In this document: in pieces, positions 1-64,000 of the stretch
Numbering within the stretch: the first letter of the stretch is position 1
Layout: every line of letters starts with the position of its first letter
Source: a virus
Lineage: Duplodnaviria; Heunggongvirae; Uroviricota; Caudoviricetes
Reading direction: 5' to 3' (one strand)
DNA length: 64,000 nucleotides
IMG/VR virus record: IMGVR_UViG_3300022822_000008
Notes under the pieces: model-generated
Database searches by the model: none
The model's input: the letters and a program-made list of their open reading frames with translations, nothing else
What the model was told of the DNA's origin: nothing
Position numbers and translations under genes: made by a program

Positions 1-104
1 GATCCCATGTTTTGTTGCAAACTTTTGAGAAAAGAAATTTATCGCGTGAAGTCATTCCGTCAGTAATCATATTTTATTTCCTGTTTATTAAAAATTTATT
101 GTTC

Positions 105-153
105 GTGTTTCGATTCAATACAACCATTATATCAAGATTTGAAGGCCTGTCAA
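105..153 (-). promoter_or_regulatory. Early promoter/leader repeat, copy 1 (TTGACA-16-TATAAT followed by ATTGAATCGAAAC)
   Basis: Minus strand reads TTGACA GGCCTTCAAATCTTGA TATAAT GGTTGTATTGAATCGAAACAC; same leader as six other copies. Confidence 0.8.
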
Positions 154-356
154 TTTTTATTTTCATCTAAAAAACCTAGAATGTCCAAACAATTTTCTAT
201 TTCGCTGACTTGTCCTGTAACATAGCCCAAGGTAAAACCTCCATGGTAAGTGCAATTCATCTCATTACCACCGTGTTCCAGTTGAAGCTGTAATTTTCTT
301 GCCTTAAGACGTTGTAATTTTCTTTTAAGTTTTTTTACTTCTAAATCTTCCATCAT
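150..356 (-). CDS. Hypothetical protein
   Basis: 68 aa ORF with GGT SD-like site, co-oriented with neighbours. Confidence 0.6.
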   Translation of the reverse strand: MMEDLEVKKLKRKLQRLKARKLQLQLEHGGNEMNCTYHGGFTLGYVTGQVSEIENCLDILGFLDENKN

Positions 357-382
357 TGCATACCTTTAAAACGAAACGGCAA

Positions 383-1339
383 TTAAGCCGTTTCTGCAAG
401 TTCAAGTGCGAGGTTTAATGCCGCGACCTTACGTTTCGCATTATTACCAAACAAAGCGGAATTCATGCGCGCATCTGCGGTTTTACCAAGTTCGTGATCG
501 GTCATGTAAGTAACCGCGTTAAATGCCTGCCACCATGAACCCTTTTTGAAATCAGCGCCAGGTTGGGTTTCTACGATTTCAAGAGCACGAAGGCCTGTCC
601 GAGTCAATATTTGTCCTTCTTTTGTGGGAGCACCAAACACTTGACCGAGAAAATTCTTAAAGGCCTCATCGCTGTAACGTTTTGAGCCAAGGAACTCTGC
701 AGCTTGTTTAAATTGATTGATACGATCTGAACCTATACCTAGAATCTCTTTAACTTTCGATGGATCGAATACAGAACAGTGATTCATTCGAACTGCGGGT
801 TGGTTGTCTTCGCGGAGCGCAACAGCAAGAGTGTTGTTACATACTACTCGTTCCATAACGAACTTGACATCGATTGCTTTGCCATATTCATGAGGATTAG
901 AAAATAACAAATAACCTTTAACTTCATCGCCGCCAAAGAGACTAAATGACTCATTAACATCAGCCATTGCCCAGACAACCATCCCGTCTTTTAATGAACC
1001 CGCTGTATCCATTGACATATCACCGTTCGATACAAATTCATTAAAGAAGTCAAAAGCATCTTCATTCTGAACTGGATTCCAACCTTTACCGACGTTAGTC
1101 AATATTCTGTTATCGCTTTCACGAACAAGCGCTTGTTTTCCTGTGTAAATTTCTTGCCCGTCAAGCTTAACGTATTGATCAACCTTTTTGACTTTCCAGT
1201 CGAGTCCAGCTGCTTGCATCATTTCTTTGGGTGTCATATCATCACTGACGGGAGTACCCAGACCGTGCCATGGAACACCATTTGAAGCTCGATAAGCCAT
1301 TTGCGCTTCGCCGTTTACCATTTCTAATTCATGTGACAT
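383..1339 (-). CDS. DUF932 / phage-plasmid TIGR03299-like protein
   Basis: PWHGLG N-terminal motif, Y..VQN.DAF.FF, TAGSL..G..VW, LLF.NPH.YG, RVVCNNTL. Confidence 0.8.
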   Translation of the reverse strand: MSHELEMVNGEAQMAYRASNGVPWHGLGTPVSDDMTPKEMMQAAGLDWKVKKVDQYVKLDGQEIYTGKQALVRESDNRILTNVGKGWNPVQNEDAFDFFNEFVSNGDMSMDTAGSLKDGMVVWAMADVNESFSLFGGDEVKGYLLFSNPHEYGKAIDVKFVMERVVCNNTLAVALREDNQPAVRMNHCSVFDPSKVKEILGIGSDRINQFKQAAEFLGSKRYSDEAFKNFLGQVFGAPTKEGQILTRTGLRALEIVETQPGADFKKGSWWQAFNAVTYMTDHELGKTADARMNSALFGNNAKRKVAALNLALELAETA

Positions 1340-1371
1340 AATATAATATTCCTGTTTTTTGATTAATTGAT

Positions 1372-1461
1372 TTATTCAGTTTCAGCATTTGCATTCATTG
1401 CAAGTTCATGGTCGGTAATTTCTTCGGGTGAGTATTCATATATCCAGCATTGTTCGTTCAT
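1372..1461 (-). CDS. 29 aa micro-ORF (MNEQCWIYEYSPEE...) directly behind promoter cassette
   Basis: Read by hand; its ATG is part of the 46 nt cassette duplicated at 40678-40723. Confidence 0.45.
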   Translation of the reverse strand: MNEQCWIYEYSPEEITDHELAMNANAETE

Positions 1462-1523
1462 AATATTCTCTTTGTGTTTCGATTCAATATAAATATTATA
1501 TCAAAAACTCACCTTGAAGTCAA
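1459..1523 (-). promoter_or_regulatory. Early promoter/leader repeat, copy 2
   Basis: TTGACT-17-TATAAT then ATTTATATTGAATCGAAACACAAAGAGAATATTATG. Confidence 0.8.
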
Positions 1524-1526
1524 CCT

Positions 1527-1745
1527 TTAATTTGTATCAGGTATGTTATTCATAACCGCATTACGAATCATTGAACGTTCTGTATCGTCAGCATCAAGGC
1601 AATCTAATTGTCTTAATACTTGATTAACACAACAAGAGATGTCGGATGACCCTATCTCATCATCGTCATCGTCAAAAAAGAAATCTACTTGGTCTTGAAC
1701 TACATTTAAAACATGTGAAATGTCGTGCTTTTTAAATAAACTCAT
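1527..1745 (-). CDS. Hypothetical acidic protein
   Basis: 72 aa ORF with AGGA SD, downstream of promoter copy 3. Confidence 0.65.
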   Translation of the reverse strand: MSLFKKHDISHVLNVVQDQVDFFFDDDDDEIGSSDISCCVNQVLRQLDCLDADDTERSMIRNAVMNNIPDTN

Positions 1746-1770
1746 AATATAATTCCTAATGATTGTTGTT

Positions 1771-1820
1771 TGTGTTTCGATTCAATACAACTATTATACC
1801 AAGTCTCACCTTCAAGTCAA
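1771..1820 (-). promoter_or_regulatory. Early promoter/leader repeat, copy 3
   Basis: TTGACT-16-TATAAT then AGTTGTATTGAATCGAAACACA. Confidence 0.8.
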
Positions 1821-1834
1821 CACATTTCGTTAAT

Positions 1835-2197
1835 TTAATGACATGTTTCTGCTGTTTCATCTACCCAATAATCGAGCATATCGTGGGTATAATCACCATA
1901 ACCTGCTCTTATAATATCTATTACAGATGCCACTTCAGACTCCATTTCAATCGAAACAACTTTCACAGTAAACACGTCTTTTGGGAAGGTGCTGTACATA
2001 AATATTTCTGCTTGTTGAGTATCGTCGAAAGTTAAGCCATGCACTACACCGAACGGATTGCAACCTGCGAAAGCAGCATAGCGCTTATTGGCACTTTGTG
2101 TGATATCAATAATATCTTCAAAAATCGAGGCATCATATGAACCTAAATAGACACCTAGTTTTTCATCTAGTATTAAAAATCTTGTATTACTTTTCAT
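1835..2197 (-). CDS. Hypothetical protein
   Basis: ORF track 1835..2263; likely start MKSNTRF at 2197 overlapping the upstream stop. Confidence 0.65.
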   Translation of the reverse strand: MKSNTRFLILDEKLGVYLGSYDASIFEDIIDITQSANKRYAAFAGCNPFGVVHGLTFDDTQQAEIFMYSTFPKDVFTVKVVSIEMESEVASVIDIIRAGYGDYTHDMLDYWVDETAETCH

Positions 2198-2876
2198 ATA
2201 ATTCCTTATATTTGGCGCGGATTGAAAGAAAGTGTGGGAGGTATTCATGTAGATCAAATTCAAATACCTGTGGTTCGCTGTCGTCTACTGCAATAAGTAT
2301 AACGCCTTTCTTTATGGCAATGCCTGTCATTTCTAAAAATGCGGCTGCGTAAAAGAATGTCTGTATAAAATAATTTGTAATCCATTCTTTTTCTTTGGGT
2401 CTGAGAGAGGTTTTGAAATCGATTATAGCAAGTCTAGTAACTCCATCGTCACAGATCCATTCTGATATAAGATCGACTTGTCCTGCGGTCTTTAATATGT
2501 CACTATAAAGAAAGGCTTCTTGAAAATAGATATTATTAATTCTAGCATCGATGATTGGTTTTATTTGATTGAAGGTGTAGATGTTGACGGGCATGTGTTT
2601 GGATTTATAGTTGGAGTCATTGTTGATATAATTTTCTGCAAGTTTATGTACTGCAGTACCTCTGGTTGAGGCTTGACGAGATATCTTGTTTGCTTCTTCT
2701 GCACCTACGCGGGCGCGCCATTCAATGATGGCCTGTTTTCCTACAATACCCAAGACAGTTGTTATTGAGGGGTAGGAATTATTTTCGGGTGTACAGTACT
2801 TTCGGCCAGTGTCAGTCGTTTTTCTTGTTAATTTTGGTAGTATAATTCCGTGGTCATAATAAGTAAATGGTTGCAT
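2187..2876 (-). CDS. PD-(D/E)XK exonuclease (Cas4-like fold) typical of marine T4-like phages
   Basis: YPSITTVL, RGT.VH, AGQVDLI, IIDFKTS, Q...YA motifs. Confidence 0.8.
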   Translation of the reverse strand: MQPFTYYDHGIILPKLTRKTTDTGRKYCTPENNSYPSITTVLGIVGKQAIIEWRARVGAEEANKISRQASTRGTAVHKLAENYINNDSNYKSKHMPVNIYTFNQIKPIIDARINNIYFQEAFLYSDILKTAGQVDLISEWICDDGVTRLAIIDFKTSLRPKEKEWITNYFIQTFFYAAAFLEMTGIAIKKGVILIAVDDSEPQVFEFDLHEYLPHFLSIRAKYKELYEK

Positions 2877-2903
2877 AATATAGTTCTTTTTGTTAATATA
2901 AGT

Positions 2904-3263
2904 TTACCCGATTGTAACATTAGGAGATCCTGTTCCTACAGCTCCATCATCATCCGCTTGGTCGCCTACTCTTGCCGCAGGTATTCCGCCGATTGTGACT
3001 TTTGCTGAGCCTGCATTTATGATCTTTTGTATTCCAGTTGGAGATAAAGGTGGGGTAACATGAGGGACGCAAGAACCGCTTGATTCTATTGTATGAGTTT
3101 CTATTGAATCACCAGCAACAGCTGCGAAAGAACCGTTTATAGTTACCTTCTCATTGAGAGATTCCGATGTTAATAAATCTATCGAAATCAAAGGTGTAGT
3201 TTGACACTTATGTAAAATATTACAAAGTATCGTATCTACTCCAACTCTTGCTGCTGCTGACAT
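2904..3263 (-). CDS. PAAR-repeat tail spike tip protein (gp5.4-like)
   Basis: AAARVGVD and GGIPAARVGD motifs; GS.NVTIG terminus. Confidence 0.85.
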   Translation of the reverse strand: MSAAARVGVDTILCNILHKCQTTPLISIDLLTSESLNEKVTINGSFAAVAGDSIETHTIESSGSCVPHVTPPLSPTGIQKIINAGSAKVTIGGIPAARVGDQADDDGAVGTGSPNVTIG

Positions 3264-3274
3264 TTCTATTTTCC

Positions 3275-4021
3275 TTATGTGGTTGAGGGGAGTGCTTCCT
3301 TCGCCAGTATATATTCTTTAACCAAACCTGAACGTACTATATCTTCAGGAGTAAAAACAACAGTATCAAAGGAATTCATTTGTTTTAATACTTTCAAAAA
3401 GTGCGTCAAGCCAGAAACGTCGGCTCGGTTCCTTGAAGATTGCAAGTCATCCTGTCTCGTATCACCGCAGAAAATTATCTTTGAATTTTCACCCACGCGG
3501 GTTATGATTGTATCTAGTTCATGATATGTCATAGACTGGCATTCGTCAACAATTATAATAGAATTATCAAAGGTTAATCCTCGAATGAATGAGGTGGTAG
3601 TAAACTCGACTTGTCTTTTTGTTTGTAATATTTGCCAAGCGTCTCCTCTTTCAAAAAGATTATTTGTAATGTCTGCGTATGGTGCGGAAAAATGTGCTTC
3701 TTTTTGTTCCTTTGTACCTGGCATGTGGCCTTGTTCTCTGGTCTGAACGGCAGATCTAATAACTATCACCTTGTGACATTCTTTATTAGTCATTACGTCA
3801 TTTAGTGCTAGGTATAAAGCACACATAGTTTTGCCTGTACCTGCAGTGCCAATCGCTGCAATATTTAGGCCTTGATGAAACGAGTCAAACATATCCTCTT
3901 GAGTTTCTGTTATAGGTTCAATTTCTCTCATAGAGAATTTGCTGTTTTGAATTTGCTGTACTGCATCTTTGTGATTTCTTCTTTTTTCTCTTGAAGTAAC
4001 TTTCTGACGCTGTCTAGGCAT
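3275..4021 (-). CDS. phoH: PhoH-family ATPase
   Basis: GTAGTGKT Walker A, FIRGLTF, IIVDECQ, GDTRQDD. Confidence 0.92.
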   Translation of the reverse strand: MPRQRQKVTSREKRRNHKDAVQQIQNSKFSMREIEPITETQEDMFDSFHQGLNIAAIGTAGTGKTMCALYLALNDVMTNKECHKVIVIRSAVQTREQGHMPGTKEQKEAHFSAPYADITNNLFERGDAWQILQTKRQVEFTTTSFIRGLTFDNSIIIVDECQSMTYHELDTIITRVGENSKIIFCGDTRQDDLQSSRNRADVSGLTHFLKVLKQMNSFDTVVFTPEDIVRSGLVKEYILAKEALPSTT

Positions 4022-4039
4022 ATTAAACCCCTTGCTTGA

Positions 4040-4276
4040 TTAAAATGTGTTTATATTATTGATTGGGTGAGCTTTCTGTACCTCCTTTAAAACGTCTCTA
4101 AAACCATTATCGGGTTTTTTGAGACCCATTCGGTGTGAGTCACCCACGCTTGGTGCTGTTATAATAATTGATTTTATATCTGGGTTTTCTTCAAGAAATT
4201 GAAGCTTGTCAGCATAACTCATCAATTTGGTAAACCTTTGTTCCGTCTTGGAATTTTCGAAATCATACATTGGCAT
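4040..4276 (-). CDS. Conserved small T4-like phage protein (MPMYDF..., FmdB-like start)
   Basis: MPxYDF N-terminus and GFRDVLK..KAHP end; late promoter upstream. Confidence 0.7.
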   Translation of the reverse strand: MPMYDFENSKTEQRFTKLMSYADKLQFLEENPDIKSIIITAPSVGDSHRMGLKKPDNGFRDVLKEVQKAHPINNINTF

Positions 4277-4297
4277 TGTATTGATCCTCTATAATTT

Positions 4298-4305
4298 TAT
4301 TTATA
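4298..4305 (-). promoter_or_regulatory. T4-type late promoter TATAAATA
   Basis: Exact consensus about 20 nt upstream of 4276 start. Confidence 0.75.
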
Positions 4306-4310
4306 ATAAA

Positions 4311-4326
4311 TGGCGCCGAAACGCCA
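4311..4326 (-). terminator. Intrinsic terminator hairpin
   Basis: TGGCG-TTTCGG-CGCCA stem-loop followed by TTTATT. Confidence 0.55.
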
Positions 4327-4333
4327 ATTTTAA

Positions 4334-4480
4334 TTACGTACTTTGATGCTTTTCGTCAAAGCGTGCTTTACGTTTACTACGCTTATCTTTTTTGTTGCGT
4401 TCTTTACGTTCATCATATTCGTCTAGCGAACCCCAGTCTTCGTCCGTGGATTCGTCTCTAAACTTTTTAAAACCTTTCAT
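4334..4480 (-). CDS. 48 aa charged protein
   Basis: Read by hand: MKGFKKFRDESTDEDW...KHQST, AGGT SD. Confidence 0.6.
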   Translation of the reverse strand: MKGFKKFRDESTDEDWGSLDEYDERKERNKKDKRSKRKARFDEKHQST

Positions 4481-4489
4481 TTTGTTACC

Positions 4490-4921
4490 TTAATTTGCAG
4501 TTATTCTGGATTGAAGCAAAGCAGGAAATGCTTCTTCAACAGTCTTTCTTGATAGACCTTTAACAGGTTTATGTGCTAACATATCGCACAGTAATGCACC
4601 ATCTTCATTCTGAACGTCTTCTAATAAACCTATGAAAAGTTGTTCACGTTTTAGTTGGTTGAGATCATCATAACCTCCACCTTTAAAAAATATACGAAGG
4701 CGCCTTGTTTCTTTATACAGCATACCCTGTGCATCTGTATATTCATTCTTTTTATATGGCGGTGCTGTTTCTGGCAAGAGAAATTCTACGTCGGTTCCGT
4801 AGGTTAATCTTAAAATAACCTGTAATGGTTGGCTGTTGTGTTTATGCAGATACGCAATCTTGTCAGCAGTCTTTTTCTCTTTGCCGGCACTAGTTAATAT
4901 TTCTGCTATTGATAACTTCAT
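4490..4921 (-). CDS. Conserved T4-like hypothetical protein adjacent to rnh
   Basis: 143 aa; EFLLP...PPY and KRE.LFI.LLE motifs recalled from marine T4-like phages. Confidence 0.7.
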   Translation of the reverse strand: MKLSIAEILTSAGKEKKTADKIAYLHKHNSQPLQVILRLTYGTDVEFLLPETAPPYKKNEYTDAQGMLYKETRRLRIFFKGGGYDDLNQLKREQLFIGLLEDVQNEDGALLCDMLAHKPVKGLSRKTVEEAFPALLQSRITAN

Positions 4922-4924
4922 TCT

Positions 4925-5782
4925 TTAAAAATCCTGTAAGTCTGTAATTAAGTGTTTTAGTCTCATCTTGATAAAAAAGTTAAACAAACCTGATCTATCA
5001 ACCGTTTCTTCTTTGTATAATTCCGCGAGAATTTTTGTCTTGTATTCCTCTGGAACTTGTTTTAAGTCGACCATTGCTTTGTTTCGATTATATCTTAAAA
5101 TAGTTTCTGCATCCATTTCAGAAATACCTTTTGAATATTTTGCCAATCGTCCGGCCGTCATCGTAGCTTGTCTCTCATTTAGAACAAGGCAATTGTCAGG
5201 TGATAATATGTTAGGCACACCATCACCTTTATCGCCTTTTATTATATGTTCACGAAGGTATTTATCAGAGTCCGCAATTTGAACCCAGCTTTTACGGATG
5301 GGATTCCACTGATCGACATTCGCATAGCCTGTTAATTGCTTAAAATCGTGGTCGCCAGAAAGTATTAAGTGCTTTTCGCTTCCCATATTCAAATCAGTAC
5401 CCAATTCGTGAGCACAAACGCCGATGATATCATCAGCCTCACAGCGTTCGACATAGATAACTTTATATGGGAAATGGTCGGTAAGTTCACCACGAATTTT
5501 TGTAATTATTTCAAACAATAATTTCCAATCCAAATTAGATTCTTCGCGACCTGTTTTACGGTTTGCTTTGTAATAGGAATAAATGTCTTTTCGCCAGCAA
5601 TTTGTGCTGTCCGTTGTTATGACCATTTCGCCATACGTTTTGAGGAATTTTTTGCGGTTAAATCGGAGGGAATTTAGGAACATATGTCTGATTAGATTTT
5701 CATCAAGTTCTATGTTAGTATGGCCGCCAAGACTTGCCATTAAGGATGCAATTATTACTGCATTGTAGTCCATGAATATCAT
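4925..5782 (-). CDS. rnh: T4-type RNase H / 5'-3' exonuclease
   Basis: WRKDIYSYYKANRK, EADDII, ILSGDHDF.QL, GDKGDGVPN. Confidence 0.93.
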   Translation of the reverse strand: MIFMDYNAVIIASLMASLGGHTNIELDENLIRHMFLNSLRFNRKKFLKTYGEMVITTDSTNCWRKDIYSYYKANRKTGREESNLDWKLLFEIITKIRGELTDHFPYKVIYVERCEADDIIGVCAHELGTDLNMGSEKHLILSGDHDFKQLTGYANVDQWNPIRKSWVQIADSDKYLREHIIKGDKGDGVPNILSPDNCLVLNERQATMTAGRLAKYSKGISEMDAETILRYNRNKAMVDLKQVPEEYKTKILAELYKEETVDRSGLFNFFIKMRLKHLITDLQDF

Positions 5783-5815
5783 GTAGTTTACCGTTTTGTA
5801 TTTGTTAGAACATCT

Positions 5816-5844
5816 ATTATAACATACTCATTATGTTATGTCAA
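5816..5844 (-). promoter_or_regulatory. Sigma70-type promoter upstream of rnh
   Basis: TTGACA-17-TATAAT on minus strand. Confidence 0.7.
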
Positions 5845-5850
5845 TCTTTA

Positions 5851-6807
5851 TTATTCTGATAATAAGTTGGCGAGTAATGCATCCCACATGGTAGCAAACG
5901 AAGCAATGCTATTTTTAGGATTTTTATATCGCTCAGTGTTTACTGTTTTGGGGAAGAACTCGTAATCTTTTCTAATATTTTTTATCAGAAAGTCAGAGAC
6001 TGTATAGGCCATATTTGCGTGTTTTTGTATGTTTTCTGTATAAGGATACATAATAGTACCTGATGCCGCAGTTTCAGGCAAAGCACCAAAATCAGGGTGT
6101 ATGCAAATTACTTGACTTTTCATAGCTTCGATAAGTGCTATACACGAAGTTTCTTTCCATGTGTTTGGATATAAAAATACATGAGAATCATCTAGTGCTT
6201 TCAACACTTCTTCATTACTGACTGCGCCGTGATAATTCATCTTAGGATGTGCTTTAACTCTATCGAAACAATCATTATATTCTGCATCTCTTTGATTCCA
6301 GCCGTATATAGAAAAAGATGAGTAGACATCAAGTTGGATATTATTATGATTTTTACATAACTCTTCAAATACAGGTATCAGCAATTCTAACCCGCGGTGT
6401 GGTGTAGTATGATAAATGAACCGAATAGTATCTATTTTCGTGTAATCTTTTACGACGGGTTCTTTTTCAACTGCATTATAAATCACACTGCATCTAGAAT
6501 AGGGTATACCAAATCTAGTAATATATTGATCACGTTGCCAGCAAGAAACGAATACTATATGAGCAAATTTTGTCCAACCGCCTTCGGCAAGTATTGCGTT
6601 TTCTGGGTCCTCAGCGAGGTCATGGCAATATAAAATGTTGGGAACATCATCATAAACTTGTCTGGGTCTGGAAAAATGCACAGCTACTTTGCTAAGATAA
6701 TCTGGGTTGATGTAACCATACAGACGATCTCGCATCATCTCAGTTCCACCTCTAGCATTTTTTGATAATTCACTTTCTATCACTTCGCCTTTATAAATGC
6801 AACTCAT
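5851..6807 (-). CDS. Glycosyltransferase, GT-B fold (GT4-like)
   Basis: GGTE, FVS.WQ, Y.TTP.RGLE.L, YPNTWKETSCIALIEAM, GALPET. Confidence 0.85.
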   Translation of the reverse strand: MSCIYKGEVIESELSKNARGGTEMMRDRLYGYINPDYLSKVAVHFSRPRQVYDDVPNILYCHDLAEDPENAILAEGGWTKFAHIVFVSCWQRDQYITRFGIPYSRCSVIYNAVEKEPVVKDYTKIDTIRFIYHTTPHRGLELLIPVFEELCKNHNNIQLDVYSSFSIYGWNQRDAEYNDCFDRVKAHPKMNYHGAVSNEEVLKALDDSHVFLYPNTWKETSCIALIEAMKSQVICIHPDFGALPETAASGTIMYPYTENIQKHANMAYTVSDFLIKNIRKDYEFFPKTVNTERYKNPKNSIASFATMWDALLANLLSE

Positions 6808-7562
6808 TTTCCTTTTCCTTCAATAATATCTTGCAATGTTAATTTACTTCCTGTTATTCTCCACCACGCTTCAATAAGCCTATATGAAAATATAGATGGA
6901 CCTGTCTGTTGATTGTAGTTATCAATACATGGATTTATATTTTCAGATTTGAAGTCGTTAATGTTGTGATTAAATAAAGGGAATGTAAGCGTAGGTCCAA
7001 ATCCATTCAGAATGTTATTTTCAACTGAAGGTGGTAAATCTTGAGGCATGCTGTAATGCATGACTTTACTGCCAACATCTTTAAAATAAAAATCTACTAA
7101 TCGTTGGGCATAGCTGCGCTTTAGAATATAACACTGAATACCGTGATCCCAAAATTTTCTTGCTCTGGGGATCATAAGAGGATATGTCTCGTAAATGCCG
7201 CAGAGTTGAAAAGCATCCCAGTCGTCACTTATCGAGGCTATAAACTCATCGAAATTAAAGTTCCAATATTTCACAGTTTCAAAGTCAACATCATCTTCAA
7301 AGAATATACCTAATTCGTCTTCAGTGTTCAACAACCAATCTCTAATGGTTAGTAGATGAGATGAAAAACAGCCTTTGCTTGTTAAAGCTATAGCACTTTC
7401 ATCACCGACAATTTCATTGTCAGAATCTTCAAACCTAGAATAAGAATAAAATACAGGAGATACGCCATATTCAGCAAATTTACTTGCCATATATCTTTTG
7501 CGATCTTCACATTCAGAAAGATTAATAACATTAGGACAAGGCATGCCATGCAGTTTATTCAC
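6804..7562 (-). CDS. Glycosyltransferase GT25-like
   Basis: VINLSECEDRK, GCFSSHL, IFFEDDV, WDAFQL. Confidence 0.75.
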   Translation of the reverse strand: MNKLHGMPCPNVINLSECEDRKRYMASKFAEYGVSPVFYSYSRFEDSDNEIVGDESAIALTSKGCFSSHLLTIRDWLLNTEDELGIFFEDDVDFETVKYWNFNFDEFIASISDDWDAFQLCGIYETYPLMIPRARKFWDHGIQCYILKRSYAQRLVDFYFKDVGSKVMHYSMPQDLPPSVENNILNGFGPTLTFPLFNHNINDFKSENINPCIDNYNQQTGPSIFSYRLIEAWWRITGSKLTLQDIIEGKGK

Positions 7563-8197
7563 AGAAATTCACCTCGTTTTCTTTTTTCAACAATGTCACT
7601 ATGCAGCAATATAAGTTTGTTATGAAAGTCCTCGAGGTCGCCATTGTTATGCATATCATAAATTGGAGAATCTAGTTTATGAGACAAGACGTAATCATTA
7701 TCAACTTGTGATTTTTTGCCTGTCGTGTATGTTTGTCTAATCTTGCCGTTGAGATATCGTCTTGAATCACCTTCGAATGAGAAACCTTCGCGAAATAACC
7801 TAACAATAAGTACGTTTTCAATACCCACTTTTTCGATTATAGGAAGTGCTTCTTCAGTAAAACCACCGTCTGATAATACGTAATTCCCGCGTGGGTCTAT
7901 GGCTTCAGCTACTTTATCACCGAAAAATCTTTTACCATATTTTGGTTTTATTTTAACTTCAGAAGTGTAGATAAGAGCTTCCCTGCGGGATTTACCACGC
8001 AGTTCAACTTGAGGACGTTCTTTGATTTCACGGTTGTCATAATCTTTCATAAACCATTCAAGGGTTACGCCAAATTCTTTCACAGTAGCTTTAAATAATT
8101 CCTCTTTGAAACTGAGGTGTACTGATCCCAACATTTTAAATATTATTGCACCTTCGTCTTTACCCGAACCTGGAGGCCCGTTAAAAATAACTATCAT
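7559..8197 (-). CDS. Deoxynucleoside monophosphate kinase-like P-loop protein
   Basis: FNGPPGSGKD Walker A, LSFKEEL, VLSDGGF. Confidence 0.7.
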   Translation of the reverse strand: MIVIFNGPPGSGKDEGAIIFKMLGSVHLSFKEELFKATVKEFGVTLEWFMKDYDNREIKERPQVELRGKSRREALIYTSEVKIKPKYGKRFFGDKVAEAIDPRGNYVLSDGGFTEEALPIIEKVGIENVLIVRLFREGFSFEGDSRRYLNGKIRQTYTTGKKSQVDNDYVLSHKLDSPIYDMHNNGDLEDFHNKLILLHSDIVEKRKRGEFL

Positions 8198-8198
8198 A

Positions 8199-8747
8199 TT
8201 ATAAATTTCCTGTTTTCAACATAAATCCATATTTAGCGATATAATAGGCATCTACTATATCGTTGGACGGATTACCCGTTTTTGTGTGTACGCCATGTTT
8301 ATCGTTTAGAATGACTTTAGTTTCTTCAACAAAAGCCTCTTCCATTTTTAACTTGTTTGAATTACCCTTTCCTGTAGCAAACTTTTTGATTACAGTAGGT
8401 GGGACTGTTTCGATAGGAATACCATCTTTCCAGATCATATACTTTAACAGACCTGCATTTTCGGCAATTTGAAATACTCTACCGACTGCACCAAAGGCGT
8501 AACCTTCTATGAAACAAACATCAGCACCGAATATTATATCGCTAGACCATTGAGCTAGATTATCATATCTTTCATAATCACTCGTAAATTCCGGATACAT
8601 ATCACCTTGGTACTGACCGTTTTCTTGTACATACTTATCTTTTCTCACAAGATAATAAAACGTGCAATTTTCATATTTCCACTCATCGCCGTCATGCACG
8701 ACAATTGCCGGACTTGTCAAGCTATAATCAACACCTGCTACAATCAT
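8199..8747 (-). CDS. RuvC-like (RNase H fold) nuclease
   Basis: GVDYSLTSP, FIEGYAF, VPPT.IKKFATGKGN, NDIVDAYY acidic residues; start taken at MIVAG. Confidence 0.7.
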   Translation of the reverse strand: MIVAGVDYSLTSPAIVVHDGDEWKYENCTFYYLVRKDKYVQENGQYQGDMYPEFTSDYERYDNLAQWSSDIIFGADVCFIEGYAFGAVGRVFQIAENAGLLKYMIWKDGIPIETVPPTVIKKFATGKGNSNKLKMEEAFVEETKVILNDKHGVHTKTGNPSNDIVDAYYIAKYGFMLKTGNL

Positions 8748-8777
8748 ATAAATCACCCTTACCATTATTAGTAAAGG

Positions 8778-8785
8778 TATTTATA
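8778..8785 (-). promoter_or_regulatory. Late promoter TATAAATA
   Basis: Exact consensus upstream of RuvC-like gene. Confidence 0.7.
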
Positions 8786-9220
8786 TTAATCACCAGGTTG
8801 TGGTGCGTCATTCCCGTTTTTAACTCTTTGAACCTTTGCTAGCATCTCATCCGCGCCACATAATACAGTATTATCACCGTACAACATTGGAGGGTAGCTA
8901 GGATAGTAAGGAGTTGTAGTTAGTGAGCTTGTTTTGAATTTATCAATTTGAACTTGCATTGCGTCCACCCTAGCATTCACAGCAGAAAGTCTACCGTAGA
9001 AGTAGTTATTACTAAATATATCTTCTTCAGGATCTGTACTTGGGTCAGCTTCGAGAATATTGCTTTTTGTTTCTCCATAAAGCTCCAACACAGTTTTTAA
9101 TGCATCAACTTCTTCCTCTTCCAGATTCATATCATCTCCGGACAATTGTTCATATAGAGAATTTATCACAATCTTGGTTATCTGTGCTTCCGTTAGTTTT
9201 ACCTTTTTCATTTTACTCAT
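8786..9220 (-). CDS. Hypothetical protein
   Basis: 144 aa ORF in operon. Confidence 0.6.
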   Translation of the reverse strand: MSKMKKVKLTEAQITKIVINSLYEQLSGDDMNLEEEEVDALKTVLELYGETKSNILEADPSTDPEEDIFSNNYFYGRLSAVNARVDAMQVQIDKFKTSSLTTTPYYPSYPPMLYGDNTVLCGADEMLAKVQRVKNGNDAPQPGD

Positions 9221-9222
9221 AA

Positions 9223-9588
9223 TTATCGCCTCATGTTTGCGTGGTCTATCATTTCTTGTTCGTTGATAACAGGTACAGCATTGCTTTTGTGGAGCGTGCT
9301 AATACCTTTAATTAAGCTGCCAGTGTATTTAAGCGGCTCTCGTTTTGCTGTAGAGTTTTCTTTTTCTCTTTTAGTTTCAACATAGCTTGAAACCTTAACC
9401 TTCGACGTCCTGCGATAGCCTTCGTCCTTTTGTTCAAGTTCTTTAAACTCCTGGTCGTGTTTGAGTGTGCCGTTTAGGTAACGCCTATAATCATCTAAGG
9501 TGTCCAATTGGCATTCGTGCATATTGTTACGGCGCATATTTTTATTATATGCGCGGTAATCCAATTCGAGTTGTGTGAATTTATTCAT
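9223..9588 (-). CDS. Conserved T4-like hypothetical protein
   Basis: C-terminal YTGSLIKGISTLHKSNAVPV motif; start trimmed to MNKFTQ. Confidence 0.7.
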   Translation of the reverse strand: MNKFTQLELDYRAYNKNMRRNNMHECQLDTLDDYRRYLNGTLKHDQEFKELEQKDEGYRRTSKVKVSSYVETKREKENSTAKREPLKYTGSLIKGISTLHKSNAVPVINEQEMIDHANMRR

Positions 9589-9592
9589 ATCA

Positions 9593-9865
9593 CTAAGCAG
9601 GTGATAAGATTGCAATTGGGCAATCATAAGCAACACCGTCGATATTAACCGTTGCAGTCGTTCGGCGAATTTTTTGTACGACACCATATTGGATGCCGTT
9701 CCTAGATGATATTTTCACGGCGTCACTAATACCAATTGCAGATTTGTTAGTGCGAATTTTATTAGCCCGTAGTTGTTTTTGCTTTATTTTAATCAAGGTA
9801 ATGGCTTCGTTTAATTCGTCTGAGCAAGTGATTGAGTTTATGGCAGTTGTAAGGATAATATTCAT
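9593..9865 (-). CDS. Hypothetical early protein
   Basis: 90 aa ORF behind promoter copy 4. Confidence 0.65.
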   Translation of the reverse strand: MNIILTTAINSITCSDELNEAITLIKIKQKQLRANKIRTNKSAIGISDAVKISSRNGIQYGVVQKIRRTTATVNIDGVAYDCPIAILSPA

Positions 9866-9900
9866 AATATAGGTTTCCGTTTAAGTTAAAATGTTTTCGT

Positions 9901-9947
9901 TGTTTGATTCAATACAACTATTATATCAAGTCTTCAAGTAGAGTCAA
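9901..9947 (-). promoter_or_regulatory. Early promoter/leader repeat, copy 4
   Basis: TTGACT-16-TATAAT AGTTGTATTGAATCAAACA. Confidence 0.8.
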
Positions 9948-9950
9948 CAA

Positions 9951-10889
9951 CTAAAATTCAATTATTTTAGCTTTCGAAGGTCTTTTACCAAATGCGAATT
10001 TTGAGTCTGTGTTTGATTTTGTTAGGTTTATTGTCATTTCCACAACATCACCTTTAATCAATTCCCCAAGTATTTTTGATGGGACGCTTGACCATACCTT
10101 ATATCCAGTAATATGTTCAACAAGCATTTTATAGGTTGAGCCGTAATCATGTTCAACCAATTTTATAGATAACACTTCACCTCGGAATGATAATATTTTA
10201 CCTTCAGGTGCATCAGCTCTAGCCGCGTTAGCTTCTCTATCAAGAGCGATAGTCCTAGGTAAATCTTTCAATTTTGAACAAAGTGATTTTAAAAGGTTTA
10301 CCTGTTTTTCGGAAATGCCCCATTTTTTAAGTTTGCGAACCAGGTCGATTAAAATCTCAAATGAATTTTCATACGGCTTATATTCCACGTCGGTCGTTCC
10401 GAATATGTGACAACCTAATCTAAAGGTTTCTTGTGGAGTATCACAACCCGCGATTGCCCCGCCGAGGTCGTTAGGCATAAAGTACAATTCGATCTGTTCA
10501 AGCAAACCAATTTCGTCGAGCATGTCTGCACAGATTTGTATTTCTTTGTTATTTTTTTGCGCTTTTCTACGTTTTTGAGCGGTTACACGAAAGGCGTCAG
10601 TGTGACCTTCTTCTATATGTGCAGCACAGTCACAGCCGGTTTTTATGTAAGTGTTTGTTGGATTATGGTGAAAAATTGCATAATCAATCATATAAGCACC
10701 ACACACCATGCAGTTGCCTCCATGTGTATGTCCTGAGAAAACACCACCAGTCATTTTGCGGTGTGCGTTAAACTGTCGAATTGGCTCTGGGTCTGGTATA
10801 CCAAGTTCGTCTCTGAATTTAACAGTAACAAACTCATAATTTTCTGGTATAATTGCAGATGGTCGGTGTATGTCAATTCTAGAAGTCAT
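9951..10889 (-). CDS. Hypothetical early protein with Cys cluster and possible C-terminal OB-fold
   Basis: CMVCG...GCDCA; C-terminal FRGEVLSIK...YKMLV...KVW; start trimmed to MTSRID. Confidence 0.6.
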   Translation of the reverse strand: MTSRIDIHRPSAIIPENYEFVTVKFRDELGIPDPEPIRQFNAHRKMTGGVFSGHTHGGNCMVCGAYMIDYAIFHHNPTNTYIKTGCDCAAHIEEGHTDAFRVTAQKRRKAQKNNKEIQICADMLDEIGLLEQIELYFMPNDLGGAIAGCDTPQETFRLGCHIFGTTDVEYKPYENSFEILIDLVRKLKKWGISEKQVNLLKSLCSKLKDLPRTIALDREANAARADAPEGKILSFRGEVLSIKLVEHDYGSTYKMLVEHITGYKVWSSVPSKILGELIKGDVVEMTINLTKSNTDSKFAFGKRPSKAKIIEF

Positions 10890-10900
10890 AATTTTCTCAT

Positions 10901-10951
10901 TCGTTGTTTGATTCAATACAACTATTATATCAAAACTAAACTTGAAGTCAA
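10901..10951 (-). promoter_or_regulatory. Early promoter/leader repeat, copy 5
   Basis: TTGACT-16-TATAAT AGTTGTATTGAATCAAACAACGAA. Confidence 0.8.
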
Positions 10952-11247
10952 CCTTTAAATTTACGATATCCTTCTTCTTCGAGAGCCATCGCTATATTTT
11001 CTATGTTTCTGATATGAGGAAACATCAAATTTAAGAACTCAGTGGTACCTTTCACTCTTTTTTGTGCATCAGTAAGAGGTATAATAATAAGTTCAGGTCT
11101 CACACCAACATAACTTCCGAAAGTGTCTTCACAGACTACAATTTCTCCATCATGAAATCCAACGCATATTCCAGTGCAAATGCAGCCAAGAGATTTATTT
11201 TTAAATTTTACATCATCACCTACTTTAGGATTCATTTTGTTTCTCAT
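10948..11247 (-). CDS. Hypothetical protein
   Basis: 99 aa ORF in operon. Confidence 0.6.
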   Translation of the reverse strand: MRNKMNPKVGDDVKFKNKSLGCICTGICVGFHDGEIVVCEDTFGSYVGVRPELIIIPLTDAQKRVKGTTEFLNLMFPHIRNIENIAMALEEEGYRKFKG

Positions 11248-11440
11248 AATTTAAGTCTGATAATTCATCAATCCATTCTTGTGGTATGGAAAGATCCGCA
11301 TCGTTATATCTCATTAAGGCATCTAAAATATCTCGAATTCTTTTCTCTGTATGGATGCGTCTAGGTGTAAGACCTAGAGGTGGTTTTCTATTGATATAAT
11401 AGTTGTATTTCATATCATGTTTAATATCTTCAGGATTCAT
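11225..11440 (-). CDS. Hypothetical protein
   Basis: 71 aa ORF, KPPLGL.P motif. Confidence 0.6.
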   Translation of the reverse strand: MNPEDIKHDMKYNYYINRKPPLGLTPRRIHTEKRIRDILDALMRYNDADLSIPQEWIDELSDLNYEKQNES

Positions 11441-11482
11441 AATACAGTTACCTCGTTGATTTTATAAAAAAAACTATGTGAA

Positions 11483-11683
11483 TTACCACACAGTTTTTTG
11501 CATTTCTTCGTCACGTTTAATTATAAAAGCGTAAGACTTAATGAAACCCTTTACAGATTTAACATTGTTATCTAAAACCCAGAATATGTAGTCATCTTCA
11601 TCCCAACATTCGACACAGGAATCATAACCATTTTCATAGTTTTCTATACAATATTTTCTTATGTTATCAATTAATTTAGTCAT
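11483..11683 (-). CDS. Hypothetical early protein
   Basis: Behind promoter copy 6; start trimmed to MTKLID. Confidence 0.6.
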   Translation of the reverse strand: MTKLIDNIRKYCIENYENGYDSCVECWDEDDYIFWVLDNNVKSVKGFIKSYAFIIKRDEEMQKTVW

Positions 11684-11690
11684 GATTTTT

Positions 11691-11745
11691 CCGTTCGTTG
11701 TTTGATTCAATAAAACTATTATATCAAAAACTCAAGGAGAGTCAA
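11691..11745 (-). promoter_or_regulatory. Early promoter/leader repeat, copy 6
   Basis: TTGACT-16-TATAAT AGTTTTATTGAATCAAACAACGAA. Confidence 0.8.
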
Positions 11746-11752
11746 CAACTAT

Positions 11753-11965
11753 TCATACGTCAATATACTGCTTAAGCATACAGATAAGTTCTTCGTATTC
11801 AGCCATTGCTTTTAATTCAAGTGTAATGCCACCTAGAATATCTGTATGTTCGCCAACACCTGCAGGATTACTTAAATACAACTCAACGTTCATTTTATGT
11901 TTATTAAGATTACCTATATAAAATGAATATAAGGATTCAATAATTTGTTCTCTTTGTCTGCTCAT
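11753..11965 (-). CDS. Conserved small T4-like hypothetical protein
   Basis: N.E.YL.NP.GVGEH.DI motif. Confidence 0.65.
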   Translation of the reverse strand: MSRQREQIIESLYSFYIGNLNKHKMNVELYLSNPAGVGEHTDILGGITLELKAMAEYEELICMLKQYIDV

Positions 11966-12261
11966 TTTATACCCCGAGTTTGTTTATATTTGTTTACGAA
12001 ATTAAGTTTCTTTTCATCTGACCAAGAACTTAGATGTGGATTATCAGTAGAAAATAATGCTAATAATTGTTCTTCATTCACCACATCTACATCGAAAATG
12101 TTCTGACCGAGATAAGTTTGAGAAAACTCTTTAACCTGTTCTTCTTGCACCATCGTTCTTGCTTTATCAACATCATTATCAGCAACATCTAAAGGTACCA
12201 CATAGACCTGAGTGAATTTTGACGTTGCTCTAATAACTACATAATCTTTCGATGGGATCAT
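11962..12261 (-). CDS. Hypothetical protein
   Basis: 99 aa ORF, overlapping starts/stops. Confidence 0.65.
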   Translation of the reverse strand: MIPSKDYVVIRATSKFTQVYVVPLDVADNDVDKARTMVQEEQVKEFSQTYLGQNIFDVDVVNEEQLLALFSTDNPHLSSWSDEKKLNFVNKYKQTRGIK

Positions 12262-12578
12262 ACTATAATCTTACTTTCAGGCATAGCAATCTTAGAAGGA
12301 GTTTCAGATTCTTGGGTTTGTTTTAATGTTTCCCAATAAGCAGATGCTATTGCTTCGTTGGTTTTTGTTACGAAACATAGACCGCCTTCACGAAAATGGA
12401 CACTTTTTGGATTTTCAACTCCAGTATTACATACACCTCGAGCAAAGCCCATTTGTTCGTCATGAAATACGATCATCTTAGGATCTTTTAAAACGACACC
12501 TTGATCTGATGAACTCTCATATTTACCTACGAATTCTCCAGCGGTTGTTAAAACTGTTACTACATCATTTGTCTTCAT
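12258..12578 (-). CDS. Hypothetical protein (possible Sm-like beta fold)
   Basis: VVTVLTTAGEFVGKY...VVLKDP. Confidence 0.6.
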   Translation of the reverse strand: MKTNDVVTVLTTAGEFVGKYESSSDQGVVLKDPKMIVFHDEQMGFARGVCNTGVENPKSVHFREGGLCFVTKTNEAIASAYWETLKQTQESETPSKIAMPESKIIV

Positions 12579-12978
12579 TTTCTTTTTCCTTCAATTGTCG
12601 TTTGGACCATTCATATTCACTTCCAGGCATTCTCCATGCCCAAATTGCGCCGGCGGCCATAAAAATACCGGCATAAATTGTTGCTTTAATATTGTAGGTT
12701 GCAAACCACATAATCATCAAGCTACTGCTCATCATAGCGACCATAGCATATTTTGCTTTAGTCGGGAATATTTTTTTATCTTTGAAATTAATTAAAAATG
12801 GGCCAAAGTGTTTATGGTTATATAACCAAGCATGCATTCGATCCGAACCTTTTGCAAAACAATATGCTGAACCTACAAGAGGAATGCTAAATGGAATGCC
12901 AGGCATAATAACGCCGATATAAGCAACACCTAGTAACAGCATACCTGCAACATACCACAAACATTTTTTAATATTCAT
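12565..12978 (-). CDS. YbaN / DUF454 family inner-membrane protein
   Basis: G.IG..MPG.P...PL..SAYCF.KGS.R.H.WL..H..FGP.L; hydrophobic segments. Confidence 0.8.
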   Translation of the reverse strand: MNIKKCLWYVAGMLLLGVAYIGVIMPGIPFSIPLVGSAYCFAKGSDRMHAWLYNHKHFGPFLINFKDKKIFPTKAKYAMVAMMSSSLMIMWFATYNIKATIYAGIFMAAGAIWAWRMPGSEYEWSKRQLKEKENEDK

Positions 12979-13430
12979 TATTCTACCTCATCAACATTCT
13001 TGCTCCAATCAAGGTCTAATTCTTCAAATTTTTCGGGACCTAATACAAGTTCGCCAGTATAAGGTTTAACACCTGAAAGATCAATATCACCACCATCGTA
13101 TGTAATCGAAACATGAGGTTGATAAGATTCATAATCCCAAGATGCACCAATATCTTTAAATTCTTGCCAACGTTTTGGAAGAAAATCAGATTTAAATTTA
13201 AGAACTACTGCACCTTGATCACCCAGAGGTTCGACAGTACGTTTACCGCCTGCTACTTTCATAGTGTTCATTTGTGGTTTTAAAGTTTCCCAGTCAATTT
13301 CATCTCTTGAGAACACTATTGTAACATGAAAGTCGTCAGGTGTCAATGTTTTTGTAAAACCCTCACCCTTAGCCCAATCAATGAATTTTTGTCCGTTTAA
13401 CAGCGGCCTGCTCACATATATCGACTTCAT
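12978..13430 (-). CDS. acb1: 2H phosphoesterase, T4 gp57B / anti-CBASS Acb1-like
   Basis: Two HxT/S motifs (FHVTIVFSR, YQPHVSITY) and WDYESY, as in Acb1 family. Confidence 0.75.
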   Translation of the reverse strand: MKSIYVSRPLLNGQKFIDWAKGEGFTKTLTPDDFHVTIVFSRDEIDWETLKPQMNTMKVAGGKRTVEPLGDQGAVVLKFKSDFLPKRWQEFKDIGASWDYESYQPHVSITYDGGDIDLSGVKPYTGELVLGPEKFEELDLDWSKNVDEVE

Positions 13431-13442
13431 AATATTATCACC

Positions 13443-13661
13443 TTATTTTATTGATTCTACTAGTTGATCATATCCACCTATTGCAATTCTATTGCGAGTT
13501 ATTTGTGGATATGTTTTTGCTTTGGGGAACATCATCAGCATTTCTTCTCTGGTGAAGTCCTCATCTAGTTGTAAGTATTTATATTCCAAATTATTAATCT
13601 CACAAAACACTTTAGCTCTGTCACAAAAAGTACATTCAGCTTTACCGTATATTTCTATCAT
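13443..13661 (-). CDS. nrdC: Glutaredoxin
   Basis: CTFC active site, TYPQI, IGGYDQL. Confidence 0.92.
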   Translation of the reverse strand: MIEIYGKAECTFCDRAKVFCEINNLEYKYLQLDEDFTREEMLMMFPKAKTYPQITRNRIAIGGYDQLVESIK

Positions 13662-14785
13662 AATGAAAATCCTGTAAAAGTATTGTTATCAACGTCTTGC
13701 TTAGTTCCGCCCGAGACGTAAGAACTAATTTCAGTTTCCTGTGGTGCAACTTGAACATCGCCACCTTTAATCCAGCTTTTTGTCCAAGGTAGTGGATTTG
13801 TCTTAACGTTATAAGGACAAGGTAAACCTACATTCCGCATTCTGTCTGTAACGATAAATTCAACATATTCAGATAATAATTGAGCATTCAAACCAATCAT
13901 AGATCCATCTTTAAACAAATATTCGGCCCAGTCTTTTTCTTGATTGGCAGCATCAAGAAACATTTGGACACATTCGTCTTCAGTTTCCGCAGCAATCTTT
14001 ATATAGTCTGGATCGTCTTTTTTCAATATTCTTAATAACATTTGTGTAGATGCAAGATGTAAATTTTCATCACGAGCGATTAGCTTAATTATAGTAGCAT
14101 TACCTACCATTTTTTTCAATTCACCGAACGCCCATGAACAAGCAAACGAAACATAGAATCTGACGCCTTCAAGAATGTTAACACTCATTAGCGCCAACCA
14201 AAGCATTTTTTTCAATTCGTACATATCTACTGTTATTTTCTCACCATTAATTGTATGAGTACCTACACCCAGCAAATTATACCAGCGACCCATTTTAATA
14301 AGGTTATCATAATAGTGACTTATACTGTCTGCACATTTTACAATTTCAGGTATGTTCATTATCTCATCAAAGATTTTACTTGGATTATTATATACATTGC
14401 GAATGATATGAGTATAAGAACGAGAATGTATAGTTTCGCTGAATGTCCATGTTGTTACCCAATTTTCAATTTCTGGTAGAGAGACGATTGGATTAAACGC
14501 TTCTACAGGTGCGCGGCCTTGTACTGTATCAAGTACGATTTGTCTTTTTAAGTTTGTAGTGAAAATGTGCTGTTCGTGGTCTGTTAAAGATTTAAAATCA
14601 GAAGCATCTTTAGTGATGTCTACTTCTTCAGGTCTCCAAAAATATCCCAATTGCCTTTCTGTTAATTTGTCAAGTGTTTTATATTTTAGCGTATCGTAGC
14701 GCTGAATAGTTGGGCCACCTTCGGGATCAAAGAATGCAGACGCCAAGGTATGGTCTTGTTTATTATTAGTGTTTAAAACGCTCAT
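13658..14785 (-). CDS. nrdB: Class Ia ribonucleotide reductase beta subunit
   Basis: FWRPEEVD, LDTVQG, ETIHSRSY, LEGVRFYVSF, RDENLH, VAPQETEISSY. Confidence 0.96.
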   Translation of the reverse strand: MSVLNTNNKQDHTLASAFFDPEGGPTIQRYDTLKYKTLDKLTERQLGYFWRPEEVDITKDASDFKSLTDHEQHIFTTNLKRQIVLDTVQGRAPVEAFNPIVSLPEIENWVTTWTFSETIHSRSYTHIIRNVYNNPSKIFDEIMNIPEIVKCADSISHYYDNLIKMGRWYNLLGVGTHTINGEKITVDMYELKKMLWLALMSVNILEGVRFYVSFACSWAFGELKKMVGNATIIKLIARDENLHLASTQMLLRILKKDDPDYIKIAAETEDECVQMFLDAANQEKDWAEYLFKDGSMIGLNAQLLSEYVEFIVTDRMRNVGLPCPYNVKTNPLPWTKSWIKGGDVQVAPQETEISSYVSGGTKQDVDNNTFTGFSL

Positions 14786-14808
14786 TCGGTTCCTTTTTTA
14801 TTTGAATA

Positions 14809-14828
14809 AGGTGCTCGAATGAACACCT
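14809..14828 (-). terminator. Hairpin between nrdA C-terminal gene and nrdB
   Basis: AGGTGTTC-ATTC-GAGCACCT followed by TATT. Confidence 0.45.
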
Positions 14829-14843
14829 GGACACTTATTTATA

Positions 14844-15869
14844 TTAGATTTTACAACCGTCACAATCTTCTTCTTCATCTTCCGTAACGGGAAGTTCACC
14901 CATAATTGCACCTACATCTAGTTCACCCTGACCGTCCATAGTCTGGAAATAATAAAGTTGTTTACCTCCGTACTTATAAAAGAATAATACATGTTGCAAC
15001 ATTAAACTCATTGGGATTTTTTCATCTTCATAATTTTCAGGATTATAAGACGTGTTAACACTTATTCCTTGGTCAATGTATTTTTGCAACACAGCAACTA
15101 TTTTAAGATATCCGATAGGAGATTCTTGTTGCCACAACAAATCGTATTTATTCTTTAGACGTTTGAACTCAGGAACGACTTGTTTCAGTACACCGTGTTT
15201 TGAAGATTTTACACTAATCAAGGCGCGGGGTGGTTCAATTCCATTTGTTGCATTAGCAATTTGAGCACTAGTTTCTGCAGGCATAAGTGCCATCAAAGTG
15301 GAATTTCGGATGCCAGTCAATCGTAACTGATCGCGCAGTTCATCCCAAGGCATTCTTTCTACGTGGACAATTAATTCGTCCAATTCCTTTTTGTAAGTTT
15401 GATTTGGTGTAATACCCTGTCCGTATTTAGTTTCAGAATTACCAGAACAAGCACCGCGTTCTGATGCCAAATCTGCGCTTGTTTTGATTAACCAATATGA
15501 CCAAGCTTCAGCGTATTCGTCGATTAATGCGAGACCTTCGTCTGTGATAAATTGATAAGAGAGGTCATTTTTAGCTAACCAATATGCAAAGTTAATTATA
15601 CCAATGCCTAGAGGTCTTCGTTTCATCGTAGACAATTGTGCTGCTAATACAGGGTAATTTTGATAATCAAGTAACTCGTCAAGTCCTCGAACAGCTAAAT
15701 CACAAACTCGTTTAAAGTCAGCAGGCGTTTTTATGTTGCCCCAATTTATTGCGCTAAGTGTACACAGCGAAATTTCAGATTTCGAGTCAGACATCACTTC
15801 TTCCATGACGTATACGTAATCGCCATCATTATCTATTTCAGTTGCTATTTCGTATTCAAAGTTGTTCAT
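14844..15869 (-). CDS. nrdA: RNR alpha subunit, fragment 3 (C-terminal part with acidic N-terminal leader)
   Basis: EISLCTLSAIN (Cys462 equivalent), RRPLGIG, ALMPAETS, KQLYYF, C-terminal CDGCKI; alternative start MSDSKSEI possible. Confidence 0.92.
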   Translation of the reverse strand: MNNFEYEIATEIDNDGDYVYVMEEVMSDSKSEISLCTLSAINWGNIKTPADFKRVCDLAVRGLDELLDYQNYPVLAAQLSTMKRRPLGIGIINFAYWLAKNDLSYQFITDEGLALIDEYAEAWSYWLIKTSADLASERGACSGNSETKYGQGITPNQTYKKELDELIVHVERMPWDELRDQLRLTGIRNSTLMALMPAETSAQIANATNGIEPPRALISVKSSKHGVLKQVVPEFKRLKNKYDLLWQQESPIGYLKIVAVLQKYIDQGISVNTSYNPENYEDEKIPMSLMLQHVLFFYKYGGKQLYYFQTMDGQGELDVGAIMGELPVTEDEEEDCDGCKI

Positions 15870-16740
15870 GTATTACCTTTTTAATGTGTTTTGTATAATT
15901 GCCTAAATCCCATTCTCTTTTGCAGCATATACAGGATATCTTTTTGCCTATCAAGTGACCTGTACCGCCAGCATTTAATTTCATCTTCTCTTTGGTTTCT
16001 TTAGAATGTTTCTTACCTTTACGGGATTCGCTCATTTTTTTTCTAGTTTCTTCACTGACATTCTGAACTCCAATCTTTCCTTTATTCCACGGCGTATGTC
16101 CTTTAAGAGATATACTTAAATTCTCTTTGTGTTTATCGGAAAAGGGTTTTTTCGGAATTCCCTTTTGAGCATCACTTAATTTTCTTTTGTGTTCATCACT
16201 AAGACCATCCTTAGACGGATTGTTTTCTGTCATGCGAACAGAAGTATCTATAGAATGTTTTTCAGTAGTCCAGTTGTGTTCTCCTGTTAAAACTCTTTGT
16301 CTCTGTATATCGGACATACGATTTTTGGATTCTTCACTTCTAATTTTTCCAGCATTAGATGCTGATATCCTTTCTGCAATTACAGTACCCCTTACTTCCC
16401 TTCCAAGTGACGGACTGATTTTATTATATATTGACTTAGAATTATTCCATACTTCCCAGTCGTTTCTGTATAAAAGTTTTGTGTTTACTTTGCATTCATA
16501 ATCACGAGCCTCTCCTACAGTATCAAACGTCCAGCAAATTCTATAGGTATAATCTAATATATTGTATTTAAAATCAGTACGTAATTTGCCGCTGGAAAAA
16601 TATTTCAAAGCAAAATCGTGATCTGGCGAAGTTGAATTTCGTACATTTGCCCACCTTACGCCATGATATTTCTGTCCTGTGATGTTATTTTTAAAATAGT
16701 ATGTGTATGGGTATATTTCTGTAAATTTTTTGTGTTTCAT
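15856..16740 (-). mobile_element. Free-standing GIY-YIG-like homing endonuclease with NUMOD3 repeats
   Basis: PYTYYFKN..GQKYHGVR, H.EHKRKLS, PWNKGK, SEETRKKMSES.KGK, terminal CICC...H. Confidence 0.8.
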
Positions 16741-16767
16741 AATAGCACTCCTTTGCCATTATTTATA
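16739..16767 (-). promoter_or_regulatory. Late promoter TATAAATA overlapping a hairpin that encloses the endonuclease SD
   Basis: TATAAATA at 16760-16767; ATAATGGCA-AAGGAG-TGCTATTAT(G). Confidence 0.7.
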
Positions 16768-16785
16768 ATATTACGTTACTTGCGT

Positions 16786-17037
16786 TTAATTGCGGTGAAT
16801 TGGAGTTTTCGGGTTCATTTCTCGCCATTTCAGATATTTTTTATGTTCTGCCTTTGTCATGCGTATTAAGGCAGGTTCTGGAGCTCCGTCATTAATGTCA
16901 TTTAAAGGTTTTGTTGGTAAATCTATTTCCGCGCAATTATGTACCAGTATCCCATTTGCGAAGAAATTCTCATTACCCTGCACTGTAATATCATATACAG
17001 ACTCTGTTTCTGTCAATCTTTGAATCTTAATACCCAT
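16786..17037 (-). CDS. nrdA: RNR alpha subunit, fragment 2: split-intein C-part (16936-17037) + CAEIDLPTKPLNDIND + basic tail
   Basis: SVYDITVQGNENFFANGILVHN|C intein C-terminal motif; +1 Cys is the NLCxE catalytic Cys. Confidence 0.9.
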   Translation of the reverse strand: MGIKIQRLTETESVYDITVQGNENFFANGILVHNCAEIDLPTKPLNDINDGAPEPALIRMTKAEHKKYLKWREMNPKTPIHRN

Positions 17038-17746
17038 ATTTTCTTCCTATCGTCCAACCCAAAGGTTGTTTATTTTCGTTAAATTGTTTAGAAGTACCAG
17101 ACGTTTCGTTGCTGTACCATCTCTTATTCATGTTCGCCTCTGAAAGTTTTCGTTTATGTTCATCTGTCTTTTTATATTTAAAACAACTAATGTCTAGATT
17201 ATACTTTTCACAATACGACTTCTTAAATCCCAAATCGCCAAATCTATTTTTCGAATATGATTTAGGCATGTTGAACTCTTTGGCAGAGTATATCACAAAT
17301 TTACTCACATTCATATCATTATCTGAAAAATAAACATGAGCACATTCTAAAATTTCTTCGTCCGTATAACCACACCAGCGTCCGTTGTGTTCCTTTGTGG
17401 AAGTTTTTGAAATTTTAACAGCCCATTCGTCGTATTTTTCAGCAGGTACACACCAGCCGCCATCTCCACCTTCAGTCGAATTGTACCCAGTCTTGAAAGT
17501 ATCAAAAAGTTTTATGTAGTGTATTTCCATATCGGTAGCGTCTTTTTTAGAGTAACCTTCCCACAATATCTTAGATACGAAATCATCTAGGCCATATTTT
17601 CTTATCGCTTTATAGAAGTGCGTATCCATATTCGACATTGCATTAATGTAATGTTTGTGCAGTCGACCTTTTAATCCTAAACTGGTATAACCTATATATT
17701 TTTTGCCAGATGTGTTTGATTTGTGTTCATAAACAGTATATTTCAT
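17027..17746 (-). mobile_element. Free-standing GIY-YIG homing endonuclease
   Basis: TVY..K...SGKKYIGYT, FYKAIRKYG..DF, E.HYIK.FDT...GYN.TEGG. Confidence 0.88.
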
Positions 17747-17758
17747 TTTGCGTCCTTC

Positions 17759-17802
17759 GTAGGTAGATATATCTATTTATAATTTAAGATATATCTACCT
17801 AC
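17759..17802 (-). promoter_or_regulatory. Perfect 16 bp inverted repeat with late promoter TATAAATA in the loop
   Basis: GTAGGTAGATATATCT (17759-17774) / AGATATATCTACCTAC (17787-17802); TATAAATA at 17774-17781 minus. Confidence 0.8.
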
Positions 17803-17812
17803 AAACTAGCAA

Positions 17813-19429
17813 TTAAAATATAAGCAGCTCGTCGTCTTCGTTCAATTCACCTGCGATAACATAACCGCGATTCTTTGTAAAGATTTTATGGTCAACAGTA
17901 CAACGAATAGATTTGCCAGTTGCATCATCAGTAATCAATAATAACTTAGCATTTTCAGACATACATTTTCCAGCAGTGACTAATTTGTATTCATATTCAC
18001 CTTTCTCAATATTATATGATTTTACCTTAACCTCGCCAGAAGAGTTAACAACATCATACAAACTCACATCGAATTTAGGTTCTCCATCAATAATACAATC
18101 TAAAGTCACATCACCAGCCAAACATAAATTAGATTGTCTAATCGGTGCTTTTTCGGCTATGAAACTGCCATGATCATTAGCATTATCTACGTTTTGTAAA
18201 TAAATTCGACCTGTGTTTTTTCTTTCTTCCATAAAGGAACTGAACAATTGAATTGCCGGAACTGTCTTTTTACGTATGCTAGTTTTACGTTCTGCCTTTT
18301 CATATAGAATTTTAAATTTGTCTTGATCTGCAAAAAATGACTCGTACAATCCAGGCACATCACTTGGTGAGAATAGAGTAATATTTCCGCCAGTAATTAG
18401 CCTTTCGTACATCAGTTTATTAAATTGAATTCCATAATCCATATGACGGACTCTATTTTCTTCAGTACCTTTATTATTCTTCAGTACTAGCAAATCTTCA
18501 ATATCTAAACGCCAGATGGGATGATAAATTGTCGCAGCACCGCCTCTCACTCCACCTTGACTGCAAGATTTAACAGCTGTTTGAAAATGCTTATAGAATG
18601 GTATTATACCTGTGTGGAATGCGTCACCCTTGCGAATTGGAGAACCTACAGTACGTATTGAGCCTCCACCGATTCCTATACCTGCTTTTTGTGAAACATA
18701 TTTGACAATAGCCGAAGCAGTTGCGTTTATAGAATCCAAACTATCACCTGCTTCTATTAACACACAAGAACTAAATTGCCTTTGTGGCGTGCGAACACCT
18801 GCCATGACTGGAGTAGGCAAACTAATGTCATGTTGACTGATTGCATCGTAATAATCTTTTACGTATTTAAGTCTTGTTTTTTCTGGATAGTTATGAAACA
18901 AAGTTGCTGCAATTAGTATATAACACATCTGAGGAGTTTCGAAAATTTCACCAGTCACTCGGTTTTGTGATAAATACTTGCCGCGAAGTTGTTCCATTGC
19001 TACATAGGTTAAATCTTCATCACGGTCGTGTTTGATAAAGTTGTTAATTTTATTCCATTCAGCTTCGGTATAGTGTGACTCAAGTTCTGGATCATAAAAT
19101 CCGCGTTTTGTGTTTAGTCTTATTAAGTCGATAAGTGGAGATGGTGTATAACATCCATAAACTTCTTGACGAAGTGCGTAGTTTATTAATCTGCCTCCAA
19201 CTTTATCATAGTTCGGAGTTTCTTCTGTAATCAAATCAGCTGCGGCTTTGATTAGAGTTTCTTGTATTTCTTTGGAGTGTATACCATCATAAAATTGTAT
19301 TTGACTTTTCATTTCTACTGCGCTTGCAAAAACTCCTGTTATATTTTCGCAAGCATGAATAACTACTTTATGTAATTTTTCTACATTTAACGGCTCTTTG
19401 CCACCATCGCGTTTCGTAACTTGTATCAT
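17813..19429 (-). CDS. nrdA: RNR alpha subunit, fragment 1 (N-terminal) + split-intein N-part (17816-18124)
   Basis: ATP cone VTKRDG, TPVMAG, QFSSCVL, GGVRGGAA, RQSNL|CLAGD; intein block B IRCTVDHKIFT. Confidence 0.93.
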   Translation of the reverse strand: MIQVTKRDGGKEPLNVEKLHKVVIHACENITGVFASAVEMKSQIQFYDGIHSKEIQETLIKAAADLITEETPNYDKVGGRLINYALRQEVYGCYTPSPLIDLIRLNTKRGFYDPELESHYTEAEWNKINNFIKHDRDEDLTYVAMEQLRGKYLSQNRVTGEIFETPQMCYILIAATLFHNYPEKTRLKYVKDYYDAISQHDISLPTPVMAGVRTPQRQFSSCVLIEAGDSLDSINATASAIVKYVSQKAGIGIGGGSIRTVGSPIRKGDAFHTGIIPFYKHFQTAVKSCSQGGVRGGAATIYHPIWRLDIEDLLVLKNNKGTEENRVRHMDYGIQFNKLMYERLITGGNITLFSPSDVPGLYESFFADQDKFKILYEKAERKTSIRKKTVPAIQLFSSFMEERKNTGRIYLQNVDNANDHGSFIAEKAPIRQSNLCLAGDVTLDCIIDGEPKFDVSLYDVVNSSGEVKVKSYNIEKGEYEYKLVTAGKCMSENAKLLLITDDATGKSIRCTVDHKIFTKNRGYVIAGELNEDDELLIF

Positions 19430-20448
19430 GTTTTCTTCCATTCTGTTAATTTTATTTTTGCGGTTAGACCCTGATATGTATTTGAGTTAATAACTTCTTC
19501 AACATCAGCAACACCATTCAGAATCATTTCATTAATATCTTTACCAGGTATATTACTGGGCCATATGCATATTTGGTGTCCTGCTTCAATAGTTTTTTCC
19601 ATACGTCTATGTATATCTTTATTCCTAGGTTCAGCATCATACACCCACACAGATTTTTGAATATTTTTAAGGCCTTTTATATTTCCATCAGCACCTGCCA
19701 TTGCAAGAGCATTACTAAGAAACATGCTGTCAATAGCACCTTCAACCAAGTGATATTTTTTCCTGAAATCAATACAGTCAAGACCATATAATTTAGGCAT
19801 ATCACAAAACATAATAGAATAATATCTTATTCCGTCGGGGTCAAAACCTCTAGCTGAACATCCGAATATTTTCCCATCTTCGTCAAGGAAAGGCAGAACC
19901 AACCTAGGTTCATCTTTACCCACAATTTCGAATTTACCAGGCAAAATATCATTGATCCAAGCTCTAAACTTTGGAGCATAATACATTCGATAATGATGAT
20001 CTGGAGGTACCATACGTTTATTAATATATTTTTTAAGCGGATGATTCCATTCCAGTTGACTAATCTTCTTCAACTTCTTTAACGGGTCTTTATCAAATAC
20101 TGGTGCTTTGTGCATTTCTTTATCTTCGATAGATTGCGATTCATCTACTTTCTTAGGTTTTTCATCTTTCCTTATAAACTTCTCTGCTACCCAATCATTA
20201 TAAATCATGATGTCCATTTCTTTTAAGAACTGCCCATATGATCTACTTTGGCCGCAATTATGACAAAAATAGTAAAGACGATTGTCTTTCTCTATGAGCC
20301 ATCCGCGGGTTTTCGAGCGTGTTTTTTCTGAATCTCCACAAAGAGGACAGCGAAAATTTATTTTATACGGGACTGTTGACTTGATACGGAATCCATCAAG
20401 TCGGAAGGATAACATTTGAGCATACTGTATATCAACAAAATCAATCAT
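19426..20448 (-). CDS. 61: DNA primase gp61
   Basis: FRCPLCGDS...CHNCG Zn finger, VEGAIDSMF, KDINEM. Confidence 0.95.
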   Translation of the reverse strand: MIDFVDIQYAQMLSFRLDGFRIKSTVPYKINFRCPLCGDSEKTRSKTRGWLIEKDNRLYYFCHNCGQSRSYGQFLKEMDIMIYNDWVAEKFIRKDEKPKKVDESQSIEDKEMHKAPVFDKDPLKKLKKISQLEWNHPLKKYINKRMVPPDHHYRMYYAPKFRAWINDILPGKFEIVGKDEPRLVLPFLDEDGKIFGCSARGFDPDGIRYYSIMFCDMPKLYGLDCIDFRKKYHLVEGAIDSMFLSNALAMAGADGNIKGLKNIQKSVWVYDAEPRNKDIHRRMEKTIEAGHQICIWPSNIPGKDINEMILNGVADVEEVINSNTYQGLTAKIKLTEWKKT

Positions 20449-20515
20449 TACAAACCTTCATTTAGCATAAAAGAACAAAAAACTATTTGCTCACCATGTC
20501 GTTCAATAAGATACC

Positions 20516-20543
20516 ATTATACACCGTTTACAGTATTTGTCAA
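20516..20543 (-). promoter_or_regulatory. Sigma70-type promoter upstream of primase
   Basis: TTGACA-16-TATAAT. Confidence 0.7.
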
Positions 20544-20625
20544 CCTATATTTAGTATCTTTTATTGCTGACTGCTCTATTAATTATGATGTAATGATACA
20601 TCATATCAAGTATTTGTCAATATAT

Positions 20626-21000
20626 TTATTTCCAGATGTCTTCGTATGCTTCTATAATGGCCTTTTGTTGCTCGATTAAAGCTCGAACGTCACCAAGATT
20701 GAGTGCTATTTTTTCGTATCCGTCTGCACTTATTGCAAAGAACACCTTTGATTCATTACTACCGAGGCCTGCGAAAATTTCATCCACATTCTCAGGTGTA
20801 ATAATAACCCATTCAATATCGCGCAAAGATATTCTATCCGCATCAGGCAATATGGGTTTGGGTGGTAGGACTTCTTTAAATTGAACCTCAACAACAGGCT
20901 CAACTGGTATTGGTTTGAATGAAGAACAGCTACTTAGCGACAGTATCAGCAACAGTATCGTTAAATAGCCACGGACATTCACTGTTAAATGATTTGCCAT
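20626..21000 (-). CDS. Outer-membrane spanin (Rz1-like lipoprotein)
   Basis: Lipobox LSLSSC, Pro-rich linker, overlaps 3' end of the i-spanin. Confidence 0.75.
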   Translation of the reverse strand: MANHLTVNVRGYLTILLLILSLSSCSSFKPIPVEPVVEVQFKEVLPPKPILPDADRISLRDIEWVIITPENVDEIFAGLGSNESKVFFAISADGYEKIALNLGDVRALIEQQKAIIEAYEDIWK

Positions 21001-21427
21001 TTGTTGCATTCCTTTCATTATCTTTTAATGGGGCGCCAGACAGAATTTCCATACAGCGAAATGCTTTCTTGGATGCGTTGTTTACGACTCTTTCTACTAA
21101 ACCTGGTTTTGCAGATGCAAGTGCGCCAATATCATGTTTACCTAAACGCTCATTCAGTTTATTATTTGATTCTCTGATCAATTGCAAATCATCAAGAGCG
21201 CCGTTATAATTTAACTGCACATCTTGATAAGCATTTGAAAGATCATCTAATGCTTTGACATTCTGAACATTTATATCAGTAATTCTAGCAACATTGGAGG
21301 TCAATGTTGCATTATTTGCAGTCAACTGCATGATCTGTGCTTGTGTTGATTTGTAGTACCAAACGGCACCACCACTCAACACAAGCAAAGCTATCATTAC
21401 GTAAACGAAAGTAGGCACTTTAAACAT
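20930..21427 (-). CDS. Inner-membrane spanin (Rz-like)
   Basis: N-terminal TM helix followed by coiled coil, two C-terminal Cys. Confidence 0.75.
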   Translation of the reverse strand: MFKVPTFVYVMIALLVLSGGAVWYYKSTQAQIMQLTANNATLTSNVARITDINVQNVKALDDLSNAYQDVQLNYNGALDDLQLIRESNNKLNERLGKHDIGALASAKPGLVERVVNNASKKAFRCMEILSGAPLKDNERNATNGKSFNSECPWLFNDTVADTVAK

Positions 21428-21699
21428 TACTTTTCGAAGTTATATTTCTTTTTCTTGCCATCATCTTTTTTCTTGCCATCATCTTCATCTTCATCATCAT
21501 CTTCTTCCTTCATTTTCTTGTAACTTTCATCCATATCTTCATCATCTTCGTCTTCATCATCTTCGTCTTTTTCTTTCATTTTTTTCATTTTCGCTTCAAG
21601 AGCAAGTTGAATGCGTGAGTTAATTTCTTCTTCAAAAGCCTCTTTAACTTTTAGTGGATTTTCGTTGATTGATTCTTGTATGATTTTTTCGATAGACAT
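21427..21699 (-). CDS. Acidic small virion/internal head protein candidate
   Basis: Late promoter TATAAATA at 21741-21748; D/E-rich tail. Confidence 0.65.
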   Translation of the reverse strand: MSIEKIIQESINENPLKVKEAFEEEINSRIQLALEAKMKKMKEKDEDDEDEDDEDMDESYKKMKEEDDDEDEDDGKKKDDGKKKKYNFEK

Positions 21700-21755
21700 T
21701 AGTTGTCTCCTTTAATTAAAATTGTTGGTGTATTATGAACTATTTATAATTTTTA

Positions 21756-22130
21756 TTAATAGTCGAATGGAGGTCTGCCGGCGTACTGAGATCTATTAAT
21801 AGCATACCATTCGCGGGGAATGCTTTCAAAAACATACCAAAATGTATCAGTTTCGATTATGTGCATTTTGCCTGGTGTGGGTTTCCAAGTTTTATACCCG
21901 CCCCTTGAGAAATATTTAGTCATAGGCACATCATCATCAAAAAATATCTGATCTGTGTTCTGTGCTTTTATGGGACTGCCATCAAAAGTAGCGAGATGTA
22001 TCTTAGGATTCTTCCCCTTCTCTCCTTCCATATCTTTAGCGAAATTTGTAATTCCTTCCGGCACTTTAACTGCTTCAGATAGAACTTGCATTACTGCATA
22101 ATCAACAGCTTCTTTAAAAATATTGGTCAT
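21756..22130 (-). CDS. Hypothetical late protein
   Basis: 124 aa ORF with FKEA / LSEA motifs. Confidence 0.6.
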   Translation of the reverse strand: MTNIFKEAVDYAVMQVLSEAVKVPEGITNFAKDMEGEKGKNPKIHLATFDGSPIKAQNTDQIFFDDDVPMTKYFSRGGYKTWKPTPGKMHIIETDTFWYVFESIPREWYAINRSQYAGRPPFDY

Positions 22131-22135
22131 TTAAC

Positions 22136-22591
22136 TTATCCTATTAACTCGAGACGACTCATTAGTCGCTCGGCTCTGTTTGTTACTTGATTATACCACA
22201 AAGAATCTCTTCCTTCGATGGCAGCTTTTTTGTAATTTCTAGCATGCAATGCAGCACGCATCTTTTTGAACTTTGTAAGCCTTGTTCGGCCCATATTGAA
22301 CATCATGTTAACAAGAATTTCTTGTACTTCACCAGGAAATTTTTCCCAATCACTTTTAAATAATATTTGACATTCGACTATCATGCGATTAAAGTCATAA
22401 TCAAAAGCTTCTAAAACTCTCGCAGGTGATATTTTAGTTCCAACTGGCGATCCGTTTTCGGGATCTGATTCAATAACTAGATGACCGATTCCGAAGGTAG
22501 GATAACCCAAATGATCCAAGTATATTTCATTGACAACACCTTCATCTATTCGTAAGGTTTCTATCAAACTCTGTTTATTTTCGTTTAACAT
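22136..22591 (-). CDS. T4-type lysozyme (GH24)
   Basis: LRIDEG...IYLDHLGYPTFGIGHL with E-x8-D-x5-T triad, NMMFNMG, SLWYNQV.NRA.RL. Confidence 0.92.
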   Translation of the reverse strand: MLNENKQSLIETLRIDEGVVNEIYLDHLGYPTFGIGHLVIESDPENGSPVGTKISPARVLEAFDYDFNRMIVECQILFKSDWEKFPGEVQEILVNMMFNMGRTRLTKFKKMRAALHARNYKKAAIEGRDSLWYNQVTNRAERLMSRLELIG

Positions 22592-23105
22592 CTTTTCTCC
22601 TCAACATATCTGTTATTTTCTTTTTCTTCTTTGTTATGCCAGGTTCTCCATCAGGTCCAACACCTAACCCAGCGACGGCTCCACCGCCCACATTAACGGT
22701 AGGTTCTTCACTTAAATGGTTGACAAATTCTTGTTCTGTGTTATAATGGACATATCGTCTGGAAAACATTGCAATTGATTCATCTAATTGTTCATCTGAA
22801 ACATCTTCTGTAAGTAATGAATTGTCGGAAAAATGATTCCATTCACGAATAAGAAATAGCGCCGCGCTATAGGATGCTAGTTTAGATGAACCGCCAGGTA
22901 CCTTTGCGAGTAACTTCTTTAAATTTAAAATCATTACATCGAAAACCCCAAACGCTTTTGTCTGTTCTCTGGTCGAGAGATCTTTTCGTTTGATTAAAAC
23001 GTTACCGTCTTTATCAATAATTCCAAGATCATATGCTTCCCATTCATCAAACGGCTTAACCAGCTTGCGGATGAATTGATAAACCATGAATAAGTCAACT
23101 ACCAT
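22575..23105 (-). CDS. Conserved T4-like late protein
   Basis: YQFIRKL..PF..W.AY.LGIID..G; EEP.VNVGGG.VAG. Confidence 0.7.
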   Translation of the reverse strand: MVVDLFMVYQFIRKLVKPFDEWEAYDLGIIDKDGNVLIKRKDLSTREQTKAFGVFDVMILNLKKLLAKVPGGSSKLASYSAALFLIREWNHFSDNSLLTEDVSDEQLDESIAMFSRRYVHYNTEQEFVNHLSEEPTVNVGGGAVAGLGVGPDGEPGITKKKKKITDMLRRKDVKRK

Positions 23106-23480
23106 TTATATCCCCATTAAAGTTTCTTTGATCTTTTGATTAGAAACTATACTTCTTCTGTTGATTGTTTTAGAATCATACTCGACCACATTTGGCATAT
23201 AATTGAGATAAGCCACAAATGGTTTTAAGTATTCATGATACTCATGCAATCTCATGAATAGCATGTTTGATGCATTTAACCCAAAGACGTTATATATAAC
23301 TATCAGATGATTTAGAATCAACCTTTCTTTCAAGTCTCCCTCTGATCTAAAACGACCAAAAAGTTTGCGAAGATACTGAAACCTTTTCATATCTTCTTCG
23401 AATTCCTCAATATCAACACATTGAGGATTGTCATAATGTTTCATGGCGTAAAGTAAAAAAGTTGATTCATTCAAATACAT
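23106..23480 (-). CDS. Conserved T4-like hypothetical protein
   Basis: FLLYAMKHYDNPQC..IEEF.ED.KRF.YL..LF. Confidence 0.72.
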   Translation of the reverse strand: MYLNESTFLLYAMKHYDNPQCVDIEEFEEDMKRFQYLRKLFGRFRSEGDLKERLILNHLIVIYNVFGLNASNMLFMRLHEYHEYLKPFVAYLNYMPNVVEYDSKTINRRSIVSNQKIKETLMGI

Positions 23481-23498
23481 AATTAAATATTGTCCTTA

Positions 23499-23786
23499 TT
23501 ATTCGTCAGCAACAACTGCGTCTTCATCATTCGTGTCACCAGTAACTCCATCGTCACCAGCGTCAGCTTGCGCGACTTTCATCGGAACTAGAATTTCAAC
23601 TTTACGTCTAGTATTTCCGTTCTGATCTGTATAAGTTGTATATAAATTCCAACCTGGGGTTTTAATCCCATTTGCGCGATTAGCAGCTAATACAGCTTCC
23701 GTTGTATCAACAAGATATGTATTGTTAATGCTTTCAGACCATACTGGTGCGTCTGCTAATGTATCTGTATTTCCCCATTGTGCCAT
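23499..23786 (-). CDS. Putative virion structural protein
   Basis: MAQWGNTD start, G.KTPGW..Y.TY...G..RRK.E.LV. Confidence 0.6.
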   Translation of the reverse strand: MAQWGNTDTLADAPVWSESINNTYLVDTTEAVLAANRANGIKTPGWNLYTTYTDQNGNTRRKVEILVPMKVAQADAGDDGVTGDTNDEDAVVADE

Positions 23787-23822
23787 TGTAGACTCTCCTT
23801 TAAAGAGTTATTGTTATTATGT

Positions 23823-24008
23823 TTATTTATTACTTTTCTTTGTCGACTCAATTATAGGAGATTCTTTTTCAACTTCTTCTGAATCTTCTGTAATTTTCTC
23901 GTCTTCTTTTTTCTGTTTGTAATCTTTGTATGCGCAGATTGCCCATTTGGCAAATTTAATACGCTGTACCCAAGACCAGATTGCATATGCAGCTGTTATA
24001 AACCCCAT
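23823..24008 (-). CDS. Hypothetical small protein
   Basis: 61 aa ORF with GGAG SD. Confidence 0.5.
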   Translation of the reverse strand: MGFITAAYAIWSWVQRIKFAKWAICAYKDYKQKKEDEKITEDSEEVEKESPIIESTKKSNK

Positions 24009-24122
24009 AATTATTCTCCAAGTTTGATAAATTTATACACCTACGACTTTCGTAGAATCATTACATTTAGGACAGGAACCTTCATTTTCTGCCATGTCCT
24101 TTCTGTTGAAACTTCATCACAT

Positions 24123-24533
24123 TTAATTATGCAATTTCGTCGCTTCATTTATACTGACACGTAATGCTTCTTTCATCGCTTTACCGATTGCAGCGCGGCG
24201 TTTCTTCAAATAATCATCTGATTCATCTTCGTCACCATCGTTGTCGATATCACCGTCTGCTTTGCCGACTGGATCAAGTTTCTTTTTCTCATCGAGATCT
24301 TCATAATCTTCGCCGATAGTCTTTTTCAACTCATCACCCATTCGCTTCAGATCGCCTTGTAACTTATTGACATCTTTCATTATAGCTTTTGCCATATTTT
24401 TACCGTTGCTACTTTTCGCGGCCTTTAGTATTTTTACGACATCAGAATTCGCTTGTATTAGGTGAGACCTGGCGCTAGAGATAAGTGTTTCTCTTGGGTC
24501 TGATTTTTCTTGCATATCTTTAAACCTATTCAT
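24123..24533 (-). CDS. Putative internal head protein with DxDxDG motif
   Basis: LDPVGKADGDIDNDGDEDESDDYLKKRRAAIGKAM. Confidence 0.65.
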   Translation of the reverse strand: MNRFKDMQEKSDPRETLISSARSHLIQANSDVVKILKAAKSSNGKNMAKAIMKDVNKLQGDLKRMGDELKKTIGEDYEDLDEKKKLDPVGKADGDIDNDGDEDESDDYLKKRRAAIGKAMKEALRVSINEATKLHN

Positions 24534-24560
24534 GTTATTTATTCCTATTGTTTTATTTAT

Positions 24561-24746
24561 TTATTCGTTTGGTACAAAACGGTTCATGTCATTGAAATAA
24601 TAATTTTTTTCTTCCAATCTTTGATCCATAGCTTTGCGGATTGCGATTCTGCGATCATTCAAATGTTCATATCCGTCGATATCGCCATATAATTTTCCTA
24701 CTGGGACAATTTTCTTGTCTTCTTCCAACTCTTTAGATAGGTTCAT
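24561..24746 (-). CDS. Small paralog of the 24123 protein motif
   Basis: VPVGKLYGDIDGYEHLNDRRIAIRKAM. Confidence 0.6.
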   Translation of the reverse strand: MNLSKELEEDKKIVPVGKLYGDIDGYEHLNDRRIAIRKAMDQRLEEKNYYFNDMNRFVPNE

Positions 24747-24759
24747 TTAATAATTACTC

Positions 24760-24900
24760 CTATTTATTCGATTCTTTTTTCACGCAGTTAGGAACTTCCT
24801 TCCCACCCTTTTTCTTGGTGCCGATCATCTCGTAATCTTTCCAGCAAGGATCTTCACCTTTCATCTTTTTTGCTTCGACGTATTGCTTGAATGTCTTCAT
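24760..24900 (-). CDS. 46 aa putative internal head protein
   Basis: Read by hand: MKTFKQYVEAKKMKGEDPCWKDYEMIGTKKKGGKEVPNCV. Confidence 0.65.
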   Translation of the reverse strand: MKTFKQYVEAKKMKGEDPCWKDYEMIGTKKKGGKEVPNCVKKESNK

Positions 24901-24919
24901 TTTTATTTCCTGTGTGATA

Positions 24920-25645
24920 TTAGTCTTTAATTTTTTCTAGCGTGAATTTTTTATCTTTATTGAAAGGTTTCTTCATTAAAGTTGCGGCTGTTTTCTTTAG
25001 CGTTTCTACTTTACCTGTTACTTCTTTGCCACCTAATTTCAGAGGTTTGCCGTCTACATATAAGCTATATATAGCATTATTTATGCGCGGTTTTTCTTTT
25101 GGTGAATCTTCTCCGGCATTACGTTCTTTACTTCTAGAATTCTTCTGAAATCTACTGTCCCAGTCTTTTGAACCTTCGTCCAAAGATTCCTTAACCAAGT
25201 CTTTAGAATCCACCGTCATAGAACCAGTACCAACCTTTACATTAACCTTTCCGTTTACGTTACCAACAACCGTGCCAGTCTCAGTTGCTTTTCTAAATAC
25301 GTCATAGCTTTTTGCATTTTTGATTATAACTTTATCACCTTTACTGAATGATTCTTTCATTGGTTCTTTCTTTTTGGGTGCAGGCTTTTCTTTTGGTTCG
25401 GGCTTTTTAGGTGCAGGCTTCTTAGGTGCAGGCTTTTCCTCAGGTTTGCCGTCGTCGGTTACAGGTTCGTTGTCTGGAGAAATCTCTGCAGTTATAGTCG
25501 ATGCTATTTTTAACAGACGAACTTTCCAGTCTTCACTGCCTGCGTCAGATGTTTGTAATTCACTCTTTAATTTTTTAAGGTCTGCGCCAACATCCTGCAT
25601 TATTGCAAGAGCATCAGAACTCATATCTTCGTTAGTATTTGCCAC
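24920..25645 (-). CDS. Putative internal head protein, modular
   Basis: PAPKK repeats, MKES / VKESLDEG motifs. Confidence 0.6.
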   Translation of the reverse strand: MANTNEDMSSDALAIMQDVGADLKKLKSELQTSDAGSEDWKVRLLKIASTITAEISPDNEPVTDDGKPEEKPAPKKPAPKKPEPKEKPAPKKKEPMKESFSKGDKVIIKNAKSYDVFRKATETGTVVGNVNGKVNVKVGTGSMTVDSKDLVKESLDEGSKDWDSRFQKNSRSKERNAGEDSPKEKPRINNAIYSLYVDGKPLKLGGKEVTGKVETLKKTAATLMKKPFNKDKKFTLEKIKD

Positions 25646-27305
25646 TGCTCTCTTCCTTAGGTGTATCTTTCTTTAGCTTTTTAACAAGTTCGTCAGTGCC
25701 TTCACATCCAGCTCCTGATTTCTCTGCCATAAATTTTTCGAATTTTTCATTATTGCTTTCTTTCATAACTCCAGCAGAAACCATTTTATCGTAATGAATG
25801 TCAAGTGTTCTAGCATCAACATTCCAAACCTTCGCGGCTCTGACAAGTGCATCTTTAACACCATCTTTTTTGAACTTTAAATATTGTCCCAATGCTGCTT
25901 TATATTCTTTAGAGCGAATTGTCCGATCAAACCAACGTTCTACTTCTGGAAACAAATCCTTAAGAAAATTTGTACCACCTCCGAATGGTGCCTCATTCAT
26001 GTAATCTTCTACCGATTCCTGAAGATCCAATATTGAAGCCATTACGTTTTCAGAATCTTCTTGAACCATGGCAGGTTCGCCATCTTTATAAGGAACAGTT
26101 GCAACTTTATACATCTTGAATCTTTTATCGATTTTACATGAATTATCTTTATTCAATAGCATGTGAAAGCGCTTTTTTGGTTTCATATCAACTAAAGATG
26201 CTTCCTCGATAAACCGAGATTCCATAAAGTCTTCAAAACTTTCGTTTAAGCGATCTTTCATAAAATCTTCAAACATCTCGTTTTTATTCCTATTCGCAAA
26301 TCTTTCTTGTTCTTTTTTCCTCACTGCAGGTAATAATTTCTTAGATATTCTTGCGAGTCTGCCCTTTGGTATTCTGTCAATCTTTTTGGATATTTGATTT
26401 TTTTGTGCGGTTGACATTTCATCAGGTGATTTGCCTTGAGAGAACTTCTTCTTTAATGCACCCAATGCTTGTTTATTGGCACGACCTTTTAATTTTTCAA
26501 GTGGTGCTTTTTTACGAGCAGCACGTTCACGGCCTTTTTTAATTTTTGCTTTATTTTTGCGTATGGACATCGACATTTTACGGCGCTGTGTGTTGTCCAA
26601 CACTCTTTCATCCAATTCGTCGCTATCTTCATGTTCAAGGTCTTCCGACAATCCCATTCCCTTACGAACCGAATTTAAAACTTTTCCAGCAGAACCTTGT
26701 AATTTACTAGGTAAACCTTTTTTAAATCTTTCCAAATCGTTGTCAGATGCGAGTGTTCTCATCTTAGATGCAGACATACCTTCCAAACCTTCAGCATCAG
26801 GATCTCTTTGACCTGCCGATACAACACCTACAGAATCAAAAGTAAATTCCTTTTTATTATATTTTTCTAATATCTTTTCAAACTCTTCTACTCGATCACT
26901 ACCAACGACCATAATGAGGTTGTTGTAGGAATTTTGCAACTCTTGAGCAACTTCAATTATCTGTTTAGCCTTTGATTTGACAACCATTTTGCCGAATGCC
27001 TTTTGAGCAAACATAAACTTATCTTCATATGATAATGGATTCTTTTTTGCGTCAGTTGAGTGTGAAAGGAATATTAGCGGTTCACCTTTCATCTTGATTG
27101 CTGTTGCAGCGATTTTATTTGCTAATTTTTCATGACCTAAAGTAATAGGATTCATTCGCCCAAATGTAATTACAGCAAGATGTTTTTTAACTGCCTCTTT
27201 TAAAGTAGGTTCTGTGTCTATAAATTTCTTAGGGTCAAAAGACTTATAAGTCTTTTTTGCGACCTTCTTATCAGGCTTCTCTTTTTTTGCTTCAATCATT
27301 GACAT
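25632..27305 (-). CDS. HxGH nucleotidyltransferase (cytidylyltransferase-like) with long basic C-terminal extension
   Basis: TFGRMNPITLGHEKL, KKNPLSYEDK, VVGSDRV, MSASKMR; late promoter at 27343-27350. Confidence 0.75.
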   Translation of the reverse strand: MSMIEAKKEKPDKKVAKKTYKSFDPKKFIDTEPTLKEAVKKHLAVITFGRMNPITLGHEKLANKIAATAIKMKGEPLIFLSHSTDAKKNPLSYEDKFMFAQKAFGKMVVKSKAKQIIEVAQELQNSYNNLIMVVGSDRVEEFEKILEKYNKKEFTFDSVGVVSAGQRDPDAEGLEGMSASKMRTLASDNDLERFKKGLPSKLQGSAGKVLNSVRKGMGLSEDLEHEDSDELDERVLDNTQRRKMSMSIRKNKAKIKKGRERAARKKAPLEKLKGRANKQALGALKKKFSQGKSPDEMSTAQKNQISKKIDRIPKGRLARISKKLLPAVRKKEQERFANRNKNEMFEDFMKDRLNESFEDFMESRFIEEASLVDMKPKKRFHMLLNKDNSCKIDKRFKMYKVATVPYKDGEPAMVQEDSENVMASILDLQESVEDYMNEAPFGGGTNFLKDLFPEVERWFDRTIRSKEYKAALGQYLKFKKDGVKDALVRAAKVWNVDARTLDIHYDKMVSAGVMKESNNEKFEKFMAEKSGAGCEGTDELVKKLKKDTPKEESSGKY

Positions 27306-27362
27306 CTTCCTGTTTATAATTAATATTCAACTATATTTCGTTTATTTATAATTACGATTAAA

Positions 27363-29705
27363 TTACCTAAATATGTAGATGTTTCTGTTTTTAATTATGA
27401 ATGTACCTATCGTAACGCTTAGTTTTACTGATACAGTATCTGAAGCAGGACCTATGTTAGTGTTCGTTAGTAAATTTATATTTTTTGACCTGCTATATAT
27501 TTTTGAACCTTCAGTTCTCGAAGAATTTGTTACTGCTATTGTGTCTTTGTAAATTTCGAAAATGCCTTCAGCGTTTGTATCATTTTCCCCATATACAGAA
27601 CCTCTTATTTCACTAAATCCAGATATTGTACCAAGACCGCTACAAACGTCACCTTTATTACCAGTTATAATGGTATTACTTAATGCACCAGATGGTGTAA
27701 ACATAGTGAAAGTACTTAAAATATTAATAGATAGCGATGGATTCCCTAATGGAGTTGTATAAGTAGCATTTGACATTGCAATGGCACCTGCTGTGGTTAG
27801 TAATCTACCTTCAAGAGCAAAAACATCACCTGGTGCAATTGCTCCAGAACCTATATAAGTACCTTTTATATCACAAGTCGCACCTATTGTTAAAGCACCA
27901 GAAACGCGCCAGAATATATTACTCGCCTTTGCTCCGTTTACTAATGTCGAAGTTGAAGTTGCACCTAATGCTAAAGCGGCTCCGCATATCACGACAAACA
28001 TAGCATCAGGATCACCTTCGGCGTCAAAAACAATATTACCAGTATGAGTGGCAGCTCCACCGATGAAATAAGTACCTTTTGTTATTATTTCGCCATTACC
28101 AAAACCTGCAACATGTGCTTGTTGGAATGATAAATTTACTATTTCGTTTATCAAAATATTTAGGTCTATTGCACACTGATCTGCTACATTAGCTGGAATG
28201 ACCTCATATTCCAATGATGACTCGATTCTATAATTTCCAGCAGTTACAAGTTGTGATATTCCATTAATGACAACAAAATCACCGACCGTTATTTCTTGTT
28301 CAGCAGATTCATTAAATTCGAAAGACGTTATTATGTCTTTTTCAACCCACGACAGTGAGCCATTCCCGTCAGTTTGTAATATAAAATTATTGCTGCCTCC
28401 GGATATTGATACGTTTCCAACATCGCCCAAGGAAGTATTACCGCTGAACGTTTTATTTCCTGCAATAGTTTGGTTACCAACTCTGTAGACTCCATTCGTT
28501 ACTGTGTCTGCATTTCCTGTCAAATCTCCAGTAATTCCTAGGACTGCAATGATTCCATTTTCTGTAAATTCGGCAGCAGTAAGTGGGCTAGCAAATGCGT
28601 TGGTTCCATTTGCAGTTACGTCAATAGTGATTTTACCGCCTTGATTATCTACAGATTGATTTTCGGTCGCAATCCAACTAATTTTAGCAGGACCGCGTAG
28701 CTGAAACCCATCATTAGTCATACCTTGACCAGCAATTACGAAAAGTATTTCGCCATCAAGCACTGGGTTAGGAATTGATGCAGTCCCATTATATCGTCTA
28801 CCTACCAAAACTGCGTAATTTTCAATTCCATCATAGTACGTCCTGTTTAAAAATCCAGAAGATCCAGTAGTGTGGATTAGAACACCTGTTTGATTCGCAG
28901 GAATGAAATCGCCATCATTATTGCCTATAATCTCAATTGCACCATCCAGGCTGTCTGAGTCAGGAGCAAAAACACGCAATCGCCCACCAGCCGATACACT
29001 AAATATAGGTTCAGAAAGTAATGCATTCTGAACGGTATCATCAGCAAATATATTAAGGCCTCCTATTACATCAATAAGACCCTCGCCGTTTGATTGAATT
29101 ACTATATGTTCGTTTGCATTTTGACTTCTCAATACAGCAACGTCTTCCACATCACCATTTGGGAATGTAACTTCTTGGACGTCAGTGATGAAATCGCCAA
29201 AATTAAAGGAGAGGCCTGAAGATTCAATGTTTAATATACCTTCTGAACTTATATTAACACCTGGAGCACCTCTAATCATACCTAATTTTGTTTGAGTCGC
29301 AGTCGGTAGCACATCAAATATATATTTTCTTTCTGTTGGATCGTAAGTTAAAAAATTACCTTCGGATCTTGTTAATGAGTTAACATCATCTAGCCCAGAG
29401 AAATTTACTTCACCACCTCCACCTATGGTCGACATCTGTGTCTGCAGTCGTTGAAGCAAAAGACCGTAATGTTCGTTCATCTGTTTCTGTGTTACAAAAT
29501 CTGTATTGACAAGTGGATCATTCCATCTACCTGCTTCTGAATTTTCGTTCACATCCTTTGTTCTGTTCAAGGATTTTGCAGTTTTTTCTATTGCAGATTC
29601 TGCAAATATGGCCGCTGGTTCTTTTTTAACATCACCTTTAGGTTTATTTTTTTGTAAATCTGAGGCTTCCTTTAAGAGTTTCTTTAAATCATTCATTGCG
29701 CTCAT
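27363..29705 (-). CDS. Fibre-like virion protein with DUF3494 ice-binding-like domain near the C-terminus
   Basis: N-terminal QRLQTQMSTIGGGGEV..SGLDDV fibre-type motif; GTY....A...G.IVFDAEGDPDAMFV...GAL......LVNGAKASNIFW.V.GA.TIG...GRLLTTAGAI. Confidence 0.75.
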   Translation of the reverse strand: MSAMNDLKKLLKEASDLQKNKPKGDVKKEPAAIFAESAIEKTAKSLNRTKDVNENSEAGRWNDPLVNTDFVTQKQMNEHYGLLLQRLQTQMSTIGGGGEVNFSGLDDVNSLTRSEGNFLTYDPTERKYIFDVLPTATQTKLGMIRGAPGVNISSEGILNIESSGLSFNFGDFITDVQEVTFPNGDVEDVAVLRSQNANEHIVIQSNGEGLIDVIGGLNIFADDTVQNALLSEPIFSVSAGGRLRVFAPDSDSLDGAIEIIGNNDGDFIPANQTGVLIHTTGSSGFLNRTYYDGIENYAVLVGRRYNGTASIPNPVLDGEILFVIAGQGMTNDGFQLRGPAKISWIATENQSVDNQGGKITIDVTANGTNAFASPLTAAEFTENGIIAVLGITGDLTGNADTVTNGVYRVGNQTIAGNKTFSGNTSLGDVGNVSISGGSNNFILQTDGNGSLSWVEKDIITSFEFNESAEQEITVGDFVVINGISQLVTAGNYRIESSLEYEVIPANVADQCAIDLNILINEIVNLSFQQAHVAGFGNGEIITKGTYFIGGAATHTGNIVFDAEGDPDAMFVVICGAALALGATSTSTLVNGAKASNIFWRVSGALTIGATCDIKGTYIGSGAIAPGDVFALEGRLLTTAGAIAMSNATYTTPLGNPSLSINILSTFTMFTPSGALSNTIITGNKGDVCSGLGTISGFSEIRGSVYGENDTNAEGIFEIYKDTIAVTNSSRTEGSKIYSRSKNINLLTNTNIGPASDTVSVKLSVTIGTFIIKNRNIYIFR

Positions 29706-29746
29706 ATTTGCAATCCTTATATCGATTAATTATTATACACATAATC

Positions 29747-30460
29747 TTATTTATAATAATTGGCAAAAGACGATATAAAGTCGTAATTCACTGCTGCAGA
29801 GTTTTCCCATATTGTTGATTTTCTTATCCATCCTAATGCAGCATTTGGACTTGCAATTTTTAATGGTATTACCGTACTTCTTTGATGTCTTATAAAATAC
29901 GCATTGTCTACGCATCCAAGGCGTCCTTTTGTCTCAATTTCTTTAATCATCATTTGTGCTGTTTTCTTTGTTATGGCATACGCGTGGGCACCCTCATGAC
30001 CATCTATATCAATAAGTTCGGATGTTGGACCTGCTGATTTATAATCATAATTATGCGGATCTGTAACTTTATAACCAAGAACTACTATAAAACCATCGGG
30101 AATTTCTATGTCAATAGGATTAATCATAACAGCATCATGTTCTAAAATTATTGCTACTTTGTCGCTACCTTCTGCTATTTTCTTCCATATTGCCGCATGA
30201 CCTGCAGTACAGCATTCCGCTTTTTCGCCAGCAGATAAATTAGGTTCGTGAGGAGGATTTGCAACTTTAGGCCATTTAAAAGGTCTGCCTTCACTCAGCG
30301 TCAAATTTATGCCAGTCAGTCCCCAAGCATAACCTCCGCGCATATCTTGATAACCTTCAAAAAATTCCCAATTGATATCAAGTGCATTACATGAAGATGC
30401 TGCCATGCTAGCGTATTCCATAGAAATATGATTCTTTATTCTCAATATGTAGGCCTTCAT
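29747..30460 (-). CDS. Glycosyltransferase GT25-like
   Basis: CCTAGHAAIWKKI, IILEHDA, GAHAYAIT..TAQ.MI, D. Confidence 0.7.
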   Translation of the reverse strand: MKAYILRIKNHISMEYASMAASSCNALDINWEFFEGYQDMRGGYAWGLTGINLTLSEGRPFKWPKVANPPHEPNLSAGEKAECCTAGHAAIWKKIAEGSDKVAIILEHDAVMINPIDIEIPDGFIVVLGYKVTDPHNYDYKSAGPTSELIDIDGHEGAHAYAITKKTAQMMIKEIETKGRLGCVDNAYFIRHQRSTVIPLKIASPNAALGWIRKSTIWENSAAVNYDFISSFANYYK

Positions 30461-31113
30461 TAATACATCCCCTCAGCATATCCAATCGAACCTGGCATAC
30501 CTGTTGAACCCCAAAATTGATTAGCGTAAATTTTCCCAGGTCCGTCATAACGAGGAGAACCTTTGGCATACCATTGAGGTATTAAAGTATAACTAGGCCA
30601 TATAGTCAGTTTATCGGTGTATCGATGGGTAATTTTTGATAGCATGTGATTTCCAGTTGTCATGAATGGTTGGGGATGTAATTGGTGAGGTTTTAAGGTG
30701 TGTAGTATTTCAAGTATATCTTTCAGTACTTTATTGCCTGGATTTGCTGCCAATATTGGACAAACATAACCGGGCTTTGCTTTTTGATTTTCATAACAGG
30801 TGTAAGCATAGTGAGCAGGATCTTTAAACAGTTCGTCTGTGTTGTGTAAACATTCTGAATCTGCTGGGGGTATAAATCCTCCTTTTTCGTAAAGAAGTTC
30901 ATAACGCATTAAGTCAGCAACGCCTGCCCATGCTTTTTTGTTATAATAATGTTCTATTAATTCTTGGTTGTACCATTTTCGATTTTTCAACATCTCATCA
31001 GTGAATATGCTATAATCCCAATCTGGATGTTTATTGGGCCAAGTATCTAACCATTTCATCGGTGCTGGATTTGGTCCTATCCAAATATGCATCATATTCT
31101 TTTTTAGGTTCAT
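30460..31113 (-). CDS. Glycosyltransferase GT32 / DXD sugar-binding family
   Basis: HIWIGP, ADLMRYELLYEKGGFI..AD, TTGN..L. Confidence 0.78.
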   Translation of the reverse strand: MNLKKNMMHIWIGPNPAPMKWLDTWPNKHPDWDYSIFTDEMLKNRKWYNQELIEHYYNKKAWAGVADLMRYELLYEKGGFIPPADSECLHNTDELFKDPAHYAYTCYENQKAKPGYVCPILAANPGNKVLKDILEILHTLKPHQLHPQPFMTTGNHMLSKITHRYTDKLTIWPSYTLIPQWYAKGSPRYDGPGKIYANQFWGSTGMPGSIGYAEGMY

Positions 31114-31137
31114 AGTGTAAATCCCTTGTGGTTTACA

Positions 31138-32343
31138 TTATTTATGCCAACCTTTAATATATTCTTCTGAAAAATTTGCATTACTAAACTGAAGACGATC
31201 CACCAATTTAGAGGTATTATTACTAAAATTGTCTATAGCGACAAATCCTTCTTGGCTCGTTACTTCAAAACCTTTTTTTGTCTTCAACAAAGTTTTTAAG
31301 CCATCTGAATTATTCATCTTGTTTATGATCATATGCTTTGCATCGACAATTAGATTATACATTTCAAATACATCTTCAATATCTTTGGCTTCATGTTCGG
31401 AAAAATAATAAAGTACGGAATGCATCTTATCCATTTGTGCTATTTTTCCGGCCGCAGTCTTGCGAGTATCTGCTTGTTTCGCATAATGATTACCAATATA
31501 TGTAATGAGACCTTTTATAAATCTTTTTGGTTCACCAACTCTTTCTCCTATACGAACCATAGAATTGATGTAAACATTCACGCGGCTGTTTAGTTCTAAA
31601 TCAGATGATAATCCTTCAAGAGCACCTTTACTTATTGTGTTGAATATTTTGCCAGCATCAGACAATTTCTTGGTCAGGACCGCGACTTGAACTTCTGAAA
31701 AGGTAGCAGTACCTGAAGTGTCTTGATATTTTGCGTCAACACACCACACAGAACTTATTTCCTTGAGTTTGCTTGTGATCTCTTCTCCAAATGAAGCAGA
31801 CATTGTTTCAAAAGTTTCTCCTCTGTAAGTAGTGTGCCATACCACTCCGATGTCGGAACGTACAATTTTTTCTGCTTGTTTAGATTCTTTAGGTATCGCG
31901 TAAACGATGGTATTAGGATGAAAAGTAATATGCTCCGCTCCATCAATTTTAACTTGTTTGAGATCTTTGCTCGTATATAAGAGATCACCCTGTATTACTC
32001 CTTTTATGCCTATCTTTGAAAGTTCAACGAGAGCTATCTTAAATACCGAAGCAAGTTCAGGATTAAGATCATCGTCTATTTCTGTGATTGTTTTATATAT
32101 TTTTGGATTTTTATTGAAGATGCCTTTTTTGGCAATGAAGAATTTACCGTCGGTTGGGTCTATTCCTGCGAACAGTGACGGAGAACCATCCCATTTTACA
32201 GATACCGATACTGGAGCATCTGTGTTTCCGCTTATCATGTTGCGAAGATTTCTTAGCAGGTTAATAGCATTTCTGGTACCTACAACTCCACCGTTAATTA
32301 CGGAATCCTCCAGATGATTGATATGTAAATTTTGTTTACTCAT
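31138..32343 (-). CDS. Conserved marine T4-like protein (DUF6267-like)
   Basis: NLHINHLED, SVKWDGSPS.FAG..P..GKFF.AKKG.FNK, EGFVAID, KLVDRL.FS.ANF. Confidence 0.7.
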   Translation of the reverse strand: MSKQNLHINHLEDSVINGGVVGTRNAINLLRNLRNMISGNTDAPVSVSVKWDGSPSLFAGIDPTDGKFFIAKKGIFNKNPKIYKTITEIDDDLNPELASVFKIALVELSKIGIKGVIQGDLLYTSKDLKQVKIDGAEHITFHPNTIVYAIPKESKQAEKIVRSDIGVVWHTTYRGETFETMSASFGEEITSKLKEISSVWCVDAKYQDTSGTATFSEVQVAVLTKKLSDAGKIFNTISKGALEGLSSDLELNSRVNVYINSMVRIGERVGEPKRFIKGLITYIGNHYAKQADTRKTAAGKIAQMDKMHSVLYYFSEHEAKDIEDVFEMYNLIVDAKHMIINKMNNSDGLKTLLKTKKGFEVTSQEGFVAIDNFSNNTSKLVDRLQFSNANFSEEYIKGWHK

Positions 32344-32374
32344 TTTTTTGACTCATTATTAATTCAGTGTGGAC

Positions 32375-32403
32375 ATTATAACAAGTATGAGAGTGTCTGT
32401 CAA
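32375..32403 (-). promoter_or_regulatory. Sigma70-type promoter
   Basis: TTGACA-17-TATAAT. Confidence 0.7.
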
Positions 32404-32408
32404 CCAAT

Positions 32409-33482
32409 TTATTTCTTTTTGAAGTCGCACATTAGATGAGACGGATATGCATGTGTAGCTTGTTTGTTTCTAAGATTGAGGCTGAATTTGTATAAAGACG
32501 ATTCATATTCTATATTTATCCGCTTAGATGATCCACGCTTTCCACCATAAAAAATGGTGACTTTTGAAGTTATCTCTACCGATTTTTCCATTAAATCTTT
32601 ATCAACTTTATAACTTTCAATCTTCGATCCTTTATGGTGTATAACATGATACCCAAAACCCACACCAGATTGCATCAAAGCTTCGATGTCTTCTTTTCTG
32701 GGATTCTCAACTTCTACTTTCACCCCGCCTTCTGGTAAAGTACCATTAAAAGTATCATAAACCAAATTTGGTTCTATGTCAAATATTTTTAACAATCTTA
32801 GACCATTTTCATTAACAAGATTTCTAGTCGACAATTCGGATGCAGGTAATATTCGACCAACACCAACGTTGAAAAAGGTGGTTGTTGGTCCCAATTTAAG
32901 ACTTAAGTGAACTTCTTGGTTGTCTATCATTACAGTGAGGTCAGTTACCGTTTTTCCTATGTCATAACCAGACCCAAATTTATTTGCTAATGTTACACGT
33001 TCACCAAATTCTAGTGGCCGCCTTGTACAAGCAGCACCAACTTCCAAAACTTTAAAGTCTTTTGCTGATGCAAGGTTATAGGTTTTGTCGAGATCATCAA
33101 TGGAATCTAGAGTTGCTTTGTCGATTTTATCCAGATCGCGACTTCGCCAAAAATTTAGAGATTTCATGAATTGACTTTCAAATAATATACCACGATTATT
33201 AGCACCACGATTGCCGGAACTTCCGTTACCAAATTTCAAACTAAAGGTTGTGAATCCAGTATGCTGTTGAATTTCTTTTAATGTCATACAGTCTTGTATT
33301 TCACGAGTTACGTTTATTTTGGTATTCTTTCCAATATCAAAATTTAGTGGATTTCCTATGGCGGGCAAGGACGATCTGAGATAACGCCAGACCTCCTTTA
33401 TTTCTTTTACTTGTTTTTTGCCCCAAGGTTTAAGTTCACTATCTATCTGCTCGTAAGTACTTGGAAATATTGAATAAGCCAT
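32409..33482 (-). CDS. Hypothetical protein, possible PD-(D/E)XK-type nuclease
   Basis: G.LFE, TDLTV, HLSLK pattern. Confidence 0.5.
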   Translation of the reverse strand: MAYSIFPSTYEQIDSELKPWGKKQVKEIKEVWRYLRSSLPAIGNPLNFDIGKNTKINVTREIQDCMTLKEIQQHTGFTTFSLKFGNGSSGNRGANNRGILFESQFMKSLNFWRSRDLDKIDKATLDSIDDLDKTYNLASAKDFKVLEVGAACTRRPLEFGERVTLANKFGSGYDIGKTVTDLTVMIDNQEVHLSLKLGPTTTFFNVGVGRILPASELSTRNLVNENGLRLLKIFDIEPNLVYDTFNGTLPEGGVKVEVENPRKEDIEALMQSGVGFGYHVIHHKGSKIESYKVDKDLMEKSVEITSKVTIFYGGKRGSSKRINIEYESSLYKFSLNLRNKQATHAYPSHLMCDFKKK

Positions 33483-33498
33483 CTTTTTTCTCTCTAGG

Positions 33499-33960
33499 TT
33501 ATATTAAGGAACTACCGCTACCGAATATGTCTTTTTTACCTTTCGCTGTGGCAAACGGTGCATCATTGGCAAAACTCTGACTTCCGCCAGTTGCTCTTTT
33601 ACTGGTGTCCATATTGACATTACTTTGTGCTGATTGTTCAAGGTTGTATATTTTCATTTTTGCTCGGTCTATACCCACATTAAATCTGCGATTATGACTC
33701 AGGTCACCCCAACGATTTTTCAGTTGTTTGATACACAGTTGGTCAAGTTCATCTAATTGCTCAGATGTAATTAAAGCGAGAATACAATCTGCAGTGTGTG
33801 TAATACCCATCGACTCAGATGTATTAGTCAAATCGACATCAGAATTCGAGTTATGCGTTAGTATATTGTTAGCATAAAATAAATGATTACCCGAGACCTC
33901 GATATCTACGGTTTTTCTTTTACCTAATTTTTCAATTGAGATTATCTCATCTTGCATCAT
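33499..33960 (-). CDS. 41: Replicative helicase gp41, C-terminal fragment with split-intein C-part (33850-33960)
   Basis: DIEVSGNHLFYANNILTHN|SNSDVDLTNTSESMG; KQLKNRWGD. Confidence 0.93.
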   Translation of the reverse strand: MMQDEIISIEKLGKRKTVDIEVSGNHLFYANNILTHNSNSDVDLTNTSESMGITHTADCILALITSEQLDELDQLCIKQLKNRWGDLSHNRRFNVGIDRAKMKIYNLEQSAQSNVNMDTSKRATGGSQSFANDAPFATAKGKKDIFGSGSSLI

Positions 33961-34717
33961 AATATTTTCCTTTTGATATAATTTTTAGTTTTGATTTTGG
34001 GTGGATTTTGTCAGTTCTTTTAGAATAAGCATACAGTGATAAAAATTCCCTTTCCGTGAGTTGCAGGTATTGTTCTACATCGCTTCTTAATGCATCCGTA
34101 CATAAGCATTCGCCATTTTCATCTATAACATCATAAATACTAGCGAATGGAGATTTACCGCCGTTCTCGAAAAAATTTAGTTTATATTCAGACATTTTTT
34201 TACGAGTTTCTTTAGTGTGTTTAGTACTGTGAGGTATTAATTCACCGCTTGAAAACTTTCGTTTTTTAGTTTCACTAATTTTAGCACGAGTTTCCTTTGT
34301 TACTTCTTTACCATATCTTGGGTTGTTCTCTCCAGATGTAGCTTTGCTTATTTTCTGCTTCGTTTCATCGGATCTTTCTCTATCCTTATTCCAAGAACCA
34401 CATTCTTTATATTTAAGCTTCATTGATATCGACATCTTTATCTTTTGTTCGTCTGATATAGTTTTACCTTTACCTACAGCTCCGCCCTTTTTGCCAGCTT
34501 CCGAAGCACCCTGAATAAATTTGCCGTTCAGAGCGACCGGATCACCTTGGTTATAATGTATTTCCCAATGTTCTTTAGGTGTTACACACAATAAATTTTC
34601 AGGTGAGTTATTGTTTCTATCACCGTCAATATGATGTATGTGATTGCCAGCTGGTATAACTTTGCTGTTATATTCTTCCCATATTTTCCTGTAATTTGTT
34701 TTTGTCCTTTGATTCAT
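33947..34717 (-). mobile_element. Free-standing HNH homing endonuclease with NUMOD3 repeats
   Basis: HIHHIDGDRNNNSPENL..VT..EH..IH; SDETKQKISKA..GENNP.YGK..T.ETRAKIS; late promoter TATAAATA at 34751-34758. Confidence 0.88.
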
Positions 34718-34766
34718 GTTTATTCCTATATGATGTTGGTTTAACAAACATATTTATAAATAATCA

Positions 34767-36101
34767 TTATTCCAGAGCAAATAATTTATTGCCTACGCTC
34801 AACCCAGTGTTGATAGTAAGCTCAGTATCTTCTCCTTGTACGGGAAATTTATGGTCAGCTGAACATATTATGGATTTACCACTTTTTGTTCTTATTAAAT
34901 ACACTTCAGTTTCTTTTTGTGCAAATACAGCTTTTACTGTATTATAGCCACTATCAGATAGAATCACATCGCCAACCTCAAGGTCTTTGATTTTTTTATC
35001 GCCATTTTCAGTATTTACTATAGTATCCAAATCGAGACAATATCCGTCACGGTTGAACTGAGATGATGTAACAACAGCGCAGTTATGTTCCATTGCGAGA
35101 CCACGAACTTCTTCGGCTATTGATTTAACAAGTGTGTATGAGTTTGCTGCTGCAGCACCTTTTACTCGCGCCGATGCACAGATGTTTAGATAATCTATGA
35201 ATATGATATCCGGAGCAAAGTTCTTTTTCATCTTCAATTCATTAAGCAAATGACGAAAATGTCCTGCGTGTGCTGAACCAGTAGGATATTCCTTGATAAC
35301 TAATTTACCAGTCGTTTTTCCTTTGATCCGACCCAAACGTTTTTCGTAAACATCACGAGGCAATTGACTGACTTCATCAATAGTAATGTCCAACATGTTA
35401 GCATCTATACGTTCTGCGATTCTTTCTTCGGCCATTTCCATGGTAATATACAAGACATTTTTACCGAACATCAGATGATTTGCTGCCATATGACATTTGA
35501 CAAGTGATTTTCCACCTCCAGTAGTCGCAAGCAATACAGTCATAGATTTTCTAGGTAATCCACCTTTGGTTATAGAATTAAGAATGTCTATATCAAACGG
35601 TATGCGTTCTTCTTTTTTGTGGTAAAAATCATAGCGACTTTCGAACTGATCAAGATAATCGTGGCCCACACTAGAATCAAAATTGATACCCAGCGAATCA
35701 GATAGCAATTTTGGTATAGAACCCTTATCATTATCTTTATCTTGTCCGTCCAAAATAAGAATCGCCTGACGAATTGAATTGTAAAGGTCTTTATCTTGGC
35801 AGAATTTTTCAGTTTCATTCAATAAAAATTCGTGGTTGGTATCAGTATCAACAACAAGACTGCCAACAATTTTCATCACTTCGCCGTATGAATCTTCACT
35901 TAAATCTGTGCGTTTATCAAGCGATATTTTAAGCGCCTCCACTGAAGGAGACGCCTTATATTGCTCGACATAATCTGAGAAAGTTAAAAAGATTTTCCGT
36001 AAAGAGTTATCTTCAAAATATTCATCTTTAATAAATGGGAATACCTTTTTCTGATATTCGTCATTGTGTATTAAATTAGATAGTATCGTCGTTTCCAGCA
36101 T
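34767..36101 (-). CDS. 41: Replicative helicase gp41, N-terminal fragment with split-intein N-part (34770-35039)
   Basis: ATTGGGKS, YITMEMAEE.IAERID, IDYLNI, SSQFNRDGY|CLDLDT; intein block B IICSADHKFP. Confidence 0.93.
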   Translation of the reverse strand: MLETTILSNLIHNDEYQKKVFPFIKDEYFEDNSLRKIFLTFSDYVEQYKASPSVEALKISLDKRTDLSEDSYGEVMKIVGSLVVDTDTNHEFLLNETEKFCQDKDLYNSIRQAILILDGQDKDNDKGSIPKLLSDSLGINFDSSVGHDYLDQFESRYDFYHKKEERIPFDIDILNSITKGGLPRKSMTVLLATTGGGKSLVKCHMAANHLMFGKNVLYITMEMAEERIAERIDANMLDITIDEVSQLPRDVYEKRLGRIKGKTTGKLVIKEYPTGSAHAGHFRHLLNELKMKKNFAPDIIFIDYLNICASARVKGAAAANSYTLVKSIAEEVRGLAMEHNCAVVTSSQFNRDGYCLDLDTIVNTENGDKKIKDLEVGDVILSDSGYNTVKAVFAQKETEVYLIRTKSGKSIICSADHKFPVQGEDTELTINTGLSVGNKLFALE

Positions 36102-37140
36102 CTTCTTCTTCACCTTGCATGTTAGCAGCATTTAATTTAAAGCGGAACTCGACGTGTTTTTTGAATGCTTCATCTTCAATAAGACCTTCAAAGAAACTGT
36201 TATCAGATTCGATATCTTTCAAACGGCGTTTGGGTTCAATGACTTCACCTGTTGACATATCGACAACGTTATACCAACCTTGCGTTCCGCCTTTAACAAT
36301 ATGACCAGACTCTAGTGCTAGGTCAAACAGTGCAGACCATTTCTGGATTCCGCCGTCATACATAACTTTGAAAGGTAATTTTGCTTTTTCCTTTACATAT
36401 CGAGATTTTTCAATGTTGATAGTAAATTTCCATCCAGCAAGTTCGGTGCCTTCTTTTTCCTGTGATTTGCCTATGATGAATACTTGGTTTGCTGAATACA
36501 TAATTCCAGTACCACCAGATACGATATTCTTAGGAAATAAACCAATTTCTTGATAGATATGATTTATTGCAATGCAGGGAATATCACGTTTAGTAATTTT
36601 AGGTGTAATCATACGAAACAAGGATTTTAATTGCTTTGCACGAGTCATATCGGCCACAGATTTTTCTGCCTTTGCATCTTCAATTTCTTTCTTTGATGCA
36701 AGATTACCAATAGAGTCGATCATAATGAAAACATCATCACCCTTTACAATATCATCAAGTCGTTTTACAATATCAAATTTTAATTCTTCAATATCTTCAA
36801 TTGGAATATGCAATACTCTATCCAGAGGAATTCCGTAACTTGAAAGATACTCAGGTGTTATGCCATACTCAGAATCATATAATAAAGCGATACCTTTTTT
36901 GTGTTTGGTTAAGTATGCCTTCATACAGTACAGCCCAAGTAAAGTTTTAAAACTTTTCGAGACACCTGCCAGAACGGTCAATCCTGGGATCAAACCTCCA
37001 TCCAACGATCCGCTGAACGCAATATCTAATATTGGCAATTCAGTCTTTATTGGGTTTTTTGCGTCAAAGAATTTTGACTTAGATAGAACATCAGTACCTT
37101 TTATCGAGCCTGATTTTAACATTTTATCCATTATGCTCAT
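36076..37140 (-). CDS. uvsX: RecA-like recombinase UvsX
   Basis: AGVSKSFKT, YDSEYG, DSIGNLASKKE, ADMTRAK, GGTG. Confidence 0.95.
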   Translation of the reverse strand: MSIMDKMLKSGSIKGTDVLSKSKFFDAKNPIKTELPILDIAFSGSLDGGLIPGLTVLAGVSKSFKTLLGLYCMKAYLTKHKKGIALLYDSEYGITPEYLSSYGIPLDRVLHIPIEDIEELKFDIVKRLDDIVKGDDVFIMIDSIGNLASKKEIEDAKAEKSVADMTRAKQLKSLFRMITPKITKRDIPCIAINHIYQEIGLFPKNIVSGGTGIMYSANQVFIIGKSQEKEGTELAGWKFTINIEKSRYVKEKAKLPFKVMYDGGIQKWSALFDLALESGHIVKGGTQGWYNVVDMSTGEVIEPKRRLKDIESDNSFFEGLIEDEAFKKHVEFRFKLNAANMQGEEEDAGNDDTI

Positions 37141-37237
37141 GTATTTACCTCTACGGTTTCATTTGTGCTTAAATTGCTTACTACTATGACGCTAATAAAA
37201 ATTCAATTAAAGTCTAGTGTGTTGTTTCAAAGGAAAG

Positions 37238-37253
37238 GAGGCCCGAAGGCCTC
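37238..37253 (-). terminator. Intrinsic terminator with C(UUCG)G tetraloop after gene 32
   Basis: GAGGCC-TTCG-GGCCTC followed by CTTTCCTTT. Confidence 0.75.
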
Positions 37254-37256
37254 ATA

Positions 37257-38171
37257 TTAACCCTCAGCGAGCTTTTTGAATATTGCCAAATCATCGTCTT
37301 CATCTTCATCTTCAGCAATAGAAGGAGTAGAAGTTGGTTCGGCTGTTTTCATTGAACTCAAGTCGAGGTCGCTGTCTGTTTCTTCTGCGGCAGAGGCTGA
37401 TATTCCATTATCAGATTTACCAGCAATGTCAAGGACGCGATATAACTTGGTCTTCAATTCAGCATATGTCTTGAAATTTGCAGGATCAAGTAATGACTGT
37501 AATGAATGTTGTGAGTTCCAAATGGTTTCAATTTCTGATTCATCTTCCGAAACAGGCGTTGAAGCCTCAAATTCAGATTTATCATAATTTGGGTAACCAT
37601 CCGCTAACCGGATCTTAATACGAAAGTTTGCACCTTCCCATAAATCAAACGGGTTTACTGGTGTCTCATCTTCGAAAGTTGGGTTCATCAAGTCTTTCAA
37701 TTTATCAAAGATTTTCTTACCGTATGAATACATGAAGACTTTGCCATCATTATCTGGGTTAGAGGAATCTTTAATTACTAAGACATTAGATGTATATTTC
37801 AAACGGCGTTTTTGTTTGCGAGCTTCTTCTTTATCAGAATCAACACCAGAATTCCACAATTTAGAGTTGAACTCAGAAACTGGGTCGTCTTGATTGATTG
37901 TAGTTAAAGAATTTTCGATGTACCATTGACCAGTTGGTCCTTGGAAACCGTGATCCCAAATTCGTACAAACGGCATTTCTTCTCCAACAGGTGCTGGTAA
38001 GAAACGGACGATTGCAAAGCCATTACCTGCTTTGTCGCGAGTTGGTTTCCAAATTTTGTCGGCGTTCGGGTTTGCATAGCTTTTTGTAGCTATTTTATCT
38101 AGCTGTCCGTTAAGCTTGTCTAATGATGCAGAGCGTGATTTTTTCAGTGCTGAAAAGTCGGTGTTAGCCAT
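37257..38171 (-). CDS. 32: Single-stranded DNA-binding protein gp32
   Basis: GNGFAIVRFLP, HGFQGPTGQWYIENSLTT, GANFRIK, NYDKSEF, acidic tail. Confidence 0.95.
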   Translation of the reverse strand: MANTDFSALKKSRSASLDKLNGQLDKIATKSYANPNADKIWKPTRDKAGNGFAIVRFLPAPVGEEMPFVRIWDHGFQGPTGQWYIENSLTTINQDDPVSEFNSKLWNSGVDSDKEEARKQKRRLKYTSNVLVIKDSSNPDNDGKVFMYSYGKKIFDKLKDLMNPTFEDETPVNPFDLWEGANFRIKIRLADGYPNYDKSEFEASTPVSEDESEIETIWNSQHSLQSLLDPANFKTYAELKTKLYRVLDIAGKSDNGISASAAEETDSDLDLSSMKTAEPTSTPSIAEDEDEDDDLAIFKKLAEG

Positions 38172-38231
38172 GGGGATGTATCTCCTGTAGTATAGCGTTA
38201 TTTACGTTGGTTGTATTTGCGGTTTATTTTA

Positions 38232-38834
38232 TTACAAAAAGCGATTTTTTACGAGGGTATTAAATCGTAGTACTTCATAGTTCAAGAAAGGTTTATATTT
38301 TCTTGAGGTATCTATAATATCCTGAGCGATAAATTTGTCAGACATATTTTCTTCCCAATATGCAAAAATATTTGCAGAATGAGTCAAAATTGTAAATGTT
38401 TCCATTGATAATTTCTTTTGAAGAAATAATGTAATCAAGTACGGATGTTGACCGTTGCTCACGATAAAATTAGATTTATAATCATCTTTGAGTATGGACA
38501 TTTCATTTGAAAAGGTGTAACCCAAAGAATCAATCTTTTTCTTCCATTTGTTGTAACGTTGTTCACCTTCATCACTAACGATATCTCGAACCCAAATTTT
38601 AGGTTCATCAATTACATTTGCAAGTATTAGGTTGATATGATCTTGTTTTTTAGAAAGCTTACTAAAAAAGAATGCATCATTTCGAGCAGCGAAGGAATCC
38701 ATGTTTGCCTTCACTTTGCCATTATATTTATAATAGTCGTAATTTTTGGTTGTAAAATGTCTTTTTATTGCGAGGTAAGTTACATAAGCATCAAAAGACG
38801 CTTGGTTAATATAGCTGGGTAAGGTCGAGTTCAT
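38232..38834 (-). CDS. 59: Helicase loader gp59
   Basis: Y..YLAIKRHFT...YDY.KYNGKV; position between 33 and 32. Confidence 0.85.
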   Translation of the reverse strand: MNSTLPSYINQASFDAYVTYLAIKRHFTTKNYDYYKYNGKVKANMDSFAARNDAFFFSKLSKKQDHINLILANVIDEPKIWVRDIVSDEGEQRYNKWKKKIDSLGYTFSNEMSILKDDYKSNFIVSNGQHPYLITLFLQKKLSMETFTILTHSANIFAYWEENMSDKFIAQDIIDTSRKYKPFLNYEVLRFNTLVKNRFL

Positions 38835-39045
38835 TGCTTTTCTTTACCATCCTTAACTCAACAGCCTCTACTCTGATTTTTTCTCTGAGTATTGTTGAGC
38901 GTTTTATCACATCGGCCACAATTTCTATGTCGATATTATTAGTTGCAGCATACTCACAAATAGCATCAATGTACGGAATCCCCGCAGATATCATATGTGC
39001 TATGGAGTGATGTATTTTTTCAGGCGTCATTATTACGACATCCAT
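38806..39045 (-). CDS. 33: Late transcription co-activator gp33
   Basis: YIDAI..YA..NNIDIE......LREKI..EA; synteny 33-59-32. Confidence 0.8.
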   Translation of the reverse strand: MDVVIMTPEKIHHSIAHMISAGIPYIDAICEYAATNNIDIEIVADVIKRSTILREKIRVEAVELRMVKKSNELDLTQLY

Positions 39046-39084
39046 CTATAAAGCCTCCAGGTGTCATTCGTTATATTAGTTTGT

Positions 39085-39112
39085 ATTATAACATGATCTA
39101 AGAGGATGTCAA
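39085..39112 (-). promoter_or_regulatory. Sigma70-type promoter upstream of gene 33
   Basis: TTGACA-16-TATAAT. Confidence 0.7.
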
Positions 39113-39302
39113 TGTTTATTTTTTAAAATATGTCAAATAAATCGTTAAGGCTAATGAGATAACTGAAATTATTACGAAAGAATATACAAGAATATGTTCG
39201 GGCATTATTTAGCACCTCTGAAAAAACGTGATAGTAGTAACCCAATGAATAAGTAAAAAACAGTGAATCCCAGTGATATTAGCGGCACAGTTAAAAATAT
39301 AT

Positions 39303-39638
39303 TCACTTGTCGCCAAGGCCTAGTTCTTTTTGTAACTTGTTATATTGTATCAATTTTTGGGTTCTGTCAATTCCTTTTCGTGCAGCTTCTCTTTGAATAC
39401 GAAATTTTGTTTCTTCATCAGTTTCAGGTCGGGAATAATTTATTTCATATGCACAGCCGTAAGCCATATATCCATCATCTTCATTTTCAAAATCAATAGT
39501 CATAGAATTTTGAAAGTCTGAATCAATTTCGTCTACTTTATGTTGTAAATAAGCAATCATTTCGACCAAATTTCTTGGTAATGCCTCAGTAGACTCTTTT
39601 TCTAAAATAAGACTATTTAATACGATTTTACTTTTCAT
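39303..39638 (-). CDS. Hypothetical early protein
   Basis: 111 aa; promoter TTGACA-16-TATAAT at 39669-39696. Confidence 0.65.
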   Translation of the reverse strand: MKSKIVLNSLILEKESTEALPRNLVEMIAYLQHKVDEIDSDFQNSMTIDFENEDDGYMAYGCAYEINYSRPETDEETKFRIQREAARKGIDRTQKLIQYNKLQKELGLGDK

Positions 39639-39692
39639 AACATATCTCCTTTTTTATTTGATGGAACTATTATAACATAGTAGTAAGGTTTG

Positions 39693-40286
39693 TCAACCGT
39701 TATTAACGTTAAATGGCACAAGTATATCTTTTAAGTTAACCAGCAATTTATTGGATTGAGAAAATTTTGATTCTTTGTTAAACTCTATTTCTACAAAATT
39801 CCACAATTTAATGTCATAGGTAGTTCCCCATCTTCTGACTACGGTAACATATTCCTTTGACGGTATATGGTAAACAATTGAAGTTAATAGTTCCTCACCG
39901 AAATGTACAGGCAATCCTACACCAAAGGCTTCGTCAGTATCAATATAATCGATATTATCTACAATCTCTTTTCTCAACTCGAGGATATATTCTTTCACTT
40001 TTTGTGCAGAACCTTGGTCTAAGAATTCAATTTCTTGACCACCAGATTTTCTAGCTTGTTCCCAGCTTGTTGCAACAAATGCATTGTCTAAATAATAGAT
40101 TCGAAGACCAACATGAGTATCTGTATCCATTTTTCGCCAAGCCCAGTAACATTTAAGTTTTCTGTTTGGTTCCAATTCAAGATCGTAGGCATTTATGCCG
40201 AACAATTCAGAGAAATCTTCAATGGCTACGTAATCTTCGTTTTTGTCACTTTTGTCAACTTTCGCAATTAAATCAAATATATTCAT
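39693..40286 (-). CDS. Hypothetical protein
   Basis: 197 aa ORF in operon. Confidence 0.65.
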   Translation of the reverse strand: MNIFDLIAKVDKSDKNEDYVAIEDFSELFGINAYDLELEPNRKLKCYWAWRKMDTDTHVGLRIYYLDNAFVATSWEQARKSGGQEIEFLDQGSAQKVKEYILELRKEIVDNIDYIDTDEAFGVGLPVHFGEELLTSIVYHIPSKEYVTVVRRWGTTYDIKLWNFVEIEFNKESKFSQSNKLLVNLKDILVPFNVNNG

Positions 40287-40591
40287 CTTGAAATTCCTTT
40301 TGGGTAAACTTTACGCCCTTTTATTGACCATTTTTCGACTACAGGTTTGCCGTAATCATCTTCATCTGTAACAACATACATTACAGTTTTCAAAACTTTT
40401 GCGTAGCGATAACCGTGATCGAAGTTGATTACCGGATTAGTAACCCAAACTTTATGAGGATAATCTTCGGACAGATGTTGATCATCATTATGGCTATATT
40501 CAAAGAAATTATTAAATTCTTTTTCATGAAACATTCCGATAAGAGCGCCTGATTCACTATTTACTGTTAATTTCCAAGGTGCATGTGCCAT
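40283..40591 (-). CDS. Hypothetical protein
   Basis: Start MAHAPWK overlaps stop of upstream micro-ORF (TAATG). Confidence 0.65.
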   Translation of the reverse strand: MAHAPWKLTVNSESGALIGMFHEKEFNNFFEYSHNDDQHLSEDYPHKVWVTNPVINFDHGYRYAKVLKTVMYVVTDEDDYGKPVVEKWSIKGRKVYPKGISR

Positions 40592-40680
40592 TATAATATC
40601 GCCCATAAGATCAAAGTGAAAACAGTTGCAACAAGTGCAGCTTCATATAATTCAGTTTTAACAAAAAATTCTTTAAACAT
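40591..40680 (-). CDS. 29 aa hydrophobic micro-ORF
   Basis: Read by hand: MFKEFFVKTELYEAALVATVFTLILWAIL. Confidence 0.5.
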   Translation of the reverse strand: MFKEFFVKTELYEAALVATVFTLILWAIL

Positions 40681-40741
40681 AATATTCTCTTTGTGTTTCG
40701 ATTCAATATAAATATTATATCAAGTCTATCACTCAAGTCAA
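40678..40741 (-). promoter_or_regulatory. Early promoter/leader repeat, copy 7
   Basis: TTGACT-16-TATAAT; 40678-40723 identical to 1459-1504. Confidence 0.82.
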
Positions 40742-40744
40742 CCA

Positions 40745-41167
40745 TTAATTTTCTACTGAGTCGATCCATTTACCTACAGGTCTTGCAAGCGATTCCATAA
40801 TTAAGAGTCTTGGCATTATGCAAGTATCAATTATTTGTTGAGCAAAATATTCACCATTATCTGTACCCATCAAAGAGATTATTTCTTTTTTATGTCTTTC
40901 AAGATCGCGTTGAAATATTCCAAATATTTCAGGTTTAAGTTTCTTTATCTTTGCAGCAACCCTTCGATTTTCTCTATCCATAGCCTGAACTTTCATGCGT
41001 ACTTCAGGTGTTGAATTAGCTCGATAGCATATGTTGGTGATCCACACAGAAGTTGAGAAGTATTCAATCGATTCACTAGATGGAAAACTTCTTTCCGCTG
41101 AAATGGTTGATGCACAGGCTAGTATGATAGTTGCTGATATTGCTAGTTTACTGAATAGTCTTTTCAT
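40745..41167 (-). CDS. Secreted/periplasmic protein with signal peptide
   Basis: MKRLFSKLAISATIILACASTISA signal; two Cys in the mature part. Confidence 0.65.
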   Translation of the reverse strand: MKRLFSKLAISATIILACASTISAERSFPSSESIEYFSTSVWITNICYRANSTPEVRMKVQAMDRENRRVAAKIKKLKPEIFGIFQRDLERHKKEIISLMGTDNGEYFAQQIIDTCIMPRLLIMESLARPVGKWIDSVEN

Positions 41168-41194
41168 AATGTAACCCTTAATATTTTGGTTGTT

Positions 41195-41608
41195 TTATTT
41201 AGCTAATGATTCCAAGTAGTGCATAATATAGCTGTTATTTTTCGTTATCTTTTTAAGACTTTTTAATAGACAGAGTTCTGTTGCTATATTAGGATCTTGC
41301 ATCATTAAGACCATAATGTAATTATCTACATCTCTTTTACTGGCCGCAAATAAATTTGTTGTTGAATCTTTATCAGTAGACAACTTGACAATTGAATCTT
41401 TGGTGTTTTGTGTTTCGTCGTACATTTTAGTTGCGAGCGCAGTCGATTGCTTAGATCCGCCATACATGCAGTGTTTACTTACCACAGTTTTTATTCCCCA
41501 TTGATAATAATTATCTTCTGTTGGAGCATTTTTCTGAGCAGCTAATGCAACTGTTGATGTAAACATAATAGATGCAGCGATGATTAGTGTTTTTGTATAA
41601 TTTTTCAT
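41195..41608 (-). CDS. Secreted/periplasmic protein with signal peptide
   Basis: MKNYTKTLIIAASIMFTSTVALA signal; two Cys in the mature part. Confidence 0.65.
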   Translation of the reverse strand: MKNYTKTLIIAASIMFTSTVALAAQKNAPTEDNYYQWGIKTVVSKHCMYGGSKQSTALATKMYDETQNTKDSIVKLSTDKDSTTNLFAASKRDVDNYIMVLMMQDPNIATELCLLKSLKKITKNNSYIMHYLESLAK

Positions 41609-41688
41609 GATATAATTCCTAGTTTGTTGGTTGGTTATTTAATTTGTAATTTAATAGTATCATATGCTTAAGCTATGTCAACCTTTTT

Positions 41689-42372
41689 TTAAATTTCTTC
41701 AAATAAAACATTATTGATGTAACTTAGCTTTTCCTCTTCTGGTATACCCATTGCATTTATTGCTTGATGCAGTCTACGATTGGTTTTTTGGTTGGCACAG
41801 TATTTGTTAAGTGCCGTTTTTGTCGGTTCGTCGTGAATATATGTGTCAGAGTTTGAATGGTAAGTATAAAAGTCGAGTAAACGATAAGTAACTTTTTTAA
41901 GTGTGTCTAGTTCATCACCTTGTACTATACCGCCTACAGCGATCATATCATCTGAAAATATTTCTTGTGCCCATTCTGGCAACTTTCTTTCTCTTTTCCA
42001 GTTTAAGTTCTTTACGACTCCTTTGTAAAAACTATCGTATTGACTAGGCACTTCACAGACGGGAGAGAAGTCAAAAAATGATCCGCTTATTTTAGATTTG
42101 GTAGCGACAATATCAAAACCTAGAATGGGAAGATTGATCCCATCTTCAGGAAATATATTGATGTGCATCAGCCACATTTTGTCAGTGATGATAGTTTTGA
42201 GGTGACATTTACGGATATTTTCGCCATACCAAAATGTATCTTCCCAACCATCAAAATTCTGAGTATGTTTTGAATTATCATAGCCTATATATTTGTTACT
42301 AAATAAATCACATATAGCATCTGAAAACTCAATTAGCTCTTCCCAAAGTGGAGTGACTTCTCTTTCGATCAT
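41689..42372 (-). CDS. Ferredoxin-dependent bilin reductase (PcyA/PcyX-like)
   Basis: RKCHL, LMHINIFP, LPILGFDIV, FFDFSPV, R.LPEWA.EIFS, YC.NQK.N; start trimmed to MIEREV. Confidence 0.85.
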   Translation of the reverse strand: MIEREVTPLWEELIEFSDAICDLFSNKYIGYDNSKHTQNFDGWEDTFWYGENIRKCHLKTIITDKMWLMHINIFPEDGINLPILGFDIVATKSKISGSFFDFSPVCEVPSQYDSFYKGVVKNLNWKRERKLPEWAQEIFSDDMIAVGGIVQGDELDTLKKVTYRLLDFYTYHSNSDTYIHDEPTKTALNKYCANQKTNRRLHQAINAMGIPEEEKLSYINNVLFEEI

Positions 42373-42373
42373 T

Positions 42374-43021
42374 TTATTCCCATTTACTTTCGTAGTTGTC
42401 GTGTTCATCATCTTCATCTGAATCATATTCATTATCGGTTTCTTCAATGCCGTATGTTTCAAAATCGTACTTTTCTGCAATCTCAGTAAACATTTTTTCA
42501 GCAAATTCGAAGCACACTCTCGCTTCATCTGCCATATCATTGTCGATAAGCTCACGTAATCCTGCGATTAGGCCTTTACGATCTTCAAATTCGTACATAT
42601 GACCTTCGCCTGGTACGCGCTTTTTAATAATTTGGCCGCCATGAAGATCACCAAAGTGTCTTACATATACGTGTGCTAGCAACTTGCGTTCTTCACCTTC
42701 GGATTGGAGATCTTCGATGTACCGTACATATTCACGTACCGATCTAAGCTTTGAAGTGTCTGCAAGGTCGGGAAGATGAAATTCTTCTTGTAGAGCGACC
42801 AAGTCTCTTTCGATGTGAGGAGATCTAAAAACAGTTTGCAACTTTTTAGGAAGCGTAGCTGCGGCTTCTAATGCTAAGTAGTTTTGTAACTGCGCGTGTA
42901 AATAAACATAATAAAGTGCTGGAGTTATTCCGCCGCCTAATAAAAGTTCTGCAAATTCAGATCGTTCTACACTATCATGGTGTTCTTTTGTTAAATCCCT
43001 AAGGGTTACTTTATCAGACAT
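42374..43021 (-). CDS. Heme oxygenase
   Basis: LRDLTKEHHDSVE (proximal His), AHVYVRHFGDLHGGQIIKK. Confidence 0.9.
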   Translation of the reverse strand: MSDKVTLRDLTKEHHDSVERSEFAELLLGGGITPALYYVYLHAQLQNYLALEAAATLPKKLQTVFRSPHIERDLVALQEEFHLPDLADTSKLRSVREYVRYIEDLQSEGEERKLLAHVYVRHFGDLHGGQIIKKRVPGEGHMYEFEDRKGLIAGLRELIDNDMADEARVCFEFAEKMFTEIAEKYDFETYGIEETDNEYDSDEDDEHDNYESKWE

Positions 43022-43166
43022 ATTGCTCCTAATTACAAGTTATCAAGAAATTTGCCATTTTTCTTGGATTCTTTTTTTCGATCAATCATAACATTAGACT
43101 TATTAAAAGTTCTTAGATGTTTGGCGACTGGGTTAAATTTATTTTTCTTTTTTCGTGATTTCATAT

Positions 43167-43361
43167 CTACGTTCTCTTTCTGTGTCTTAGTGAAGTTACA
43201 GAATTTGCTATTTTAACTACGATATAAAGAGTGCCAATACCTGCAGTTGCACTAAGAAGTGCATTCGCGGAACCGTATTCAATCCTAAAATATGTAGCAG
43301 TGATAATAATAAGTATTGCAATTAGCATTTTCATAGTTTGCCTATTTATTAATTTAGGCAA
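43167..43361 (-). CDS. Small membrane protein
   Basis: Two hydrophobic segments. Confidence 0.45.
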   Translation of the reverse strand: MPKLINRQTMKMLIAILIIITATYFRIEYGSANALLSATAGIGTLYIVVKIANSVTSLRHRKRT

Positions 43362-43392
43362 TCACTATATCAAACTTAGAGATGAATGTCAA

Positions 43393-43641
43393 TTAAAGTT
43401 TGTCATCAGTTAATCTTGGTTCGCCAAATTCATCTATATACAAACCGACAGCTCTATCATACCATTGATAATGCTTGTCACTATCAACTCTACTTTTACC
43501 CTGTGATACATATAATTCAATAAAGACATCAGCTTCGACACAATCCCAATCGATATAATCGCCACTTGGGTAATTAACGGGGTCGTTTATTGATTTCATA
43601 AGTGCGTTTGTTGCAGAAATCCTACATACATCTTGATTCAT
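43393..43641 (-). CDS. Hypothetical protein
   Basis: 82 aa ORF. Confidence 0.55.
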   Translation of the reverse strand: MNQDVCRISATNALMKSINDPVNYPSGDYIDWDCVEADVFIELYVSQGKSRVDSDKHYQWYDRAVGLYIDEFGEPRLTDDKL

Positions 43642-43734
43642 AGTATTCTCATTTATTATTCAATTGTTCATTATATACCACGTCTTAAATTCGGTCAAAT
43701 AATAAATACATTTATAATAATAAGGAGACATAAA

Positions 43735-43992
43735 ATGTCCGAAGAACTTAAATATAAAGAAACCGAATTGCGTATAGAGAACGAAGATAAAAAAGAAGAT
43801 GCACAGCGTAAAATGGCGTGGGCATCACTAGCAGGAATGTTGACTTTTCCTGTTATCGTCATTTTATCTTCATTTATTGGATTAGATAAAGCAGCTGAAA
43901 TACTAGGTGATATGGCAGCTGTTTATTTTGTATCAGTTGCAGCAATCATTGCCGCGTTTTACGGCAAAGAAGCTTATACAAAGGGTAAATAA
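43735..43992 (+). CDS. Two-TM small membrane protein, holin candidate
   Basis: AAGGAG SD; AQRKMAW..LAGML.. and second TM; lone plus-strand gene in a minus block. Confidence 0.55.
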   Translation: MSEELKYKETELRIENEDKKEDAQRKMAWASLAGMLTFPVIVILSSFIGLDKAAEILGDMAAVYFVSVAAIIAAFYGKEAYTKGK

Positions 43993-44265
43993 TTACTCGT
44001 CGCCGTAAATGCCACGGACGAATTCCTCTGATATTAAAACGCACTTCACGCCAGCAACTGTAATTGGGAGACCTTTGTTCCATTCGAGAGCAATTTGGTC
44101 TTCCAATTTACAATGTTCAACATCAGGACCTTTCGCAACCACACACCCAGGCGCAGACGAACCCTTATCTTTTTCGTCAGTCAATATAATACCACCTGCT
44201 GACATTTTTGAATCTTCCGCTTTTGCTACTTCAATTACTAATAACTGGTCTCTCATTGGTCTCAT
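43993..44265 (-). CDS. groES: Co-chaperonin GroES / gp31-like
   Basis: MRPMRDQLLV, SAGGIIL mobile loop, G.VVAKGPDV. Confidence 0.85.
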   Translation of the reverse strand: MRPMRDQLLVIEVAKAEDSKMSAGGIILTDEKDKGSSAPGCVVAKGPDVEHCKLEDQIALEWNKGLPITVAGVKCVLISEEFVRGIYGDE

Positions 44266-44894
44266 TATTCATATTCCTCTTCAGTTGGTTTTAATGTTTT
44301 TTCTAATTTCGCAAGTCTTTTATGTTCTTTTTCTGCTTTCTTAGAACGTTTTTCGAGTCTGCTTGCAACTTCATCTCCGCTCATCCAGAAATCCTTACCT
44401 TCAGTCATGGCAACAATTTCTTTCTTTGACAGGAATCCTCCGTAACAGTCTGCGAATATCTTTTTAGACCATTCGTACTCGTGAATTGTTTGGTCGTGCA
44501 TTTCACCACCTTTACCTACCACACCGCCTGAATAATTGTGAAACATAAATGATGAATGATCTGATATTTCAAACAGGTCAGACATTAAAAATATTAATGT
44601 GGCAGCTGACATACAAGCACCTTCTACGGAAGTTATCACAGTACATCTGCAATCTGCTAATACTCTCATAAATTGTATTGCGGTAAATAAATCCCCACCT
44701 GGTGAATTTATATGTATTTTTATCGTATCGCCTTCGTTAGCATTTCTGATTATATCGAACCATTCTACGTATTCTTCTGGTTCGCCAATTCGACCGCTTA
44801 AGTAGAAATTACTACATAAAGTAACAGGCCTGTTGGCATAGAAAGTACGTTGAACGTTAGGAGTCGAATATATTGTTGCCGTCTTATCTGTCAT
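44265..44894 (-). CDS. clpP: ClpP-like serine protease
   Basis: IHINSPGGD, GACMSAAT (catalytic Ser), MFHNYSGG (His). Confidence 0.85.
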   Translation of the reverse strand: MTDKTATIYSTPNVQRTFYANRPVTLCSNFYLSGRIGEPEEYVEWFDIIRNANEGDTIKIHINSPGGDLFTAIQFMRVLADCRCTVITSVEGACMSAATLIFLMSDLFEISDHSSFMFHNYSGGVVGKGGEMHDQTIHEYEWSKKIFADCYGGFLSKKEIVAMTEGKDFWMSGDEVASRLEKRSKKAEKEHKRLAKLEKTLKPTEEEYE

Positions 44895-45041
44895 TAAACT
44901 ACCTCATATTGTGTTATTGATTCATATATGATACCTTACGATGCATAAGGATTCATAAGTGAACCAAATGCATTGAATTACGTACTATATATAATGATTT
45001 ATTAAACTGTTCATAGTACGAATTTGTTATAAAAACTTGTT

Positions 45042-45090
45042 ACATTATAGTCGATAACTTGATTATAACACAGTTCTGTATTGTTGTCAA
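45042..45090 (-). promoter_or_regulatory. Sigma70 promoter with 30 nt element duplicated at 56619
   Basis: TTGACA-17-TATAAT; ACATTATAGTCGATAACTTGATTATAACAC identical at 56619-56648. Confidence 0.75.
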
Positions 45091-45180
45091 TCATTTATTC
45101 AATTAGTTCATATAAATTATTTGTTGACATCGGCTGTGATAGTGTTATTGTATAATTCAATTCAATAAAAGGAACAAAAA

Positions 45181-45483
45181 ATGAAAGATTTTAAAAATAC
45201 CGCGGTGACATTCATTATATGGGGTATAGTAGCTTCAGTAAATGTCTCGGTAGCAACTGCTACATTATTAATACTTGTTGTTCTCGGTTTGTGTGTTATA
45301 GATAAAGAACAAATGGCAGTGATGTATGATCGACCTATTCATAATTATATTATATCTTATATTCTATCAATAGGTGTCGTGTATTTAACATTTCAAGAAA
45401 ATCAGATATTGGCTATCACCTACTTGATTGCGGTATTAGCTGTTAATTTATATAGGTTCATGTGTACGAGGAATCCAATATGA
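45181..45483 (+). CDS. Membrane protein
   Basis: Multiple hydrophobic segments, AGGA SD. Confidence 0.65.
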   Translation: MKDFKNTAVTFIIWGIVASVNVSVATATLLILVVLGLCVIDKEQMAVMYDRPIHNYIISYILSIGVVYLTFQENQILAITYLIAVLAVNLYRFMCTRNPI

Positions 45484-45809
45484 GCAACTTTGCAATAAAA
45501 GACCACACGACTGGAACCTTTTATCAAGGTGGTCGAAGTTTCGACAGCGACATAAGTGGATGTTCTTTGTTTAGCGATGAAATTAATTCTAATGCAAGAA
45601 TTAGAAAATTAGTTAGAGACCATAAAGTGGTTCATTTTCATATTGATGATTATTTAGCATTCAGTAGTAAAGAATTTCAAGATGCAGAACTGGCAGATAT
45701 TCAAAACCTCGCAACTAATGTCAAATTTTACACCGACAAAACTAATTCTGGTAAAGTTGTGACATTGGATTTAGTAACTGTTGAAATAACATTTGTGGTG
45801 AAGTCGTGA
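45480..45809 (+). CDS. Hypothetical protein (paralog of 46208)
   Basis: F.IKD.T..TFY.G.R.F.SDIS...LF. Confidence 0.65.
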   Translation: MSNFAIKDHTTGTFYQGGRSFDSDISGCSLFSDEINSNARIRKLVRDHKVVHFHIDDYLAFSSKEFQDAELADIQNLATNVKFYTDKTNSGKVVTLDLVTVEITFVVKS

Positions 45810-46033
45810 AAAATATTAAAATTGGTGAACTAGAATTGTGGGATAAATGCTTATTTCAGCTGTCGGATTGGCAACCTCACAATTTACATCACGTAAGAAT
45901 AGATTATATAGGCACTAAATATATAGTGATGTATAATTTTGAGCGTGAAGAAGAATATTGCGTTAGTATCGAGCCGTACGAATGTCTTGAAAATAAAAGA
46001 TATCCAATGTTTTATGTTAGCGAGGAATTATAA
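45806..46033 (+). CDS. Hypothetical protein
   Basis: 75 aa ORF, overlapping stop/start. Confidence 0.55.
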   Translation: MKNIKIGELELWDKCLFQLSDWQPHNLHHVRIDYIGTKYIVMYNFEREEEYCVSIEPYECLENKRYPMFYVSEEL

Positions 46034-46207
46034 TATCAAAATTATATATAAACCATTGCCGTTTAGAGATGGCAATACAATAGAAAGAATCTATGAAGAA
46101 CTTTTTATAGCCAGAGGTGGTTACGAAGCAATGACTACGTATGCTGATTATAGAGATAAGAAAAATAGACTTGTTAAGGGTTTTGTACTTTACATAAAGT
46201 GGAGAAA

Positions 46208-46489
46208 ATGACAATGAGTAATAAATTCGTGATAAAGGATACAACATCAGATACCTTTTATGTTGGGGTTAGAGAATTCAAAAGCGATATCTCAGAATCT
46301 ACATTATTTAAACTGAAAACTAGCGCAGAAAGAATAATGAAAGGTATCTATGCCGATTACATAAACATCATGCATGTAATTGATGGCTGCGAAGTTATTG
46401 GTGATGGGGAATATGGAATGCAGGTAAAAGGACATGTATTCGATCTTGAAGTAGTGGAAGTTTCGATCCAACCGGTAAATAATAGTTGA
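46208..46489 (+). CDS. Hypothetical protein (paralog of 45480)
   Basis: FVIKDTTSDTFYVGVREFKSDISESTLF; GGAG SD. Confidence 0.65.
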   Translation: MTMSNKFVIKDTTSDTFYVGVREFKSDISESTLFKLKTSAERIMKGIYADYINIMHVIDGCEVIGDGEYGMQVKGHVFDLEVVEVSIQPVNNS

Positions 46490-46513
46490 CTATATCTCAA
46501 ATATTGTTATAAT
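46486..46513 (+). promoter_or_regulatory. Sigma70-type promoter for topoisomerase
   Basis: TTGACT-16-TATAAT. Confidence 0.75.
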
Positions 46514-46543
46514 AGTTGCATAAAATAAATAAAGGAAATATAA

Positions 46544-48382
46544 ATGACTAAAAAATCTGAGGAATTCAGAATCCTAACCGCTCGACAACATGTACGAGAA
46601 AGAATTGGGATGTATATGGGTTCAAGCGCAAAAGAAGAAGTTGAACGATTCATACTAGGTAATTGGGTCAAAGCAACTTATGTTCCTGCTTTGTCTAAAA
46701 TGGTAGATGAAATATTAGACAACTCTATTGATGAAGCAATTCGAACAAACTTCAAACATGCTAATAAAATTGGTGTATCGATTGAAGGTAATGAAATCAC
46801 AATATTTGATAACGGTCGTGGTATACCACATGATGAAGTCTTCGACGAAACTCTGGGAAAAAATATTAAACGACCTGTTGCTGCCTGGACTAAAGTGAAT
46901 GCCGGTACTTCATTCGATGACGAAAGAGTTACCATCGGGACAAATGGTGTGGGGTCAGCGGCAACAAACTTCCTTTCAGCAAATTTCACAGGAAAAACGT
47001 GGTCTAATGGAAAATTGCTTACCGTTACCTGTTCAGTCGGCGCGGAACGCATCGAGGTAAAAGAATCCAAAAAGGCAGGTAATGGTACAGAAGTTTCATT
47101 CATTGCGGATTTTGACTTATTTGAAGTTGACAACTTGCAAGATTTAGACACAATTGCTTTAATTGAAGATCGACTAATAAGTTTGCAAATGGCTTTTCCT
47201 GAAATTAACTTTTCATTCAACGGGAACAATATTCGCATTAATGATCTTAAAAAATATTCCGCAATGTACGGCGAGAATTGCATTATTGAAAAATCGAATA
47301 ACTTATCTTTTTTCTTCGGTCCTTCCGATGATGGTTTCAGAACAACGTCATATATAAATGGAGTGAACACAAGACAAGGTGGGTCATATGTCGATTACAT
47401 TGTTAACGGAGTTGTTGAAGAACTAATCGTCTTGATTAAACGAAAACATAAAATCGAAGTTGTGAAAGCAACAATTAAGAGTGGTTTAACTTTTGTTTTG
47501 TTTGCTCGAAATTTCGTAAATCCAAAATTTGATAGTCAAACAAAAGAGCGCTTAACAAATCCACACAGTAATGTCAAGACACATTTCGAAGATGCTGACA
47601 CAAAGGAATTAAACTTCTTTGCTAAAAAAATAATGACGACACCAGAAATTATAGATCCCATTATCGAAGCGCAACTTGCGAAAAAACTTGCTGCCGACAA
47701 ACGTGCTGCAAATGCTGCTCAGAAAAAACTTCGTAAAGTTAAAGTTGCGAAACATATATCGGCCAATCGTCCTGACGCTACCTTGAAAATTGTTGAGGGT
47801 GACTCCGCAATGGGATTTCTATTGAAAGTGCGTGATCCTGATAAGGTTGGTGCCTTTCCGCTTCGTGGTGTTATCATGAATACTTGGGATATGAAACCTG
47901 CTGACGTGCTGAAAAATAAAGAACTTGGTGAATTGGTTGCCGTATTGAATCTTGACATAAACGACCCAGAAAGCGTTAGTGATATGTCGTATAAACATAT
48001 TGCAATATTGACCGACGCTGACCATGATGGCATTGGACATATATCGCCATTATTAATGGCATTCTTTTACAAATTCTGGCCACGATTGTTAACAGAACAT
48101 AGAGTTAAAATTACCCGCACGCCGATAATGATATCAACATTAAAAGATGATGTTAAATGGTTCTACACCTATGAAGATGCTAGTAAATTTAAAGCTACGG
48201 AATCCAGATATTATCACAGATACATAAAGGGTCTTGGATCTCTAACCGAAGCCGAATATTATAAAATAGTGAATGAACCAGTTTATGATACTGTTCATGT
48301 GGATGATGCTGAAATTTTTCAAATGATGTTTGGTAATGATAGTACCCCACGCAAACAATTTATGCTTGGTGATAACATATGA
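46544..48382 (+). CDS. 39: DNA topoisomerase II large subunit (gp39+gp60 fused)
   Basis: EILDNSIDE, DNGRGIP, GTNGVGS, VEGDSA, PLRG, TDADHDG.GHI, YIKGLGS. Confidence 0.96.
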   Translation: MTKKSEEFRILTARQHVRERIGMYMGSSAKEEVERFILGNWVKATYVPALSKMVDEILDNSIDEAIRTNFKHANKIGVSIEGNEITIFDNGRGIPHDEVFDETLGKNIKRPVAAWTKVNAGTSFDDERVTIGTNGVGSAATNFLSANFTGKTWSNGKLLTVTCSVGAERIEVKESKKAGNGTEVSFIADFDLFEVDNLQDLDTIALIEDRLISLQMAFPEINFSFNGNNIRINDLKKYSAMYGENCIIEKSNNLSFFFGPSDDGFRTTSYINGVNTRQGGSYVDYIVNGVVEELIVLIKRKHKIEVVKATIKSGLTFVLFARNFVNPKFDSQTKERLTNPHSNVKTHFEDADTKELNFFAKKIMTTPEIIDPIIEAQLAKKLAADKRAANAAQKKLRKVKVAKHISANRPDATLKIVEGDSAMGFLLKVRDPDKVGAFPLRGVIMNTWDMKPADVLKNKELGELVAVLNLDINDPESVSDMSYKHIAILTDADHDGIGHISPLLMAFFYKFWPRLLTEHRVKITRTPIMISTLKDDVKWFYTYEDASKFKATESRYYHRYIKGLGSLTEAEYYKIVNEPVYDTVHVDDAEIFQMMFGNDSTPRKQFMLGDNI

Positions 48383-48600
48383 AAACATTTATTTTGACTA
48401 AACACGCTCTTCAGCGCTGGAATGAGAGATTTAAAAGCAAAGATTTTGATTTCACAGTTGAAGGTATGATAAAATTCGCCAACAAAAACGGGCAAGACTA
48501 TTATCATAATAACGGAGTTACTTTTATAGCTAAAAAGAATATTGTAATAACGATTCTGGAAAGAACTCCAAAACATGTATTTTTTAGGGGCATGAAATGA
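48379..48600 (+). CDS. Hypothetical protein
   Basis: LTKHALQRWNER motif, ATGA overlap. Confidence 0.55.
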   Translation: MKTFILTKHALQRWNERFKSKDFDFTVEGMIKFANKNGQDYYHNNGVTFIAKKNIVITILERTPKHVFFRGMK

Positions 48601-48782
48601 GATCGATGAGACCTACTACAGACAGACCACCAACCCTTTTTTATCTAGATTATTATGATAAATCAAATGAAGCGTTTGAAATGGGTCTCATCAAATACGA
48701 ACAGATTGAAGCGTATGCTTGGAACTTATTAGAGGCAGATAAAAAAAGAATTAAAGAGGAAGCAGAAAATGAAGATAGATAA
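48597..48782 (+). CDS. Hypothetical protein
   Basis: 61 aa ORF, ATGA overlap. Confidence 0.5.
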   Translation: MRSMRPTTDRPPTLFYLDYYDKSNEAFEMGLIKYEQIEAYAWNLLEADKKRIKEEAENEDR

Positions 48783-48937
48783 TTATAATACGATAAGCGT
48801 TGTGTTAAATAATCATGAAGCTTGGATGCTTAATGAGGTGATTAGAAAAGGTATTGAGTTTTACAAAAGTCATTTGGATGTGGCACTTGTAACCTTCGGT
48901 GAAAAAGTTAGTGATGATATATTGAGTCATATAAAAG

Positions 48938-49156
48938 ATGATTGATTATAAAGCTGAATATGAGAAACTAAACGAAATGATCGAAGACCTATTCATTTAT
49001 GCTTATGCGGCAAAAGACAATGAATACCCAGGTCTTCTCGATGAACTTATTGAGCTGGAAAGATGTACAAGCTTGTTTTCTAGAAATGATTTTGACTTAG
49101 ACGAAATAGATTTGCATTATACTTCAGATGATGTTATAGTATCTACATCGAATTAA
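48938..49156 (+). CDS. Hypothetical protein
   Basis: 72 aa ORF. Confidence 0.5.
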   Translation: MIDYKAEYEKLNEMIEDLFIYAYAAKDNEYPGLLDELIELERCTSLFSRNDFDLDEIDLHYTSDDVIVSTSN

Positions 49157-49170
49157 CAAGAAATTTAATT

Positions 49171-49542
49171 ATGAATGATATAGAAACGTTAATGATTGCT
49201 CCAGAAGGTTCAACACATCACTATCACTGTTCTGTAATAGAAGATTTATTCATCAAAATAAATTCAAAAACCACAGAAATTTGGGATGCCGAAGAACAAC
49301 TATGGGAACTGAGTGATTTCAGCGATTTGTATTGGTGTGAAGACTTCCGTTCTCTTGCAGATATTGAGCGAATAGTTGACCTCGAGGAAGAAGTTAAAGA
49401 AATAAAAACTTCAAAGGCTATGTTAAATCTAAGCAGACATGAAGTTATAGTGAATAAACAAAAAACGATAGATTCCTTATTAAAAGAATTGACAAGATGT
49501 AAAAATTTATTAGGTAAAAAAGACGATGAAGACAATATATGA
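49171..49542 (+). CDS. Hypothetical phage protein
   Basis: APEGSTH motif. Confidence 0.6.
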   Translation: MNDIETLMIAPEGSTHHYHCSVIEDLFIKINSKTTEIWDAEEQLWELSDFSDLYWCEDFRSLADIERIVDLEEEVKEIKTSKAMLNLSRHEVIVNKQKTIDSLLKELTRCKNLLGKKDDEDNI

Positions 49543-49698
49543 AAAGTCGTTAATAGAACTAGATGAATTGTTTAGTGCTATGTCTGACGAAGAATTTGAA
49601 AAAGAATATTTAGACCTTGAAACTGGTTACGGCACGACCTGTGAAGATTTTTTGAAAACTGGCCAGATGGCAGATCCAAATACAAAAGGTATAAAATA

Positions 49699-50001
49699 AT
49701 GAATTATTGGGAATGGAAAGGCACTCAAATTGAAAGCAAGTTAATGACCGAAAATAAGAAATTAAAGAAAGAAAACAAAGAATTAAAATGCAAAACTGAA
49801 GAAGCGTTCTTCGATGAACTTACAACCTATCAAAAAACACTTGCAATGTCTTTAGATAATGCTGTGGAAAACGAAGCTGAAATGAGAAGAAGATTACAAA
49901 AGTGTGATGAACGTTTGGTTGAAGCTCTTAATGAAATTAAAGAACTACGGGCTGTAATTAAAATAATGAAAAATTTCTCCAAATGTTGGAAACCCGTTTG
50001 A
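49699..50001 (+). CDS. Coiled-coil hypothetical protein
   Basis: 100 aa, heptad pattern. Confidence 0.55.
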   Translation: MNYWEWKGTQIESKLMTENKKLKKENKELKCKTEEAFFDELTTYQKTLAMSLDNAVENEAEMRRRLQKCDERLVEALNEIKELRAVIKIMKNFSKCWKPV

Positions 50002-50037
50002 AGGACTACCTAACGCTCCTGATGATCTTAACGGTTA

Positions 50038-50382
50038 TTGCAATCCTCTTACTGGAGAAAAAACATGAGATATGAAGAAATACTTAAATTGAAAGTTGAA
50101 GATCATGACATGGATATTAGACAATATCTTGGGACTCTTTTACTTACTTTATGGTCCGAAGGTGAATCATTCAGTGGTAAAAGTCCATTTGGTGATAGCG
50201 GTTGGGAATGGGATCTTTATACTCCTCTCGTCAAGAACGGTTTTGTTACAGGTACTTTTGATAATGATGGTGATATTGAAGATTTTTCAATGTACGAAGC
50301 GGATAGCCTTGTTTCGAATTTAATTAGGTATATATTTTTACCAAATCATGTAATAGAGGAACACAAACCTGATGAAAGCTAA
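50038..50382 (+). CDS. Hypothetical phage protein
   Basis: LW.EGESFSGKSPFGDSGWEWDLY..LV..G; real start probably MRYEE. Confidence 0.6.
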   Translation: MQSSYWRKNMRYEEILKLKVEDHDMDIRQYLGTLLLTLWSEGESFSGKSPFGDSGWEWDLYTPLVKNGFVTGTFDNDGDIEDFSMYEADSLVSNLIRYIFLPNHVIEEHKPDES

Positions 50383-50572
50383 AAAGCATATAGGTTTAGA
50401 AATTAATAATGAATATGTTGAGGAAATTGAAGATCAATTAAATAAAATTAAAAGTATAGTTGCACTTGCGGAGCGCTGGTCAATGGACCAAGAAAACGGA
50501 CTGACACCCAGCTCAATCTGCGTTGCTGCTTTAAAAGATATCCGGATGATAACAAAGGAAACAAAGAAATGA
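50372..50572 (+). CDS. Hypothetical protein
   Basis: 66 aa ORF. Confidence 0.5.
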   Translation: MKAKKHIGLEINNEYVEEIEDQLNKIKSIVALAERWSMDQENGLTPSSICVAALKDIRMITKETKK

Positions 50573-50660
50573 ACAAATTGAAAGAAATAGGAAAGTGGAT
50601 ACGAGACGGAAATGCAATTGAATTTGCTTTTTTGGTTGTATTAATATTGATGGTGTTCCT

Positions 50661-51134
50661 ATGAGCCATCATTCGCCTAATAATATTTTGAAAAGTCACG
50701 TTGAAGGTAACGAGGCCACATATTATAAGAAAGAACTATCTGCAATGGAGATTCGGTTCAACAAACAATGGCATGAAATGGGAACACTGGTAGGAGAAAA
50801 TGCTTCACTTAGATTAAAACTAAATGAAAAGCAATCACAAATTTCAGAGGTTACTTATTTGAATCATTGTCTAGCTGAAGAATGCGGCGAAGTTACTCAA
50901 GTTCTTGGAAAAATAGGTCGTTTTGGATTATACGATACTCCAAATGCAGATCAGGAAAATAACTTTATCAGATTGCGCTCAGAAATGCAGGACATTGTGG
51001 CCGTTTATGAAATGTTTTGTTCTGCAATTGGCGAATCGCCCGAGTTATCTGAAAAAGGTATACATGACAAAAAAGTAAGAGTGCAGAAATATATGCGGTA
51101 CTCTCAAGAACAAGGAATTTTACCAAATGAATGA
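50661..51134 (+). CDS. MazG-like all-alpha NTP pyrophosphohydrolase with N-terminal coiled coil
   Basis: LAEECGEV.Q..GK..RFG and L.SEMQDI.AV. Confidence 0.6.
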   Translation: MSHHSPNNILKSHVEGNEATYYKKELSAMEIRFNKQWHEMGTLVGENASLRLKLNEKQSQISEVTYLNHCLAEECGEVTQVLGKIGRFGLYDTPNADQENNFIRLRSEMQDIVAVYEMFCSAIGESPELSEKGIHDKKVRVQKYMRYSQEQGILPNE

Positions 51135-51336
51135 TTATTGTTATTTAGTATCCTACGTTGGTTATAAAGGCGTAGAGTTTGTTACTGCATCCGACAATAT
51201 GTATTTTGATTGTGAGTGGACTCCAGCTCATTTGTTTGCATTTAAAGATCATATGATGAAAAAAGAAGGTTGGGATTCTGTTGCATTAACCTTTGTTATG
51301 TATGTAGGTCGTTATTCAAAGGTTAAACATGGGTAA
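51127..51336 (+). CDS. Hypothetical protein
   Basis: 69 aa ORF. Confidence 0.5.
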   Translation: MNDYCYLVSYVGYKGVEFVTASDNMYFDCEWTPAHLFAFKDHMMKKEGWDSVALTFVMYVGRYSKVKHG

Positions 51337-51604
51337 CTATCATAACCTGAATAATTGCTACAAATGTGGTGGCGCAAATTACGTTCAAATAATCGCTACT
51401 GATGGAAGTCATATTGCTGAATGTGAAACAGTATGTTCCAAGTGTAATTTTGAGTCATTCTGGGCGTACGGTTATTTCAATATCGAACCTAGCGAAAGCG
51501 AACAAGAAGAAATTGATAAATACAATCTCGATAAATCAGAACAACGTTTAGACTCTGATGATATTAATATGCTCGACAATAACTTATGGGATATCTTCAA
51601 TTAA
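51329..51604 (+). CDS. Zn-finger hypothetical protein
   Basis: CYKCGG...CSKCN, WAYGYF. Confidence 0.55.
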   Translation: MGNYHNLNNCYKCGGANYVQIIATDGSHIAECETVCSKCNFESFWAYGYFNIEPSESEQEEIDKYNLDKSEQRLDSDDINMLDNNLWDIFN

Positions 51605-51607
51605 TGG

Positions 51608-51635
51608 TTGACTATGTCATGAAATTTGTTATAAT
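51608..51635 (+). promoter_or_regulatory. Sigma70-type promoter for gene 52
   Basis: TTGACT-16-TATAAT. Confidence 0.75.
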
Positions 51636-51664
51636 GGTTGCATGAATTAAATAAAGGGATACAA

Positions 51665-53029
51665 ATGGATATAACTAATTTCACCTCCGACGAACCAGTA
51701 ACTGCTAATGAAACGCTAAGCGATAGATATAACATATCCGATGTTGCATCAAACGAATGGAAAGCGTTCGCTATGTACACTGTGGAGGCGCGTGCTATAC
51801 CCAACATGATTGACGGATTAAAACCAGTTCAAAGGTTCTATCTATACAGTTCAATTATAAATTCAAAGAAAGATTTCAAAAAGGTTTCCGCTGTATCGGG
51901 CATAATATCTGATTACGGTTACAATCACGGTGAAACTTCTGCCGCTGGTGCTGGCACATTAATGGCCGCTCAATGGAATAACAACGTTTGTTTAATTGAA
52001 GGTAGAGGTTCATTTGGAACAAGACTTATCCAAGAAGCTGGTGCCGCGCGTTATGTTTATACTCGATTGCATGAAAATTTCAATACGTTTATTAAAGATA
52101 TTGAATTATCACCTGTGCATGAGGATCCGGAACATGAACCGCCTATTTTTTACCTACCGACTATACCTCTGGTTTTAATTAATGGAACAAAGGGTATTGC
52201 AACAGGATTTGCTACTAATATTTTACCGCGTTGTCCCAAGGATATAATCAAGGCTTGTAACGAATATATCACAAAGGGTAAGATAACAAAACAACCTCAA
52301 ATAAAATTTCCAGATTTTAAGGGTGTTGTTAAATATGAGGAAGCGGAAAACAGACACTACATAACTGGAATTTTCGAACGCAAGGGTAGAACTGGTTTAA
52401 CGATTACTGAGGTTCCTTACGGATTTGATCGTGAGGGTTATGTTAAGGTTCTTGACAAATTAGAAGAAGATGGAGACATAGTTTCTTATGATGATCTTTG
52501 CGACAAAAGCGGATTCAAATTCGACATTAAATTGAAACAACAAATATCTGCCAAGTGGACAAACGAGGTTATTACAAAGAAATTCAAACTCGTAAAACCA
52601 ATGACCGAGAATTTAACTGTCATTGATTACGAAGGTAAATTGCGTGAATATAATGATGCAAGAAAAATTGTTGCTGATTTTTGTGATTATAAATTGGGTA
52701 CCTTACAAAAACGAATCGACTTAAACATATCACAATTATCAGAAAATGATCGTTGGTTGCAAGTTAAATATCAATTTATCAATGCAGTTATTGATGATAA
52801 TATTATATTCAAAAATAAAAACAAGAAACAGGTTACTGCGCAAACGTTGGCAAATACTGACGCAACAAAAGAAGATGTTGATCGTTTATTGCGTATTAAT
52901 ATTATGAGTTTGACTTCTGAAATGGTTACCGAATTAAAGAAACAACAAGTTGCCGCAAAGACCGAGTTGAAATTTTGGAATTCAACAACCACAAAAGAAC
53001 AATTCTTATCAGATCTTAATAAGCTATAG
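51665..53029 (+). CDS. 52: DNA topoisomerase II medium subunit gp52
   Basis: RAIPNMIDGLKPVQR, YNHGE, GAARYVY (catalytic Tyr), NGTKGIATGFAT. Confidence 0.95.
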   Translation: MDITNFTSDEPVTANETLSDRYNISDVASNEWKAFAMYTVEARAIPNMIDGLKPVQRFYLYSSIINSKKDFKKVSAVSGIISDYGYNHGETSAAGAGTLMAAQWNNNVCLIEGRGSFGTRLIQEAGAARYVYTRLHENFNTFIKDIELSPVHEDPEHEPPIFYLPTIPLVLINGTKGIATGFATNILPRCPKDIIKACNEYITKGKITKQPQIKFPDFKGVVKYEEAENRHYITGIFERKGRTGLTITEVPYGFDREGYVKVLDKLEEDGDIVSYDDLCDKSGFKFDIKLKQQISAKWTNEVITKKFKLVKPMTENLTVIDYEGKLREYNDARKIVADFCDYKLGTLQKRIDLNISQLSENDRWLQVKYQFINAVIDDNIIFKNKNKKQVTAQTLANTDATKEDVDRLLRINIMSLTSEMVTELKKQQVAAKTELKFWNSTTTKEQFLSDLNKL

Positions 53030-53237
53030 AGACTAACAAAGCAGATATTAATGTTTCTGCTAATTGCCTATCTTTATCGTGTGACAATTTTGAATCTACC
53101 AATTTCATACTTGTCACACTTTCAATAGCATCTTCATATTCGCTCATTGTTATTTCGCCGATTGTGTATTTTGTGTTTAAGTCTTCTATTGATTCGGTGA
53201 TGTCATCAATAATCTCACAAACTTTTTCTACGGTCAT
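53016..53237 (-). CDS. Hypothetical acidic protein
   Basis: 73 aa lone minus-strand ORF with AGAGGA SD. Confidence 0.5.
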   Translation of the reverse strand: MTVEKVCEIIDDITESIEDLNTKYTIGEITMSEYEDAIESVTSMKLVDSKLSHDKDRQLAETLISALLVSIAY

Positions 53238-53262
53238 TCTATGTTCCTCTGATGTTTTCCGA

Positions 53263-53270
53263 TATAAATA
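53263..53270 (+). promoter_or_regulatory. Late promoter TATAAATA
   Basis: Exact consensus upstream of gene 3. Confidence 0.75.
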
Positions 53271-53296
53271 GTATATTCAATACAGGAAAAACTAAT

Positions 53297-53785
53297 ATGA
53301 TTAACAACTATTTATCGACTGGCGGTTTTACGGTCTCAATAAAACGTCTGCCCGAGGTGGAATTTTTTATACAAAAAGCTACATTACCAGGTCTTGGATC
53401 CAATCCTATAACATTGCAATCTCCTCCTAATTCATATTTCGAACCAGGTGATGAATTAGGCTATGAAGAAATGACGATGCAATTTGTTATAAACGAGAAC
53501 ATGTTAAATTACATATCGGTTCATGATTGGCTTGTCGGTATAACAGCACCGCAAAGTACAGATCAATATAAGGCAATTAAAAATAGTAAATATGGTATTA
53601 AGTCGGACATTACCTTAATCATTTTAAACAGCAGTAAAAATCCTGTGGTAAGGGTTACATATTATGATTGTTTTCCTACGAGTCTGGAATCAGTTGAAAT
53701 GGATACCAACAATTCCGATATTGTATATGCAATTGCTTCAGCAAATTTTAAATATAATTACTACACAATTGAAAAGATTGTTTGA
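53297..53785 (+). CDS. 3: Tail tube terminator / tail completion protein gp3
   Basis: NYLSTGGF..SIKRLP.VEFF.Q...LPG, F..NE...NY..VHDW, F.DCFPTSL. Confidence 0.8.
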   Translation: MINNYLSTGGFTVSIKRLPEVEFFIQKATLPGLGSNPITLQSPPNSYFEPGDELGYEEMTMQFVINENMLNYISVHDWLVGITAPQSTDQYKAIKNSKYGIKSDITLIILNSSKNPVVRVTYYDCFPTSLESVEMDTNNSDIVYAIASANFKYNYYTIEKIV

Positions 53786-53809
53786 CATTTAATTAGATTA
53801 ATGTATAAT
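53782..53809 (+). promoter_or_regulatory. Sigma70-type promoter for uvsY
   Basis: TTGACA-16-TATAAT. Confidence 0.7.
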
Positions 53810-53838
53810 AGATGATGGATTAGTTATTGGAGTATATA

Positions 53839-54276
53839 ATGAGTGTGGAAGATATAAGTGAACTGTGGGCAAAAGATGCGCCAATCGATGAGACCAATTT
53901 AATGTCAGCTTCGCGTGATATACCCAAACTTCATAGTAAGTATTACAACCTTTATTTTAAAGAAGTATTAAGAGTTAAAAAACTTCGATATGACTACAAA
54001 GAACTTGAGGTATTGAAACATGAATATTTCAGTGGATCTTTAGATGAAGCAGAGTTGAAAAGGCAAGGGTGGCGTCCGTTTACTCTTAAAGTATTGCGCG
54101 GTGATATGGATCGCTATATTCAATCAGATAAAGATATAATCAATCTTAGTCTTAAAATCGATTATCATACCGAACGTGCTAACTTTTTGGAAAGTATAGT
54201 AAAAACGATACACAGTAGGAATTTTATCATCAAAAATATGGTGGATATTCTTAAATTCCAAGCCGGAGAATATTAA
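53839..54276 (+). CDS. uvsY: Recombination mediator UvsY
   Basis: W.KDA.IDE, IPKLHSKY, YIQSD.DI, R.F.IKN..D..KF.AG. Confidence 0.88.
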   Translation: MSVEDISELWAKDAPIDETNLMSASRDIPKLHSKYYNLYFKEVLRVKKLRYDYKELEVLKHEYFSGSLDEAELKRQGWRPFTLKVLRGDMDRYIQSDKDIINLSLKIDYHTERANFLESIVKTIHSRNFIIKNMVDILKFQAGEY

Positions 54277-54278
54277 TT

Positions 54279-54512
54279 ATGAAAAATAGTAAAGAAAAGC
54301 AATTGATAAGATTACTAAGACGTAATAAGAGAGATTTAGAATGGCAGGTAATAGAACTGAAAGGTGAGATATTATATAAATCTTTAAATACTATGTTTTA
54401 TTCAAAGGTTGATGTAATCAAAGAAATGCGCGATACACTTTTTACTGATGATAAGAAAGAACTCAATCTTAACGAAATGGAAGATTACATTTATAAATTA
54501 AAGAGGAACTGA
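54279..54512 (+). CDS. Hypothetical protein
   Basis: 77 aa ORF. Confidence 0.5.
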   Translation: MKNSKEKQLIRLLRRNKRDLEWQVIELKGEILYKSLNTMFYSKVDVIKEMRDTLFTDDKKELNLNEMEDYIYKLKRN

Positions 54513-54817
54513 TGCTAAAAATTTACGTGAAGAAATCAATAAAGGTACCAGCAATCGAATGGACAGGTGATAATCTATTTGAGATAATCACATTTACACA
54601 AGGAAAACCAAACATTGTGAGCCCGATTGCAGCTGATGCATGGCATACCTACACATTGATTGTCCAAAATCAAGGCCTTAAAATATCAACTCTAGAAGGT
54701 GAAATGTCAGCTGACATTGGAGATTTCATAATCAAAGGTGTGAAGGGTGAATTTTATCCTTGCAAACCAGATATTTTTGCACTGACTTATTATGAGGTTG
54801 AAGATAATGTTTTATAA
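54512..54817 (+). CDS. Conserved phage hypothetical protein
   Basis: KK..V.AIEWTG, TLEGEM.A..GD.IIKGV.GEFYPCKPDIF..TY. Confidence 0.7.
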   Translation: MLKIYVKKSIKVPAIEWTGDNLFEIITFTQGKPNIVSPIAADAWHTYTLIVQNQGLKISTLEGEMSADIGDFIIKGVKGEFYPCKPDIFALTYYEVEDNVL

Positions 54818-55043
54818 ATTCTTTCATAAACATTTTGGGTGGCATTATATTTCGATGGATTATGAGCATCTTAGTGGGTGTCATATGCTTAAAAGAGTGT
54901 ATATGGCTCCTAATGGAAATTGTTATATAATCCGAAATGGTTACCACGTACATTTTGAAGACTGGAAAAAATGGAAACCAATGACTTGGAAAAATAGTAA
55001 TGAAAATCCATTTGAGGCGCGTGATAATTGTATACACTGGTGA
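54792..55043 (+). CDS. Hypothetical protein
   Basis: 83 aa ORF, likely start MFYKFF. Confidence 0.45.
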   Translation: MRLKIMFYKFFHKHFGWHYISMDYEHLSGCHMLKRVYMAPNGNCYIIRNGYHVHFEDWKKWKPMTWKNSNENPFEARDNCIHW

Positions 55044-55063
55044 ATAACTAGTTAGGTATTTTG

Positions 55064-55071
55064 TATAAATA
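55064..55071 (+). promoter_or_regulatory. Late promoter TATAAATA for uvsW
   Basis: Exact consensus, flanked by a 25 nt direct repeat. Confidence 0.75.
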
Positions 55072-55104
55072 GGTGTATGATAATTATATACACTGGTGAA
55101 TACA

Positions 55105-56607
55105 ATGCCTGACATAATCAATGTAGAATACTACAATGAAGTCCACATGAAAATATCAACCGAATCGAGTTTGAAAATGGAACTGTCTGATTACTTTTCT
55201 TTCAAACCTGAGGGCGTTGAATTCCATCCCAAGGTACGTGCGCGGGTATGGGACGGTATAATTAGAATCTTCCAACCAATGAAACCTATACTTCCTGTGG
55301 GTTTATTGAAGCACCTCACTAAATTTTGCACGGACAGAGATTACGTTTTAAATGTCTGTACCGAATATGCAGAAAACCATACTATACCAGATGATTATGC
55401 TTACCAGCTAGGCAAAGAAATAGGTCTTGATCCCAAGTTTAAACCTCGTGATTATCAAAACAAATACGTTGTTGAAGCACTTCGTGATAAAAGATCATTA
55501 AATGTTTCACCAACCTCCAGTGGTAAGTCACTAATTATCTATTTAATACAGCAACATTATTATCATACCTATGGACATAGAACTTTAATTATAGTGCCTA
55601 CGATCTCACTTGTGTACCAAATGGCTGGTGACTTTCAAGATTATGGGTGTAACGCGAAAGAGATTTATACTATCAAAGGAGGCGTCGATAAAAACACGTC
55701 TGCAAATATAGTTATATCAACTTGGCAATCTTTAGTCAAAGTAACGCCTGAATATTTAGGCCAATTTGATGTTATTCTGGGTGACGAAGCGCATTTATTC
55801 CAAGCCAAATCCACTACTACGATAATGGACAAAATGGTCGATTGTAAATATAGACATGGGTTTACGGGTACTCTGAAATCATCTGAAACGAAAACGCATA
55901 GATTGGTCCTTGAAGGATGTTTTGGTTCCGTTCGTAAGTTTGTATCGACAAAGGACTTAATGGATTCTGGTACTGTTGCGGAATTTAAAATTAAATGTCT
56001 TGTCCTTTCGCATGCTGAAGATGTTCGAAAAGCATTCAAGAAAGAATTTTCGAAGGTGTTGGACAATTCAAAGAAATATCCTGCTGAACGTACTTTTTTG
56101 ATCAACTGTAACAAACGACAAATGTTTATCCGTAATCTAGTTTGGTCGTTGAAAGGCCAGAACAATTTAATCTTATTCGATTTGGTAGAAAAACACGGCA
56201 AACCTCTTGAAGAGTTGCTAGCACATCCTGATAGGAAATTGCATTTTGTTCATGGAGGTATGAAGGGAGAAGAGCGTGAGCGTATACGTAATCTGGTAGA
56301 AAATGATCCAGAAAAGAATCATGATATATTAGCATCTTATGGAGTGTTCTCGACTGGCGTAAATTTACGCAGACTTGATAATGTCATATTTGCTTCATCT
56401 AGCAAATCGGAAATAAAGGTTCTCCAATCGGTTGGTCGTGTTTTGAGGAAAGGAAATGGTGCTGACGTAGCGACTTTGTACGACATTGCAGATGATCTCA
56501 GTGTGGGTCGCTCATTCAAAAACTACACACTACAACACTTTAGAAAACGTGTTGAAATGTATTCCACAGAAGAGTTCGATTTCCGTATCTACACAATTCC
56601 CTTGTAA
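55105..56607 (+). CDS. uvsW: SF2 helicase UvsW
   Basis: RDYQ, PTSSGKS, STWQS, GDEAH, GFTGT, STGVN, LQSVGRVLR. Confidence 0.95.
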   Translation: MPDIINVEYYNEVHMKISTESSLKMELSDYFSFKPEGVEFHPKVRARVWDGIIRIFQPMKPILPVGLLKHLTKFCTDRDYVLNVCTEYAENHTIPDDYAYQLGKEIGLDPKFKPRDYQNKYVVEALRDKRSLNVSPTSSGKSLIIYLIQQHYYHTYGHRTLIIVPTISLVYQMAGDFQDYGCNAKEIYTIKGGVDKNTSANIVISTWQSLVKVTPEYLGQFDVILGDEAHLFQAKSTTTIMDKMVDCKYRHGFTGTLKSSETKTHRLVLEGCFGSVRKFVSTKDLMDSGTVAEFKIKCLVLSHAEDVRKAFKKEFSKVLDNSKKYPAERTFLINCNKRQMFIRNLVWSLKGQNNLILFDLVEKHGKPLEELLAHPDRKLHFVHGGMKGEERERIRNLVENDPEKNHDILASYGVFSTGVNLRRLDNVIFASSSKSEIKVLQSVGRVLRKGNGADVATLYDIADDLSVGRSFKNYTLQHFRKRVEMYSTEEFDFRIYTIPL

Positions 56608-56618
56608 TTAAAAGAGTA

Positions 56619-56667
56619 ACATTATAGTCGATAACTTGATTATAACACGGTACTGTCCTGCTGTCAA
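56619..56667 (-). promoter_or_regulatory. Sigma70 promoter antisense to uvsW with duplicated 30 nt element
   Basis: TTGACA-17-TATAAT on minus strand, identical 30-mer to 45042-45071. Confidence 0.65.
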
Positions 56668-56700
56668 CCAATTTTTAAACTAAATGAAAATAAAAATTGG

Positions 56701-56728
56701 TTGACAGACTGTATTAGTATGATATAAT
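56701..56728 (+). promoter_or_regulatory. Sigma70-type promoter for gene 55
   Basis: TTGACA-16-TATAAT. Confidence 0.75.
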
Positions 56729-56767
56729 ACAACCTTGTCAAATTAATTAAGAGTGTGTAAGCAGACC

Positions 56768-57283
56768 ATGGCTAAAAAAAGAAACTACGTAAACAATCCA
56801 GACCTACTTGCTGCAGTGATCGCCTATCAAAAAGCAATTGTTGATGCAGAAGAAGGCGGCGACAAAAAACCTATTGTGCCTGATTATATTGGGAATTGTA
56901 TCCTTATGATATCGAAAAGACTTGCTACTAAACCTAATTTTTCAGGTTATACGTACAAAGAAGATATGATATCAGATGGTATTGAGAATTGTCTTCAGTA
57001 TATGCACAACTTCAACCCCGAAAAATCAAAAAATCCCTTTGCCTATTTTACGCAAATTATTTGGTTTGCATTCCTTAGACGGATCGCTAAAGAGAAAAAG
57101 CAAATGTATATCAGATTCAAAGCATCTCAAAATATGGCTGATACGTTAAGTGTTACCGATTCAGATGATGTCCAGATCTATATGAATGAACCACCAGCTT
57201 ACATTAGTGAATTCATTAGAGATTATGAAGCAAAATTACATAGTAAAAAGGCAGCTGCAGAAGAATCCAAAGAGGAAGAATAA
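56768..57283 (+). CDS. 55: Late sigma factor gp55
   Basis: NYVNN.DL, PDYIG.CI..I..RLA.KPNF.GY.YKEDMISDGIENC, NPFAYFTQI. Confidence 0.95.
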   Translation: MAKKRNYVNNPDLLAAVIAYQKAIVDAEEGGDKKPIVPDYIGNCILMISKRLATKPNFSGYTYKEDMISDGIENCLQYMHNFNPEKSKNPFAYFTQIIWFAFLRRIAKEKKQMYIRFKASQNMADTLSVTDSDDVQIYMNEPPAYISEFIRDYEAKLHSKKAAAEESKEEE

Positions 57284-58345
57284 ATGAAAATAGCTATTGT
57301 AACTGATATGCACATAGGCGGGAAGAGCGACTCTCAACTTTTCGGTAACTTTCAGGAGCGATTCTTTTTAGAAGTATTTTTCCCTTATATTGACGCAAAC
57401 AAGATTAAAGTTATTTTTGACCTCGGTGATACTTTTGACCGTCGTAAATATATTAACTTCTTAAGCCTTAAACGAAGTAAAGAATTTTTCTTTGACCAAA
57501 TCGAAAAACGTGGGATTTCATACTACGCTTTAGTAGGAAATCATACAACCTTTTATACAAATACCAATGATGTCAATTCAATGGACTTGTTATTGAAAGG
57601 TTATAAGAAATTCAAAATGTATGAGCATACTGCTGAAGAAGTTACCTTAGGTTCAACAAAGTTTCTTATGTTACCTTGGATTACTAAATCAAACTTTGAA
57701 CAAGTATCCGAACTGGTTTCTACGTCTGATGCAAACGTAGTAATGGGTCACCTCGAAATGAAAGGTTTTGAGATGTTAAAAGGTTCTTTATGCACCCACG
57801 GTCTTGATATGCAAATGTTTAAGAACTACGAAGCTGTTTATTCTGGGCATTTTCATCATCCTTCAAAATATGGCAACATTGAATATCTTGGTGCTCCTTA
57901 TGAGATGACTTGGTCTGATTATAAAGGCAGTCGTGGATTTCACGTCTTTGATACTGAAACTCGAGCAGTTGAAAAAATACAAAATCCCTTTCGTCTATTT
58001 TATAAAATTGATTACGATGATACAGATATGACTATTGATGATATTGCTAATATGGATACTTCAATGTTGAAAGATACCTACATAAAGGTTATTATTAAAA
58101 ATAAAAATAATGCTTTGCTGTACGATATGTTTATGAACAAATTGGCAGATGAAGGTGCTGCTGATATTAAATCAATTGACGATTCCTTGAATTTGGAACA
58201 AATGGATGATGACGAAATATTAGACGAAACGCAAGATACCAAAGTTATTCTGCATGCTTACATAGACGCATTAGAAACTAGGGTTAACAAAGATGATATC
58301 AAAGCAACAATAAATGAATTATATTTAGAGGCTACGAATAAGTAA
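57284..58345 (+). CDS. 47: Mre11-like recombination endonuclease gp47
   Basis: TDMHIG, DLGDTFDRR, VGNH, GHFH. Confidence 0.94.
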   Translation: MKIAIVTDMHIGGKSDSQLFGNFQERFFLEVFFPYIDANKIKVIFDLGDTFDRRKYINFLSLKRSKEFFFDQIEKRGISYYALVGNHTTFYTNTNDVNSMDLLLKGYKKFKMYEHTAEEVTLGSTKFLMLPWITKSNFEQVSELVSTSDANVVMGHLEMKGFEMLKGSLCTHGLDMQMFKNYEAVYSGHFHHPSKYGNIEYLGAPYEMTWSDYKGSRGFHVFDTETRAVEKIQNPFRLFYKIDYDDTDMTIDDIANMDTSMLKDTYIKVIIKNKNNALLYDMFMNKLADEGAADIKSIDDSLNLEQMDDDEILDETQDTKVILHAYIDALETRVNKDDIKATINELYLEATNK

Positions 58346-60057
58346 TGAGACTACATTTTAAAAGAGTACGTTATAAGAATATATTATCTACAGGTAATGC
58401 ATTTACAACCATTGATCTGGATCGCACTCAGTCGACGCTGATTAGCGGAGGTAACGGCGCCGGCAAATCTACTTTACTCGATGCTATAGTTTACGGTTTA
58501 TATGGAAAACCTTTTCGTAAGATAAACAAACCGCAGTTAGTAAATACGATAAACAACAAGGAATTAGTTGTTGAAGTTGAATTCACCATAGGTGGAAGTG
58601 GTTACAAAGTAATTAGAGGACAAAAACCAGGTATATTTGAGATTTACAAAAATGGATCTTTAATTAATCAGGATTCTGCCACAAAGGATTATCAAGGATA
58701 TTTAGAACAATTTATTTTAGGAATCAACTATAAATCCTTCAATCAAATCGTAGTATTGGGCAGTGCTACTTATGTTCCGTTCATGGAATTGCCTCAACAG
58801 CACAGACGTGATATTATAGAGGATTTATTAGACATCCAGGTGTTCAGTACAATGAATGTTCTTACAAAAGAACGGTTGTTGGCAAATAAATCTGATATCA
58901 AAGATAACGGCTATGAACTTGATATGACCCAACAAAAAATTGACTCTGCTGAAGAACACAATGAATCAATAAAAAAGATCCGCGAAACTGAAGTAGATAA
59001 AATACGTGAAAAGATGCAGGGGCATCTCGACGTTATTGAAACGAAGATGACCGTTATCGAAACTCTTAATGATGAAATTGCAGAACTTATTTTACCAATA
59101 TCTGATAAGAAGAGTGTACGTGAAAAAATCGAAAAAGCAAAAAGTATCAAGAGGGATCTTGAGGGTAATATCCGCGGCTTTAATTCTGATCTTAGTTTTT
59201 ATCACGATAATGACAATTGCCCTACGTGCAAGCAAGGCATCGATCATGAATTTAAAGATGAAGCTATTAAGGAAAAAACAATCAAACGAACTTTAGTAGA
59301 AAACGGAATAGATGGAATTAAGAAAAAGATAAAGGAACTACAAACTCGCCTTGAAATTATATCTGATGTCGAAGATAATATACAGGAAAGGAACCTGAAG
59401 GTAGTAGAAACGCGCGGCGAAATAAAGATTTCAAAGAACGCTCTATTAAGTTACAAAAAAGATATGGAAGGCGCAAAACAACAAGTTGAAGAAGTAGATG
59501 GAGTCAAACTTGCTGAGCTGAATGAACACAAACGTTCTTCACAGACAAATCGGAAATCATTACTTGATGAGCAGGCTAAACTGGTTGTTGTTAATACAAT
59601 ATTGAAAGATGGAGGTATTAAGACGCGAATTATTAAACAGTACATTCCTGTTATGAATAAATTAATCAACAAGTATTTAGGTGCTTTCGATTTGTTCGTT
59701 GACTTTCAATTGGACGAAAACTTTAATGAAATTATAAAATCTAGATTTAGAGATACTTTTTCTTATGCTTCGTTCTCTGAAGGCGAAAAATTGCGTATAT
59801 CATTGGCAATAATGTTATCATGGCGAGCTGTTGCTAAATTACGCAATTCAGTTTCTACAAATTTACTATTACTCGATGAAACTTTGGACGGTGCTCTTGA
59901 CGGTGTTGGTATTGAAAGCTTAATTGAGACGTTGCATTCTGTTAACGGAGATGATAATATATTCGTAATATCTCACCGCGGTGATCAATTTGCAGAAAAG
60001 TTTGCATCTCATATTAAATTTTCAAAGGTTAAAAACTTTAGTGAAATAACTATATGA
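58345..60057 (+). CDS. 46: Rad50/SbcC-like ATPase gp46
   Basis: GGNGAGKST, CPTC hook, FSEGEK, LLLDE, ISH. Confidence 0.95.
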   Translation: MRLHFKRVRYKNILSTGNAFTTIDLDRTQSTLISGGNGAGKSTLLDAIVYGLYGKPFRKINKPQLVNTINNKELVVEVEFTIGGSGYKVIRGQKPGIFEIYKNGSLINQDSATKDYQGYLEQFILGINYKSFNQIVVLGSATYVPFMELPQQHRRDIIEDLLDIQVFSTMNVLTKERLLANKSDIKDNGYELDMTQQKIDSAEEHNESIKKIRETEVDKIREKMQGHLDVIETKMTVIETLNDEIAELILPISDKKSVREKIEKAKSIKRDLEGNIRGFNSDLSFYHDNDNCPTCKQGIDHEFKDEAIKEKTIKRTLVENGIDGIKKKIKELQTRLEIISDVEDNIQERNLKVVETRGEIKISKNALLSYKKDMEGAKQQVEEVDGVKLAELNEHKRSSQTNRKSLLDEQAKLVVVNTILKDGGIKTRIIKQYIPVMNKLINKYLGAFDLFVDFQLDENFNEIIKSRFRDTFSYASFSEGEKLRISLAIMLSWRAVAKLRNSVSTNLLLLDETLDGALDGVGIESLIETLHSVNGDDNIFVISHRGDQFAEKFASHIKFSKVKNFSEITI

Positions 60058-60371
60058 ATGTAGGTAAAATTACTATAGGTCGAGTACATAAAAACCTCCC
60101 TGATGCTGTCAATATCGTTGTTGACCGAACGTCAGTATTGGGGAATAAAAACTATTTGAGGAATGAATCAGAAAGAGATTATGTATGTTGTAAATATGAA
60201 GTCGATTTGATCGATGAGATAGAACAAAAGAATGAAGCAATTATTTCCGAGCTATCGCGTATGAGAGATTTAATCGATGCTGGAAGAAATGTAAATTTGC
60301 AATGTTGGTGTTTTCCAAAAAGGTGCCATGCAGAAAGCATTAAAATGATTGTTGAAACAGCTTTTAAATAA
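60054..60371 (+). CDS. DUF4326 family protein
   Basis: VDRTSVLGN, NLQCWCFPKRCHAE. Confidence 0.75.
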   Translation: MNVGKITIGRVHKNLPDAVNIVVDRTSVLGNKNYLRNESERDYVCCKYEVDLIDEIEQKNEAIISELSRMRDLIDAGRNVNLQCWCFPKRCHAESIKMIVETAFK

Positions 60372-60381
60372 AGGATATATT

Positions 60382-60840
60382 ATGAATAAAATGATACATT
60401 TGCATGGTGATGCAGTATTGGCCTTAGAAAATAAAGAGATTGATTATTTAATGCACTGTTGCAATGCTCAAGGCATAATGGGAGCAGGTATTGCGTTACA
60501 AATAAAACGTAGTGTTCCAGATACGTATGAAAAATACCGCATATACTGTAAAGGTGTTGGGCCTGAAAATGCGCTCGGAAGTGCAGTAATTTTTGGTGGT
60601 GTTATAAATTTGATAGCACAGCTTGAAATAGGCGGAGGAAAAAGACAGTGTCATTACGGTGCAATTGCCGCAGGAATTAAATCAGTCATAAACCTGGTAT
60701 TACCCAATCCTATGAACCCAACCAGAATAGGCGTGCCGTATAAAATGGCATGTGATCGTGCTGGTGGAGATTGGGCCGTAGTTCAAGAATTACTTGAATC
60801 CTTCCCGACAGGTTACCAAATTATATGCTACCAACTATAG
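60382..60840 (+). CDS. Macro domain (ADP-ribose-processing) protein
   Basis: GD...., HCCNAQGIMGAGIALQIK, IGVPY.M.CDRAGGDW. Confidence 0.8.
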   Translation: MNKMIHLHGDAVLALENKEIDYLMHCCNAQGIMGAGIALQIKRSVPDTYEKYRIYCKGVGPENALGSAVIFGGVINLIAQLEIGGGKRQCHYGAIAAGIKSVINLVLPNPMNPTRIGVPYKMACDRAGGDWAVVQELLESFPTGYQIICYQL

Positions 60841-60847
60841 GAATATC

Positions 60848-61585
60848 ATGATTAAAACATTAACAAAAGAATACAATCTTGATGGCGCAAACAATATGCA
60901 CCATGTTGCTTTACTTTTTCACGAGTTTTTTGTGCGAAAAGATTATGACTGGTTCTACGCAGTTCAACCAGGTGATGTGGTAATGGATGTAGGTGCTAAT
61001 ATTGGGATGTTTACTTGCCATGCACTTGACTCAGGTGCATCTAAGGTCTATGCAATCGAACCAAATCTTAACTTGATTGAAACAACAATGAGAAACGCGC
61101 TGCCTCATCTCGTAAATAAAGTTGAGTCTCCGTTGGTTCCCATTCAGTGTTTGATTGGCGACCCAGACGATGGCGAAAAAATGAAGGCTCATATTCATAC
61201 TGATGGAGATGCTGACTTTGATAAGACGGAGATACCTGTTCGAACTTTCAAAGATATCATTGACACCTATAAAATAGAAAAGATTGATTTCCTGAAGATG
61301 GATTGTGAAGGTGGTGAATATAATGTATTAACAGAAGAAAATTATGAGTACATTTCTAATAATGTAAAACATATAGCACTGGAAATTCACGTTGACGCCT
61401 TTGAAGGTGCTACTGAACTATTCAAGAAATTTAGAGATAACTTCCTCTCAAAATTCCCAGCACATAAAATCAAATTTATGTCTCCGCAAGACGCCCAAAG
61501 AATGACTGACGCCTTTGTTGACAGTCCTCAATCACGAGGTGGTGGCAGTTACTGGATGATTTACATCTGTAATAAATCACTATAA
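60848..61585 (+). CDS. FkbM-family SAM-dependent methyltransferase
   Basis: VMDVGANIGMF, VYAIEP, FLKMDCEGGEY. Confidence 0.85.
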   Translation: MIKTLTKEYNLDGANNMHHVALLFHEFFVRKDYDWFYAVQPGDVVMDVGANIGMFTCHALDSGASKVYAIEPNLNLIETTMRNALPHLVNKVESPLVPIQCLIGDPDDGEKMKAHIHTDGDADFDKTEIPVRTFKDIIDTYKIEKIDFLKMDCEGGEYNVLTEENYEYISNNVKHIALEIHVDAFEGATELFKKFRDNFLSKFPAHKIKFMSPQDAQRMTDAFVDSPQSRGGGSYWMIYICNKSL

Positions 61586-61590
61586 AAAGG

Positions 61591-61618
61591 TTGACAAATC
61601 TCATATTTGTTATATAAT
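61591..61618 (+). promoter_or_regulatory. Sigma70-type promoter for gene 43
   Basis: TTGACA-16-TATAAT. Confidence 0.75.
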
Positions 61619-61646
61619 GGTCTTACTTTGAATACAGAGGAATAAC

Positions 61647-64000
61647 ATGAGCAATTTTTACACATCCGTAGAAAGATACGGTAATACTATACTTTGGCGC
61701 GGGTACAATAACGGCGAACGTTTCTCACATAAAGTACCTTTCAAACCTTCATTATTCATGAGTTCAAAAAACGCTACTGGAAAATTTGCAACCTTAAATG
61801 AACAAATTGAAGTCGAACCTAAGAAATTCGACACCATGAAAGAAGCAAAAGAGTTCTCAGAACAGTATAAAGATATGCCTAACTTTAATCTGTGCGGCAA
61901 TACAAACTTTATACAACAGTTCATCCAAGAAAGATATCCTGATGATATTGAATTTAATATCCACGACATAAACATAGCTTCATTTGATATCGAAGTGGAT
62001 ATTTCAGAAAATTTTCCAAACATGGACACCGCAGATAACGCAATAACTTCAATAGCATATAAATCATCTCGATCTGAAATGTATTTCTTGTTGGGTCAAA
62101 AAGATTATGATAAGCATAAAACTTTACTCGATATTCCTCCCGAAAATATAACATTTGTTAAATTTGAAAACGAGGCCTTGCTATTGTCTCGTTTTGTAGA
62201 TTTATGGAAAGCGGACTATCCTGATGTTGTTACTGGTTGGAACGTGGAATACTTTGATATTATGTATGTGGTTACTCGTATCATCAGATTACTAGGCGAA
62301 GCAAAGGCAAAGCAACTATCACCTTGGGGTAATATTCGCTTGAATACTAAAGAAGTGTTCAACAAACCTCAGTCTACTTATTCAATATCAGGTTTGGCTA
62401 TTGTTGATTACATGGACGCTTTTAAGAAATTTGGTTATAAGTATGGTCCTCAAGAAAATTACAAACTTGATACAATATCTAATACTATTCTTGGTGAAGC
62501 AAAACTTGATTATTCGGAATACGGCAACTTGACTAATCTATATGAGCAAAATCCTCAGTTGTATCTTGATTATAACTTGAAAGATACTTGGTTGATTGAC
62601 CGATTCGAAGAGGAATCCGGTTTACTTGCACTTGTTATGACTGTTGCTTACGCGGGTGGAGTTAATTATAATGACGCATTCGGTACCGTTGGCATATGGG
62701 AAAGCACACTTTATCGTAAATTGATGAAAAATAATATCATACCTCCATTGAAGCGAGGACCTGGACATTCGATTGGTGATTTGGTCGGAGGTTATGTAAA
62801 AGCTCCAAAGGTCGGAATGCACAGGTGGGCCGTCTCATTCGATTTGAATTCACTATATCCCATGCTTATGTTGCAATATAATATGAGTCCTGAAACATTT
62901 ATGAAGGGCAGATATGAGTATCTCACACCTGAACAGGTCCTTAGTGGTGAATACCAAAACGAAAATAAATCAATGTCGGTCGCCGCTAACGGCGCGTGTT
63001 TTGATAATACCCGATTGGGTCTAATACCGAGCATAATCGATGAATATTATGCTAATCGAAGTGACATCAAAAAACGAATGATTGGGTTTGAACAAGATTA
63101 TGAAGTTGAAACAGATAAAGAAATTCGTAAGCAACTTAAACGAACAATTAACAATCTTCATAATAAACAAATGGCCATAAAAATCAGCATGAACAGTCTT
63201 TATGGTGCTACAGCTAACAAATACTTTTTATATTTTATTGGTGAAATGGCAGAAGCGATCACAACTTCAGGTCAATTGTCAATTCGATATGCAGAACAAT
63301 CTGTTAATACTTATCTAAATAAAATATTGAAAACCAAAGACTTTGATTATATTATTTACATCGATACGGATTCTATCTATGTTGACTTTGCGCCTTTGAT
63401 TCAATCTGTATTTGGTACTCTTGACATCAGCAGATCGAAAGGTGAACAATTTCTTGATAAAATATGCGGCGAACAAATCGAAAAAATCATTGAAGATGGA
63501 TACGAAAAACTTGCTGGTTATACAGGTGCTTATCGTAATGCAATGGTAATGAAACGCGAAAAAATAACTGATAAATCTGTGTTCGTTGCTAAAAAGCGAT
63601 ACATAATGAATACTTTAAACAGTGAAGGCGTCCATTATGAAACTCCTAAAGTTTCTGTTACTGGGTTACAATCAGTAAGTGCATCAACTCCACAAATGTG
63701 CCGTGATAAAATGAAAGAATTGTTCAGTGTTATTATGAATGGAAATGAAGGTGATGCTCAAGAGTTTATCAAGAAATTCAAGACGGAGTTTGAATCAATG
63801 TCGGCCGCTGATGTTGCAAAAACAATGGGCACTAACGATATTGATAAACACTACGATCCTCGTACTGTCATAAAACAAGGACTTACTTGTCCTATGCATG
63901 TCCGTGGTGCTTTGCTTTATAATAATGCACTTGAAGAAAATGAATTGACTAAGAAGTATGAAAAGATTCGCAGTGGTGATAAGGTAAAAATCGTCTATTT
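61647..64000 (+). CDS. 43: Family B DNA polymerase gp43 (runs past window end; absent from ORF track)
   Basis: Read by hand: MSNFYTSVERYGNTILWRGY..., SFDIEV, VTGWNVEYFD, SFDLNSLYP, KISMNSLYG, YIDTDS. Confidence 0.95.
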   Translation, partial: MSNFYTSVERYGNTILWRGYNNGERFSHKVPFKPSLFMSSKNATGKFATLNEQIEVEPKKFDTMKEAKEFSEQYKDMPNFNLCGNTNFIQQFIQERYPDDIEFNIHDINIASFDIEVDISENFPNMDTADNAITSIAYKSSRSEMYFLLGQKDYDKHKTLLDIPPENITFVKFENEALLLSRFVDLWKADYPDVVTGWNVEYFDIMYVVTRIIRLLGEAKAKQLSPWGNIRLNTKEVFNKPQSTYSISGLAIVDYMDAFKKFGYKYGPQENYKLDTISNTILGEAKLDYSEYGNLTNLYEQNPQLYLDYNLKDTWLIDRFEEESGLLALVMTVAYAGGVNYNDAFGTVGIWESTLYRKLMKNNIIPPLKRGPGHSIGDLVGGYVKAPKVGMHRWAVSFDLNSLYPMLMLQYNMSPETFMKGRYEYLTPEQVLSGEYQNENKSMSVAANGACFDNTRLGLIPSIIDEYYANRSDIKKRMIGFEQDYEVETDKEIRKQLKRTINNLHNKQMAIKISMNSLYGATANKYFLYFIGEMAEAITTSGQLSIRYAEQSVNTYLNKILKTKDFDYIIYIDTDSIYVDFAPLIQSVFGTLDISRSKGEQFLDKICGEQIEKIIEDGYEKLAGYTGAYRNAMVMKREKITDKSVFVAKKRYIMNTLNSEGVHYETPKVSVTGLQSVSASTPQMCRDKMKELFSVIMNGNEGDAQEFIKKFKTEFESMSAADVAKTMGTNDIDKHYDPRTVIKQGLTCPMHVRGALLYNNALEENELTKKYEKIRSGDKVKIVY

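Follow-up and report, generated by a model that had tools for sequence, protein, structure and literature searches.

A three-piece nrdA gene in an uncultured T4-like phage, with a predicted split intein and a probably tail-bridged break

Interrupted ribonucleotide reductase genes

Fragmentation of the large subunit gene of ribonucleotide reductase (RNR) has been described in several forms. In Aeromonas phage Aeh1 the arrangement nrdA-a / mobE / nrdA-b constitutes a 'genes-in-pieces' RNR (Friedrich et al. 2007, as cited in PMC3045599), with Cys431 and Glu433 on NrdA-a and Cys31 on NrdA-b (Crona et al. 2011, PMC3045599). The tails at this break were found to be essential for activity and for formation of (aa/ab)2, and the aa/ab heterodimer itself forms without them, the tails being needed only for its dimerisation (PMC3045599). 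A second form is represented by the fractured nrdA genes with split inteins, NrdA-1 to NrdA-7, of the Global Ocean Sampling (GOS) metagenome (Dassa et al. 2009, PMC2677866). Multiply interrupted genes include nrdE of SPbeta with an intron plus an intein, nrdE of Brochothrix phage A9 in four ORFs, and nrdA of Campylobacter phage IBB_35 with two inteins (reviewed in PMC3653736). Outside RNR, the T4 topoisomerase gp39/gp60 is split by mobA and bears tail-like extensions whose role has only been proposed (discussed in PMC3045599). Each rescue mechanism is known singly; we could not find the combination of an intein with an unspliced break, here 16 residues apart, described in the literature searched, and to that extent it is new, as the earlier note had supposed.

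Anatomy of the locus and the split intein at break A

The window, a 64,000-nucleotide stretch of DNA from an uncultured T4-like salt-lake phage, carries an nrdA gene in three pieces on the minus strand. The earlier note had read nrdA as three genes with two endonuclease genes in between, and all five ORFs were found in place on that strand, the two endonuclease genes being free-standing. The features of the locus are as follows.

17813-19441, minus strand: nrdA fragment 1, ORF of 542 aa
18125-19441, minus strand: N-extein of fragment 1, residues 1-439, ending ...RQSNL
17813-18124, minus strand: IntN, 103 aa plus stop
17756-17805, minus strand: hairpin of 19 bp, just upstream of endonuclease 1
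17774-17781, minus strand: T4-late-promoter-like TATAAATA in the loop/3' arm of that hairpin
17027-17746, minus strand: endonuclease 1, 239 aa, free-standing GIY-YIG homing endonuclease
16786-17037, minus strand: nrdA fragment 2, ORF of 83 aa
16936-17037, minus strand: IntC, 34 aa, ending ...GILVHN ahead of Cys+1
16888-16935, minus strand: micro-extein of fragment 2, 16 residues, E. coli 439-454
16786-16887, minus strand: basic tail of fragment 2, 33 aa plus stop
16760-16767, minus strand: late-promoter-like TATAAATA, 19 nt before the endonuclease 2 start codon
15856-16740, minus strand: endonuclease 2, 294 aa, with NUMOD3 repeats
14844-15869, minus strand: nrdA fragment 3, ORF of 341 aa
15777-15869, minus strand: acidic leader of fragment 3, 31 aa
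14844-15776, minus strand: RNR part of fragment 3, E. coli 458-761
13658-14785, minus strand: nrdB, intact, downstream of nrdA fragment 3
13443-13661, minus strand: glutaredoxin/NrdC-like gene, intact, downstream

Between the five genes, non-coding sequence amounts to only 66 nt ahead of endonuclease 1 and 45 nt ahead of endonuclease 2; the first 11 nt of fragment 2 lie within the 3' end of endonuclease 1, and the first 14 nt of fragment 3 within that of endonuclease 2. In phmmer alignments of the fragments to PDB chains, with E. coli NrdA as the reference, residues 3-439 of fragment 1 correspond to 3-438, residues 35-50 of fragment 2 to 439-454, and fragment 3 from residue 32 onward to 458 onward. 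This mapping matched the distribution of catalytic residues claimed earlier: equivalents of Cys225 and Asn437 are on fragment 1, the thiyl-radical Cys439 and Glu441 on fragment 2, and Cys462, Tyr730/731 and the C-terminal Cys pair on fragment 3. The N-extein holds the ATP-cone, the all-alpha domain and the first half of the barrel, and Pfam divides the RNR barrel (1-212 / 214-523) over fragments 1 and 3.

Break A is directly N-terminal to the Cys439 equivalent, at the insertion point of the GOS NrdA inteins (PMC2677866). Pfam Intein_splicing matches fragment 1 at its C-terminal end and fragment 2 at its N-terminal end (IntC being positions 125-155 of 155), and the class-1 splicing residues are complete, with Cys1 (CLAGD) and the block B T-x-x-H (TVDH in CTVDHKIF) in IntN and the block F Asp (VYDIT) and terminal VHN followed by the +1 Cys in IntC. 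IntN is similar to the NrdJ-1 intein 8ubs (E 1.5e-10) and its defining residues are identical in relatives L002, L009 and L012, while IntC matches the IntC ends of solved inteins (phmmer, PDB chains). H33, N34 and C35 of fragment 2 are invariant in 14 relatives, as are C35, E37, I38, L40, P41 and T42 of the micro-extein among aligned relatives. An intein-free allele occurs in the same lake: in a contig of runs X2 and X3 only 7 bases separate 16929 from 18126, and the junction (...SNL-C-S-E...) is exactly that predicted on removal of intein and endonuclease. The predicted spliced length of 439+49 = 488 aa also equals that of NrdA-a in the intein-free relative L003/P0130. The split-intein reading of the earlier note is supported by the complete residue set, the GOS insertion point and the co-occurring empty junction; its RQSNL plus IntN end of fragment 1 stands with the boundary refined, the N-extein ending at Leu439 and leaving an IntN of 103 aa. 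Judged from these sequences, protein splicing almost certainly repairs break A. In practical terms, the window adds a new split intein at the NrdA site.

The proposal that both endonucleases are GIY-YIG enzymes held for endonuclease 1, by Pfam (5.2e-06; 27.1 bits, the cut-off being 22.6) and by its PHROG assignment to homing endonucleases; it is 63-64% identical to the same-site endonucleases of L002 and L014. Endonuclease 2 has no GIY-YIG profile match, its single Pfam match being NUMOD3 (1.6e-13) and its PHROG number 314, and for it the proposal stands on motif reading and on ESM Atlas look-alikes (SegE_GIY-YIG, 0.96, 181 shared features; structure TM 0.6-0.79), which make a SegE-like GIY-YIG N-domain probable. 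Its identity to the endonucleases of L003 and L015 is 63% and 89%, respectively. The hairpin before endonuclease 1 is stable (-29.4 kcal/mol, z -7.9, with 0/200 shuffles as good) and pairs the first bases of the ribosome site GAAGGA; upstream of endonuclease 2 there is only a weak hairpin (-8.5 kcal/mol, z -1.9). By analogy with Aeh1 mobE, as cited in PMC2677866, the hairpin and TATAAATA may have a regulatory role and restrict endonuclease expression to late infection.

Break B, its relatives and rival explanations

Break B falls between the Asp454 and Glu458 equivalents. The non-RNR tail of 33 aa on fragment 2 and the non-RNR leader on fragment 3 reported earlier are both present and both conserved. 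The tail is basic (net charge +5 over 32 aa), the leader acidic (net charge -8, with Tyr6 and Tyr20 invariant), and this polarity is kept in relatives, with tails of +5 to +10 in twelve and leaders of -7 to -15 in 14. Hydrophobic and aromatic positions of both are conserved across relatives, and between the window and the 80%-identical relative L015 the leader has 6 synonymous changes and 1 non-synonymous, against 74 and 36 in the gene body. Charge polarity, conserved positions and the leader substitution pattern indicate that the tails are under selection. An AF2 model of the fused relative P0035 gave the tail region as a strand plus a helix at a pLDDT of about 84, in a model of mediocre overall quality (mean pLDDT 62.7). 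Taken together, the sequences suggest that break B is probably bridged by the oppositely charged peptide tails, and the unspliced reading of the earlier note fits with the loop being that split by mobE in Aeh1, with the same charge polarity there, with conserved tails and with the lack of intron or intein residues.

The state of relatives varied widely. At least five further metagenome contigs (L009-L011, L012, L013) have the five-gene layout, which is therefore not unique to the window but shared by several divergent phages from metagenomes. Proteins of the fragment-2 type form at least six clusters at 50% identity, and the building of IntC and tail into a single ORF is common to eight 90%-identity clusters. 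A search for relatives with other insertion states, which the earlier note had proposed, recovered genes with neither break, with either, with both, with the nuclease lost and with the tails fused; within the tail/leader family some genes are split by one of three endonuclease kinds, some are split without an endonuclease and some have tail and leader fused in a contiguous NrdA, the intein being present in some members and absent from others. L002 keeps fragments 2 and 3 as separate ORFs although no gene intervenes and the two overlap by 8 nt. In P0035/L001 and P0151 tail and leader form a single in-frame insert of a contiguous NrdA, and comparison of L001 with L012 shows the endonuclease cassette exactly absent together with a TAA/CAA change. 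Breaks A and B are probably two independent mobile cassettes, gained and lost separately in this phage group, that at site A comprising intein plus endonuclease and that at site B tail, endonuclease and leader.

That break B is also healed covalently, tail and leader being a cryptic or atypical split intein or joined by some other ligation into a single-chain enzyme, appears very improbable. A degenerate-intein origin was raised by Crona et al. for the Aeh1 tails (PMC3045599), and MAFFT placed the leader against IntC blocks F and G (VYDIT with LYEIV, then a hydrophobic strand); however, a profile-profile comparison of leader and IntC was not significant (E 0.36 over 5 columns), and Pfam finds no intein domain in fragment 3. 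The tail has only 33 aa and begins Gly-Ala-Pro, without Cys, Ser or Thr, while the leader lacks a terminal His-Asn and, since the next residue is Glu or Ala, a +1 nucleophile. Contiguous relatives moreover retain the entire insert in frame, and in Aeh1 NrdA-a and NrdA-b remain separate chains in the active enzyme (PMC3045599). Repair at the RNA level, in which a group I/II intron or ribosomal bypassing would remove endonuclease 2 and make one protein of fragments 2 and 3, has precedent in the self-splicing introns with endonuclease ORFs that phage RNR genes often hold (PMC3653736), but is still harder to credit. No family of Rfam matched anywhere between 14000 and 20500, even with E allowed to reach 1, and a group I intron core was not found around the endonuclease ORFs, where 45-66 nt of non-coding sequence are available. 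The endonuclease ORF occupies all of the gap but 45 nt, which contain three in-frame stops, tail and leader are conserved as protein, and the overlapping ORFs of L002 leave nothing to splice.

A chimera of co-occurring alleles, with no one phage carrying both breaks, would be conceivable in a lake shared by related alleles, including the intein-free variant in X2 and X3, but is extremely unlikely. A 3469-nt contig spans 14500-16929 (fragment 3, endonuclease 2, fragment 2) and a 1288-nt contig 16900-18187 (IntC, endonuclease 1, IntN), each in X2 and X3 with 0-2 differences, and the 83-aa fragment 2 itself links both breaks by carrying IntC and tail in one ORF, as in the eight clusters noted above. 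With contigs from two further runs crossing every junction and the layout repeated in other samples, the assembly artefact that the earlier note had named as a risk was excluded. Decay, in which nrdA would be dead through its triple fragmentation and the phage would depend on the host RNR, is the least remote of these alternatives and yet unlikely. Some intein-invaded Campylobacter phage nrdA genes were suggested to be degenerating (PMC3653736), whereas here the catalytic residues are all intact over three pieces, synonymous changes exceed non-synonymous in body and leader, intact versions are kept in many samples at 46-82% protein identity, and the adjoining nrdB and glutaredoxin gene are intact.

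The tripartite nrdA is real and the pairing of both repair tricks recurs in nature; from the sequence we infer that the gene functions. It likely encodes a functional class Ia RNR large subunit for which three polypeptides are put together after translation, in two different ways. The three pieces would be translated separately, each having a start of its own, which for fragments 2 and 3 falls within the 3' end of the endonuclease ORF ahead of it. The intein halves, IntN of fragment 1 and IntC of fragment 2, would associate and trans-splice, joining Leu439 to Cys+1, the Cys439 equivalent, and the 488-aa product, ending in the basic tail, would be equivalent to the NrdA-a of Aeh1-type phages. 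It would then assemble non-covalently with acidic-leader fragment 3, the NrdA-b equivalent, in an (aa/ab)2 complex that binds NrdB, as shown biochemically for Aeh1. Splicing, assembly and RNR activity are all predictions of this scheme.

Two rescues 16 residues apart around the radical-bearing Cys would illustrate the extent to which selfish DNA can fragment an essential active site under selection. More tentatively, the basic-tail/acidic-leader pair may be a portable, non-catalytic assembly module, independent of the endonuclease and maybe the last remnant of a split intein, although we hold this to be the less probable case. If true, the module runs from Aeh1 to salt-lake phages, hosts at least three nuclease types, occurs in split form, with or without a nuclease, or as a fused loop insert of 80 aa, and makes an essential enzyme fracture-tolerant; trans-splicing would supply a 16-residue active-site finger from one side, and a charge-zipper beta-ribbon would do so from the other. 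The natural variant series makes the question of Crona et al. 2011 on the origin and role of the Aeh1 tails testable, and as a short natural peptide pair tail and leader might serve split-protein complementation.

Comparison with described systems

Break B of the window is in the same loop as that of Aeh1, between the Glu441 and Cys462 equivalents, and in both the C-terminal tail of the upstream piece is basic, the N-terminal tail of the downstream piece is acidic, the intervening endonuclease gene overlaps the downstream start, and splicing appears not to be involved. A tail HMM built without Aeh1 scored 14.1 bits against the Aeh1 tail, a score reached by 2/2000 shuffles; the similarity of the leader HMM to the Aeh1 leader was not significant. 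With residues 1-75 of fragment 3, tblastn of 50,697 phage records reached into the leader only in Aeh1 among the matches listed. In L005, L009 and L012 the GIY-YIG endonucleases at site B resemble MobE in their C-terminal half only, with 37-39% identity to the same half of MobE (E about 1e-21). The shared site and charge polarity, the weak similarity of the tails and the MobE half in the relatives' nucleases suggest that the tail/leader pair is probably the Aeh1 cassette; as no similarity was detected between endonuclease 2 and MobE and the leader HMM was not significant, homology is probable and not proven. The picture of tails clamping fragments together may also be wrong in detail, because the Aeh1 heterodimer is tail-independent. 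Unlike that of Aeh1, the upstream piece in the window is interrupted once more, by an intein lying 16 residues before break B; the window also has a loop six residues longer ahead of the tail, and a SegE-like/NUMOD3 endonuclease 2 in place of the HNH MobE. Assembly, shown biochemically in Aeh1, is predicted in the window.

The GOS NrdA genes share with the window a split intein immediately ahead of the thiyl-radical Cys, a GIY-YIG endonuclease standing free between the intein halves, the overlap of the endonuclease 3' end with the IntC ORF and a TATAAATA-bearing hairpin upstream of the endonuclease. In those genes, however, the C-extein is the whole NrdA remainder, whereas in the window it is a 49-aa stub of 16 RNR residues plus the tail and a third gene supplies the remainder. 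The RNR genes of SPbeta, A9 and IBB_35 likewise harbour several independent mobile elements in one gene, but all of those restore one chain by RNA or protein splicing, whereas in the window one break would be spliced and the other left open. T4 gp39/gp60 is similar in being an essential enzyme with an endonuclease-associated split and oppositely charged extensions, but is a different enzyme and is without an intein.

Anatomy and reality of the fractured nrdA

The nrdA gene is carried on the minus strand as three ORFs (fragments 1-3), which are separated by two endonuclease genes and followed by nrdB and a glutaredoxin gene:

17813-19441, minus strand: nrdA fragment 1, 542 aa
17027-17746, minus strand: endonuclease 1, 239-aa ORF
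16786-17037, minus strand: nrdA fragment 2, 83 aa
15856-16740, minus strand: endonuclease 2, 294-aa ORF
14844-15869, minus strand: nrdA fragment 3, 341 aa
13658-14785, minus strand: nrdB, downstream of fragment 3
13443-13661, minus strand: glutaredoxin gene, after nrdB

Pfam assigned an ATP-cone, an all-alpha domain and barrel positions 1-212 to fragment 1 and barrel positions 214-523 to fragment 3, with Intein_splicing found at the end of fragment 1 and over residues 4-34 of fragment 2. Comparison with solved NrdA placed E. coli residues 3-438 on fragment 1 residues 3-439, with the equivalents of Cys225 and Asn437 present, residues 439-454 on fragment 2 residues 35-50, including Cys439 and Glu441, and residue 458 onward on fragment 3 from its residue 32, with Cys462, Tyr730/731 and the C-terminal Cys pair present. 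The earlier note had claimed an nrdA in three pieces with its residues placed in this manner, and the ORFs, Pfam and the E. coli mapping all agree with it. Its description of the fragment boundaries was also right, the sole numerical change being Leu439 as the last residue of the N-extein and a length of 103 aa for the intein half IntN.

The public runs in which the stretch occurs come from salt-lake metagenomes. When the locus was compared by megablast with 50,697 phage records, no DNA-level match was obtained, and there is therefore no close cultured relative; the top NrdA match was to a T4-like Stenotrophomonas phage (65%). A sequencing or assembly artefact had been raised as an alternative, and it was found that every junction is bridged by contigs from two of these runs with 0-2 differences. 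A 3469-nt contig spans fragment 3, endonuclease 2 and fragment 2, and a 1288-nt contig spans IntC, endonuclease 1 and IntN; the two breaks are themselves tied together by fragment 2, because a single 83-aa ORF has IntC at its start and the tail at its end. The joints 15670>18444, 16930>18444 and 18489>18794 were also seen in contigs of several runs, with sides of 20-33 nt, and may derive from other organisms with common conserved nrdA words.

Breaks A and B

Break A, before Cys439, is by its sequence a split intein. IntN has Cys as its first residue (CLAGD), carries the block B T-x-x-H motif and matches the solved NrdJ-1 split intein (E 1.5e-10), while IntC carries the block F Asp and a terminal His-Asn preceding Cys+1; H33, N34 and C35 are invariant across 14 IntC sequences, and the splicing residues are also retained in the relatives' loci L002, L009 and L012. 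In a rarer contig, present in sequencing runs X2 and X3 and ~85% identical, seven bases separate 16929 from 18126, and both the intein and endonuclease 1 are exactly absent. Its junction reads ...SNL-Cys-Ser-Glu... and is therefore an empty site exactly at the predicted splice junction, and from the occurrence of this intein-less allele beside the window it follows that intein-plus and intein-minus populations coexist in one lake. The proposal of a split intein at this position is thus borne out by Pfam, the splicing residues, the NrdJ-1 match and the empty-site allele. The 3' end of endonuclease 1, which lies between the intein halves, overlaps the start of fragment 2 by 11 nt. Upstream of this endonuclease gene lies a hairpin of 19 bp whose loop contains TATAAATA (-29.4 kcal/mol, z -7.9).

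Break B, at Asp454-Glu458, is apparently not spliced, as had been suggested. A search of Rfam at E up to 1 returned nothing but a chance miRNA match, and the spacer left by the endonuclease 2 ORF is 45 nt and holds three in-frame stops. Intein residues are missing, since the tail (the basic 33-aa C-terminus of fragment 2) begins Gly-Ala-Pro and the leader (the acidic 31-aa N-terminus of fragment 3) ends without His-Asn, the next residue being Glu. L002 lacks an endonuclease at this site, and its fragment 2 and 3 ORFs share 8 nt (ATGTTTAA) and are still separate. MAFFT placed the leader (15777-15869) against IntC (16936-17037), aligning LYEIV with VYDIT and then a hydrophobic strand. The idea that the leader is a degenerate IntC is unsupported, as an hhalign profile comparison of leader and IntC was not significant (E 0.36).

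Relatives, endonucleases and the tail/leader family

Relatives were gathered by word-indexed and exhaustive protein searches and contig look-ups. The search for relatives with zero, one or two insertions advocated in the earlier note found all three states, and all combinations of the two elements (intein; tail/leader break) were recovered.

Arrangements of nrdA in relatives (L, loci; P, proteins)
Contiguous NrdA, plain loop ...ND-PEG-EISLC: many
Split intein only: L014; P0055, P0063, P0076, P0091
Break B only, with endonuclease: L003, L005, Aeh1
Both breaks, site B without endonuclease: L002
Both breaks, two endonucleases: window, L009-L011 (three samples), L012, L013
Tail and leader fused in frame, contiguous intein-free NrdA: P0035/L001 (L001:45-1757), insert ~80 aa
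Split intein and fused insert: P0151 (441 aa), IntC, then C-extein with unsplit tail-leader insert

The both-break arrangement is recurrent in nature, and fragment-2-type ORFs form at least six clusters at 50% identity. Each of three tail/leader subtypes occurs with and without the intein, and the two elements therefore move independently. When L001 is compared with L012, the endonuclease cassette (L012 5013-5781) is exactly absent and CAA replaces the TAA stop of the tail.

The third nrdA piece of L012 (L012:5787-6746, and on to the contig end at 7376) stops after a conserved MPSE (~E. coli Glu623) and continues into another IntN-like sequence with Cys as its first residue, after which there is a further ORF; the nrdA of L012 thus seems to be divided into four pieces or more and to have two split inteins beside the tail-bridged break. 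In the fragment-2-type ORFs P0134 and P0142 the tails extend into remnants of the site-B endonuclease C-terminus (NPSTMSAVARGKR and LSMYKLRKL motifs), which suggests endonuclease genes decaying in place.

The claim that both endonucleases of the window are GIY-YIG-type stood for endonuclease 1, by Pfam; a profile-based assignment of endonuclease 2 failed, with no Pfam match to its N-domain and an hhalign probability of 3% against the endonuclease 1 family, leaving ESM Atlas look-alikes as its sole support. Residues 97-236 of Aeh1 MobE (L008:2948-3661) are 37-39% identical (E ~1e-21) to the C-terminal half of three site-B GIY-YIG endonucleases:

L005:5241-6008: site-B endonuclease with MobE-like C-terminal half
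L009:5324-6076: site-B endonuclease with MobE-like C-terminal half
L012:5042-5803: site-B endonuclease with MobE-like C-terminal half

At site A, the L009 HNH endonuclease (L009:4102-5010) has a C-terminal half in common with the GIY-YIG ones of the window (17027-17746), L002 and L014 (E 4e-4 to 3e-6). Endonucleases of the same site thus have like C-terminal (DNA-binding) halves and unlike HNH or GIY-YIG domains, so that nuclease domains have been swapped while the flanking intein or tails persisted. Between the window and L015 the endonuclease 2 protein (window 15856-16740, L015:1-879) is 89% identical and the nrdA body 82% as protein, with 24 of 31 leader codons unchanged; this higher likeness of endonuclease 2 and leader is what would be expected from co-conversion in the recent spread of an endonuclease.

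On sequence grounds the tails are a conserved family. Net charge in all members is +5 to +10 for tails and -7 to -15 for leaders; tails conserve Gly51, a K/R-rich strand and then an amphipathic helix, and in leaders Tyr6 and Tyr20 are invariant and Glu7, Ile8 and Glu23 nearly so. Compared with L015, which is 80% identical, the window has 6 synonymous changes and 1 non-synonymous in the leader, and 74 and 36 in the gene body. The fused P0035 was modelled with AF2; the model, mediocre overall, gives the tail as a nine-residue basic strand plus helix and the leader as a nine-residue acidic strand (pLDDT ~83-84), and the two strands may pair; Foldseek with this model found E. coli-type NrdA structures only, as expected. 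Complex prediction for fragment 2 residues 47-83 with fragment 3 scored 0.14 (mark 0.32), which weighs neither way. A region-limited word search for more NrdA-a tails found 2 proteins only, and tblastn against phage records gave zero matches both for the P0035 insert and for endonuclease 2, the probable cause being low-complexity filtering and short flanks.

Proposed mechanism and known systems

Judged from the sequence and by analogy with one studied relative, the three nrdA pieces would be translated separately, fragments 1 and 2 would be trans-spliced into a 488-aa chain, exactly as long as the NrdA-a of L003 (P0130), and this chain would assemble non-covalently with fragment 3, as in Aeh1. 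The TATAAATA motifs and hairpin suggest that endonuclease expression would be late-restricted. The combination had been put forward as undescribed, and a literature search found the two mechanisms separately, as well as RNR genes invaded by several splicing elements, and no description of a split intein together with an open break of the Aeh1 type.

In seven GOS fractured nrdA genes the intein is inserted directly before the thiyl-radical Cys (PMC2677866), an insertion point that the window shares. The fractured genes of Dassa et al. (PMC2677866) also have a GIY-YIG ORF between the halves, the overlap and the upstream hairpin with TATAAATA.

The tail family is probably the Aeh1 one. The Aeh1 tail scores 14.1 bits with a tail HMM built without Aeh1, a score equalled by 2 of 2000 shuffles; the leader HMM gave no significant match to Aeh1, acidic shuffles scoring equally. 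In tblastn with fragment 3 residues 1-75 the alignment reaches the leader only in Aeh1, among 30 matches listed. The Aeh1 nrdA break sits in the same loop as break B, and its tails are essential for activity and (aa/ab)2 formation and dispensable for the aa/ab heterodimer (PMC3045599).

What the first reader, a model, noticed from the sequence alone, without database searches (positions are those of the whole stretch)
27363..29705. Virion fibre-like protein carrying an apparently circularly permuted DUF3494 ice-binding domain
Seen: residues encoded at about 27571-28195 match the DUF3494 ice-binding beta-solenoid pattern (helix ADQCAIDLNILINEI, then GEIITKGTY...FDAEGDPDAMFV...GAL...LVNGAKASNIFWRVSGALTIG...GRLLTTAGAI). 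The segment that normally starts such domains (FTMFTPSGALSNT.ITG..GDV....GTISGF...GSVY..ND) comes AFTER the solenoid, so the order is permuted. This is what the second half of one tandem DUF3494 repeat plus the first half of the next would give. The unit appears inserted into a C-terminal beta-sandwich (EITVGDFVVINGISQLVTAGNYRIES ... GIFEIYKD...VSVKLSVTIGTFIIKNRNIYIFR), reminiscent of a C1q/BclA-like head. Established: DUF3494 proteins bind ice in sea-ice bacteria and algae. Inference: the phage displays an ice-binding tip that could anchor virions to ice or brine channels, inhibit recrystallisation, or bring it to ice-associated hosts. A permuted, domain-inserted IBP on a virion would be unusual.
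Basis: partly seen in the sequence, partly recalled or inferred. Interest (0 to 1): 0.9.

Follow-up and report, generated by a model that had tools for sequence, protein, structure and literature searches.

The report
Rearranged ice-binding fold on phage fibre
A large uncultured phage, probably from an ice-covered Antarctic salt lake, ends one of its fibres in a small head that carries a rearranged copy of the fold cold-loving microbes use to grip ice; glacier bacteria put the same head on their own surface fibres, and nobody has tested whether it binds ice or the host cell.

Summary
ORF 27363-29705 (-) encodes a 780-aa fibre protein in a T4-like phage.

- **Head architecture.** Residues 457-780 give a confident model (pLDDT 94.7) of a TNF/C1q/BclA-like jelly-roll. 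A DUF3494 ice-binding-type solenoid sits between its 4th and 5th strands.
- **Permutation.** The solenoid is circularly permuted: helix, coils 2-6, then the coil that normally comes first. The order is collinear with tandem-domain IBPv (5UYT).
- **Family.** At least 59 proteins I examined share this head. A single origin is not rejected.
- **Ice-binding face.** The alanine and Ser/Thr ladders that form IBPv's ice-binding face are kept, including in the moved coil.
- **Conservation.** The solenoid is the most conserved part of the protein and the jelly-roll the least.
- **New here.**
  - The closest metagenome relatives come from Ace Lake, Antarctica.
  - The best cultured-genome matches are glacier-ice Flavobacterium isolates, which carry the head on tandem arrays of secreted proteins.

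Ice binding itself is untested. A role in binding the host envelope is about as likely.

This scan found the same architecture before on other DNA (e1-5340574/5, e1-3458178). I found no published description. I rate it a new variant of a known kind, interest 0.7.

The parts
27363..29705 (-). Whole gene: 780-aa fibre protein (P0001), stop codon 27363-27365
   Evidence: ORF list and translation. Full-length relatives at 66-76% identity (P0002) and lower.
29376..29705 (-). Residues 1-110: mostly helical N-terminal region, probable attachment end
   Evidence: tblastn: residues 39-166 resemble cyanophage genes annotated tail fibre or baseplate wedge (E 1e-6). PHROG 28992, function unknown. Low-confidence helices in the model.
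28338..29375 (-). Residues 111-456: fibre shaft
   Evidence: Model residues 212-396 match Bdellovibrio Bd1334/Bd2439 fibres and the phage T5 L-shaped tail fibre (Z 9.2-11.4; the next matches are Z 6 or less). The region is shared with more than 100 uncultured-phage proteins that carry other tips. Weak BppL_N motif at 409-422.
28191..28337 (-). Residues 457-505: first four strands of the TNF/C1q/BclA-like jelly-roll
   Evidence: AF2 model residues 18-66. Together with 710-780 it aligns to complete PLTL, BC2L-C-Nt, BxpB, ExsFA, BclA and cyanophage A-1(L) fibre domains (Z 12-15.7).
27744..28190 (-). Residues 506-654: DUF3494 long helix plus solenoid coils 2-6
   Evidence: PF11999 profile 68-206, E 3e-25. 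Z 16-20, rmsd 1.2-1.6 to 5uyt, 7bwx, 6eio, 3wp9 and 4nu2, from their helix to their C-terminus. Most conserved region among relatives.
27579..27743 (-). Residues 655-709: linker plus the moved 'first' coil of DUF3494
   Evidence: Aligns to the first coil of IBPv domain B (chain 217-263) in the same alignment as the solenoid. In the re-permuted construct it joins the helix in one alignment to canonical proteins. pLDDT 93-95. Ala674 aligns with IBPv Ala253.
27366..27578 (-). Residues 710-780: last five strands of the jelly-roll
   Evidence: AF2 strands at model 271-340. Part of the TNF-like alignment. Least conserved region, 24-51% identity to relatives.
29748..29755 (-). TATAAATA motif 43 nt upstream of the start codon (T4 late-promoter consensus); a possible promoter only
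   Evidence: The same motif also precedes nrd and other non-structural genes in the window, so it does not date expression.

Best explanation
The gene encodes a fibre of a T4-like phage.

Architecture (shown by sequence, profile and predicted structure):
- An N-terminal attachment region and a fibre shaft carry a C-terminal TNF/C1q/BclA-type jelly-roll head.
- A DUF3494 beta-solenoid is inserted between the head's 4th and 5th strands.
- The solenoid is circularly permuted. The coil that normally opens the domain now follows the last coil.

Inferred from AF2 confidence and homology:
- In canonical structures the first and last coils stack on each other, so the moved coil can still cap the solenoid.
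- The insert's two ends then lie close together, which a loop insertion needs.

Origin (inferred): a cut-out from a tandem DUF3494 protein, starting at the helix of one repeat and ending after the first coil of the next.

Function (inferred):
- The solenoid keeps the flat face of small residues that binds ice in IBPv. It acts as a conserved adhesion surface that tethers virions to ice or to ice-associated surfaces where the hosts sit.
- The faster-evolving jelly-roll may supply host-specific (lectin-like) recognition.
- Hosts are probably Bacteroidota, which carry the same head on their own secreted fibres.
For: Architecture:
- Pfam, PDB sequence search, AF2 model and structural alignment agree on the two domains and their nesting.
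- The permutation tests support the moved coil.

Fibre nature:
- The shaft fold resembles solved fibres.
- The N-terminal region is shared with more than 100 phage proteins that carry other tips.
- Relatives carry Mtd_N, BppL_N or collagen repeats.
- Relatives lie in head or tail gene modules.

Ice-face:
- IBPv's first row is Ala41/Ala212/Ala193/Leu174/Ala147 (PMC5673226). It maps to Ala674/641/622/604/577.
- The second row maps to Ser676/Ala643/Ala624/Thr606/Ala579.
- Both rows are A/G/S/T in nearly all 43 aligned members.

Conservation: identity to four relatives is 56-88% in the solenoid, 48-70% in the shaft and 24-51% in the jelly-roll C-half.

Habitat:
- The window's own runs are labelled 'salt lake metagenome'.
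- The best JGI relatives, L132 (53%) and L133, come from Ace Lake, Antarctica (PMC7416419).
- The best cultured-genome matches are glacier-ice isolates: F. urumqiense, F. xueshanense, ZT3R17, LB3P6 and LB1P62.
- There the head sits on signal-peptide proteins in tandem arrays.
Against: - No assay: ice binding cannot be read from sequence, and the IBPv paper itself notes that ice-binding sites have no consensus.
- The G-A-x-[STA] ladders lie at turns and may be conserved for structural reasons.
- The head family also occurs in MAGs from temperate reservoirs and rivers. DUF3494 proteins are common in bacteria from non-icy habitats, where their ligands are unknown (PMC11645318).
- The five glacier isolates belong to one Flavobacterium lineage, so they are not independent, and there was no habitat-normalised control.
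- The window's own sample is coded. Ace Lake origin is inferred from relatives and a label.
- The gene lies among replication, nucleotide and sugar-transfer genes, not in a structural module.
- I could not inspect coordinates, so neither the stacking of the moved coil nor the direction the solenoid points on the fibre was seen directly.
Confidence: 0.4

Rival explanations
1. Ordinary receptor-binding tip. The head, solenoid included, binds a component of the host envelope such as a capsular or O-polysaccharide or a surface glycan. The DUF3494 fold serves as a general carbohydrate or surface-binding scaffold with no role for ice.
For: - Distal domains of phage fibres are normally receptor binders (established knowledge).
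- Tips are swapped on the same shaft.
- Relatives carry Mtd_N and BppL_N, both receptor-binding-protein domains.
- The TNF-like fold matches fucose lectins (PLTL, BC2L-C-Nt) and a cyanophage fibre cell-binding domain.
- The family occurs in temperate freshwater genomes.
- The literature allows DUF3494 to bind surfaces other than ice.
Against: - The solenoid is the most conserved part of the protein, more so than the shaft. Receptor-contact parts usually diverge fastest.
- The same head sits on secreted bacterial surface proteins. That use fits an environmental ligand as well as, or better than, a phage receptor.
- The flat small-residue face is kept across the family.
Confidence: 0.35
2. General particle or matrix adhesin. 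The head sticks virions (and, in bacteria, cells) to non-host, non-ice surfaces such as exopolymer, algal cell walls or other particles. This would raise encounter rates in the way Hoc-type capsid decorations adhere to mucus.
For: - In relatives L003-L005 and L011 the head-bearing gene lies between the portal and protease genes, or after the major head gene. Those positions suit a capsid fibre or decoration.
- The bacterial homologues are secreted proteins beside a T9SS-tailed protein.
Against: Nothing identifies such a ligand. This protein has a tail-fibre-type shaft and an N-terminus like cyanophage tail-fibre or baseplate genes.
Confidence: 0.15
3. The solenoid is mainly structural. It acts as a rigid spacer or folding/assembly aid for the head, and binding is done entirely by the jelly-roll.
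For: High conservation and a large buried core are expected of any beta-solenoid. Some fibre-end domains act as folding aids (established knowledge; Peptidase_S74 domains occur in distant shaft relatives).
Against: Relatives with the same shaft have plain BclA_C-like heads without any insert, so the head does not need it. A specific exposed face of small residues is maintained.
Confidence: 0.1

Closest known systems
IBPv, the two-domain DUF3494 antifreeze protein of Flavobacteriaceae isolate 3519-10 (PDB 5UYT; PMC5673226)
   Same: Best sequence and structure match: E 9e-35; Z 20.1, rmsd 1.2. About 30% identity. The phage insert is collinear with IBPv across its domain A/B boundary. The Ala and Ser/Thr ladders of the ice-binding face are kept.
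   Different: IBPv is a free secreted protein with two complete domains in canonical order. The phage unit is a single domain that starts at the helix, ends with the 'next' first coil, and is nested inside another domain on a fibre. Ice activity is measured for IBPv and not for this protein.
Single-domain DUF3494 / IBP-1 proteins (EfcIBP 6EIO, AnpIBP 7BWX, ColAFP 3WP9, FfIBP 4NU2, TisAFP 3VN3)
   Same: Triangular right-handed solenoid with a long helix alongside. Z 16-19 over ~145-150 residues.
   Different: Only the stretch from their helix to their C-terminus superposes in sequence order. Their N-terminal coil has its counterpart after the solenoid here.
TNF/C1q-like trimeric heads: BclA C-terminal domain (1WCK), BxpB/ExsFA, PLTL and BC2L-C N-terminal lectins, cyanophage A-1(L) short-tail-fibre cell-binding domain (8KE9)
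   Same: A jelly-roll of about nine strands at the end of a (collagen-like or beta) fibre. Z 12-15.7, ~110-118 residues aligned. Shaft relatives carry BclA_C-like heads.
   Different: No sequence-family match for this head. A ~200-residue domain is inserted between strands 4 and 5. Its oligomeric state was not established here.
Bacterial ice adhesins: MpIBP of Marinomonas primoryensis; SfIBP_1 of Shewanella frigidimarina (DUF3494 plus Ig-like domains, PDB 6BG8)
   Same: Works-like comparison: an ice-binding-type domain is held at the end of a long extension to tether the carrier to ice. 6BG8 is a structural match (Z 16.5).
   Different: Those are cell-anchored bacterial proteins (from my own knowledge of the literature). 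MpIBP's ice-binding domain is not DUF3494. None is permuted, nested in a TNF-like head or carried by a virus.
Secreted fibre-head proteins of glacier Flavobacterium (F. urumqiense, F. xueshanense, strains ZT3R17, LB3P6, LB1P62; loci L052-L059)
   Same: The same complete head (jelly-roll plus permuted DUF3494), 30-36% identity over ~300 residues. Some have collagen repeats.
   Different: Cellular proteins of 425-540 aa. Those with a called start carry a signal peptide and a VGIGT-type N-domain. They lie in tandem arrays of up to nine paralogues beside a T9SS-tailed protein. They have not been characterised.

Membership tests
DUF3494 / Ice_binding (PF11999, IBP-1) | Profile match above Pfam's gathering score | tested here: met
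   85 bits against a 28.7 cut-off, E 7.5e-24. Residues 507-655 alone score 89 bits.
DUF3494 / Ice_binding (PF11999, IBP-1) | Triangular beta-solenoid with a long alpha-helix alongside | tested here: met
   AF2 model pLDDT 94.7. Z 16-20, rmsd 1.2-1.6 to more than 20 solved IBPs.
DUF3494 / Ice_binding (PF11999, IBP-1) | Canonical order: initial coil, then helix, then remaining coils (PMC11645318) | tested here: not met
   The helix comes first and the initial-coil homologue comes last. It is therefore a permuted variant, not a canonical member.
DUF3494 / Ice_binding (PF11999, IBP-1) | Flat face lined by small residues on successive coils (the ice-binding site of IBPv) | tested here: met
   By alignment to IBPv residues named in PMC5673226: Ala674/641/622/604/577 and Ser676/Ala643/Ala624/Thr606/Ala579. 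These positions are small in nearly all 43 relatives. This is sequence-level only; flatness was not measured.
DUF3494 / Ice_binding (PF11999, IBP-1) | Measured ice binding (thermal hysteresis, recrystallisation inhibition, ice shaping) | not testable with these tools
   Needs recombinant protein.
TNF/C1q/BclA_C-like jelly-roll heads | Jelly-roll fold covering the whole reference domain | tested here: met
   Model 18-66 plus ~270-341 aligns to PLTL 2-133, BC2L-C-Nt 1-127, BxpB and BclA 80-212. Z 12.7-15.7, 108-119 residues.
TNF/C1q/BclA_C-like jelly-roll heads | Sequence-profile match (PF18573 BclA_C, C1q, TNF) | tested here: not met
   No such Pfam match at E up to 1. The resemblance is at fold level only. 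Shaft relatives do give sub-threshold BclA_C matches.
TNF/C1q/BclA_C-like jelly-roll heads | Homotrimer | not testable with these tools
   Needs a solved structure or a confident oligomer model (see Tried and rejected). Collagen repeats in relatives imply trimers for those proteins.
Phage tail fibre / receptor-binding protein | Fibre-type shaft fold | tested here: met
   Residues 212-396 match Bd1334/Bd2439 fibres and the T5 L-shaped tail fibre (Z 9.2-11.4), well above the next matches (Z 6 or less). The model is of moderate quality (pLDDT 68).
Phage tail fibre / receptor-binding protein | Conserved N-terminal part with exchangeable C-terminal tips | tested here: met
   117 proteins share residues 1-440. 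Most lack PF11999 and some carry BclA_C-like or Peptidase_S74 ends.
Phage tail fibre / receptor-binding protein | Gene lies in a virion structural module | tested here: not met
   In this window the neighbours are glycosyltransferases, a cytidylyltransferase and replication genes. In relatives (L003-5, L008, L011) the head-bearing gene does lie among portal, protease, capsid or fibre genes.
Phage tail fibre / receptor-binding protein | Protein present in the virion | not testable with these tools
   Uncultured phage. Needs virion proteomics or imaging of a cultured relative.

The most novel reading that the evidence does not exclude
Phage and host share one ice-adhesin head. Psychrophilic Bacteroidota anchor themselves to ice with surface fibres that end in the jelly-roll plus permuted DUF3494 head. 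Their phages have taken the same head onto virion fibres, so that particles are held on the ice surface or in brine channels where the hosts gather. This would be a virus that uses a non-biological substrate, ice, as a rendezvous surface.
Probability: 0.3. Interest if true: 0.85.

Novelty: new variant of a known kind. Interest (0 to 1): 0.7.

Why it matters
- **For ice-binding proteins.** Ice-binding proteins are known as secreted or cell-anchored tools of cold-adapted cells. A virion-borne one would add viruses to the organisms that interact physically with ice. It would also suggest a way for phages to find hosts in ice-covered lakes, sea ice and glaciers.
- **For protein evolution.** This is a clean natural case of permutation by duplication. 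Moving the first coil behind the last brings the domain's two ends together and makes a solenoid insertable into a loop of another domain.
- **For annotation.** Pfam reports the domain as nearly complete and in normal order, so automated annotation hides both the permutation and the host domain.
- **For experiments.** Arrays of the same head in cultured glacier Flavobacterium give a tractable system. They allow knock-outs and ice-adhesion assays that the uncultured phage does not.

Tried and rejected
- **Trimer prediction.** Three copies of residues 460-780 returned 'no answer' (score 0.00, folded without an alignment). Nothing can be said on oligomeric state from it.
- **Pfam on fragments.** Fragments 440-506, 655-720 and 713-780 scanned alone gave no PF11999 match. 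The moved coil is too short to score alone, so its homology rests on the joint alignments.
- **Insert-deleted head.** A head with the insert removed (455-506 + 716-780), searched against the shaft relatives, gave no hits. I could not show by sequence that plain heads are 'the same head minus the insert'.
- **Free tree search.** The solenoid-core tree did not recover the head family as one clade (6 changes). The constrained one-clade tree was 35.9 log-likelihood units better, with p-AU 0.76. A single origin is therefore not rejected, but it is not proven.
- **Exact DNA search.** A 41-mer from the gene gave no match in IMG/VR or in JGI metagenomes.
- **Contig length in the Ace Lake paper.** Searching that paper's supplements for the contig length 210,608 found nothing. 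The window itself is not tied to a named sample.
- **Whole genome.** No whole genome is held for the window. There is no paralogue within the window.
- **RNA.** No RNA holder is listed among the sequencing runs.
- **BFVD and AlphaFold DB clusters.** No entry matches the combined architecture; TM by query is at most 0.40 and only the separate domains match. These libraries can miss folds.
- **TATAAATA motif.** It lies upstream of the gene but also precedes nrd and other genes, so I rejected it as evidence for late expression.
- **Direction of the insert.** I considered claiming that the insert points to the distal apex of the head. I dropped the claim because I could not inspect coordinates, and strand counting gave no safe answer.
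- **Literature.** Searches for DUF3494 with phage, tail fibre or circular permutation found no description of this layout. Subscription journals are mostly not covered.
Full report
**What is there**

The finding's coordinates hold one 780-aa ORF on the minus strand (27363-29705).

The window is part of a large T4-like phage.
- PHROG matches include the gp43-type DNA polymerase, gp46/47-type nuclease, UvsX, DnaB-type helicase, primase, topoisomerase II subunits and NrdA/NrdB.
- The polymerase is only ~42% identical to any deposited phage.
- The protein cluster sits on a 210,608-bp contig.
- G+C is about 35%.

**The DUF3494 match**

- PF11999 (Ice_binding) scores 85 bits against a cut-off of 28.7.
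- Twenty-five solved ice-binding proteins match by sequence. The best is the two-domain IBPv (5uyt, E 9e-35).
- Cut into pieces, residues 507-655 alone carry the whole score (E 3e-25) and cover profile positions 68-206, that is from the long helix to the last coil.
- The flanks 440-506 and 655-720 give nothing on their own.

**The permutation**

Three lines of evidence agree.

1. phmmer aligns residues 510-712 in a single stretch to IBPv chain positions 59-272. That stretch runs through the helix and coils of domain A, across the linker, and into the first coil of domain B. The segment FTMFTPSGALSNTIITGNKGDVCSGLGTISGF is paired with YTIFSGNGALTNAGITYVTGDVGTNVGLTTGF.

   - For 111 DUF3494 proteins the rearranged query aligned in one piece from its first ≤15 residues across the artificial junction.
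   - It scored a median 7.8 bits more than the native order on the same domain.
   - All 44 head relatives tested aligned in one piece only with the native order.
   - Caveat: the 'canonical' label was itself defined by where that alignment started. The informative result is the clean split into two classes, with 19 truncated or partial proteins set aside.

3. In the structural alignments, solved IBPs superpose only from their helix to their C-terminus, for example TisAFP 78-223 of 223 and AnpIBP 53-203 of 203.

The canonical topology explains why this permutation is tolerated. [quoted passage not shown] The moved coil can therefore still stack on the last coil. I infer that it does from the model's confidence there (pLDDT 93-95) and from homology. 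I could not inspect coordinates.

**The host domain**

An AlphaFold2 model of residues 440-780, built on 43 relatives, has mean pLDDT 94.7 and pTM 0.86.
- Model residues 67-215 are the solenoid (Z 16-20, rmsd 1.2-1.6).
- Model residues 18-66 together with ~270-341 align to complete TNF/C1q-type jelly-rolls. These are the fucose lectins PLTL and BC2L-C-Nt, the Bacillus exosporium proteins BxpB, ExsFA and BclA, and the cell-binding domain of the cyanophage A-1(L) short tail fibre (Z 12-15.7, 108-119 residues).
- Four strands precede the insert and five follow it.

The Pfam envelope (451-648 to profile 21-206) hides this. It runs about 55 residues into the jelly-roll and makes the domain look almost complete and in normal order.

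**The rest of the protein**

- Residues 39-166 resemble cyanophage genes annotated as tail fibre or baseplate wedge.
- A moderate model of residues 1-470 (pLDDT 68) matches Bdellovibrio Bd1334/Bd2439 fibres and the phage T5 L-shaped tail fibre over residues 212-396. Those matches score Z 9.2-11.4, against Z 6 or less for everything else.
- The first 440 residues are shared with 117 proteins from uncultured phages. Most of these lack PF11999. Some end in sub-threshold BclA_C-like heads and others in Peptidase_S74.
- This is the modular tip exchange typical of phage fibres.

The gene itself lies among two glycosyltransferase genes, a cytidylyltransferase gene and replication genes, not in a structural module. 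Virion location is therefore inferred.

**The family**

The complete head recurs widely.
- It is found on proteins with Mtd_N, BppL_N or collagen repeats.
- It is found on ten IMG/VR contigs. There the gene lies between portal and prohead protease (L003-L005), after the major head gene (L011), or beside structural and fibre genes (L008).
- On a tree of the solenoid core (59 head proteins, 111 canonical), the best tree found holds the head family together. It is 35.9 log-likelihood units better than the quick free search, with p-AU 0.76. One origin of the permuted, inserted form is compatible with the data.
- The closest canonical relatives are multi-domain tandem DUF3494 proteins, many with T9SS tails.

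**What bears on function**

1. *The ice-binding face.*
   - The IBPv paper names the first row of each ice-binding site as Ala41-Ala212-Ala193-Leu174-Ala147 and Ala253-Gly429-Ala410-Ala391-Ala364. A second row is made of Thr/Ser.
   - The paper shows that bulkier substitutions lower activity (PMC5673226).
   - Using the printed alignment, with numbering checked on Leu174, Cys165, Cys226 and Cys244, these rows map to Ala674 (in the moved coil), Ala641, Ala622, Ala604 and Ala577.
   - The second row maps to Ser676, Ala643, Ala624, Thr606 and Ala579.
   - Across 43 relatives these ten positions are almost always A, G, S or T.
   - The face is therefore intact. Because these residues sit at turns, part of that conservation may be structural.

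2. *The pattern of divergence.* Identity of P0001 to four relatives, by region:

   | Region | P0002 | P0003 | P0004 | P0016 |
   |---|---|---|---|---|
   | Solenoid (506-654) | 88% | 69% | 60% | 56% |
   | Shaft (111-456) | 70% | 48% | 53% | 53% |
   | Jelly-roll C-half (710-780) | 51% | 24% | 28% | 25% |

   The part expected to track a changing host receptor would more naturally be the jelly-roll. The solenoid behaves as if its ligand were constant.

3. *Habitat.*
   - The runs that hold the gene are all labelled 'salt lake metagenome'.
   - The best JGI relative (L132, 53% over the whole head) and the next (L133) lie on contigs Ga0222711 and Ga0222653.
   - Table S1 of Panwar et al. 2020 lists both as Ace Lake, Vestfold Hills, Antarctica. 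The IMG/VR relative L003 comes from the same lake.

4. *Cellular homologues.*
   - In species-representative genomes the best full-length matches among cultured strains are Flavobacterium urumqiense, F. xueshanense and strains ZT3R17, LB3P6 and LB1P62. All were isolated from glacier ice or glaciers (PMC12799291, PMC12117939).
   - A McMurdo Dry Valleys MAG is also among the full-length matches.
   - In these bacteria the head ends proteins of 425-540 aa. Most begin with a signal peptide and a conserved VGIGT-type N-domain, and some have collagen repeats.
   - They are arranged in tandem arrays of up to nine paralogues beside a protein with a T9SS sorting tail.

**Caveats**

- The five isolates belong to one cryospheric lineage.
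- Full-length matches also come from Czech reservoirs and US rivers.
- No habitat-normalised count was possible.

**Reading**

The architecture is secure. For function I put three readings in order.
- About 40%: a conserved tether to ice or ice-associated surfaces, probably paired with host recognition by the jelly-roll.
- About 35%: an ordinary host-envelope receptor binder.
- The remainder: a general matrix adhesin or a structural role.

That bacteria and phages share the head suggests either a common environmental ligand or capture of a cell-cell adhesin. The data do not separate these. Bacteroidota are the likely hosts (shared head, 35% G+C), but this is inference.

**Novelty**

I found no paper describing a DUF3494 domain on a phage, a permuted DUF3494, or this nested head. 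BFVD and AlphaFold DB clusters returned only the separate domains.

This scan has already reported the same architecture on other genomes. My independent tests agree with those notes. This window adds four things:
- the Antarctic lake link;
- the glacier-Flavobacterium arrays;
- the mapping of IBPv's ice-binding rows;
- the region-wise conservation pattern.

I class the finding as a new variant of a known kind.

Noticed in passing
L052-L059 (Flavobacterium genomes), e.g. L055:218-12568, L057:2831-8156: Glacier and other Flavobacteriaceae carry tandem arrays of 2-9 paralogous secreted proteins (425-540 aa). Each has a signal peptide, a conserved 'QVGIGT..P..S.LD..S..KG.L.PRMT' N-domain and the same jelly-roll plus permuted DUF3494 head. 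A conserved ~590-616-aa protein with a T9SS sorting tail usually follows. They look like an uncharacterised family of cell-surface fibres.
   Followed up: partly
L003:3140-4741, L004:7365-8981, L005:4488-6104; L011:7764-8903: In several smaller phages the head-bearing gene sits between the portal and prohead-protease genes, or just after the major head gene. Those positions suit a capsid fibre or decoration better than a tail fibre.
   Followed up: partly
window 29747-31113 (-) and 25632-27305 (-): The fibre gene is flanked by two glycosyltransferase-like genes (weak Glyco_transf_25 and Gly_transf_sug matches) upstream and a 557-aa cytidylyltransferase-domain protein downstream. Together these form a sugar-activation and transfer cluster whose target (DNA, fibre or host envelope) is unknown.
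   Followed up: no
window, 16 sites, e.g. 29748-29755, 27343-27350, 14836-14843, 34751-34758 (all -): TATAAATA, the T4 late-promoter consensus, occurs 16 times against about 9 expected. Most sites are 40-50 nt upstream of minus-strand genes, including nrdB and the cytidylyltransferase gene, so the motif is not restricted to structural genes here.
   Followed up: partly
proteins P0270, P0272, P0282 (shaft relatives of the window protein): Relatives that share the fibre's N-terminal part end in a Phage_cement_2-like domain followed by a plain BclA_C-like head with no DUF3494 insert.
   Followed up: partly
L138 (contig Ga0222644_1000007, 241,956 bp, Ace Lake surface water): A 242-kb Ace Lake contig encodes a DUF3494 domain that matches the solenoid part (39% identity, query residues 68-258 of the 341-residue head query). 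It could be a second large phage or a bacterium with a related protein in the same lake.
   Followed up: no
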